Origin: an uncultured Nitrospiraceae bacterium | GTDB taxonomy: Bacteria; Nitrospirota; Thermodesulfovibrionia; Thermodesulfovibrionales; Dissulfurispiraceae | Length of the DNA stretch: 38,619 bases | Direction: 5' to 3' | Assembly: GCA_947085205.1 (NCBI GenBank) | Contig: CAMTVO010000059.1 | Coordinates: forward strand, 1-38,619 | In this document: positions 1 through 38,619 of the stretch, piece after piece | How positions within the stretch are numbered: the stretch's first letter is position 1 | Layout of the letters: each line of letters opens with the position of its first letter | The notes under the pieces: generated by a model | Told to the model about the DNA's origin: nothing | The model's input: only the letters and a program-made list of their open reading frames with translations | Databases searched by the model: none | Made by a program: the position numbers and the translations under genes

Positions 1-327
1 GCAGAGAACATCCATTATCTGATTTCCCATGCACCACGTCAGCCCGAGATAAAACAGGTCATTCCTTATGAAAGAATCAAGACCGAGTATTATGATGTAT
101 GCCGTGGAGAACAGCCCATAGAGCAAGAAGCAAACAGGTGCATGTCCTGCGCTACATGCCGCGACTGCCGCATGTGCGAGGCAACATGTTACTGGGGTGC
201 AATCAGTAGGGTTGAGCATGAAGACGGCTCATATGAATATGTTGTTGATGACGAAAAATGTATAGGATGCGGTTTCTGTGCAGGCATATGTCCCTGCGGC
301 GTGTGGGAAATGGTGGAGAATATTTAG
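1..327 (+). CDS. C-terminal part (5'-truncated) of a GltD/DsrL-like FAD-dependent oxidoreductase with a C-terminal 2x[4Fe-4S] ferredoxin domain
   Basis: Frame 1 is open from base 1 to TAG at 325-327. EANRCMSCATCRDCRMCEATC and KCIGCGFCAGICP ferredoxin motifs. The ORF-track start at 142 is internal. Confidence 0.65.
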   Translation, partial: AENIHYLISHAPRQPEIKQVIPYERIKTEYYDVCRGEQPIEQEANRCMSCATCRDCRMCEATCYWGAISRVEHEDGSYEYVVDDEKCIGCGFCAGICPCGVWEMVENI

Positions 328-344
328 CGATGTCTTAGACATTC

Positions 345-377
345 AGCGGTTAGTATTTTAATACTAACCGCTTTTTT
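345..377 (+). terminator. Rho-independent terminator
   Basis: Perfect 12-bp stem AGCGGTTAGTAT/ATACTAACCGCT, 4-nt loop, then a T run, just after the stop at 327. Confidence 0.85.
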
Positions 378-393
378 GTTATTATTATATGGT

Positions 394-470
<77 letters not shown>

Positions 471-644
471 TTTATTTCCTTCTGCCTTTTCTTGCGGAAG
501 CACTCGACCGGAGAACGAAAAAAAGGCATAAAGACGCCAATTCTTACATAGATGTGCCAGTTGCTACTGGATTTGGAGAAATGAGAAATGTTATCATAGC
601 TCGTTCAGCCGATATTCACTAACAACTTAACACTGTTGTTTTTT

Positions 645-721
645 GCCCCCTTAGCTCAGTAGGATAGAGCACAGGTTTCCTAAACCTGGTGCCGCAGGTT
701 CGATTCCTGCAGGGGGCACCA
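645..721 (+). tRNA. tRNA-Arg(CCT)
   Basis: Acceptor GCCCCCT/AGGGGGC, anticodon arm CAGGT-TTCCTAA-ACCTG, TTCGATT T loop, encoded CCA at 719-721. Confidence 0.95.
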
Positions 722-853
722 AAATCTTCCATATGCACAGGTTTAGGAACCTAGGCTCACAATTTAATCCATCCCTTTCATAAAATGTTTGCCGTCATGA
801 TATAATCCAACATGGCTTTCAATAAAACTGAAAGAAAAATGAAAACCGATACG

Positions 854-888
854 AAACTAAAGGGGACAAACTAAAAACTAAAGGGGAC
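854..888. repeat. 14-bp direct repeat AAACTAAAGGGGAC, two copies, period 21
   Basis: Exact copies at 854-867 and 875-888. Confidence 0.8.
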
Positions 889-991
889 GGTTCTCTTTAT
901 TTTTCGTCCATCCCTTTTGACGCCCAAACTGCTTTTTTTCGGCTCACAGCAGGTTATAGAGAAATATAATAAAAAAGATTATAATGGAAAT

Positions 992-1486
992 ATGAAGCGA
1001 TTTATTCTTATGTTTTTATTTTTATTATTGTTCACAATACTGTTGCCGGGCTGTGCCCATGTGGTATCTAAGGAGTCAAGGGACAGGGTTGATATGGGGA
1101 TAGCGCCCATTGATGTCCTGAAAGATCCTGATGCATACAAAGGGAAGCTTGTTATCCTTGGAGGCATCATTGCCAGTTCTATAAATACCGAAGAGGGAAC
1201 TTATATCGAGATGGTGCAGAAGCCTCTGGACTACCGCGGAAGACCAGAAGATACAGACATATCACATGGCAGGTTTCTCATCCTTTATGAAGGCTATCTC
1301 GATACAGCCATCTATTCCAGAGGAAGAGAAGTGACAGTTGCGGGTGAGGTTATAGGCAAAAGGATACGCCCCCTCGGAGAGATTCGTTATCCTTATCTGC
1401 TGATAAAAAGCAGAGAGATATACCTGTTTGAGCCTCGTTACGGAGTGCCCCTCAGGTTCGGAATAGAAATATGGAAGACCTTCTGA
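992..1486 (+). CDS. Slp family outer-membrane lipoprotein
   Basis: Signal peptide and lipobox MKRFILMFLFLLLFTILLPG-C. GG-I and GRF...GYLD..IY..GREVTVAG motifs typical of Slp. Start moved to ATG 992. Confidence 0.8.
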   Translation: MKRFILMFLFLLLFTILLPGCAHVVSKESRDRVDMGIAPIDVLKDPDAYKGKLVILGGIIASSINTEEGTYIEMVQKPLDYRGRPEDTDISHGRFLILYEGYLDTAIYSRGREVTVAGEVIGKRIRPLGEIRYPYLLIKSREIYLFEPRYGVPLRFGIEIWKTF

Positions 1487-1506
1487 CATTGGTGATATAA
1501 TTCCAC

Positions 1507-1791
1507 ATGGCGGATGAGACAAGGACATCGGTGATCGATTATGCTTCTACTGTTGTTATTGAGCCGTGGAATGTCACCCTGCTGAATGACGACTGGCACA
1601 CCTTCGACGAGGTAATACTGCAAATCATTAAGGCAATAAAGTGCAATCCACAGAAGGCGGCGGAGATTGCGCTTGAGGCGCATAACAAAGGAGAATCGGT
1701 CTGTTACTCAGGCCCGAAAGAGCGCTGCGAGCATGTGGCATCAATACTCGAGAAGATAGACCTCGGCGTAAGGATTGAAAGAGCAGTTTAA
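1507..1791 (+). CDS. clpS: ATP-dependent Clp protease adaptor ClpS
   Basis: LLNDDWHTFDEVI...A..IALEAHNKG ClpS core. Confidence 0.85.
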   Translation: MADETRTSVIDYASTVVIEPWNVTLLNDDWHTFDEVILQIIKAIKCNPQKAAEIALEAHNKGESVCYSGPKERCEHVASILEKIDLGVRIERAV

Positions 1792-1810
1792 AAAAATAAA
1801 CGGAGGTTAT

Positions 1811-2404
1811 ATGAAGTTTTTCAGGATATGTCTTTCAATGTTTTTGATGCTGTCAATCGGCTTTTCAGCCCATGCAGAGACAAAACACAAAAAATTCAAA
1901 AAAGAGGAGATTACGAAGATGGCAGACACAAGGGCTATTATCGAGACGAAGTTCGGGAATATAGAAATCAGGTTCTTTCCCGATGCCGCGCCAAACCATG
2001 TAAACAATTTCATCGAGCTTGCAAAAAAGGGATTCTATGACGGAACGATCTTCCATCGTGTAATACCAGGATTTATGATTCAGGGCGGAGACCCGAACTC
2101 AAAAGACCCTGACAGGTCAAAACACGGAATGGGCGGACCCGGATATGCAGTCAAGGCCGAATTCAACGACAAGCCGCATAAAAGGGGGGTGCTATCAATG
2201 GCAAGGGCTGCGCATCCTGACAGCGCAGGTTCGCAGTTTTTCATTTGTGTCGCAGACTCCTTTTTCCTTGACAGGCAATACACTATATTTGGAGAGGTTG
2301 TCTCAGGGATGGAAGCGGCAGACAAGATAGTGAGCCAGCCGAGGGACAGGATGGATAATCCGAATGACAGAATCGAGATGAATATCAGGATTATGGAGAA
2401 ATAA
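1811..2404 (+). CDS. Exported cyclophilin-type peptidyl-prolyl isomerase
   Basis: FYDGTIFHRVIPGFMIQGGDP, SMARA..PDSAGSQFFI. GGAGG RBS before ATG 1811 and a signal peptide (AHA|E). Confidence 0.92.
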   Translation: MKFFRICLSMFLMLSIGFSAHAETKHKKFKKEEITKMADTRAIIETKFGNIEIRFFPDAAPNHVNNFIELAKKGFYDGTIFHRVIPGFMIQGGDPNSKDPDRSKHGMGGPGYAVKAEFNDKPHKRGVLSMARAAHPDSAGSQFFICVADSFFLDRQYTIFGEVVSGMEAADKIVSQPRDRMDNPNDRIEMNIRIMEK

Positions 2405-2409
2405 TATTC

Positions 2410-3057
2410 TCATTTGCCTTTAACTTTTTCCCAATCCTTTAGAAACTTATCTATTCCTATGTCTGTCAGCGGATGCTTCGCAAGCTGAGCGATCACGCTA
2501 TAGGGTATAGTGGCTATGTCGGCGCCCATCTTTGCCGCTTCTACAACATGTAGCGGATTCCTTATGCTTGCAACAATAACCTCTGTGTCAAAAAAATAAT
2601 TCTCATAGATATCCTGAATGTCTCTTACAAGCTCCATGCCGACATGGCTGATGTCATCTAGCCTTCCGACAAACGGGCTTACATACGTTGCGCCTGCCTT
2701 TGCAGCAAGCAATGCCTGACTCGAAGAAAATATGAGCGTAACATTTGTCTTGATTCCTTTTGCCGAAAGTCTTTTTACAGCCCGCAGTCCGTCTTCGGTC
2801 ATCGGTATCTTCACCACGATATTTTCATGTATCTTTGAAAGCTCCTCGGCCTCTTTCACCATCTCATCAGCCCTTAAACTAACTGCCTCTGCGCTTATAG
2901 GCCCGTCAACAATGCCGCATATCTCCTTCAAAAGACCTATCGGCTCCCTCTTTTCCTTTGATATAAGGGATGGATTTGTGGTTACGCCGTCAATTACGCC
3001 GAGTTCCCATGCCTTTTTAATCTCTTCAACATTTGCAGTGTCGATAAAAAATTTCAT
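2410..3057 (-). CDS. tal: Transaldolase (small FSA/TalC type)
   Basis: [19 protein letters not shown] Schiff-base Lys. Glu in SAE and Phe in SPFVGR point to transaldolase rather than FSA. Confidence 0.92.
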
Positions 3058-3800
3058 TGCTCCTCCTTTATTGGTAATAAGATATAATCATCGCCGTCCT
3101 TTACAATCTTAAAACCGAATTCATTGATAGTGTTTATCAAAGGCCTTCCGAGTATCAAATCCATTGCGTTTTGAGGTATATTGAATTTTTCTTCAAGAAA
3201 CGGCCGGATATAGGTGTCGTACCGGAGCATATCCATTATCTCTTCAACAGCATCCTCGCTTCCGTCGGCCAGACTATCGAATGCATCGGAGAGTTTTTTA
3301 TATGAGCACTTTTCTTCATGCTTTTCCATTACTTCCATAAGCAAATCGATAGAGCCGAAGATATCGCTCCTTTTCAATGCCCCTTCTTCAAGACCGCTCA
3401 TGAGGTTTTCAGGCGCCCAGCATTTGTATGTCCTGCACTGCGAAGGCCTGTTTTCGTATATACTGCACCCTTCCTTATCTTTATAAAATACGCATACCGA
3501 TGTCCCGTCCTTATCCTTAATCTTGATAAGCTCTACAAATGACTCATATATGTTGCCGTCTCCCTTAGACTTTATCTTTTCGCCGTCCCTTAGCGTGTAA
3601 GTATTATCGTACGACAGTACTCCCGATAAAAAAAGAGCCGTATCTTCCTTCAGTAAGGAGGGGCTGCTCTCGCTGCAGCATTTACCGCAGCACACGCAAC
3701 TCGTTCTCTTATTAAGTCTCATCTTCTGAGACTTCTCACCGCTCTCAAAACCCTGAGGAGTAAGGATTTGGAGTTTATCCGTCAAACTCTTGCTCTTCAT
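3054..3800 (-). CDS. YkgJ family cysteine-cluster (putative Zn/Fe-chelating) protein
   Basis: CVCCGKCC ... CVFY...[16 protein letters not shown]. Confidence 0.8.
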
Positions 3801-3810
3801 TGAAATCTCC

Positions 3811-5004
3811 TTAATTGTAAGTCTTGAACTTCATGGTTTCATTTATAGCTTCAACTATATGCTTCACCGGCCTGTCTTTAATTCTGCTTCTAAGCTGCAG
3901 TATGCAGTTCGGGCATGATGTAATAATCATGTCCGCCTTTTTATATTCCTCTACCCTTTTTTCGAGCATCCCTTCTGAAAGTTCCTGATATAATAACCTA
4001 AATGTGCCGCCAAATCCACAGCATCCGCTCTCGGAATCCATCAGGCTGAAACCCAATGATTTCAATATCTGCCTTGGTTCCGAGCGCACATTCAAACTGT
4101 ACATTGAATGGCATGGATCGTGATAAACCACACGGAATGGAGAGTTTTGAGTTAAGAGTTTTGAGTTAAGTAACTCTGGACTCCTAACTCCAAACTCCGA
4201 ACTAAAGAACTCCGATACCTCGACAGCATTTTCTATCGCCTCTCCAAAAATGCCTTTATACTCATTTTTGATAAAATGGACACAGGTAGGGCAGAGGCCT
4301 ATTACCGATTCTACATTGAGTCTTTTGAAGGCATTAATGTTTCTCTCCGCCATCTCAGCGGCGTCCTCTTTAAGGCCTAATCCCATTAAAGGCGCACCGC
4401 AGCAGACCTCCCCTTTTGGGAGAACAACGTCATAATTCATTGCATTGAGGCTGTTTATAAGAGACCTTCCAATATCAGGATAAAGGAAATTAACGCTGCA
4501 GCCTGTAAACACCGCAATCCTTCCTTTCGGCTTTGACGCCTTGAATATAGAAACACCGTCTCTGAGCGCAGAATCAGGGAAGCGAATATCCATCCTCTTT
4601 ATTACATTAAACGGATAGAGCTTATAAACAGGAATTATTTCATTCACTGTTTCGAGAAATTTAAAAATCCTGAAAGAGTTTGATGCGCGTTTAAGTCCAA
4701 ACCTCACTCCGAGGCTGAAAAGCCTTCTCTTTTTGCTGAATTCCTTAAGGTTTTTTCTTCCCTCGTAAATGGCATCGGTTACATTAATCCCAAGCGGACA
4801 GAGTTTATTGCATGCCCCGCAGAGTATGCAGCTGAATATCCTGTCATTCAGTTTGTTTGAAGGATCGAGACCTCCTTCGTAAAAGTTTTTAAGAAGGATA
4901 ACCCTGCCCCTTGCGCTCATTCCTTCGGTTACATCTTCAGCATAGGTAGGACACAATGCCTTGCAGCTGCCGCATTTTACACAAAAATTCAGTTCATAGT
5001 TCAT
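3811..5004 (-). CDS. GlcF/LutA-like Fe-S protein: 2x[4Fe-4S] ferredoxin plus two CCG domains
   Basis: CVKCGSCKALCP, CILCGACNKLCP, FTGC..CCG..CPTC, YHDPCH..CCG..SCPNC. Confidence 0.85.
   Translation of the reverse strand: MNYELNFCVKCGSCKALCPTYAEDVTEGMSARGRVILLKNFYEGGLDPSNKLNDRIFSCILCGACNKLCPLGINVTDAIYEGRKNLKEFSKKRRLFSLGVRFGLKRASNSFRIFKFLETVNEIIPVYKLYPFNVIKRMDIRFPDSALRDGVSIFKASKPKGRIAVFTGCSVNFLYPDIGRSLINSLNAMNYDVVLPKGEVCCGAPLMGLGLKEDAAEMAERNINAFKRLNVESVIGLCPTCVHFIKNEYKGIFGEAIENAVEVSEFFSSEFGVRSPELLNSKLLTQNSPFRVVYHDPCHSMYSLNVRSEPRQILKSLGFSLMDSESGCCGFGGTFRLLYQELSEGMLEKRVEEYKKADMIITSCPNCILQLRSRIKDRPVKHIVEAINETMKFKTYN
4142..4203. repeat. Tandem-heptamer palindrome (GAGTTWW arms facing ACTC arms) within the CDS
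   Basis: gagtttt gagttaa gagtttt gagttaa / taactct ggactcc taactcc aaactcc gaact. Confidence 0.7.
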
Positions 5005-5070
5005 AGCTCATGGCTGATAGCTCATAGTTTACGGTTTAATTCTTTACCATGAGCTATCAGCCATGAGCTA
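4991..5070. repeat. Tandem-heptamer palindrome (AGCTCAT family)
   Basis: 22-bp perfect inverted repeat 5004-5025 / 5049-5070, built from agttcat/agctcat/ggctgat units. Confidence 0.9.
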
Positions 5071-5853
5071 ATTCAGTTTTCCACTTCTAAACCCCTCAAG
5101 GTCAATTGAGACATGCTTAAATCCAAATTTCTTTAATGCATCCACTATAGAACCTCTTAATTTTTCATCAAAAATTCTGTCAATCTCATCCGACCTTACT
5201 TCTATCTTTGCAGTGTCGTTAAGACTCCTGACCCTTAATTCGCTGAAGCCGAGGCTTTTCAGAAACTCCTCTGACATCTCAACCCTCTTTAGCGCGTCTC
5301 TCGTAATCTCCATGCCATACGGAAATCTTGATGAAAGACACGGAGATGCAGGTTTTGACCATGTCGGAAGTCCAACCGTCTTTGAGATATCTCTTATTTC
5401 GTCTTTCGAAAAGCCTGCCTCGACAAGAGGGCTTCTCACAGTATGTTTTATGGCCGCCTGTCTTCCGGGACGCCAGTCCGAAAGGTCATCGGCGTTGGTT
5501 CCATCAACAACAAATCTGTAGCCTTCATTATTTGCTATAATCAGAAGCTTTGAGAAAAGCTCATCCTTGCAATAAAAACACCTCTCCTTAGAATTGCTCA
5601 CAAAATCAGGATTGGAGAGTTCATATGTATTAATCACCCTATGGCTTATGCCGATAAATTTTGCCATTTCTCCGGCAAATCTGAGTTCGCTTTCAGGCAT
5701 TGTCTCGGAGGTTGCGGTAACCGCGAGGGCATTGATGCCGGATTCTTTTACTGCATTAAGAAGGAATGTGCTGTCCACGCCTCCAGAAAAGGCAATGACA
5801 ACAGACTGCATCTCTTTAAGAATGGACAAAAGCCTTTCAAACTTCTCGCTCAT
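5068..5853 (-). CDS. larE: ATP-dependent sulfur transferase LarE family
   Basis: PP-loop AFSGGVDS, RCFYCK, DGTNADD..DWRPG, PCLSSRFPYG, DLEGFRSG. Confidence 0.9.
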   Translation of the reverse strand: MSEKFERLLSILKEMQSVVIAFSGGVDSTFLLNAVKESGINALAVTATSETMPESELRFAGEMAKFIGISHRVINTYELSNPDFVSNSKERCFYCKDELFSKLLIIANNEGYRFVVDGTNADDLSDWRPGRQAAIKHTVRSPLVEAGFSKDEIRDISKTVGLPTWSKPASPCLSSRFPYGMEITRDALKRVEMSEEFLKSLGFSELRVRSLNDTAKIEVRSDEIDRIFDEKLRGSIVDALKKFGFKHVSIDLEGFRSGKLN

Positions 5854-7358
5854 AAGATGGTAATCTCGTAATTCTCCTGATGAAGATTGATATCTTCTTT
5901 CACAATCACCTTTATGCCGTAGATATGCTCTATATCTTCAATCCCATATCTTTCTTCGTCAGAGAGAAGATCTGCCACCGCAGTATTGGCCTTTATCATA
6001 GCAGTAGTATTCCGAGGAAGATTCATTTTCTTGAGCTTTCTGAATATCTCGTATGTCACTGTCATTGCCGATTTCACAAACCCCTTACCCTCGCAGTATG
6101 GACACTGTTCGCAAAGCACCCTGCCAAGACTTTCACGCACCCGCTTCCTTGTCATCTGTATTATTCCGAGTTCAGAGAGATTGTAAATAGTATTTTTTGC
6201 CCTGTCCTTTTTCATTGCATCGACAAATGCGCTGAAGACCTTTTCCCTGCTTTCCGGCTTTTCCATATCGATAAAGTCTATTATGATTATGCCTCCGAGA
6301 TTCCTGAGCCTTATCTGATAAGCAATTTCTTTTACTGCTTCGAGATTTGTCTTTAAGATTGTGTCTTCGAGGCTTTCCTTTCCTACAAATTTTCCCGTAT
6401 TCACATCGATAACGGTCATTGCCTCTGTCTGGTCGATAACAATATATCCACCGGACCTGAGCCAGACCCTTCTGCCAAGTGCCCTTGATATGTCAAGCTC
6501 TATGCCGAATGCATCGAATATAGGCTCCCTGCCTTCGTAAAGCTCTATCCTGTCTATAAGCCGCGGGAAATACGACTTGGCGAATTCCTTCACTCTCTCG
6601 TATTCCTCAGACGAGTCTATTACAAGTCTCTCGACATCATGGCTCATGAAATCTCTGACGCTCCTGAATACGAGGTCAAGGTCGCTGTAAATAAGAGAGG
6701 GAGCAGCAGCCTTGTCTTTCTTTTTATGTATGTCCTCCCAGAGGAGCATCAAAAACTCGAGGTCATTTTTTATCTCATCCGTAGTGGCATCTTCGCTCAC
6801 AGTCCTCACAATCAGCCCGAATCCTTTAGGTTTAATCTCTGCCGCAATCGCCTTGAGCCTCGCGCGGCTCTCTTCATCTTCAATCCTGCGGGAAATCCCG
6901 ATATGCTCCACATTCGGCATAAGAACGATATACCTGCCCGGAAGCGTAATATATGAGGTTACACGGGCGCCCTTTGTTCCTATGGGGTCCTTTGATACCT
7001 GCACCAGAAGCTCTTGCCCTTCCTGTATCACCTCTTCTATAGAGAGCGCATCTTCTATGTGCAACGGCCTTGGGTACAGTTCAAGCTTTTCTGTTTCGGT
7101 ATCCAGAAAAGCAGTATAGTACTCATCCATCTCTGTCATTATGTCGGCCACATACAGAAAGGCTGCCTTATCAAGACCGATATCGACAAATGCCGACTGC
7201 ATGCCGGGAAGTATCTTGATAATCTTTCCTTTGTAGATATTTCCTACAAGGCTTGCGCCCCTCTTCCTTTCTATATAAAGCTCGACAACCTGCCCCCCCT
7301 CAAGAAGCGCAACCCTGCTCTCTTCCCTTACCGCATTAATTACCAGTTCGCTTGTCAT
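5850..7358 (-). CDS. rng: Rne/Rng family ribonuclease (RNase G-like)
   Basis: S1 domain (GNIYKGKI..ILPGMQSAFVDIG), DVNTGKFVG, RLRNLGGIIIIDFIDM, CPYCEGKG zinc link. ATG 7358 overlaps the upstream stop region. Confidence 0.92.
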   Translation of the reverse strand: MTSELVINAVREESRVALLEGGQVVELYIERKRGASLVGNIYKGKIIKILPGMQSAFVDIGLDKAAFLYVADIMTEMDEYYTAFLDTETEKLELYPRPLHIEDALSIEEVIQEGQELLVQVSKDPIGTKGARVTSYITLPGRYIVLMPNVEHIGISRRIEDEESRARLKAIAAEIKPKGFGLIVRTVSEDATTDEIKNDLEFLMLLWEDIHKKKDKAAAPSLIYSDLDLVFRSVRDFMSHDVERLVIDSSEEYERVKEFAKSYFPRLIDRIELYEGREPIFDAFGIELDISRALGRRVWLRSGGYIVIDQTEAMTVIDVNTGKFVGKESLEDTILKTNLEAVKEIAYQIRLRNLGGIIIIDFIDMEKPESREKVFSAFVDAMKKDRAKNTIYNLSELGIIQMTRKRVRESLGRVLCEQCPYCEGKGFVKSAMTVTYEIFRKLKKMNLPRNTTAMIKANTAVADLLSDEERYGIEDIEHIYGIKVIVKEDINLHQENYEITIL

Positions 7359-9913
7359 AACGGCTCCACCCACTCTTCTCCATTTCTCAGACCGTAAACG
7401 GCTGTCCTCGTTATTTCGAGTTTGTTCCTGCTTATACCAAATATCGCCTCCGCAGCCTCTCCTATTCTGACTTTGACATTATCCGTATCTCTAAGAATCA
7501 ATTTAACTGCCAAGTTATCTGATAGTCCGCTGTCACCCTCAAAAAAGTTCATGGTTTCTATGCACGGAAATATATCTACGTCCTTACCGTCTCTTTGAAC
7601 AATAAGAGAGGCACGAGGCACGAGGCTATAGGCAATAGACAAATTTTTTATATTCCCGGTCTTTAACCTATCACCTATTGCCTCTTGCCTATCGCCTATT
7701 ATTAAATATTCATACCTCTTAATAAAACTGTTCAGCGACGGCTCGTTTATCGGCATTACTGCCATCTTGTTTATCCTAATCCCTTCGGACATGGTTTCGT
7801 TTAATGCCCTCATATAAAATTCTATATCAAAGGGGGTAAAAACCTCCATATCAAAATATTCCTTCTCGCCTGCTACGTCGACATTAAGCGGAGGGCCGAA
7901 AGAAACTTTAGGTGAGGGATGAAAACCCTTTGAAAAATCAAAAGGCACTCCTGCCCTTCTTAATCCGCGGAGTATGGCTGCTACAAGCTCAAGGTGCGAG
8001 AGGTATCGCAATTTACCTGTCTTTGTGAACTGAACGCGGACTTTTATTTTTTTGCTGCACTGGGGTGTTGGAGAAATGGAGTGTTGGGGTGCTGGAATAA
8101 GTGTTCCAGTATTTTGCTTATCCAATGCTCCATCACTCCATTTCTCCATTCCTTTTTCTTTGCACTTCAACCCGCATGCTGTGCAGACCTTTCTACAGTC
8201 CTGAGTTCTCTCCACCGACAATGCTTTCTCGTACTCTCTCCATAGAAAATCCTTCCTTATGCCTATGTCTATGTTATCCCACGGCAATCCTTCGTCTTTC
8301 CCAAAAGTCCTTTTTGCGTAGCATGAACCGTCTATACCGGTCTTATCCATTGCATCAATCCATTTATTGAAATCAAACATTTCCGACCATCCGTCAAGTC
8401 TGCATCCGGATTCCCATGCTTTTTCTATAAGGGCAGAGAGCCGTTCGTCTCCCCTCGCAAACACAGCTTCAAGAAAGCTCATCTCCTCATTATGCCCTTT
8501 GTATTTAAACTTTTTACTGCTCAACACCTCTTTCAAATATTTCTGCTTGCGTCTTATCTCATCAAGGCTTATCTGTCCGTACCACTGAAAAGGAGTATGA
8601 GGCTTCGGAACAAAGGGAGAGATAGTAATGCTTATATTTACAAATCTGCCGGTATTCCTTTTTGCTGTATGCAGTGCCTTCATTGCCATGTCTCTGATCG
8701 CTTCTATGTCTTCGTCGGTTTCTGTGGGAAGGCCTATCATAAAATATAGTTTTAGAGCGAGCCAGCCTTCGTTAAAAAGCGCCTTTAATGCCCTATCATA
8801 ATCCTCATCGCTGAAATCTTTGTTTATGACACTTCGTAATCTCTCTGTTGCAGCTTCAGGAGCCATAGTAAAACCTGTCTTCCTTATAGACCTTATCGCC
8901 CTTAACACCTCCTGATTTACAGCAGCAACTCTTAAAGACGGCAAAGAGAGCGCTATCTTTGATTCGCCGAATCTCCTGTTGCATTCCTTTATTACGGTAA
9001 GAAGATGAGAGTAATCGCCTGCGCTTAAAGATGTAAAAGAGACCTCGTCATAGCCTGTATTTTTCAGGGATTCTTCAGCTATGGTCAACACATTCTCCGG
9101 TATCCTCTCTCTCAACGGCCTGTAAATCATGCCTGCCTGACAGAACCTGCAACCCATGGTGCATCCCCTCGACACCTCGATATTTATCCTGTCATGAATA
9201 ATTGATGCATAAGGCACAACAGGCTTTACAGGATATGGCGCGTCATCGAGGCTCGTGATAAATCTCCTCTTTATCACAGATTCTGATTTATGCATCAAAG
9301 GCACATAAAAACCCTCAAGCTTAGCAATCTCGCGAAGAATGGATTCACGCCTTCTATCGCCAGATAGTCTCCATCGCCGTACTGCATCGACAAGCTCAAC
9401 TACCGCATCTTCGCCGTCACTGATCAAAAAGGCATCTATGAATGGAGACATTGGCTCAGGATTAACAGTGCACGGCCCACCTGCTATGACAAGGGGAAGA
9501 TCATTTTTTGTATTAAGTCTCTCTTCGGACTTTATAGGGATACCGCCAAGATGAAGCATATTCAAGACGGTTGTATATGACAGCTCATACTGAAGGCTGA
9601 AACCTACGACATCGAATTCTTTGAGATGTGTCTCCGACTCAAGGGATGACAGGAGAATATTATTCCGCTTCATGTATTCTTCTATGTCTGTCCACGGCGA
9701 AAAGACCCTTTCAGCCGAAGCATAAGGCAATTTGTTTATTATGTCGTATAGTATCTTCAATCCGAGATGCGACATCCCTACCTCATACACATCCGGAAAG
9801 CATAACGCAAAGCTCACATCTCCGGAATCACTTCTTTGAGGGAAGTTTTTCCGGAATACATTAAGCTCGCTGTCTATATAACGGCTTGGTCTTTGGAAGT
9901 AAGCAAGATTCAC
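7355..9913 (-). CDS. TIGR03960-like radical SAM protein fused to a C-terminal TIGR03936/DUF2344 domain
   Basis: FPDVYEVGMSHLGL, RGCTMGCRFCQAG radical SAM motif. C-terminal YLSHLEL...FSKGFHPSPKVSFG. Confidence 0.88.
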   Translation of the reverse strand: MNLAYFQRPSRYIDSELNVFRKNFPQRSDSGDVSFALCFPDVYEVGMSHLGLKILYDIINKLPYASAERVFSPWTDIEEYMKRNNILLSSLESETHLKEFDVVGFSLQYELSYTTVLNMLHLGGIPIKSEERLNTKNDLPLVIAGGPCTVNPEPMSPFIDAFLISDGEDAVVELVDAVRRWRLSGDRRRESILREIAKLEGFYVPLMHKSESVIKRRFITSLDDAPYPVKPVVPYASIIHDRINIEVSRGCTMGCRFCQAGMIYRPLRERIPENVLTIAEESLKNTGYDEVSFTSLSAGDYSHLLTVIKECNRRFGESKIALSLPSLRVAAVNQEVLRAIRSIRKTGFTMAPEAATERLRSVINKDFSDEDYDRALKALFNEGWLALKLYFMIGLPTETDEDIEAIRDMAMKALHTAKRNTGRFVNISITISPFVPKPHTPFQWYGQISLDEIRRKQKYLKEVLSSKKFKYKGHNEEMSFLEAVFARGDERLSALIEKAWESGCRLDGWSEMFDFNKWIDAMDKTGIDGSCYAKRTFGKDEGLPWDNIDIGIRKDFLWREYEKALSVERTQDCRKVCTACGLKCKEKGMEKWSDGALDKQNTGTLIPAPQHSISPTPQCSKKIKVRVQFTKTGKLRYLSHLELVAAILRGLRRAGVPFDFSKGFHPSPKVSFGPPLNVDVAGEKEYFDMEVFTPFDIEFYMRALNETMSEGIRINKMAVMPINEPSLNSFIKRYEYLIIGDRQEAIGDRLKTGNIKNLSIAYSLVPRASLIVQRDGKDVDIFPCIETMNFFEGDSGLSDNLAVKLILRDTDNVKVRIGEAAEAIFGISRNKLEITRTAVYGLRNGEEWVEPL
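7608..7700. repeat. Tandem-heptamer palindrome (AGGC/GCCT) within the CDS
   Basis: gaggcac gaggcac gaggcta taggcaa tagac ... acctatc acctatt gcctctt gcctatc gcctatt. Confidence 0.75.
8061..8152. repeat. Tandem-octamer palindrome (TGG/TCCA) within the CDS
   Basis: tggggtgt tggagaaa tggagtgt tggggtgc tggaataa ... tccaatgc tccatcac tccatttc tccattcc. Confidence 0.75.
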
Positions 9914-9934
9914 TTTTTTAGAATACCATCCCCT

Positions 9935-9975
9935 AAAAAAACATTAGACTCTGCATGTCTACAGAGCCTAACGTT
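9935..9975 (-). terminator. Rho-independent terminator after the histone-like ORF
   Basis: Minus strand AACGTTAGGCTCTGTA-GACA-TGCAGAGTCTAATGTT-TTTTT. The 16-bp stem closes with G-U pairs only on the minus strand. Confidence 0.85.
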
Positions 9976-10008
9976 TATTACCCCTATTAAATAAAAATTA
10001 TCTAATTC

Positions 10009-10119
10009 TTATTTCTTAGCGGTAGCTTTCTTTGCTGTTGTCTTTTTTGCTACCGTTTTCTTTGCTACCGCTTTCTTCGGTGCTGCCTTCTTTGTTGTTG
10101 CTTTCTTTGTTGCTGCCAT
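10009..10119 (-). CDS. 36-aa Lys/Ala/Thr-rich histone H1-like protein (MAATKKATTKKAAPKKAVAKKTVAKKTTAKKATAKK)
   Basis: Hand translation. GGAGG RBS 7 nt upstream, TAA stop, own terminator, seven xxxKK pentamers with varied codons. Confidence 0.85.
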   Translation of the reverse strand: MAATKKATTKKAAPKKAVAKKTVAKKTTAKKATAKK

Positions 10120-10333
10120 CTTCAATCCTCCTTAAATTTTTTGCAAAAATAATATTATCTAACATAATACATATAAATTTCAAAAACTTCAAGAAAAATC
10201 AGCATAAACATTTTGCGCTAACTCATTGTTTCCAATTCGTGGCATGTAGGAAATGAAACCACTCGCAAAATAATTACATCCGAAAAAATCGGAAGTTGCC
10301 AAAAAAGCCGCAAATTAAGTATTATGTGGGCAT

Positions 10334-10431
10334 GGGAGCGCATAGGGTTCTGGTGTCCCTCCCGGACTTCAAATCCGGTGTTGCCGCCCAAAAGGTGGCA
10401 GGGTGGGTTCGATTCCCACACGCTCCCGCCA
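10334..10431 (+). tRNA. selC: tRNA-Sec (anticodon TCA)
   Basis: 98 nt. Anticodon arm CCGGA-CTTCAAA-TCCGG (TCA at 10369-10371), long variable arm TGCCGCC-CAAAA-GGTGGCA, 8-position acceptor plus 5-bp T stem, G discriminator, encoded CCA. Confidence 0.95.
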
Positions 10432-10549
10432 ATCATCTCAGAATGTATATTCTTCCGGTCAATTAATAAGAAATTTTAAAAGGAGTGCGCTGTCTGCGAT
10501 AGGATTGAAAGATTAATGAACCCCTATTAATTGCATGAGGTAAGTATCC

Positions 10550-10822
10550 ATGGAGAGACAGGAGATACACATAAAAGAGATAAAGGAACTCGCAAGAAAA
10601 TTCACTCCTGAGCAGATTGAAAACTGCATAACGCAGCAGATGCAGAAAGGTGCGAATGTGTGTGAAATATCTGGGCCAACGGAGTATGTGATAAATGAAT
10701 TGTCTAAAGCCGGTTTCGTCAGGGACTTGATGGACAAGGGCATGTCGCTGACCGATGCAGTCCGTGAGCTTGCAAAAAGGATACGCCTTGTTCAGAAGGC
10801 CTTTAAAGAGGTTCAGGAATAA
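10550..10822 (+). CDS. Hypothetical 90-aa helical protein
   Basis: GAGG RBS, clean ORF filling the gap between two tRNAs, no recognised motif. Confidence 0.7.
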   Translation: MERQEIHIKEIKELARKFTPEQIENCITQQMQKGANVCEISGPTEYVINELSKAGFVRDLMDKGMSLTDAVRELAKRIRLVQKAFKEVQE

Positions 10823-10837
10823 AAGGAGACTGCATGA

Positions 10838-10924
10838 CGGAGGGGGAGGGATTCGAACCCCCGGTAGAGTTGCCCCCACAACGGTTTTCAAGACCGCCGC
10901 TTTAAACCGCTCAGCCACCCCTCC
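10838..10924 (-). tRNA. tRNA-Ser(TGA), CCA not encoded
   Basis: Minus strand GGAGGGGTGGCTGAGCGGTTTAAAGC-GGCGGT-CTTGAAA-ACCGT, long variable arm, GGTTCGAATCC, G discriminator. Confidence 0.95.
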
Positions 10925-11004
10925 ATGATAATAGGTTAATTATAGTATCAAATACAAACAGTAAAATTCTACTTAATGGCAGGACAGGCATGCCATACTA
11001 ATCA

Positions 11005-11439
11005 TCACAATTTTAACAATACCATATTCGAAACTGAATCAAGCTCCCTGACTGCATTCACGCCTTTTATCTCTATAACTATCGCCTCAATGACAAGGAA
11101 TGTCTCTGCATTTTCCCTCATGCATCCGACCCGCACATCATCCCTCTTTCCGAATGCGCCGTGAAAATGCGCCCTCGGCTCATCGCCCTGCCAGAATATG
11201 GTCCCAAGACCGACAATCTCGTGGCTCTCAAGCAGTTCACGCCATATGGGAACCGGTGGCAGTTCTTCCTTTTCAGGGCCTACCACAAATCTGCCGCTTC
11301 TCATTCCGCCGACAAGATAAAAAACCCCTGCCTTAATATCCTCTTTTTTTGCTATCTCGCTGAGTCCTTGGAGTATGTTATCTCTGTCCTCAAACCGTGC
11401 GACAACAACCCTTCCTGTCTCACCCACCTGATATTTCAT
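11005..11439 (-). CDS. PPC/DUF296 domain putative DNA-binding protein
   Basis: GRVVVARFE..D, EI.GLGTI, HFHGAFG motif. GGAGGAG RBS before ATG 11439. Confidence 0.8.
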   Translation of the reverse strand: MKYQVGETGRVVVARFEDRDNILQGLSEIAKKEDIKAGVFYLVGGMRSGRFVVGPEKEELPPVPIWRELLESHEIVGLGTIFWQGDEPRAHFHGAFGKRDDVRVGCMRENAETFLVIEAIVIEIKGVNAVRELDSVSNMVLLKL

Positions 11440-11545
11440 GTCTCCTCCCATATTTCAACCTGAATTGCGTAAGTATTGCTTAACATATAGCAGTAGGTGT
11501 GCTGAAAAGACTTTGAAGCACGCCTGCTGTCATAATCTCGTATAA

Positions 11546-12562
11546 TTAAATGCTCATTACTGCTTTGTATACCTTCTCAACAGATACATCATCCATACAT
11601 TTAACACTCTTGCAATTCTTCTTATAACACGGCGTACACTCAATATCCGATTTAACTATAATATGATTTCTGCCATATGGCCCTGTCCTCACAGGATTTG
11701 TCGGGCCGAAGATTGCAACCACGGGTGTGCCAAAGGCTGCAGCTATATGCATTGGCCCTGAATCATTACTGATTACATATCTCGCATTTCTGATTATGGA
11801 TATCAGTTCCTTAATATTTGTATCACCTGCTATTGATAAGGCTTTACCATTTGATTCGTTCTCTATGAGCTTGGATATTCCAATATCCGATGTACTGCCG
11901 ACTATTAGAGTTTTTATATCCAGTATTGATGCAAGCTCTCCAAACCTGTTAGGAGGCCATTTCTTTGTCTTCCATCGCGCACCAGGTACAATCACCGCAT
12001 AATCTTCCACATATTCCTTAAGTTTTTTCAATTTATCTGACTCCTTAATAAGAGGCATCGGGAAACTGATATCTTCTGTCTCGCAGCCAATGGCGGATGC
12101 TATTTTCAAATACCTGTCCACCGCATGGACTTCCTTTCCGCCTTTAATCTTATGCGTGTAGAACAGATTGCTGGCCTCCCTCGCCTCTTTGAAACCGATT
12201 CTAAGAGGAGATCTTGTGGCATATGTCAGCAAGCCGCTCCTTAAGAGTCCCTGAAGATCTATTGCTATATCGTAAGACTCATCCCTAAGTTTTTTAAAAA
12301 GATTCCTAAACTCGGATGCTGTATTTTTTATCTTTTTCAAGTTTTTCCACTGGTCTTTATTTATAATCCATAGCCTTTTTACCATCGGATGATCTTCGAG
12401 CAGGCCTTCGAGACCTTTTGCAATAAGCCAGTGGATTTCGGCCTTGGGGAACGCATCCTTCACAACATAAAGAAAAGGCATGCTGTGCACTACATCTCCA
12501 AGAGAGCTTGGCTTGACAATCAATATCTTTTTAGGAATCTTTTTAATTGCAATCTTATCCAT
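11546..12562 (-). CDS. LPS heptosyltransferase, GT9 (WaaC-like)
   Basis: ILIVKPSSLGDVVH, DLQGLLRSG, SNDSGPMHIAAA.GTPVVAIFGPT. Confidence 0.88.
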   Translation of the reverse strand: MDKIAIKKIPKKILIVKPSSLGDVVHSMPFLYVVKDAFPKAEIHWLIAKGLEGLLEDHPMVKRLWIINKDQWKNLKKIKNTASEFRNLFKKLRDESYDIAIDLQGLLRSGLLTYATRSPLRIGFKEAREASNLFYTHKIKGGKEVHAVDRYLKIASAIGCETEDISFPMPLIKESDKLKKLKEYVEDYAVIVPGARWKTKKWPPNRFGELASILDIKTLIVGSTSDIGISKLIENESNGKALSIAGDTNIKELISIIRNARYVISNDSGPMHIAAAFGTPVVAIFGPTNPVRTGPYGRNHIIVKSDIECTPCYKKNCKSVKCMDDVSVEKVYKAVMSI

Positions 12563-14060
12563 GAGATATTATTAAATCAACAACACCTTTCAGGTTTTCT
12601 ACTACAAAATCGGCATACGCCGATTCCTGCTGTTTGCCTGTTCTAACGAGTATACCCTTAACGCCAACCGCCTTAGCAAGCATCATATCAGCATCCTTGT
12701 CTCCAACAACATAAGATTCTCTCAGATTAATCTTGTGTTCAGCCCTTGCTGTCAAAAGCATTCCCGGCTCTGGCTTTCTGCACGAACAGTGGTCATCTGG
12801 ATGGTGAGGACAGTAATAGAAATCATCAAATCCGTATTTATCTATGAAGACCTTATTGACAGCCTCCGCAAATGACTCGTCCACAAGTCCCCTCTGAATG
12901 CCGGACTGATTACTGACTCCAATTAATGCATATCCTGCCTTTTTAAGTTCACCCAGACTGTCTATCTCCGGAAATACCTCGAAATCCTTCCAGTCATTTA
13001 AATAATGCGCATCCCTGCATAATGTCCCGTCCCTGTCAAAAAAGACCGCTTTTTTATCCGGCAGTATCTCCTTAATTGCAAAATATACATCCTCTGATGT
13101 AACAGCATACATGCATCTCATATCGCTATTCTTGCATGTCCGTTCAAAGCAGGGGCTGCAGACAAGGTCAGTCTTAATTACTTTATTGCTATTTTCCACA
13201 GGACCTGTCAACTTTGGATCGGTGGAGCCGAATATCGCTACAAGAGGCGTTCCTACCGCATAGGCTATGTGCATAGGGCCAGAGTCGTTGGTAACAAAAA
13301 CATCACACTCGGAAATCAGAGAAATAAGCTCTCCTAATGATGTCTTTCCTGCAAGAAATAGCTTGTTTTCAGGTATATGCTTATCGATCTCCTCTGCAAT
13401 ATCTACCTCTCCCTTTCCGCTGAAGATTATGACACTGCCGCCCGTCTCTTTTATAAACCAGTTTACGACCTCTGCAAATCTCTCGGGGAACCACCTTTTT
13501 GCAGATCCGTATGTTGCCCCTGGATTTATTCCAAGAATCGGCCTCCTTAATAAAGACATCCTCTCCCTCTCTGCTAATCGATCTTCGACAGACAGATGAA
13601 TCCACGGTCTTGAAAAATCTGCCGGTATACCGGCAGATTTAAGAAGATTAAGGTAATAATCTATATGATGCATTTTTCTGTCGTCATTATTAAAAGGCAC
13701 AGGCTTTGTAAGGAGCTTCCCCCTGCCGTCCCTATTGTAGCCTACCCTTTCAGGTATGCCGGCAAGGAGTGTTATCAATGCGGCGTCAAAGGCATTTTGC
13801 AAAAGAATTGCCTTCGAAAAGCCCTTTTTCTTTAATATCATGGCAAGCCTGAGTTTTCCGATGACACCCTTAAATCTATCCTCATACAATATTATTTCGT
13901 CGATGTTCGGATTTGCCTCAAAAACCGGTGCAACGGAAGGCTTGACAAGCAGGCTTATTTTCGATTCGAGATACGCCTTTTTCAATGCCCTAATAGCAGG
14001 CAAGGTCATAACAGCATCGCCGACCCAGTTTACCCCCCTGACTAAAATCTTATCGCTCAT
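12555..14060 (-). CDS. waaF: WaaF heptosyltransferase II fused to a GmhB-like HAD phosphatase
   Basis: NWVGDAVM, NPGATYGSAKRW, NDSGPMH. C-terminal FFDRDGTL, SNQSG, CPH..C.CRKPEPGM, GDK..D. Confidence 0.88.
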   Translation of the reverse strand: MSDKILVRGVNWVGDAVMTLPAIRALKKAYLESKISLLVKPSVAPVFEANPNIDEIILYEDRFKGVIGKLRLAMILKKKGFSKAILLQNAFDAALITLLAGIPERVGYNRDGRGKLLTKPVPFNNDDRKMHHIDYYLNLLKSAGIPADFSRPWIHLSVEDRLAERERMSLLRRPILGINPGATYGSAKRWFPERFAEVVNWFIKETGGSVIIFSGKGEVDIAEEIDKHIPENKLFLAGKTSLGELISLISECDVFVTNDSGPMHIAYAVGTPLVAIFGSTDPKLTGPVENSNKVIKTDLVCSPCFERTCKNSDMRCMYAVTSEDVYFAIKEILPDKKAVFFDRDGTLCRDAHYLNDWKDFEVFPEIDSLGELKKAGYALIGVSNQSGIQRGLVDESFAEAVNKVFIDKYGFDDFYYCPHHPDDHCSCRKPEPGMLLTARAEHKINLRESYVVGDKDADMMLAKAVGVKGILVRTGKQQESAYADFVVENLKGVVDLIISHG

Positions 14061-14126
14061 GCTTTAGTTTAACATTTCGCTTTCCCTCTCTTCATCCGCA
14101 AAGATTTCTTTAATTGAAAAAAACAC

Positions 14127-14179
14127 TTGACAATAACAATTCTAATATGATAATGTTTATTTAACCATAATAGTTCTAA
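14127..14179 (+). promoter_or_regulatory. Putative sigma70 promoter of the perR cluster with two candidate Fur/PerR operator repeats
   Basis: TTGACA 14127-14132 and GATAAT 14149-14154. Near-direct repeats ATAACAATTCTAA (14133-14145) and ATAATAGTTCTAA (14167-14179). Confidence 0.5.
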
Positions 14180-14203
14180 ATTAAAAATTTAGAGAGGTAA
14201 ACG

Positions 14204-14614
14204 ATGGGAAAATATAAAGAGATAGGTTTAAGGCTTACACCTCAGAGGCTTGCCATTCTCAATTATCTCGACGGAAACAAAGAGCATCCTTCAGCAGAGG
14301 ATATTTACAAGGCAGTATTAAAAAAGTTTCCGACAATGTCCTTTGCAACCGTTTATAACACACTGCAGACATTAAGAGAGCGTGGCGGCATGCTTGAACT
14401 GACAATCGACCCTGACAAAAAGAGGTTCGATTCAAACACCGAACCACACCATCACCTGATATGCCTGAAGTGCAAAAGAATAGTCGATATTCATGGCGAT
14501 TATAAACTCGATGTGCCTAATAGTGATAGAGGAGATTTTGAAATAGTCGGCAATCATATAGAGTTTTACGGAATATGCCCTAAGTGCAAAAAAGTGATTA
14601 GTGTCAGTGATTAG
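14204..14614 (+). CDS. perR: Fur family regulator, PerR-like
   Basis: RLTPQRLAIL, HPSAEDIY, SFATVYNTL, HHHLICLKC, YGICPKC. Heads a peroxide-defence cluster. Confidence 0.85.
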   Translation: MGKYKEIGLRLTPQRLAILNYLDGNKEHPSAEDIYKAVLKKFPTMSFATVYNTLQTLRERGGMLELTIDPDKKRFDSNTEPHHHLICLKCKRIVDIHGDYKLDVPNSDRGDFEIVGNHIEFYGICPKCKKVISVSD

Positions 14615-14694
14615 TGTCAGTGTCAGCAAGAAATACTTCTCCCTCCTGACACTATCCACTGACACTAATCACTGATACTAATCACTGACACTGA
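14593..14694. repeat. Palindrome of tandem AGTGATTAGTGTC units
   Basis: 30-bp inverted repeat 14593-14622 / 14657-14686 with one G-T pair. Overlaps the perR stop. Confidence 0.9.
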
Positions 14695-14713
14695 AAAGGA
14701 GGAGGTGATAAAA

Positions 14714-14818
14714 ATGGCATCATTCAAATGCACAAAGTGCGGCACAACAAAAGAAGGCAGGTGCAAGCCCCAGAAATGTCACAAATGCGGGGAGAAGGGG
14801 GCTATGCAAAAACAGTGA
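14714..14818 (+). CDS. 34-aa rubredoxin-like micro-protein (RCKP type): MASFKCTKCGTTKEGRCKPQKCHKCGEKGAMQKQ
   Basis: Hand translation. AGGAGGTG RBS, two CxxCG motifs plus RCKP. Confidence 0.85.
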   Translation: MASFKCTKCGTTKEGRCKPQKCHKCGEKGAMQKQ

Positions 14819-14910
14819 ACAGTGAATAGTTTTTAACTGAATACTATTCACTATCTACTTATTGAAGGAGTCATTGACTTCTAATAAGATTTGATCTTAG
14901 GAGGTATATC

Positions 14911-15525
14911 ATGAGCGAGATTTGTTGTGGTTTAAGGGTCGGGCAGGACGTCCCTGATTTCAAGCTCGAGACATATGAGCCGACAAAAGGAGATTTCGGG
15001 GAGATAAGCCTTGAGACACTTAAGGCAAACAAAAAGTGGACAATACTTTTCTTTTACCCTGCTGCCTTTACTTTTGTCTGAGCTACCGAGTTTGCTGCTC
15101 TGGCAGAGCAGTATGAGCGGTTCAAAAAAATGGGGGCGGAGGTAATTACTGTGAGCACAGACACAAAGTTCGTCCAGCTTGCGTGGCAGAGGGAAGAAAA
15201 AATGCTTAAAGATGTCACATATCCAATGGGTTCAGATCCCACAGGGAAATTATCGAGGATGTTTGGCGTCTATGACGAGGAAACAGGCCTTGCTCTCAGG
15301 GGAACATTCATAATCAGCCCCGAGGGAAAGCTATTGAACTCCGAGGTCAATTTCTACAATATGGGCAGAAATATCGATGAACTGATGAGGAAGTTTAAGG
15401 CAAACCTCCATCTCGCAAAGCATACCGCAGAAGGCTGCCCATCAAAATGGAAGGAAGAAGGAGATAAGACACTTAAGCCCTCTGCAAAAATGGTGGGCAA
15501 AGTATACGAGGCTTATGAAGGATAA
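14911..15525 (+). CDS. ahpC: AhpC/Prx1-type peroxiredoxin with selenocysteine at the peroxidatic position (U57), 204 aa
   Basis: GGAGG RBS and ATG 14911. The frame reads FFYPAAFTFV-TGA(15079-15081)-ATEF and continues into ORF 15130..15525 (ALRGTFII, GRNIDE, GCPSKW). Confidence 0.92.
15085..15121 (+). promoter_or_regulatory. Bacterial SECIS-like hairpin of the peroxiredoxin
   Basis: TGCTGCTC-TGGCA-GAGCAGTA, loop 19 nt after TGA, outer ACCG/CGGT pairing. Confidence 0.8.
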
Positions 15526-15533
15526 CAACGAGA

Positions 15534-15560
15534 ATCAGGCTGGGCGATGCCCAGCCTGAT
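15534..15560 (+). other. Perfect 12-bp intergenic hairpin (mRNA stabiliser or weak terminator)
   Basis: ATCAGGCTGGGC-GAT-GCCCAGCCTGAT, no T tail. Confidence 0.6.
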
Positions 15561-15581
15561 AATAACATCAGGAGGAATGAC

Positions 15582-15989
15582 ATGGCATTATTTGTATGGA
15601 GCGACAAGTACAGCGTTAATATTAAGGAGATTGATGAACAGCACAAAAAATTGGTTGATATGCTTAATGAGCTGCACGATTCAATGAAAGCAGGCAAGGG
15701 TAAAGAGGTATTAGGCAGTATCTTTACAGGATTAATCCAGTATGTGGGGACACACTTCGCCACCGAAGAGAGACTTATGTCTTCGAACGCCTATCCGGAA
15801 TATGCAGCCCACAAAGCAGAGCATACTAAGTTGACTCAAAAGGCGTTAGAGCTTCAGAAAAATTTTCAAGAGGGTGTGCCAGTCCTTACAGTTGAACTGA
15901 TGAACTTTTTAAAAGATTGGCTCCAGACTCATATTTTAGGAACCGATAAAAAATATGGCCCGTTTTTAAACAGCAAAGGAGTTGTTTAA
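15582..15989 (+). CDS. Bacteriohemerythrin
   Basis: WSDKYSV..EIDEQHKKL, HF..EE, H...H, WL..HI...D. Confidence 0.92.
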   Translation: MALFVWSDKYSVNIKEIDEQHKKLVDMLNELHDSMKAGKGKEVLGSIFTGLIQYVGTHFATEERLMSSNAYPEYAAHKAEHTKLTQKALELQKNFQEGVPVLTVELMNFLKDWLQTHILGTDKKYGPFLNSKGVV

Positions 15990-16003
15990 AGCCTGCCCGA
16001 TGA

Positions 16004-16111
16004 CTGAAAAATAGACATAGACGACTGTCATTCTTTATAATCCCCCCTCCCCTTAATCCCCTCCCGTCAAGGGAGGGGAAACTTTCGGAACTTTCTATGT
16101 CTATTTTTCGG
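16004..16111. mobile_element. 108-bp MITE-like element
   Basis: 18-bp TIRs (17/18 match), flanking direct repeat CCGATGA (15997-16003, 16112-16118), internal hairpin TCCCCTCCC-GTCAA-GGGAGGGGA. Confidence 0.7.
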
Positions 16112-16125
16112 CCGATGATTGATTG

Positions 16126-16154
16126 TTGACAAGAGGCGGATTATTGCATACGAT
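16126..16154 (+). promoter_or_regulatory. Putative sigma70 promoter
   Basis: TTGACA-N17-TACGAT upstream of ORF 16204. Confidence 0.55.
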
Positions 16155-16203
16155 ATGGATATAGCAAATTCGTCGGGCAAAAAAAGAACTGCGAGATTAA
16201 AAA

Positions 16204-16395
16204 ATGAAGGATGGAGAAAAGCAAAAAATGGAGACAAAGGATAAGAGCCAATGCTCTATTATAAACCTCCTGTTTCCAACAGAGATGACATGCCCTGTAT
16301 GCGGCTACGAAGTAGAACTATGGACAGACGAAGACGAAACGAAATGCTATATCTGCGGTTATAAAATCTTTCAAAAAGAAAAAACAATACATTAA
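16204..16395 (+). CDS. Small zinc-ribbon-like protein
   Basis: CPVCG..VELWTDE..CYICG. The start could instead be ATG 16228. Confidence 0.7.
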   Translation: MKDGEKQKMETKDKSQCSIINLLFPTEMTCPVCGYEVELWTDEDETKCYICGYKIFQKEKTIH

Positions 16396-16409
16396 GGAGG
16401 CATTACATT

Positions 16410-16826
16410 ATGGCAAGCAAGGAATTATTAGAAAAACTCAATGACGCAATAGCGAGAGAAATGCAGGTAAGCATCCAGTACATGTGGCAACATATAATGG
16501 TCAAGGGGATTAATGCACAGTCCATCGGACCAATTTTCAGGCAGATAGCCATTGCTGAAATGATGCATGCAGAACTCATTGCAGAAAGGCTTGATTATTT
16601 AGGCGGAACACCGACTACAAAACCTACTCCCGTAGAGATTGGAAAGGGCACAAAGGAGATGATTCAGATAGACAAAAAGGCTGAAGAAGAAGCCATCGCA
16701 ATGTATAAAGATATCATACAGCTTGCAGAAAAAGAGAACGATTATACTACAAAGAAACTCTTTGAGCAGATTTTATCTGACGAGGAAAACCATCATAATA
16801 TATTCAGCAATCTCCTCGAGGATTAA
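16410..16826 (+). CDS. Ferritin-like diiron (bacterioferritin-related) protein
   Basis: E...QY, EMMHAE, EEEAI.MY, DEENH diiron ligand pattern, GGAGG RBS. Confidence 0.85.
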
Positions 16827-16852
16827 TTAATTTATATCAAGGAGGCATTACC

Positions 16853-16987
16853 ATGACAAAAATCGGGCAGAAATACAAATGCAACATATGTGGCAATGAA
16901 GTAGTTGTGACGACCGCGGGTGCCGGGACGCTCGTATGTTGCGGGCAGCCGATGTCTGTTATAGGAGAGGGATTTGAGTGTAAATAA
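16853..16987 (+). CDS. Stand-alone desulforedoxin-type Fe(Cys)4 protein, 44 aa
   Basis: Hand translation [52 protein letters not shown], YKCxxCGN...LVCCGQPM motif. Confidence 0.9.
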
Positions 16988-17033
16988 ATAGGCTACGCTT
17001 TTGACAATACTTGCATTGCGATCAGGAGGATGT

Positions 17034-18248
17034 ATGAAGGCTGTTGAACTCAAAAATGGCATATACTGGGTAGGTGCAATTGACTGGGCAGTAAGAGACT
17101 TCCACGGTTATGAAACACCGAGGGGCACAACCTATAACAACTACATAATAATGGATGATGAAGTAACACTGCTGGATACTGTTAAATACGACTTTGCAGA
17201 TATCACCATCAAAAACATAAAATCTGTCATAGACCCTTCAAAAATAAAACACGTGGTTATAAATCACATCGAAAATGACCATGTGACAAGCATTGACAAA
17301 ATAATGGCCCTAACACCAGATGCAACTATTTATATAACAGAAAAGGGCAAAAAAGGTCTTGATAGATTTTTTGATACATCAAAATGGAATATAAAGCTTG
17401 TAAGGACTGGAGACACTCTTTGTATCGGCAAAAGGACACTGTTGTTTATAGAAACGCCTATGTTGCACTGGCCGGATTCCATGATGACATATATCAAGGA
17501 AGAAAAAATACTCATCAGTCAGGATGCATTCGGACAGCATATAGCATCAGCAGTCAGGTTTGACGACGAATTCGTCACATGTGAATCCATGTCCGGGCTT
17601 GAAGATGCGGTTGTTGATTATTATGCAAATATCCTTATGCCGTTCGGGCAATTGATAAAGGCAAAGATTGCAGACATACAGAAACTCGGGCTTGAGATAG
17701 AGATGATTGCACCCGACCACGGCATCATCTGGAAAGCAAATCCGCAGAAGGTATTGCAGATGTATATGGATATGGCAGGCGGCAAATCGAACCTGAGCGT
17801 CTCGATTATTTATGACACCATGTGGCACAGCACAGAGCAGATGACATTACCAATTATGCAGGGAATAAAAGATGAAGGAGTTGAGTGCAAGGTCATTAAG
17901 CTAAGGGCTACACCGATGAGCGTTGCCATTAAGGAGTTCTGGAAATCAAGGGGTGCCCTGATCGGAACACCAACACTCAATAATATTATGTATCCGAGTG
18001 TTGCCCACTTTTTAACCCATTTGCGTGGCTTAAGACCTAAAAACCGTATTGTCGGCGCATTCGGAAGTTACGGCTGGGGCGGAGGCGCAGTAAAGGAGGC
18101 ATACGAAGACTTCAAGAAGATGGGGCTGGAGATTTTTGAACCAGGACTGCAGATACTTTATAAGCCTTCATTTGAAGATGAGACGAAGTGTTACGAATTC
18201 GGAAAAGAGTTTGCAAAAAAAGTGAAGGAATATAACCAGAAATTTTAA
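17034..18248 (+). CDS. fprA: Flavodiiron protein (FprA/ROO-type A flavoprotein)
   Basis: GTTYNNY, HIENDH, HWPDSM, DAFGQH, APDHG, flavodoxin domain FGSYGWGG. AGGAGG RBS before ATG 17034. Confidence 0.93.
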   Translation: MKAVELKNGIYWVGAIDWAVRDFHGYETPRGTTYNNYIIMDDEVTLLDTVKYDFADITIKNIKSVIDPSKIKHVVINHIENDHVTSIDKIMALTPDATIYITEKGKKGLDRFFDTSKWNIKLVRTGDTLCIGKRTLLFIETPMLHWPDSMMTYIKEEKILISQDAFGQHIASAVRFDDEFVTCESMSGLEDAVVDYYANILMPFGQLIKAKIADIQKLGLEIEMIAPDHGIIWKANPQKVLQMYMDMAGGKSNLSVSIIYDTMWHSTEQMTLPIMQGIKDEGVECKVIKLRATPMSVAIKEFWKSRGALIGTPTLNNIMYPSVAHFLTHLRGLRPKNRIVGAFGSYGWGGGAVKEAYEDFKKMGLEIFEPGLQILYKPSFEDETKCYEFGKEFAKKVKEYNQKF

Positions 18249-18249
18249 T

Positions 18250-18828
18250 ATGAAGATACTGGCATTTCAGGGCAGTCCGAGAATAGAGGGGAATACAGAT
18301 ATACTTCTGAAAGAGACATTAAAACCGGTATACGAATCAGGCCACGATGTCAGACTATTTAAACTCAATTTCATGAACATAAAGCCCTGCCAGGACTGCG
18401 GAGGGTGCGATAAAACAGGCAGGTGTATAATAAACGATGATATGGATGAGATATATGATGCCATAAGGGAGGCTGACAGGATAATCTTAGCCTCCCCTAT
18501 TTTCTTTTTTGGTGTGAGCGCACAGGCAAAGATAATGATAGATAGGTGTCAATCGTTCTGGTGCGAAAAATACCTTTTAAAAAAACCCATTCCTGAAGGG
18601 CCATATGGAAGGAAAGGCCTTCTATTGCTGGTCGGAGGCATGAAAAAGGAGATTGGTGTACAGTGCGCAGCGGCTACAGCAAAGGCATTTTTCAGGACAA
18701 TCAGTGTTTCAGAGCACGAGACATTGAGCTTTACAGGTATCGATGCAAAAGGCGCTATACTTGAGCATCCTACTGCATTGAAGGATGCTCATATAGCAGG
18801 CAAAAAGCTCATAGCTCATGGCTCATAG
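18250..18828 (+). CDS. Iron-sulfur flavoprotein / NADPH-dependent FMN reductase family
   Basis: GSPR..GNT, CQDCGGC...C, DDM, ASPIFF, IDR. Confidence 0.85.
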   Translation: MKILAFQGSPRIEGNTDILLKETLKPVYESGHDVRLFKLNFMNIKPCQDCGGCDKTGRCIINDDMDEIYDAIREADRIILASPIFFFGVSAQAKIMIDRCQSFWCEKYLLKKPIPEGPYGRKGLLLLVGGMKKEIGVQCAAATAKAFFRTISVSEHETLSFTGIDAKGAILEHPTALKDAHIAGKKLIAHGS

Positions 18829-18865
18829 TTTTTAAATTTATGCTATCGGCTATGAGCTATGAGTT
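18806..18865. repeat. Tandem-heptamer palindrome (AGCTCAT family) between convergent genes
   Basis: agctcat agctcat ggctcat ag ... gctatcg gctatga gctatga gtt, same unit as 4991-5070. Confidence 0.85.
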
Positions 18866-21375
18866 AACTTAAACCATTTAACCAGTTTATTTAATTCCTC
18901 AGCAAGCTTTGCGAGTTCCTGCGATGTAGTCTTTATATTATTTGCCAGTTCCCCTGAATTTTTAGCTACCTTTGATATATTATCCATGTTCGATGATACG
19001 CCTTCTGCCACCTGTGCCTGTTCTTCAGAGGCAGTTGCTATCATGTTAATCATCTCCATGCTCTTGTTTGATGCATTGACTATCTCCCCCAGCAGCTTCT
19101 GCGATTCCTTTGCAGTATCCACGCTCTTTTCAACTATACCTCTGCCTGATACCATAGAAGAAACGGACACCCCTATCTCTGCCTGAATACCCTTTATCAT
19201 CTCTGCTATCTGGGCTGTAGCACCGGCAGTCCTTTCTGCAAGCTTTCTCACCTCATCTGCGACAACTGCAAATCCCCTTCCCATTTCTCCTGCCCTCGCT
19301 GCCTCTATAGCGGCATTTAAAGCAAGGAGGTTTGTCTGGTCTGCGATTTCATTAATTACATTTACGATACTGCCTATCTCAGAAGATCTCACGCCCAGCC
19401 TTCCAATGGTCTCCGATGTCTTTCTGAATGTCTCAACAATATTAAGCATTTCTTCAACCGTTATTTCAACAGATGACCTTCCTTTTTCAGCAATCTGTGA
19501 TGCCGTTGCTGACTCCCTCGCCACATCCGATGCATTCCTTGCCACATCTCCTACAGTCTGGCTCATCTCGTGCATTGCAGTTGCCGCCTGTTCTGTCTGA
19601 AATGCCTGCTCGTGTACACCTTTATTGAGTTTATCGGCAGAGCCTAAGAGATTATTCGAACTGGTCAAAACAACATTTGCCGAACTGATAATCTTCTCAA
19701 TCATATCCTTCAGGTCTATTTTCATCTTCAGGAAACTCTCTCCCATGGTCCTTATCTCCGGCGGTCCTTTAACCTCCATCTCTTGTGAAAGGTCCCCTTG
19801 CGCTATTGAGGTTGCAACTTTTGTAATATTGGATATTGATGAGCCTATTGTTCTGCTTCCCAAACCTCCCGCAGTAACACCAATAATAACTGCAATTATG
19901 CCTAAAACAAGTGAAAGCATAATTGAGAGTTTCACAACCCTGTTTACAGCATATACTGCCTTTCCCTGCTCTCCTGCTGCCTGTGTTAATCCGACCTTTG
20001 CCTTTTGCTGCTGTTCATACACCATCTTTTCAATTTGCTGGCTTAATGTCATCGCCTTTTGGTGGGCCTGAATAACTTTTTCAATCTTCTTTGAAAGTCC
20101 GTTTGCTCCAATCAATGTTTCTTTTATATCCTTAAAAAATACCGTTGCTTTCTGCATGAATGCTATATCGTCTTTTCTGCCGAGCGACTGGAAAATATCT
20201 GTCAGTTTCTTTATTGCTGCATCAACATTTGCAAACTTTGCTGAAGCCGCTGCAACCTGCCTTGATAGGTCTTCGGCGCTATGGGAAAGCACTAATTTTG
20301 ATGCGTCTCCTTCAATGGAGTTTCCCAATGATAATAGTTCAGAACTTAAGAGAAGCACATTGCTTGCAAGCCCTGATACGCTTACAGATTCTGTCAAATC
20401 TTTGCTGCTGAAGCTGACATCTTCCATTTGTGCGTCAATGTAGCTTGATATTTCTGATGATATATTGTAAAGCCTGCCTGATATTTGTTTTTCAGAGGCT
20501 TCTATTTTCTTTTTCAGTTCAGCGTCCTGTTTTGCGAGTAAGATATCCATCATGTCAATTAGTCCGTCTTTGCCTGCAACCTTTGTCTGAATGTCTTTTA
20601 ATCCGTCATAGAGTTTTTTTATCTCCTTGTCTTTGTCTCTCCCTTTTAAAAAATCAGAATTTATTGCCTTAGTAATTGCAAGGTTGAACTTTCCTTTTGC
20701 AAGGTCTAATGCCCTTTTGTTGTCCGACCTTTTTAACTCTTCATAGGAGACCTCTACTGCCCGCATGACCTTTGATAAATCATAAATGTCCCTCACAACA
20801 TTGAACGCCTTTACTACAGTGTCTGAAGAAGATATCAGTTTTGTGGATGCTCCTTTCTGCAGGTTCTTTATTTTCAAATCAATCTCCTGCAGCTTTTTTG
20901 CAATTTCTGCAAGCTTTGAGGACATTTTCTGACTTGCTTCCTTTGCTGTCTTTTCAGCATCAAGCTTGTCCTTTGCAACTAAAAAAACAGTTTCTGCTGT
21001 TGCACTGAACTCATTAACCACCTTTTCAATCCTGTTGTCTCCGATAGAGAGGGCTGTCAGTTCTGAACCGACCTTTTTGAGTTCAGATGTTACCTGCTGC
21101 ATCTGTGATTTTTTTTCTTCAAGCTCTTTTATTGATTGAGAAGATGTCATCTTTGTCATAACAGTTGTTGCCTCTTGCAGTGCGCCCTGTGCCTGAAGTG
21201 TTTTCACCTGAAACGGAGTTGACTGTGTTGTGAGGTGTGAGAGTCTTTTCTGAATAAATGTTGTGCTTAATACAGTAAAGAGTGTTGCTCCTCCTGCTAT
21301 ACAGAAAATCAGGATGCTATTTAGAAAAATCATCTTTTTTATTGAAATCTTGTCTAAAAGTTTCAGCAAGAACAA
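18850..21375 (-). CDS. Methyl-accepting chemotaxis protein with a large helical periplasmic region
   Basis: Two TM segments, [43 protein letters not shown]. Confidence 0.93.
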
Positions 21376-21401
21376 TTTATGCCTCCCATATGGGTATTAT
21401 T

Positions 21402-21432
21402 AAAAATAAAAAGGGAGGCTTAAAGCCTCCCT
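21402..21432 (-). terminator. Rho-independent terminator
   Basis: Minus strand AGGGAGGCT-TTA-AGCCTCCCT followed by TTTTATTTTT. Confidence 0.8.
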
Positions 21433-21439
21433 GAATCCT

Positions 21440-22174
21440 TTATCTTATTGGCACTGTAACGCTTATAGCTCCTCTTAAATCTCCTTCCTTATATCCTTCT
21501 TTTGGCCTTCCTGCAATATCAAGTTCTCCAGCAGGATCGCCGTGGCATGCAAGACAGGGTTTCGCAATATAAATAGGCAACATGTAGCGGAGAACCTTTC
21601 TTCCGCCTGCTGTTGTTTCTTCAGAATGAGCCTTGCCTCTTTCCCAGCCTGATTCCATTTTTTTAAGCATACCGTCTTCAAAGTCGTCCGGCCTGTTGTA
21701 ATCGCCTCTAAATTTAAGGCTTGTCTGTTTGAGTCTTATGCCGCTTTTCTTGAAGAACCTGTCTCCTGTTCTTGCACCATAGACTGCCGGGATAAATCCT
21801 TTGAAGCCCTTTCCTGCTTCATTTATCTGGGGCTGCGACTCTGCCACAACTTCCATTGCTGATTCATGCGCCTGAAGTATTGCCTTGCCAACAGCGTCTG
21901 CGGCATTTTGTGCCTTTAAGTCTATGCCCCTTGCCTTTAGTTCTTCAGATACCTGCGCCTCATAGACGGCGGGCGTGAACCCTTTGTCGCCTTTTGAGGC
22001 ATCATTAAATAAAGGCTGATTCTTTGCAATTACCGCCCTGCCTGCAACAAGATAGTCAGCAATTACCTTTGCCATTGCCGCTTCTTTTGGCTGTGCAAAC
22101 GGCTCGTTCAGAAACATTATTGTTGCTACAAACAGAAAGACTACCATTACAGCTAACAGCTTTTTGTTCTTCAT
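21440..22174 (-). CDS. Periplasmic Tll0287/DUF3365-like monoheme c protein
   Basis: Signal peptide, N.PD.FE, RYM.PI...PCLACHG...GYKEGDLRGAISV. GGAGGAGG RBS before ATG 22174. Confidence 0.85.
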   Translation of the reverse strand: MKNKKLLAVMVVFLFVATIMFLNEPFAQPKEAAMAKVIADYLVAGRAVIAKNQPLFNDASKGDKGFTPAVYEAQVSEELKARGIDLKAQNAADAVGKAILQAHESAMEVVAESQPQINEAGKGFKGFIPAVYGARTGDRFFKKSGIRLKQTSLKFRGDYNRPDDFEDGMLKKMESGWERGKAHSEETTAGGRKVLRYMLPIYIAKPCLACHGDPAGELDIAGRPKEGYKEGDLRGAISVTVPIR

Positions 22175-22381
22175 TTCTTCCTCCTCCAGACAATATAGTC
22201 CCCGCATTTCTGTAGGGTACTTGTACGCTTGCAAATCATCTATGAACTCATATAGAATCTATATAAAGCGCTTGATAACAATAAGATTGTAAGATTATAA
22301 AATAGATTAGTCAAAGTTAATTTTCTGTAAATTTTCGGGAGTCGTTTTTTGCATTAAACATAAAACTTTGAGGAGGCAGCT

Positions 22382-22702
22382 ATGTCTAAATTACCGGAGC
22401 AGTATTTGAGCATCAAAAAGAGGTTTAAAAGTTATTTCAGAGCAGTTGATAATCTTGGAAAGGCAGTAAAAACAGCAGGCCCAATAAACGAAAAAACATC
22501 ACAGTTTATACAATTAGCCGCTGCCGCTGCCATAAAATCAGAGGGTGCAGTTCATTCACACACGAGAAGGGCATTGGAGGCAGGAGCAAAGCCAGAGGAG
22601 ATTTACCACGCAATAATACTGCTTTCGAGCACTATAGGGTTCCCGACAGTATCTGCTGCATTGAGCTGGGCTGATGATGTTATAAAGGACAGCCGGAAGT
22701 AA
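22382..22702 (+). CDS. Carboxymuconolactone decarboxylase (CMD/AhpD-like) family protein
   Basis: SEGAVHSHTRRALEAGA..EEI..A...GFP, GAGGAGG RBS, no CxxC. Confidence 0.85.
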   Translation: MSKLPEQYLSIKKRFKSYFRAVDNLGKAVKTAGPINEKTSQFIQLAAAAAIKSEGAVHSHTRRALEAGAKPEEIYHAIILLSSTIGFPTVSAALSWADDVIKDSRK

Positions 22703-22775
22703 TTGCACCCGAAAAATGCAATTGAAGACTGAATATACAGGGTATAGGCGAATAAGAGGCTTTACCTGCACCACC

Positions 22776-24185
22776 TCACCCTATCACCACTGAGGGCATG
22801 ATGCCGATGACGAAAACCATGATCACAGTGATAAGTATCGCAAGACCGAGGGATGGCGACAGCGATATTGCTGCCTCCTCTTTCATCTCCTTCATATACA
22901 TGTTCATCACTACCCTGAGATAGTAGTAAGCGGAGATGGCGCTGAATATTACGGCTATCACAACAAGCCATGTGTATCCTGCATTTATAGCTGCCATGAA
23001 GAGGTTGAATTTTCCTATGAATCCTGCTGTTGGAGGTATGCCTGTAAGTGAGAACATGAATACCAGCATCAATGCCGCTACAATGGGATGGCTCTTTGCA
23101 AGCCCTTCATAGTCCTTAATGTCAATACCTCTTTTAATTTCTAACTCTGAACTCTTTTCAAGAAGTATCACTATAGCAAACGCTCCGATGTTCATGAACG
23201 CATATATGAGCAGGTACACCATCATTGCACCCAATCCTTCATTCGTGCCGGTTATTATTCCAATCAGCATATACCCTGCATGGGCTATGGATGAGTATGC
23301 GAGCATTCTCTTGATGTTTGTCTGGACAATAGCGAGGACGTTGCCCACAGCCATCGTGAGTATCGCTATGCCTATAAGGATCGGTGTCCAGTCTGTCTGT
23401 ATACTCTGAAATGCTATGTAAAACACCCTTCCTATGACTGCAAAGCCCGCAGCCTTTGGCCCTACAGACATGAAAGCAGTTATAGATGTTGGCGCGCCCT
23501 CGTATACGTCAGGCGCCCACATGTGAAACGGCGCAGCCGCTATTTTGAATGAGAACGCTACTGTAATAAGTATCATGCTTAAAAGTAGTGTTGTTGTAGC
23601 TTCTGTGGTCTTAAGGTGCTCTGCTATTTTGTATATATCTGTTGTTGTTGTCATTCCGTATAAGAGCGATATTCCGTAAAGAAACAGCGCCGACGAAAAT
23701 GCTCCAAGGAGGAAGTATTTTATTGCCGCCTCATTAGACTTGATGTCATGCCTCTTTATTCCTGCAAGGATGTATGTGCTCAAGGCCATGAGCTCTAATC
23801 CGAGGTATAAGATTATCAAGTCCTTTGCTGATGCCATGAGCATCATCCCTGATGTAGCAAAAAGGAGCAGGCTGTAGTATTCTCCGTATTCCGCTTTCTG
23901 TCTCTGTATGTATTTCAATGATACGAGTATTGTCAGGATGAGGTTTATGATGAATATTACCTTAAAGTATGTGCTGTATGTGTCGCTTATGAACATTCCT
24001 CCAAATGTCTCTCCATAGCTCATGGGCAATGTGTAAAGGACTGCTGCTGCGGTTATTATTCCTATGAATGCAAGGATGCCTTTGTTTTTGAATATGAGTT
24101 CAAGTATGAGCAGCATTGTCGCAGATATTGTCATTATGAGTTCTGGTGTTACGGGTCTCAGGTCAGGGAATGGTATGTTCATCAT
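22776..24185 (-). CDS. nuoN: NADH-quinone oxidoreductase subunit N
   Basis: EAAIKYFLLG, FKIAAAPFHMWAPDVYEGAPT, KRMLAYSSIAH. Start at 24185 gives an ATGA overlap with the nuoM stop. Confidence 0.95.
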   Translation of the reverse strand: MMNIPFPDLRPVTPELIMTISATMLLILELIFKNKGILAFIGIITAAAVLYTLPMSYGETFGGMFISDTYSTYFKVIFIINLILTILVSLKYIQRQKAEYGEYYSLLLFATSGMMLMASAKDLIILYLGLELMALSTYILAGIKRHDIKSNEAAIKYFLLGAFSSALFLYGISLLYGMTTTTDIYKIAEHLKTTEATTTLLLSMILITVAFSFKIAAAPFHMWAPDVYEGAPTSITAFMSVGPKAAGFAVIGRVFYIAFQSIQTDWTPILIGIAILTMAVGNVLAIVQTNIKRMLAYSSIAHAGYMLIGIITGTNEGLGAMMVYLLIYAFMNIGAFAIVILLEKSSELEIKRGIDIKDYEGLAKSHPIVAALMLVFMFSLTGIPPTAGFIGKFNLFMAAINAGYTWLVVIAVIFSAISAYYYLRVVMNMYMKEMKEEAAISLSPSLGLAILITVIMVFVIGIMPSVVIG

Positions 24186-25699
24186 TTTATCACCTCTATG
24201 GCTTGTTGTGCTGTCTGGGCAAGTCCTGCTGTATTTATTCTCTCTATGAGGTTCTGCACCGATGCATCCATAAAACTCAGGAATGTGTTTGGATATATCC
24301 CTATCCATAACACAAGTATTATCAAAGGAACTATTGTCAGTATTTCCCTCGTGTCCATGTCAGGATGCCCCTGAACCTTTGGGTTTGTTTCCATAAAAAA
24401 GACCCTCTGGTAAAGCCAGAGCATATATGCTGCTCCGATGATTATTCCAGAAGCTGCAAGCACTCCGAGGGTCTTTGATGCAGCAAATCCTCCGACGAGG
24501 ATAAGAAATTCTCCTACAAACCCGTTTGTCCCGGGAAGTCCTATGGATGCGAGTGTAAATACCATAAAGAACGCTGCATATATCGGCATTATAGTAGAGA
24601 CACCTCCGTAGTCCTCTATCTGCCTTGTATGCGTCCTGTCATAGATCATTCCTATACATAAAAACAGTGCGCCTGTAACTATTCCATGGTTTATCATCTG
24701 CAATATCCCGCCCTGTATTCCCTGAACATTAAGTGCGAATATTCCCAGTGTTACGAATCCCATGTGGCTTACTGATGAGTATGCTATGAGTCTCTTTAAA
24801 TCCGTCTGTCCGAGGCAGATTATTCCGCCGTAGATTATGGCTATGACTGAAAGTATCATCATTGCAGGCGCCATTGCCTTTGTTGCTTCCGGGAATAGAG
24901 GCATACTGAATCTCAGAAATCCGTATGCACCCATTTTGATGAGTATGCCTGCAAGGATTACGCTTCCTGCTGTTGGCGCCTCTGTATGCGCATCAGGAAG
25001 CCATGTATGTACCGGCCACATCGGGACTTTCACTGCAAATGCTGCAAAGAACGCCCAGAAGAGGATTATCTGCATATTATACGGATAGTTCATTGTCATC
25101 ATTTTTAATATGTCAAAGCTCCTGTCTGTGTACAGATATAAGACGATAATGCCAACGAGCATCAGCACGCTGCCTATTAGTGTAAAGAGAAAGAATTTAA
25201 TTGCTGCATATACCCTGTTCGGTCCCCCCCATACTCCTATCAATAGATACATGGGTATTAGCATTGCTTCCCAGAATATATAGAACAGGAACAAGTCGAG
25301 GCTGCAGAATACTCCTATCATTGAGCCTTCTATTAGCAATAACGCCGCATAGAATTCCTTTGTCTTTTCTTTTATGCTGTTCCATGAAATTGTTACGCAG
25401 AGTATAGTAAGAAGCGTTGAGAGCAGCACGAACAGCACGCTTATTCCGTCTATTCCAAGCGCATACTTGATTCCCCATGAAGAAACCCATTCATGGGTCT
25501 CTGTGAACTGCATATTAGGCGTTGTCTTATCAAAGCTGCTGAACAGCGGGATGCTAAGAACAAATGTGATAAGGCTTATGAGCAGGGCTGTCCATTTTAC
25601 GAATGTATCGTTCGTCCTCTTTATCAAAGATATCAGTATCGCTCCGAATATGGGCAGAAATATTACTGTGCTTAGTATGGGGTAACCAAGTTGGGTCAT
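24182..25699 (-). CDS. nuoM: NADH-quinone oxidoreductase subunit M
   Basis: FWEAMLIP, AVKVPMWPVHTWLPDAHTEAPTAGS, LKRLIAYSSVSHMG. Confidence 0.95.
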   Translation of the reverse strand: MTQLGYPILSTVIFLPIFGAILISLIKRTNDTFVKWTALLISLITFVLSIPLFSSFDKTTPNMQFTETHEWVSSWGIKYALGIDGISVLFVLLSTLLTILCVTISWNSIKEKTKEFYAALLLIEGSMIGVFCSLDLFLFYIFWEAMLIPMYLLIGVWGGPNRVYAAIKFFLFTLIGSVLMLVGIIVLYLYTDRSFDILKMMTMNYPYNMQIILFWAFFAAFAVKVPMWPVHTWLPDAHTEAPTAGSVILAGILIKMGAYGFLRFSMPLFPEATKAMAPAMMILSVIAIIYGGIICLGQTDLKRLIAYSSVSHMGFVTLGIFALNVQGIQGGILQMINHGIVTGALFLCIGMIYDRTHTRQIEDYGGVSTIMPIYAAFFMVFTLASIGLPGTNGFVGEFLILVGGFAASKTLGVLAASGIIIGAAYMLWLYQRVFFMETNPKVQGHPDMDTREILTIVPLIILVLWIGIYPNTFLSFMDASVQNLIERINTAGLAQTAQQAIEVIK

Positions 25700-25756
25700 C
25701 TATCCTCCTTCTAAAATTACAGGTATGCGTGCGGTAAAAAGATTTACAGGCACCAC

Positions 25757-27682
25757 TCACTTTCCTGCTGCTATCAATACCAGCGTCAGTATCACAAAAA
25801 GCCCTATCGCCATGCTTATGGCATAGTGCTGTAAATGCCCGGTTTGGAGTTTCCTTAATCTCTCTCCAAAGTTCCTTATGGTTTGAGGCACGCCGTTCAC
25901 AATGCCTTCAATTATCTTTCCGTCCATCACTGCTACGAGTATGCTGCTTGCAATCCATTTTGACGGCCTTACGATTATGAAGTCATAAAGCTCGTCAATA
26001 TAGTATTTGTTCCAGAGGGTTGTATATATACCTTTGAATTTCTCTGCAAGGTTTTTAGGTATTTCTGGTTTTAATGAGTAGAATATCCATGATACGAATA
26101 TTCCCAATAATGCGCCTGCCACTGATATTGCCATCACCATATATTCCTCAGAGTGTGTTGCCGTTACATGAGGATGGCCTAACACAGGTTCAAAGAAATG
26201 GGCGATGACGTTGCTTCCTCCTAACGCAGCAGGTATTCCAACCCACCCTGCGGATATGGCTCCTATTGCAAGTATGATTAACGGTATGGTCATTATTTTG
26301 GGCGATTCGTGGAGATGGTGTTCCTGCTCATGCGTTCCCCTGAATTTGCCGTGAAATGCCAAAAAGATTATCCTGAAACTGTAAAATGCTGTCAGCGCCG
26401 CAACCACAGTTCCTATTGCCCATACTACTTTTCCTACTGTCCCGTGGTTGTATGCAAGCCATAAGATTTCATCCTTGCTGAAGAAGCCTGCAAGCCCTGG
26501 TATTCCTGCTATGCTCAAGGATGCTATGAGAAATGTCCAGTATGTTATGGGCATGTGCTTTTTCAATCCGCCCATTTTCTGGATGTTTAGCTCGCCTGCC
26601 ATAACGTGTATTACGCTCCCCGCTCCGAGAAACAGGAGGGACTTGAAGTATGCATGAGTGTATAAATGAAATATTCCTGCTCCGTATGCTCCAACGCCGC
26701 ATGCAAGGAACATATATCCGAGCTGGCTTACTGTCGAGTATGCCACTATCCTCTTTATGTCGTTCTGAACTAATGCAATGGTCGCAGCAAAAAGGGCTGT
26801 TATCGCCCCTGTTAATGCTATTACGTTCATTGCTATTTCCGAGAGGCTAAACAGCGGATTAAACCGCGCAACCATAAATACGCCTGCCGTGACCATTGTC
26901 GCTGCATGGATAAGAGCGCTGACAGGCGTCGGGCCTTCCATTGCATCAGGCAGCCATACATGCAGAGGTATCTGGGCGGATTTGCCAATTGCGCCGCAGA
27001 AAAGCAGTAATGCTATCAGGGTAATGAGGTCTACGTTGTATCCGAGTATGTTTATTGTCTGGCCTGTAAGTGTTCCTACTTTGGAAAATATGTCTGCATA
27101 ATGGAGTGTTCCGAGTGTCAGGAATATCATTATTACTCCTAACCCAAATCCGAAGTCTCCGAACCTGTTTACTATAAATGCCTTCTTTCCTGCATCCGAT
27201 GCGCTCTTCTTTTCATACCAGAATCCTATGAGGAAGTATGAGCAAAGACCCACCGCCTCCCATCCGAAGTACATCTGCATCAGGTTATTTGACATTACTA
27301 ACATGAGCATTGAGAATGTAAAGAGGCTTAAATATGCAAAGAACCTGTAGTATCCCTTGTCGCCGTGCATGTAGCCTACAGAGTATATATGAACAAACAG
27401 GCTTACGCTCGTAACAATGATAAGCATTACGGCAGTGAGTTGGTCTATAAGGAATCCTACTGTCACCTTAAAGTTTCCTGAAACTATCCAGTTGTATACG
27501 TCGTAGTTTATGACCTTTCCGTTTAAAACCTCCATGAATGTGCTTATAGAAGCAATGAATGAGCCTGCCACTGCGAGTATGCTCACCCAGTGGGCATTGT
27601 CTTTAATTATTTTTCTGCCGAATATTATGTTGATTGCAAATGCTATGAGCGGCAATAAAGGGATTAATAAGTATTTGTCCAT
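25757..27682 (-). CDS. nuoL: NADH-quinone oxidoreductase subunit L
   Basis: GWEAVGLCS, GKSAQIPLHVWLPDAMEGPTPVSALIHAATMV. Confidence 0.96.
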   Translation of the reverse strand: MDKYLLIPLLPLIAFAINIIFGRKIIKDNAHWVSILAVAGSFIASISTFMEVLNGKVINYDVYNWIVSGNFKVTVGFLIDQLTAVMLIIVTSVSLFVHIYSVGYMHGDKGYYRFFAYLSLFTFSMLMLVMSNNLMQMYFGWEAVGLCSYFLIGFWYEKKSASDAGKKAFIVNRFGDFGFGLGVIMIFLTLGTLHYADIFSKVGTLTGQTINILGYNVDLITLIALLLFCGAIGKSAQIPLHVWLPDAMEGPTPVSALIHAATMVTAGVFMVARFNPLFSLSEIAMNVIALTGAITALFAATIALVQNDIKRIVAYSTVSQLGYMFLACGVGAYGAGIFHLYTHAYFKSLLFLGAGSVIHVMAGELNIQKMGGLKKHMPITYWTFLIASLSIAGIPGLAGFFSKDEILWLAYNHGTVGKVVWAIGTVVAALTAFYSFRIIFLAFHGKFRGTHEQEHHLHESPKIMTIPLIILAIGAISAGWVGIPAALGGSNVIAHFFEPVLGHPHVTATHSEEYMVMAISVAGALLGIFVSWIFYSLKPEIPKNLAEKFKGIYTTLWNKYYIDELYDFIIVRPSKWIASSILVAVMDGKIIEGIVNGVPQTIRNFGERLRKLQTGHLQHYAISMAIGLFVILTLVLIAAGK

Positions 27683-27713
27683 GTTTTGCTCCGTAAAAAT
27701 TTGAAATTCTGTA

Positions 27714-28016
27714 TCATCCCTTCATCTCCATTATTTCGTCTGTATGCACTGCTGCCTTGTTCTTAAATAGCGCCACTAATATGGCTAATCCTATGGCCGC
27801 TTCTGCTGCTGCAACCGCGATTATGAAAAATACCAGTATCTGTCCCCTCAAGTCCTGCAGATAGTGGCTGAAGGCCACAAGGCTTATGTTCACTGAGTTG
27901 AGCATTAATTCTATGGACATGAGCATTATGATGATATTTTTTCTGATTAAAAATCCTATCATCCCTATTACGAATATTACCGCGCTCAGTCCTATATACC
28001 AGTCCAATGGCACCAT
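27714..28016 (-). CDS. nuoK: NADH-quinone oxidoreductase subunit K
   Basis: [18 protein letters not shown]. Confidence 0.95.
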
Positions 28017-28029
28017 TGCTCCTCCTTTT

Positions 28030-28113
28030 CAGAGTTATGGGATTTCAGAGTTGATCTGTAATATTTTTTCTCATTCCTAACTCTTAACTTCTTCACTCTT
28101 TAACTCCTTAACT
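28030..28113. repeat. Degenerate GAGTT/AACTC tandem-repeat palindrome between nuoJ and nuoK
   Basis: cagagttat..cagagttg ... cctaactct taacttct tcactctt taactcct taact. Confidence 0.5.
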
Positions 28114-28624
28114 TTTTAGCAAGCACTATCGCCCCTACTATGGCTATCAATAATATCAATGACGCTATTTCAAAAGGCAAAAGGTATTCGGTATACAACA
28201 GTTTGCCTATAGACTTTGTGTGCGTCTCCGCCTTAATCGCCTCTATGGTATATTGGCCGGCAGGCCCTTGCACAAGCTTGCTTATCACGAAGAACATAAG
28301 CATGAGCACCGATATTCCCAAGGCCACTCCAATAGGCCATTCGCCTATGAACCTCTCTGCAGTGAGCTCTTCTTTAAGGTTCAGCATCATTATCACAAAC
28401 AGGAACAGAACAAGTATCGCTCCTGCATACAGGATAACCTGCACCGCCGCAAGAAATTCTGCATTCAAAAACAGGTAAATGCCTGCTATATGAAAAAACA
28501 ATACCAGCATCCATAGCACGCTGTGCACAGGATTCCTCCTCGTTATAATCAACACGGACAAAACAACCGTTACAACTGCAAAATATCCAAAAAAGAGTTG
28601 GGGTAACATCAAATTTGTCATCAT
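28100..28624 (-). CDS. nuoJ: NADH-quinone oxidoreductase subunit J
   Basis: NPVHS, AEFLAAVQVILYAGAILVLFLF, PFEIAS. Confidence 0.95.
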   Translation of the reverse strand: MMTNLMLPQLFFGYFAVVTVVLSVLIITRRNPVHSVLWMLVLFFHIAGIYLFLNAEFLAAVQVILYAGAILVLFLFVIMMLNLKEELTAERFIGEWPIGVALGISVLMLMFFVISKLVQGPAGQYTIEAIKAETHTKSIGKLLYTEYLLPFEIASLILLIAIVGAIVLAKKLRS

Positions 28625-29172
28625 ACCTCTGGCCTCCTGCCTCTGAATATTGGCTGGTTTTCAGGGGTTGTGAAATCTTCTGTCCTCGGTCTCCAGAATT
28701 TATCGAAATACTCTTCACCTTTTTTGCCGGCCATAAATTTATCCCAGTTCGAAAGGAGCTTTTCTTTATCCATGTAAAGGGCATCCCTTGAATAATCGGA
28801 GTATTCAAAGTGGTCTGTAAGCACCACAGCGCCAAAAGGACATGCTTCAACGCAGAATGCGCAGTACACGCACCTTAAGACCTCTATTTCATACCTGTCA
28901 ACAATCTTGGTATGGTCTGCGCCCTCGCTGGTATATACATAAATACACTGCGACGGACATACAGCAGCGCAAAGGCCGCACCCAACGCATCTCGCCTTTC
29001 CGTCAGGGTTTCTCACAAGTGCGTGCAGTCCTCTGAAGCCTGGGAACGGCGGCCTCTTTTTCTCCGGATACTGCCTCGTTACCGCATGGGTGAACATCAT
29101 CTTCAATGTCAGCGTCATGCCCTTAAGTATCTCTATCAGAAAGACTTTCTTTGCTATGTCCTTAATCGTCAT
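28621..29172 (-). CDS. nuoI: NADH-quinone oxidoreductase subunit I
   Basis: CVGCGLCAAVCP, RCVYCAFCVEACP. GAGG RBS before ATG 29172. Confidence 0.93.
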   Translation of the reverse strand: MTIKDIAKKVFLIEILKGMTLTLKMMFTHAVTRQYPEKKRPPFPGFRGLHALVRNPDGKARCVGCGLCAAVCPSQCIYVYTSEGADHTKIVDRYEIEVLRCVYCAFCVEACPFGAVVLTDHFEYSDYSRDALYMDKEKLLSNWDKFMAGKKGEEYFDKFWRPRTEDFTTPENQPIFRGRRPEV

Positions 29173-29185
29173 GGTCTGTCCCTCT

Positions 29186-30223
29186 TCACATCGCATATTT
29201 AACAATTGACGTTACAACGATATTAGCCAATGCAAGCGGTATCAATACCTTCCAGCCTAATGACATCAACTTGTCGTATCTGTATCTCGGCACCGTCGCC
29301 CTTACCCAGTAATATAAAAAGATATGGAAGTACACCTTCCCTAAAAACCAGACTATACCAGGCACTGCTGCCAATGCCGGCACCCATTTCAGAAGCACGG
29401 GCGGTATTGTCCACCCTCCCCAAAAGCATATTACCGCTATGGACGCCATTATTATCATGCCGATATATTCTGCTGCAAAAAATAATGCAAACCTCATCCC
29501 GCTGTATTCAACAAAATATCCTGCGACCAGTTCGCTTTCTGCTTCAGGCAGATCAAAGGGGGTCCTGTTGGTCTCTGCAAACATGGCTACAACAAAGACA
29601 AAATATGCAACAAACTGCGGTATCAGATACATCCCATGCCAGTATTCCTGCTGTCCTTTTACTATTTCGCTGAGATTCAATGATCCGGACAGTATCATCA
29701 CTCCCACAAGGCTCAATCCCATCGCCACCTCATAGCTTATTAGCTGCGCCGATGACCTTAATCCCCCTAAGAATGAATACTTTGAGTTTGAAGCCCATCC
29801 GGCCATGACTACTCCATACGCAGCCAGCGATGACATGGCAAAGATATACAGCAATCCTATGTTGATGTCTGCTATTACGAATCCCTCAAAAAACGGTATT
29901 ACTGCAAGGGAGCTCATCGTTGCAAATAAAGCTATTAAAGGGGCTGTTTTAAATACAGGCTTGTCGGAATCTGCAGGTATGATGTCCTCTTTGAAAAATA
30001 GCTTCATGCCGTCTGCTATGGGCTGAAGTATCCCATGATACCCCACCCTCATGGGTCCGAGCCTCACCTGCATGTGTCCTATTACCTTCCTTTCAAAATA
30101 TGTGGCATATGCCACATGGAGCATGGTCACGCCTATGACTATCGCTATCTTGATGAAAATAAAAACAATATTCAGCATCCAGTTGGAACTTCCCGTGTAC
30201 ATTATCGTCTCAAGGATATCCAA
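29186..30223 (-). CDS. nuoH: NADH-quinone oxidoreductase subunit H
   Basis: ERKV..MQ.R.GP, QPIADG.KL..KE, AETNRTPFDLPEAESELVAG. Confidence 0.96.
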   Translation of the reverse strand: MDILETIMYTGSSNWMLNIVFIFIKIAIVIGVTMLHVAYATYFERKVIGHMQVRLGPMRVGYHGILQPIADGMKLFFKEDIIPADSDKPVFKTAPLIALFATMSSLAVIPFFEGFVIADINIGLLYIFAMSSLAAYGVVMAGWASNSKYSFLGGLRSSAQLISYEVAMGLSLVGVMILSGSLNLSEIVKGQQEYWHGMYLIPQFVAYFVFVVAMFAETNRTPFDLPEAESELVAGYFVEYSGMRFALFFAAEYIGMIIMASIAVICFWGGWTIPPVLLKWVPALAAVPGIVWFLGKVYFHIFLYYWVRATVPRYRYDKLMSLGWKVLIPLALANIVVTSIVKYAM

Positions 30224-32841
30224 GCTGACACCTCCTTAGCCGCGCTCTTTATCTTTTTTATTGCTGCTTCCGTAAAATCCATAACAGGCGATTTTGTTAC
30301 AGGATGCATTTTCCATTTCATAATCTTAAATATTCCTTTATCATCAAAATAATTTGGTATTAAGACGATATTCTCCGGCAGATCAGAATCTATCCGGATA
30401 GACAGTTCAACACTCCCTGCATCTGTGGAGATGCTGACATAATCGCCGCTGGCTATGGACAGCTTTTCTGCAAGCGCGCTGCTTATTTTTACATACGGCT
30501 CAGGTGATATACTATGCAATGCAGCGGAGTTGCTGCTCAGGGTGTCTGCATGAAAGAGAGGATTGTCGATTCCGACATAAATCCTGTTTTTATCCGGTCT
30601 CATCATAAGTGATTGCACATCCGGCACCTCGATGCCTTCGATACTCACTCCATGCCTGAGAGGCTCTCCCTTATAAGGCCACATGCATCTGCCTTCGGCC
30701 ATGTCTTCGTAAATAATATCCTTGTGCAGCGGCGAAACCTTTGCAATTTCCGCCATTACATCCCTTGAACTTCTGTAATTCATATCAAAGCCCAACATTT
30801 TGCTGATTTCTGAGATTGCCTGCCAGTCTTCCATTCCATTTCCTTCTACAGCCCTTTCGAGCCGCTGCATCCTTCTTTCGAGATTAGTATAAGAGCCTTC
30901 TTTTTCGGACCACGAAAGTGAAGGCAGCACTACATCAGCAAGCTGTGCGGTCTCTGTCATAAAAATATCCTGCACGACCAAAAGCTCCAGATTGGCCAAG
31001 GCTCCCTTCACGTACGTGCTGTTTGGAATGCTGGACACAATATTTTCGCCTAATATATACATTGCTCTTATCGTATTGGAGTTGGCGCCGTCTATCATCT
31101 CCATCAGGCTGAGACCCTGCCTCGGAGAAACTTCAACTCCTAAGAATTCCTCATATCTTCTCCTGAAGCTCTCGACAGTCAAATGCCTTCCTCCAGGCAG
31201 CATATCAGGCAGGCATCCCATGTCGATAAGACCCTGCTCGTTGGGAAGCTCGGAAAGGAGATAAATCCTGCCGTTCAATAAATGTATGAGCGCTGCAAGC
31301 AGCAATAAGTTCGCATGCCCTTCTGACCTCTGCAGAATATCCATTCCGATAATTATCGAAGGATTATTCATTTTCGACATCGAATCCAGAGCGCCTCTCA
31401 TATCATCCGCAGAAATCCCGCATATATCTTTTGCATCGTTTATAGAAACTTCGGGAATGGTCCTTATTATTCCCTCGAAAGACGACTTTTCCAAGGAAAG
31501 CTCTCTTTTGGCCTTAAGCTCCGATACCATAGCGGCTAAAAGAGTAGTCTCTGTAAACGGCTGTGTGATTAGCCTGTTTGCCGAAAACCTCTTTAGCCCC
31601 GGCATGTATCCTATTGTCACCACAGGGATGCCTTTCTGGTATGCAGACCTTATCTGCAATCCTAAAACAGGATTTATAGATGCCGGGTCTCCTCCGACGG
31701 CAATGATACCGTCGGAATTGGATATGCCGTGCATCGAGTTTGCCGTAACTCCCTGTCCGAAAATGCCTTCGAAAAATTTCTGTGCAGGCGCATAGGCAAA
31801 GCCGGCTGCCGAATCGATATTGTTGGTGCCGAGCACAATCCTCATAAACTTCTGAAAAACATACCCGTCCTCATTTGTGCATCTTCCCGAAATAACTCCA
31901 GCTATAGAATCGCCGCCGTGCATCTCTTTTATTCTCTTCAACCCGTTTGCAATGTATGCCAATGCCTCGCTCCATGTCGCTTTTTCAAGATTTCCGTTCT
32001 TCTTTATGAGCGGTGAATCAAGCCTTTTTTTGCTGCGCACATAATCGTAACCGAATCTTCCCCTGTTGCAAAGCAGTCCTTTATTTACACCCTTGTCTGT
32101 CTTCGGCACAGCCCTTACAATGGAATTAGCCCTAACCTGCAAAACCATCGAGCATCCGACACCGCAGAATGAGCATACAGTGTCAATCTCTTTGTCTATA
32201 AGCCACGGCCTGTAGGCATGTTTGTGCATCCTCGACATTATTGCTCCGACAGGGCATACCGTCAGGCAGTTTCCGCAATACTCGCAGTCGTACCTGCCTC
32301 CGGAGAACGGCTCGACAAATGACTTGCTGCTCCTGTTTGTAATCGAGATGGCCGATGCACTCTGCATATTGTCGCACATCCTCACGCATCTGGCACAGAG
32401 GATACATCGCTCCATGTTTCTTACAATAATCGGGTCGTCGTAACTCTCTGGATGTGTTCTTTTGCCTTCTGCAAACCTGCCTGTTGCAGGCCCGTATTTT
32501 ACTACAAGGTCTTGAAGGTCGCACTCCCCTGCCTTGTCGCAATAAGGACAATCGAGAGGGTGATTAATCAACAGAAATTCTAGCACTGCCTTTCTCGCCT
32601 CTATTACACGCTCGGTCTCTGTCCAGACCACCATGCCGTCGATAACATACTGCGTGCATGCAGTCTGGAGCCTCGGCATCTTTTCCACCTCTACAACACA
32701 GAGCCTGCATCCGCCGTAAGGCTCCAGCATCTCGTGATGGCAGAGTGTGGGAATATTTATTCCTGCCATGCCAGCTGCTTCAAGGATTGTAACTGGTTTT
32801 TCGAGTTCTATTTTTTTGCCGTTTATCGTTACAGTAATCAT
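30202..32841 (-). CDS. nuoG: NADH-quinone oxidoreductase subunit G (long form)
   Basis: N1b Cys motif, HPLDCPYCDKAGECDLQD, CILCARCVRMC, CSFCGVGC...C (N7-type), long molybdopterin-fold C-terminus. Confidence 0.9.
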   Translation of the reverse strand: MITVTINGKKIELEKPVTILEAAGMAGINIPTLCHHEMLEPYGGCRLCVVEVEKMPRLQTACTQYVIDGMVVWTETERVIEARKAVLEFLLINHPLDCPYCDKAGECDLQDLVVKYGPATGRFAEGKRTHPESYDDPIIVRNMERCILCARCVRMCDNMQSASAISITNRSSKSFVEPFSGGRYDCEYCGNCLTVCPVGAIMSRMHKHAYRPWLIDKEIDTVCSFCGVGCSMVLQVRANSIVRAVPKTDKGVNKGLLCNRGRFGYDYVRSKKRLDSPLIKKNGNLEKATWSEALAYIANGLKRIKEMHGGDSIAGVISGRCTNEDGYVFQKFMRIVLGTNNIDSAAGFAYAPAQKFFEGIFGQGVTANSMHGISNSDGIIAVGGDPASINPVLGLQIRSAYQKGIPVVTIGYMPGLKRFSANRLITQPFTETTLLAAMVSELKAKRELSLEKSSFEGIIRTIPEVSINDAKDICGISADDMRGALDSMSKMNNPSIIIGMDILQRSEGHANLLLLAALIHLLNGRIYLLSELPNEQGLIDMGCLPDMLPGGRHLTVESFRRRYEEFLGVEVSPRQGLSLMEMIDGANSNTIRAMYILGENIVSSIPNSTYVKGALANLELLVVQDIFMTETAQLADVVLPSLSWSEKEGSYTNLERRMQRLERAVEGNGMEDWQAISEISKMLGFDMNYRSSRDVMAEIAKVSPLHKDIIYEDMAEGRCMWPYKGEPLRHGVSIEGIEVPDVQSLMMRPDKNRIYVGIDNPLFHADTLSSNSAALHSISPEPYVKISSALAEKLSIASGDYVSISTDAGSVELSIRIDSDLPENIVLIPNYFDDKGIFKIMKWKMHPVTKSPVMDFTEAAIKKIKSAAKEVSAWISLRR

Positions 32842-34097
32842 ACCCCTGCCTTTGCATGCTTGCCTGTGTGCCGTTCAAATTCATGCCTGAAATTTTTTAT
32901 ACAGCTCTGCACAACAGAAGCAGCACCATCCCCAAGGGGACAGAAAGTTTTTCCCATAATGTTTTTTGCGACCTCCATCAATAGGTCTATATCGCCTTCT
33001 GCTCCTGAACCGCTGCATATCCTTTCGAGTATGGCGCGAAGCCACCCGATACCTTCCCTGCATGGTGTGCATTTGCCGCATGACTCGTGCTCGAAAAACT
33101 TAATCGCCCTGTAACAGACCTTCACGAGGTCGACAGTATCATCAAAGACTATTACAGCTCCTGACCCGAGCATGCTCCCGTGTTTTGGCATATTAATGAA
33201 ATCCATCGGACAATCTATCTTGTCTGCTGGAAGTATAGGTGTGGATATACCGCCTGGGATTACAGCCTTGAGTTTTTTGTCGCTGCGGATGCCTCCGCAA
33301 TGCGTATAGATAATCTCCCTTAATGTAGTGCCCATCGGAAGTTCATAAACTCCAGGCATTTTCACATGACCGCTTACCGAATAAAGCTTAGGTCCCGGGC
33401 AGTCCGGACTGCCGATTTTGGAGTATGCATCTGCTCCGATTTCCATAATGTAAGGAATGTTTGCGAGGGTTTCGACATTATTGACAACCGTAGGTCTCGA
33501 AAGAAATCCCTCGTTTACCGGAAATGGCGGCTTAATCCTCGGCTGTCCCCTCTTCCCTTCAAGGGACTCTATAAGCGCTGTCTCCTCTCCGCATATATAT
33601 GCGCCTGCGCCCTGATGCACATTCAGATGGAATGTTATTCCTTTGCCGAGGACATCATCTCCAATATAGCCTTTTTCGCCTGCCTGCCTGATCGCATTTT
33701 CCAGTATCTCCTTTGCCTGAGGATATTCTCCTCTTAGATAGATATACCCATATTCTGCCTCAAGGGCATACCCTGAGATAATCATCCCTTCTATCAAAAG
33801 ATGTGGGTTCTTTTCGAGAATTGGCCTATCTTTAAATGTACCCGGCTCTCCTTCGTCTGCATTACACAAAATAAATTTAGGCTTTTTGGGGTCTGCTGCA
33901 GCGAAAGACCATTTCATTCCTGCCGGGAATCCTGCGCCGCCCCTTCCTCTCAGCCCGGACTTTTTAACTTCATCGATAATATCCGAAGGCTTTAGCTCCA
34001 GCGCCTTAGAAAGGGCTTTATATCCTCCGGCTTTTATATACTCAAAAATATCGGCTGAGTTTGGATTCTCTATGTTTTTAAGCAGAAACCTTTCCAT
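32838..34097 (-). CDS. nuoF: NADH-quinone oxidoreductase subunit F
   Basis: LRGRGGAGFP.G.KW, NADEGEPGTFKDR, GAYICGEET, SCGKCTPCREG. Start moved to ATG 34097. Confidence 0.95.
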   Translation of the reverse strand: MERFLLKNIENPNSADIFEYIKAGGYKALSKALELKPSDIIDEVKKSGLRGRGGAGFPAGMKWSFAAADPKKPKFILCNADEGEPGTFKDRPILEKNPHLLIEGMIISGYALEAEYGYIYLRGEYPQAKEILENAIRQAGEKGYIGDDVLGKGITFHLNVHQGAGAYICGEETALIESLEGKRGQPRIKPPFPVNEGFLSRPTVVNNVETLANIPYIMEIGADAYSKIGSPDCPGPKLYSVSGHVKMPGVYELPMGTTLREIIYTHCGGIRSDKKLKAVIPGGISTPILPADKIDCPMDFINMPKHGSMLGSGAVIVFDDTVDLVKVCYRAIKFFEHESCGKCTPCREGIGWLRAILERICSGSGAEGDIDLLMEVAKNIMGKTFCPLGDGAASVVQSCIKNFRHEFERHTGKHAKAGV

Positions 34098-34098
34098 C

Positions 34099-34563
34099 TT
34101 ACTTGTATTTCTCCAATACCGAGAAAATATTCTCTTCTGTGAGATTTTCATAAAAGTCCGTATTCACAAGCATTGCAGGGGCTGTGCCGCAAGCGCCTAT
34201 GCACTCCATAATCACAAGAGAAAACCTTCCGTCAGGAGTTGTGCCGTTCGGTTCAAGCCCGTATTTTTCTTTTAATATATCCGCAAGTCTCTCCGCGCCC
34301 ATGATCATGCAGGCAACATTAGTGCAAAGCTGAATAAGATTTCTGCCCATAGGCTTGTGCCTGAACATGGAATAAAAGGTAGAAACTCCCTTTACTGTTG
34401 CTATGGGAACATTCAATAAATCTCCGACAGCCGACATAGAATCTTGGCTGAGCCATCCATGTTCCCTCTGGACAACATAAAGGGCTGGCAGCAGAGAAGA
34501 TTGCCCATTGTGATATTTACTCTTTATCCGGTTAATTTCTAATACTGTTTCTTCTTTCAGCAT
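34099..34563 (-). CDS. nuoE: NADH-quinone oxidoreductase subunit E
   Basis: TFYSMF, CTNVAC, ECIGAC..AP [2Fe-2S] motif. Confidence 0.95.
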   Translation of the reverse strand: MLKEETVLEINRIKSKYHNGQSSLLPALYVVQREHGWLSQDSMSAVGDLLNVPIATVKGVSTFYSMFRHKPMGRNLIQLCTNVACMIMGAERLADILKEKYGLEPNGTTPDGRFSLVIMECIGACGTAPAMLVNTDFYENLTEENIFSVLEKYK

Positions 34564-35763
34564 TTATCTGTCACACTCGCCAAGCACTATATCGATGGTT
34601 CCTATGTTTGCAATCACGTCTGCTACAAGGGATCCTTCGCACAGCCTCGGCAGAATCGATACATGCACAAATGAAGGCGCCCGCAATCTCATCCTATACG
34701 GCCTTCCGCTTCCGTCGCTCACAAAGTAGAATCCGAGTTCACCTTTAGGCACTTCTGTTGCTACGTATATCTCGCCCTCAGGCGCTGCGATGGGGCCCTT
34801 TGTTATCAGGACAAACTGGTGTATCAAAGATTCCATGTCGGATAAGACCCTGTCTTTTGGAGGAAGTGTAAATTTAGGGGCGTCAGGAGACATAACCGGC
34901 CCTTTAGGCATCTTTTCAATGCACTGTTTAATAATCCTATTAGACTGCTTCAACTCCTCCATCCTGCATTTGTACCTGTCATACACATCTCCGTTCTTTC
35001 CTATGGGAACTTCAAATTCAACCTTGTCATAAGCATCATACGGTGCATATTTCCTTACGTCATAAGGCACTCCAGAACCTCTCAATGTCGGGCCTGTCAG
35101 TCCCCAGTTTATTGCTTCTTCTGCGCTTATGACTCCTATGCCCTTTGTCCTCTGAAGCCATATCCTGTTCTGGTCTATCAATGTCTCGTACTGGTCTTCA
35201 ATTATCTTCGGAAACTCTTCGGTAAATTCGTATAACCTGTCAAGGAATTCCTGACTTACGTCGTTCCTCACTCCGCCTATCCTCGGATAGCTTACGGTAA
35301 GCCTTGCGCCGCATGTCATTTCAAATAAATCCATAAGCCGCTCTCTGTCTCTGAATGAGTACAAAAACAGTGTCATTGCTCCTATATCGAGCGCATGGGT
35401 GGAAACTCCTATTATGTGGCTGCTTATCCTGGTCATTTCTGCCATTATTGTCCTTATGTATTTGGCCCTATCCGGCGGCTCTATCCCGAAGAGCCTCTCA
35501 ATAGCAACACAGTAACCAACATTATTTGACATGCTGGATATGTAATCAAGTCTGTCTGTCAGTGGCAGTGCAGATATGTATGTCCTGTTTTCTGCAAGCT
35601 TTTCTACTCCCCTGTGAAGGTAACCTACATAAGGCGTGCATTTGACTACTGTCTCTCCGTCAAGGTCAAGGACAAGTCTAAGCACTCCATGGGTTGCCGG
35701 GTGCTGAGGCCCCATGCTGATGGTTAGTTCTTTGGGCTTGATTTCTTTTGCCACTGCTGACAT
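34564..35763 (-). CDS. nuoD: NADH-quinone oxidoreductase subunit D
   Basis: [33 protein letters not shown]-terminus, no NiFe CxxC motifs. Confidence 0.96.
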
Positions 35764-35764
35764 T

Positions 35765-36301
35765 TTACCCGACCTCGTATTCTTTGTTCTTCTTTGCTGC
35801 TTCTACTGTTTCTTTATATCCCTTCCATTCCATTTCGCCAAGGTCGCTCTTCAATGGATAGTCTTTCCTCAACGGGTGTCCTTCCCAGTCCTCAGGCATG
35901 AGTATTCTCCTTAAGTCCGGATGTCCTTTGAACTCTATGCCGTACATGTCATAGCATTCCCTTTCATGCCAGTTTGCTCCTGTCCATATATCTACTACGC
36001 TTTCTATTGTGCAGTCTTCCTCCGGCACTTCCGCTTTTATCCTTATCATGTGTCTGTGTCTCATGGAATATAAATGATAGACCACTTCAAACCTGACTTC
36101 TTTTTTGCCGAAAAAATCCACGCCGCAGAGGTCTTCAAGGTAATCGAAATATAATTCAGGAGTGTTGTGAAAGTATTTCATTATCTCTTTTATCCTGTCT
36201 TTTTTGACTACTACCGATACCTGTCCTCGAAATTCTTTTATTTCTTTTACTTCTGTGGGGTATCTGTCCTTTATTAGCTCTGCTATTTCCTTCGCTTCCA
36301 T
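35765..36301 (-). CDS. nuoC: NADH-quinone oxidoreductase subunit C
   Basis: [44 protein letters not shown]. Confidence 0.96.
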
Positions 36302-36312
36302 GTTTCTCCTCT

Positions 36313-36454
36313 ATAGTGCGATAGTTAAATTAGTTATTTAGTGCGACAGTTTTTTATAAGGAATAAAATTTTCCATAATTTAACTGTCGCTCTGTCGCTC
36401 TATTAACTGTAGCACTGATGTCGCTCTGTCGCACTATTAACTATAGAACTATCG
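36313..36454. repeat. Tandem-octamer palindrome between nuoB and nuoC
   Basis: atagtgcg atagttaa ... tagtgcg acagtt facing aactgtc gctctgtc gctctatt aactgtag ... gcactatt aactatag aactatcg. Confidence 0.75.
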
Positions 36455-36976
36455 TTATCTCCATCTGCTCCATTTGAAATGCTCTTTCTTTATCTTTTCC
36501 TGAAGCTTGATTATCCCTTCCATTAAGGCCTCCGGTCTCGGAGGACATCCAGGTATATACACATCCACAGGCAAGAATGTGTCACATCCCTGCACTGTGC
36601 TGTATGTGTTGAATATGCCTCCGCTGCATGCACAGCTTCCCATAGATATTACATATCTCGGCTCGGGCATCTGGTCATAGACTCTCCTTACTATCGGCGC
36701 CATCTTCTTTGTGACTGTGCCTGCAATGATTACAAAGTCCGCCTGTCTGGGTGATCCCCTGAAGATTACTCTCAATCTGTCCAGGTCATAGTGTGACGAT
36801 CCCGCCGTCATCATTTCTATGGCGCATCAGGCCAAGCCAAAGGTCATTGGCCATAATGACGACAGCCTTCCCCAGTTCACTATCTTGTCAAAGCTGGCTA
36901 TGATGGTGTTGGCGCCTGGGATTACTTTCAACCCTTCTTCTACTTCTACCAATGCCGTTGTTCCGTCTATTACCAT
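36455..36976 (-). CDS. nuoB: NADH-quinone oxidoreductase subunit B with in-frame TGA, predicted selenocysteine U50, 173 aa
   Basis: GGAGGTGAGG RBS and ATG 36976. The frame reads ...[19 protein letters not shown](36829-36827)-CAIEMM and continues into ORF 36814..36455 ([19 protein letters not shown]). Confidence 0.9.
36788..36820 (-). promoter_or_regulatory. Bacterial SECIS-like hairpin of nuoB
   Basis: mRNA ATAG-AAA-TG-A-TGACGG-[CGGGA]-TCGTCA-CA-CTAT, with the apical loop 22 nt after TGA. Confidence 0.7.
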
Positions 36977-36996
36977 ATTCCCTCACCTCCTGTTTT

Positions 36997-37395
36997 TCAG
37001 TCCCACTTGAATGCTTCTTTTTTCCATGCGTATATGTAACCAACCAATAATATAGATATGAATAACATCATCTCTATCAATGCGTAAAGACCTATTTTCT
37101 CATAAACAATCGCCCATGGATATAAAAAAACCGCTTCTACATCGAATATTACAAAGAGCATCGCAATAATGTAAAACTTGATGCTGAATCTGTATCTCGG
37201 CTCTCCTACCGGCGGGTTTCCTGATTCGTAAGCAAGCAGCTTCTCTTTGTAAGGCCTCCTCAGCCTGAACAGGTTGCCCACAAACAATGCCCCTGCTCCA
37301 AAGGCAAAGGCTATCATCATTATGATCAATACGGGTAGGTACTCTGTGGGTATGTAACTGCCTGGCGTCATTGTATTTATGCTCGGTGGGTTCAT
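36997..37395 (-). CDS. nuoA: NADH-quinone oxidoreductase subunit A
   Basis: AYESG, KFYIIAMLFVIFDVEAVFLYPWA. Start uncertain (37401, 37395 or 37371). Confidence 0.93.
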   Translation of the reverse strand: MNPPSINTMTPGSYIPTEYLPVLIIMMIAFAFGAGALFVGNLFRLRRPYKEKLLAYESGNPPVGEPRYRFSIKFYIIAMLFVIFDVEAVFLYPWAIVYEKIGLYALIEMMLFISILLVGYIYAWKKEAFKWD

Positions 37396-37437
37396 ACTCA
37401 CCTCGATTTACAAAATTTTTACATCAAAAACGCTCTA

Positions 37438-37467
37438 TTTATACTGCAAATTATAAACCCTTGTCAA
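37438..37467 (-). promoter_or_regulatory. Putative sigma70 promoter of the nuo operon
   Basis: Minus strand TTGACA (37467-37462)-N18-TATAAA (37443-37438). Confidence 0.4.
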
Positions 37468-37595
37468 ATAAAAAATATAAATGTAAGAATAAGAAATCGC
37501 TTGCTTTATAACAACAAAAACAACACTCTAAATGGTTTTAAAATCACCGGCTGAAGTAAAATCATGCACTTTCTAAAAAAGTCGATTTGTCTAAA

Positions 37596-38471
37596 TTATT
37601 GGATAAGCTTTTCAATAATCTTGTCGACCTTGATCCTGTTAAACTCAAAACCAAGATCTTTCTCGCTTAGCCCCATTGCAAGTCCAATAACCTGGGTAAA
37701 ATAAAGCACAGGCAAGTTGAACTCCTTCCCAACTCTTTTCCCGACCAGTTTCTGGTTATTTTCATAAGCTATGCAGCATGAAGGACAGGCAACAACCATT
37801 GCATCCACTCCTTTATTGGATAAACATTCAAGTTTCTCCGCCGCAAGCCTGAAGCTTATATTCTCGGCTGTCCCCATTATTGTCAGGCCGCAGCAGAGGT
37901 TTTTATTCGGATAATTAATAGCCCTTGCACCGGTAATATTTATAAGTTCATCAATGGTGAACGGGTTTGTAGGGTCATCAAAGCGACCATGAGCATGGGT
38001 CGGTTTCATATAGTGGCATCCGTAATGAATCCCAAACTCCAAAGACGCTAACGGAGTTGCAATTTTATCTCTTATACTATCCGGCCTATAATCTTCATAT
38101 AAAAACCTTGCAAAATGCTTGACCTTTACTTTACTGGTGTATTCTTTTACTCCAAGAGACTTTAACTTTCCATTAACCTGCTCTCTCAGTTTTTCATCTT
38201 CAAGATACTCCTTTGCCTCTGAAAGGATTGCCATACATCCGGTACAGACGCCGATGATATCCATACCCTTTTCTTCTGCTATGGCGAGATTACGGGCAGC
38301 CATAAGAAGAGCGGCAAAAGAGTCCATTGATTTCACAGGGAATCCGCAGCAACTGAATTCAGGAATATCAACCAATTCTATGCCGAGGATTTTGGCAAGA
38401 TTTCTCGTAGATATCTCATATTTTAATGCCTTAACAGGTGTTGCGCAGCCGGGATAAAAGGCATATCTCAT
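37596..38471 (-). CDS. hdrB: Heterodisulfide reductase subunit B (CCG domains)
   Basis: YAFYPGC, FSCCG, AARNLA.AE, CTGC, HYGCH..KP, CCG, ACPSC, LPVLYFTQ. Confidence 0.88.
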   Translation of the reverse strand: MRYAFYPGCATPVKALKYEISTRNLAKILGIELVDIPEFSCCGFPVKSMDSFAALLMAARNLAIAEEKGMDIIGVCTGCMAILSEAKEYLEDEKLREQVNGKLKSLGVKEYTSKVKVKHFARFLYEDYRPDSIRDKIATPLASLEFGIHYGCHYMKPTHAHGRFDDPTNPFTIDELINITGARAINYPNKNLCCGLTIMGTAENISFRLAAEKLECLSNKGVDAMVVACPSCCIAYENNQKLVGKRVGKEFNLPVLYFTQVIGLAMGLSEKDLGFEFNRIKVDKIIEKLIQ

Positions 38472-38476
38472 AAAAT

Positions 38477-38619
38477 CTATTTCTCCTTCTCCACTATTTC
38501 AAATATCATGGCTACAACAGAAGGTTCCTCTTGAATTGCAGCAAGTCCGGCTTTCTCCCTTTTCTTGTTATCCATTGGGATAAGTCTACCTGTCCTCAGC
38601 AGGGTATCTTTCTGCGATA
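38477..38619 (-). CDS. hdrC: C-terminal fragment of a probable HdrC
   Basis: Open frame ...LLRTGRLIPMDNKKREKAGLAAIQEE...EKEK* ending 5 nt before the hdrB start. The call rests on position and C-terminal resemblance. Confidence 0.55.
   Translation of the reverse strand, partial: SQKDTLLRTGRLIPMDNKKREKAGLAAIQEEPSVVAMIFEIVEKEK

Follow-up and report, generated by a model that had tools for sequence, protein, structure and literature searches.

The closest described relative of the gene analysed here is the canonical Cys-type NuoB/Nqo6/PSST subunit of respiratory complex I (NDUFS7; TIGR01957, PF01058). Cluster N2, a [4Fe-4S] cluster, and its strained tandem ligation are central to the question of how the reduction of quinone drives proton pumping in complex I (PMC4893023 and PMC8042128, in the parts available). 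The gene at our locus shows the same full-length match, ligand spacing, and placement between nuoA and nuoC as the canonical subunit, but its first tandem ligand is encoded by TGA and followed by a downstream hairpin. Selenocysteine (U, Sec) is absent from this position in the best 120 bacterial database homologues, 118 of which have CC, one GC, and one a motif variant.

Sec in place of Cys is known from other redox or Fe-S proteins, namely HdrA (CxxU), MvhD/VhuD (CxxU), and the Fe-S cluster domain and (2Fe-2S)-binding selenoproteins. The Sec of HdrA and MvhD binds an Fe-S cluster. These families, which appear in the available part of Table 1 of a 2026 review (PMC13188914), have different folds and belong to different complexes, and proton-pumping complex I has none of them among its core subunits. 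[quoted passage not shown] The [NiFeSe] hydrogenases, in which Sec is a metal ligand, are related to the NuoB/NuoD module, their large subunit being the NuoD homologue. NuoB from our locus weakly matches the [NiFeSe] hydrogenase small subunits (NF045520, E 4e-5). Sec in these hydrogenases is a ligand to the Ni of the large subunit and not to the proximal Fe-S cluster held by the small subunit (PMC13188914, available in part). The original prediction did not know NuoB as a standard bacterial selenoprotein family, which agrees with its absence from the 119-family prokaryotic Table 1 of the 2026 catalogue, in the part available, where an Oxidored_q6 protein with a UC tandem ligand motif is not found either (PMC13188914). 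NuoB is likewise absent from the deep-Sep text and supplements examined, and NADH or complex I terms are absent from the main text of an algal selenoproteome paper (PMC7539508). Topic searches of the openly accessible literature surfaced, among the papers listed, none on Sec-NuoB or Sec-NDUFS7.

The features of the locus within the window (the whole stretch of DNA that was analysed, 38,619 nucleotides) are as follows.

36455..36976, minus strand: nuoB, N2-binding subunit of complex I, 173 codons with U50 (translation, NuoB HMMs)
36827..36829, minus strand: in-frame TGA, predicted Sec50, first tandem N2 ligand (translation and alignment)
36824..36826, minus strand: Cys51, second tandem N2 ligand (alignment)
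36632..36634, minus strand: Cys115, third N2 ligand, motif SMGSC (alignment)
36545..36547, minus strand: Cys144, fourth N2 ligand, motif PGCPP (alignment)
36792..36813, minus strand: predicted SECIS of bacterial type, with 36810-36805 pairing with 36799-36794 in the upper stem and a CGGGA loop at 36804-36800
36984..36991, minus strand: Shine-Dalgarno sequence AGGAGGTG of nuoB, 7 nt before the ATG
36997..37401, minus strand: nuoA, whose stop is TGA, used normally
22776..36301, minus strand: nuoC, D, E, F, G, H, I, J, K, L, M, and N, without internal stops
10334..10431, plus strand: selC, tRNA-Sec with UCA anticodon and G discriminator, the sole UCA tRNA found in the assembly

The nuoB frame has a single internal stop, the TGA at 36829-36827, which lies between FGLA and CAIEMM. 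Read with U50, the product scores 241.8 bits against TIGR01957 (cut-off 142.7) and 249.4 against NF005012 (cut-off 116), both NCBIfam HMMs. Residue 50 falls on the first C of GLACC in the phmmer alignment with mammalian NDUFS7 and corresponds to residue 45 of T. thermophilus Nqo6, 63 of E. coli NuoB, and 85 of Y. lipolytica NUKM, equivalences that come from the offsets of phmmer match ranges since the printed alignments cover mammalian NDUFS7 only. C51, C115, and C144 match the other three N2 ligands in the same match ranges, and a set of four ligands is therefore obtained only if the TGA at codon 50 is decoded. The nuo operon runs from nuoA to nuoN in order and encodes a full 14-subunit NADH-type complex I, in which each of the 13 other ORFs (A, C-N) is free of internal stops and matches its NCBIfam family. 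The named database homologues of the nuoB product are from Nitrospirae, Dissulfurispiraceae, and Thermodesulfovibrionales, which suggests that the organism belongs to Thermodesulfovibrionia. The elements of the original prediction other than its hairpin were thus recovered: one in-frame TGA at the first tandem ligand column of an otherwise intact nuoB, the ribosome-binding site at 36991-36984, the remaining N2 ligands, 13 intact nuo genes, and selC (tRNA-Sec(tca)) in the same window.

Some further features of the operon and its surroundings were noted. At position 36772, nuoB specifies Arg69, a residue that is Gly in homologues. Since one contig of public run X1 carries the Gly codon there, the Arg reflects either strain variation or an error of assembly. 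An extra Cys, C117 (36626-36628, minus strand), lies two residues past the third ligand in the motif GSCAC, which is common in the clade, in U and C forms alike, at a position where the model enzymes have Asn. The spacer between nuoB and nuoC (36302-36454) holds a repeat recurring on many contigs of the genome, and an HdrB/SdhE-like gene (37596-38471, minus strand) sits immediately upstream of nuoA in the same orientation.

The original prediction had proposed a search of related genomes for TGA/Cys pairs. Across 61 genomes of the order we found 65 close nuoB matches (identity 72% or more), 42 of which are stop-free and 23, in 21 genomes, have one TGA. In all 23 the TGA falls on column 50, which extends the observation to 20 genomes other than that of the window. 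Two genomes (G003 and G022) each carry one TGA nuoB and one Cys nuoB. A TGA-specific pattern, applied to 401 genomes of the phylum, matched 34, every one of them among the 135 genomes of the window's class; the 266 genomes outside this class and the controls gave 0 matches. It also matched 4 of 301 genomes of Desulfobacterota, all four matches being nuoB genes with an open frame. In metagenomes, where the pattern by design forces TGA in every match, it retrieved 116 loci, all of them free of further stops over the aligned part; L209 and L214 have a frameshift near residue 146. The TGA-bearing kin are not independent of one another. SelA was above cut-off in all 43 TGA-bearing genomes checked (21 + 22); because selA is found in 59 of the 61 genomes of the order, Cys-type carriers included, its co-occurrence with TGA is uninformative inside the order. 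A contig search with Cys-assuming patterns returned 80 loci, and the matches listed are Cys-type at column 50 because the patterns assumed Cys. One 'TGA' row (G008:C1:608642) was rejected as a NuoB Sec site, being a hydrogenase-4-like small subunit whose match starts at query 50-51. No residues co-varying with the U state were found in four motifs (NuoD motifs and the vicinity of C115).

The hairpin downstream of the UGA, described as SECIS-like in the original prediction, was evaluated with our own version of the published bSECIS model, with criteria taken from Fig. [quoted passage not shown] The nuoB hairpin has this geometry, its loop CGGGA lying 22 nt after the UGA with G in the second loop position. 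Its energy is -5.8 in our scorer versus the published limit of -7.5 kcal/mol, and -9.5 in a wider window; the hairpin of a paralogue in the same genome, described below, reaches -8.3 kcal/mol. It is no more stable than shuffled sequences (z -1.04, with 35 of 200 shuffles as good), and 19 of 60 synonymous recodings are as good. What makes the hairpin credible is therefore the comparative data only, not its own stability.

For this comparison, distinct genes coding for the same peptide, MMTTGSSH, were divided into 49 TGA and 17 Cys genes. Synonymous diversity at codons 57–62 was 0.05 in the TGA genes, versus 0.62 at 43 codons elsewhere, and 0.67 in the Cys genes, versus 0.68 elsewhere. T57, T58, S60, and S61 are written ACG, ACG, TCG, and TCA in 49 of 49 TGA genes, where the loop codon (GGN) alone varies, and are scattered over synonymous codons in the 17 Cys genes. 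The window's nuoB differs by T58A, which changes an A-U to a G-U pair, and is outside the set of 49; its paralogue is inside. We regard this comparison as decisive evidence that the predicted hairpin is under synonymous constraint in the TGA genes only. Folding of the segment from +13 to +42 agrees, with a mean of -8.86 kcal/mol for 41 distinct TGA segments versus -4.77 for 43 close Cys segments. At -5.5, the bSECIS model accepts 113 of 115 TGA genes versus 12 of 44 close Cys genes, and 63 of the 115 TGA genes pass at -7.5 kcal/mol; the scorer is not specific, since it also accepts 47 of 84 distant GC-rich Cys genes at -5.5. TGA lineages with other peptides (AVGASH, AAGSSH, ACGSSH, AVYASH, AAGTAR, and ASLASY) each have a hairpin with a G-led loop 20–25 nt after the UGA. 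A single register imposed on all 35 TGA hairpin types shows no covariation, with no excess over shuffles (144 of 500 scored as high) or slid controls, since the lineages use different registers, and the synonymous recoding control per peptide type was mixed, with 0 to 23 of 60 recodings as stable in 16 bacterial types. The hairpin of the original prediction is real, with the correction that it is not unusually stable on its own.

The original prediction had also asked for the Sec machinery and for a second, Cys-type nuoB. The genome encodes selA (C30), selB (C28), and selD (C19), all above curated cut-offs, and selD itself carries one TGA. A second nuoB does exist (C28:23212-23730), with TGA in the same column and the same hairpin; the two paralogues share 84% protein and 77% DNA identity. 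Its operon (C28:12088-26439) opens with genes for a PhsA-like molybdoenzyme and a ferredoxin-like subunit, continues with nuoB, D, I, A, C, H, J, and K, and codes for four antiporter-like subunits; nuoEFG are missing from it. The assembly, 89.7% complete, yielded no nuoB of the Cys type, and on present data both pumps would therefore depend on UGA decoding, both complex I-type operons using a UGA-encoded NuoB ligand. TGA also serves as a normal stop in this genome: among 857 long ORFs, 253 end in it, as do 8 of the 14 nuo genes.

Elsewhere in the genome, selB lies about 6 kb downstream of the second complex I-like operon. In the window, a peroxiredoxin gene of the AhpC family (14911-15525, plus strand), a known selenoprotein type, has a TGA at 15079 between FTFV and ATE with a strong downstream hairpin, and sits in an oxidative-stress cluster with perR, hemerythrin, bacterioferritin, and flavodiiron genes. 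Other in-frame TGAs that lie in Sec-like motifs and have hairpins, with labels assigned by eye, are in genes for glutaredoxin-like (C16:37999), DsbC-like (C2:30493), rhodanese (C46:2962), DsrE-like (C62:11001), multiheme cytochrome (C38:37745), and FdhA (C22:11145) proteins, besides SelD (C19:28660). A genome-wide TGA read-through scan gave 67 candidates, including selD, fdhA, and the peroxiredoxin; it missed both nuoB genes and, being insensitive, was used only for examples. Contig C52 carries two tRNA-Sec-like tRNA-Cys(GCA) genes (C52:2097-2179 and 4315-4426, minus strand), one with a very long variable arm, and these flank what we take to be a YeeE/YedE-like gene near LysR and YedF-like genes.

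With the TGA shared by the paralogue and 20 other genomes, selA, selB, and selD present, and the hairpin constrained in TGA genes, the proposal that this UGA is decoded as Sec gains strong support, and we consider it highly probable from these genomic data that nuoB encodes a selenoprotein. Translation would start at the ATG at 36976 and end at the TAA at 36457. SelB would bind the stem-loop located 22 nt downstream of codon 50 and bring to this codon the Sec-tRNA(Sec) that SelA and SelD would make according to established bacterial Sec biology. The product would be a full NuoB in which, by homology, U50, C51, C115, and C144 bind N2, so that the terminal electron donor to quinone would have one selenolate and three thiolate ligands.

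A eukaryotic counterpart was found among the 116 metagenome TGA loci. Two of them, L230 (1-1195) and L244 (1-1007), are single-gene records of 67–69% GC that encode a mitochondrial-type PSST with a presequence; they have TGA at the N2-ligand column, TAG and TGA as normal stops, and no bacterial hairpin. Common to the two 3'UTRs is a SECIS-like element, which in L244 matches Rfam SECIS_1 with an E of 0.0043 and 29.1 bits, below the gathering threshold of 35, and in L230 gave no SECIS_1 match; its two copies, the whole of this comparison, differ by two compensatory pairs. For the PSST N-terminal half, the best homologue that bears a species name comes from the haptophyte Diacronema lutheri, with Cys. 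Of 105 short PSST homologues (P0283 and P0296-P0388 included), known as proteins and not by their stop codons and favoured as truncated proteins by the search, 94 end exactly after FGLA. In the related cluster, the same end is found in 36 among 53 listed members, including KOO23862.1 of Chrysochromulina tobinii, annotated as a 76-residue fragment that stops just before the candidate Sec codon. Four full-length CC proteins in the same cluster may be Cys alleles or gene-caller readings. These records point to a probable Sec-PSST in prymnesiophyte haptophytes, whose mitochondrial enzyme seems to have acquired the TGA ligand independently of bacteria.

The history of the switch was followed in a quick maximum-likelihood tree of NuoB with 215 rows (249 before thinning), which left out rows with fewer than 115 aligned residues and metagenome rows more than 95% alike to a kept TGA row. 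The tree needs 21 U/C changes, at least 6 of them forced by strong branches. Three Cys genes (L022, L028, and L155) keep the TGA-type hairpin, and a fourth (L138) nearly does; all are placed among TGA genes, which lends modest support to frequent Sec-to-Cys reversion, and we regard these four as probable recent reversions. There are also TGA rows well outside the clade centred on Thermodesulfovibrionia (L165/L194/L233/L268; L168; L230). A single ancient origin with many losses may be compatible with this tree. We somewhat favor the view that the first tandem ligand turned into Sec on several independent occasions, both in anaerobic bacteria, Thermodesulfovibrionia among them, which would use in-frame SECIS elements of their own, and in the nucleus-encoded mitochondrial PSST of prymnesiophytes, with a 3'UTR SECIS.

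Other readings of the codon were weighed against Sec decoding. The UGA could be read as Cys by a SelC*-type tRNA-Cys(UCA) of the kind found in some Desulfobacterales, always or under selenium shortage, and the NuoB made would be the ordinary Cys form with an unusual control of its translation. Thermodesulfovibrio/Nitrospirae are reported to have selC* genes, and a tRNA-Cys(UCA) can decode opal codons (PMC5389517, available in part). The two SelC*-like tRNA-Cys genes on C52 of this genome recall that case, but both have a GCA anticodon, the sole UCA tRNA found being the tRNA-Sec with its G discriminator, and one cysS and one selB are above cut-off with no second copies in the 89.7% complete assembly, which makes this reading very unlikely. 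That nuoB is a pseudogene, that its TGA is an assembly error, or that a truncated protein is made from M55 is more improbable still, to the point of being effectively refuted. An ORF of 119 aa from 36814 does exist under table 11, and the comparison data for the codon are contigs and not raw reads. The M55 product, however, would be without both tandem ligands, and the TGA is common to two paralogues of 77% DNA identity and more than 100 other loci, with synonymous constraint around it, frames open on both sides, and no other stop type or position in the 65 close matches. Contigs of three public runs, of which X1 may be the source of the assembly, span 36827-36829 without any difference among the rows listed; the contigs of run X6 do not reach the codon, and RNA run X9 has diverged relatives only. 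A variant code with TGA as Trp or Gly throughout the organism has almost nothing left in its favor. It could be suggested by a database NuoB with Gly at this column (MBI3592630.1) and by PSST records of the P0009 cluster with Trp, cases most simply explained, judging from the protein records, as code choices of gene callers. For this genome it is refuted by the normal TGA stops counted above and a tRNA-Trp with CCA only, and the TGA aligns with an invariant Cys ligand.

A further alternative agrees with Sec decoding and competes on function only: Sec may be inserted and yet be near-neutral, with Cys and Sec drifting into each other in selenium-rich anoxic habitats and perhaps only coupling complex I synthesis to selenium. 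The 21 U/C changes, at least 6 of them forced, the hairpins kept by Cys genes among TGA genes, and the two genomes with one nuoB of each type are in line with such drift. On the other side, only one of the four ligands is affected (23 of 23), the constrained hairpin is a cost, and the change recurs at the same ligand in bacteria far apart and, with what is probably another type of SECIS, in eukaryotes. We therefore consider near-neutrality possible but rather unlikely.

Given Sec decoding, what the selenolate may do can be judged by analogy with described enzymes. In Y. lipolytica NUKM, C85 and C86 are the strained tandem pair and C150 and C180 the other N2 ligands, with C85 being the most mobile tandem ligand, near the quinone-ligating Y144 (PMC8042128, available in part). 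The N2 potential differs by species and quinone type, and redox-linked changes of its ligands have been proposed but not verified (PMC4893023, available in part). The pKa of a selenol is 5.2 versus 8.3 for a thiol (PMC13188914, available in part). A selenolate at the tandem ligand could thus stabilize the bond or shift the N2 potential. Because the Cys form is fully viable in sister lineages, Sec would represent tuning and not new chemistry; frequent reversion argues for tuning or near-neutrality, and the restriction to one of four ligands together with the recurrence in distant lineages argues for a specific benefit. Our tentative preference, held with less than even confidence, is that the benefit would be a sturdier bond at the strained, most mobile tandem ligand next to the quinone-binding Tyr of NuoD, the alternatives being a modest shift of the N2 potential or near-neutral interchange.

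Sec-NuoB is very probably a new selenoprotein family and a new complex I variant, with which a core respiratory subunit would join the selenoproteome. It would also account for the annotation of nuoB and PSST genes as fragments in databases. As a natural Se substitution at an N2 ligand, it would provide matched U/C pairs and a selenium handle for spectroscopy of the bond, and Chrysochromulina tobinii is a cultured eukaryote in which the Sec-PSST claim is directly testable. If the repeated, independent acquisition is true, complex I would be a natural selenoenzyme in both domains, convergence would mark this ligand as a functionally tunable site, and the core respiration of bloom-forming algae would depend on selenium.
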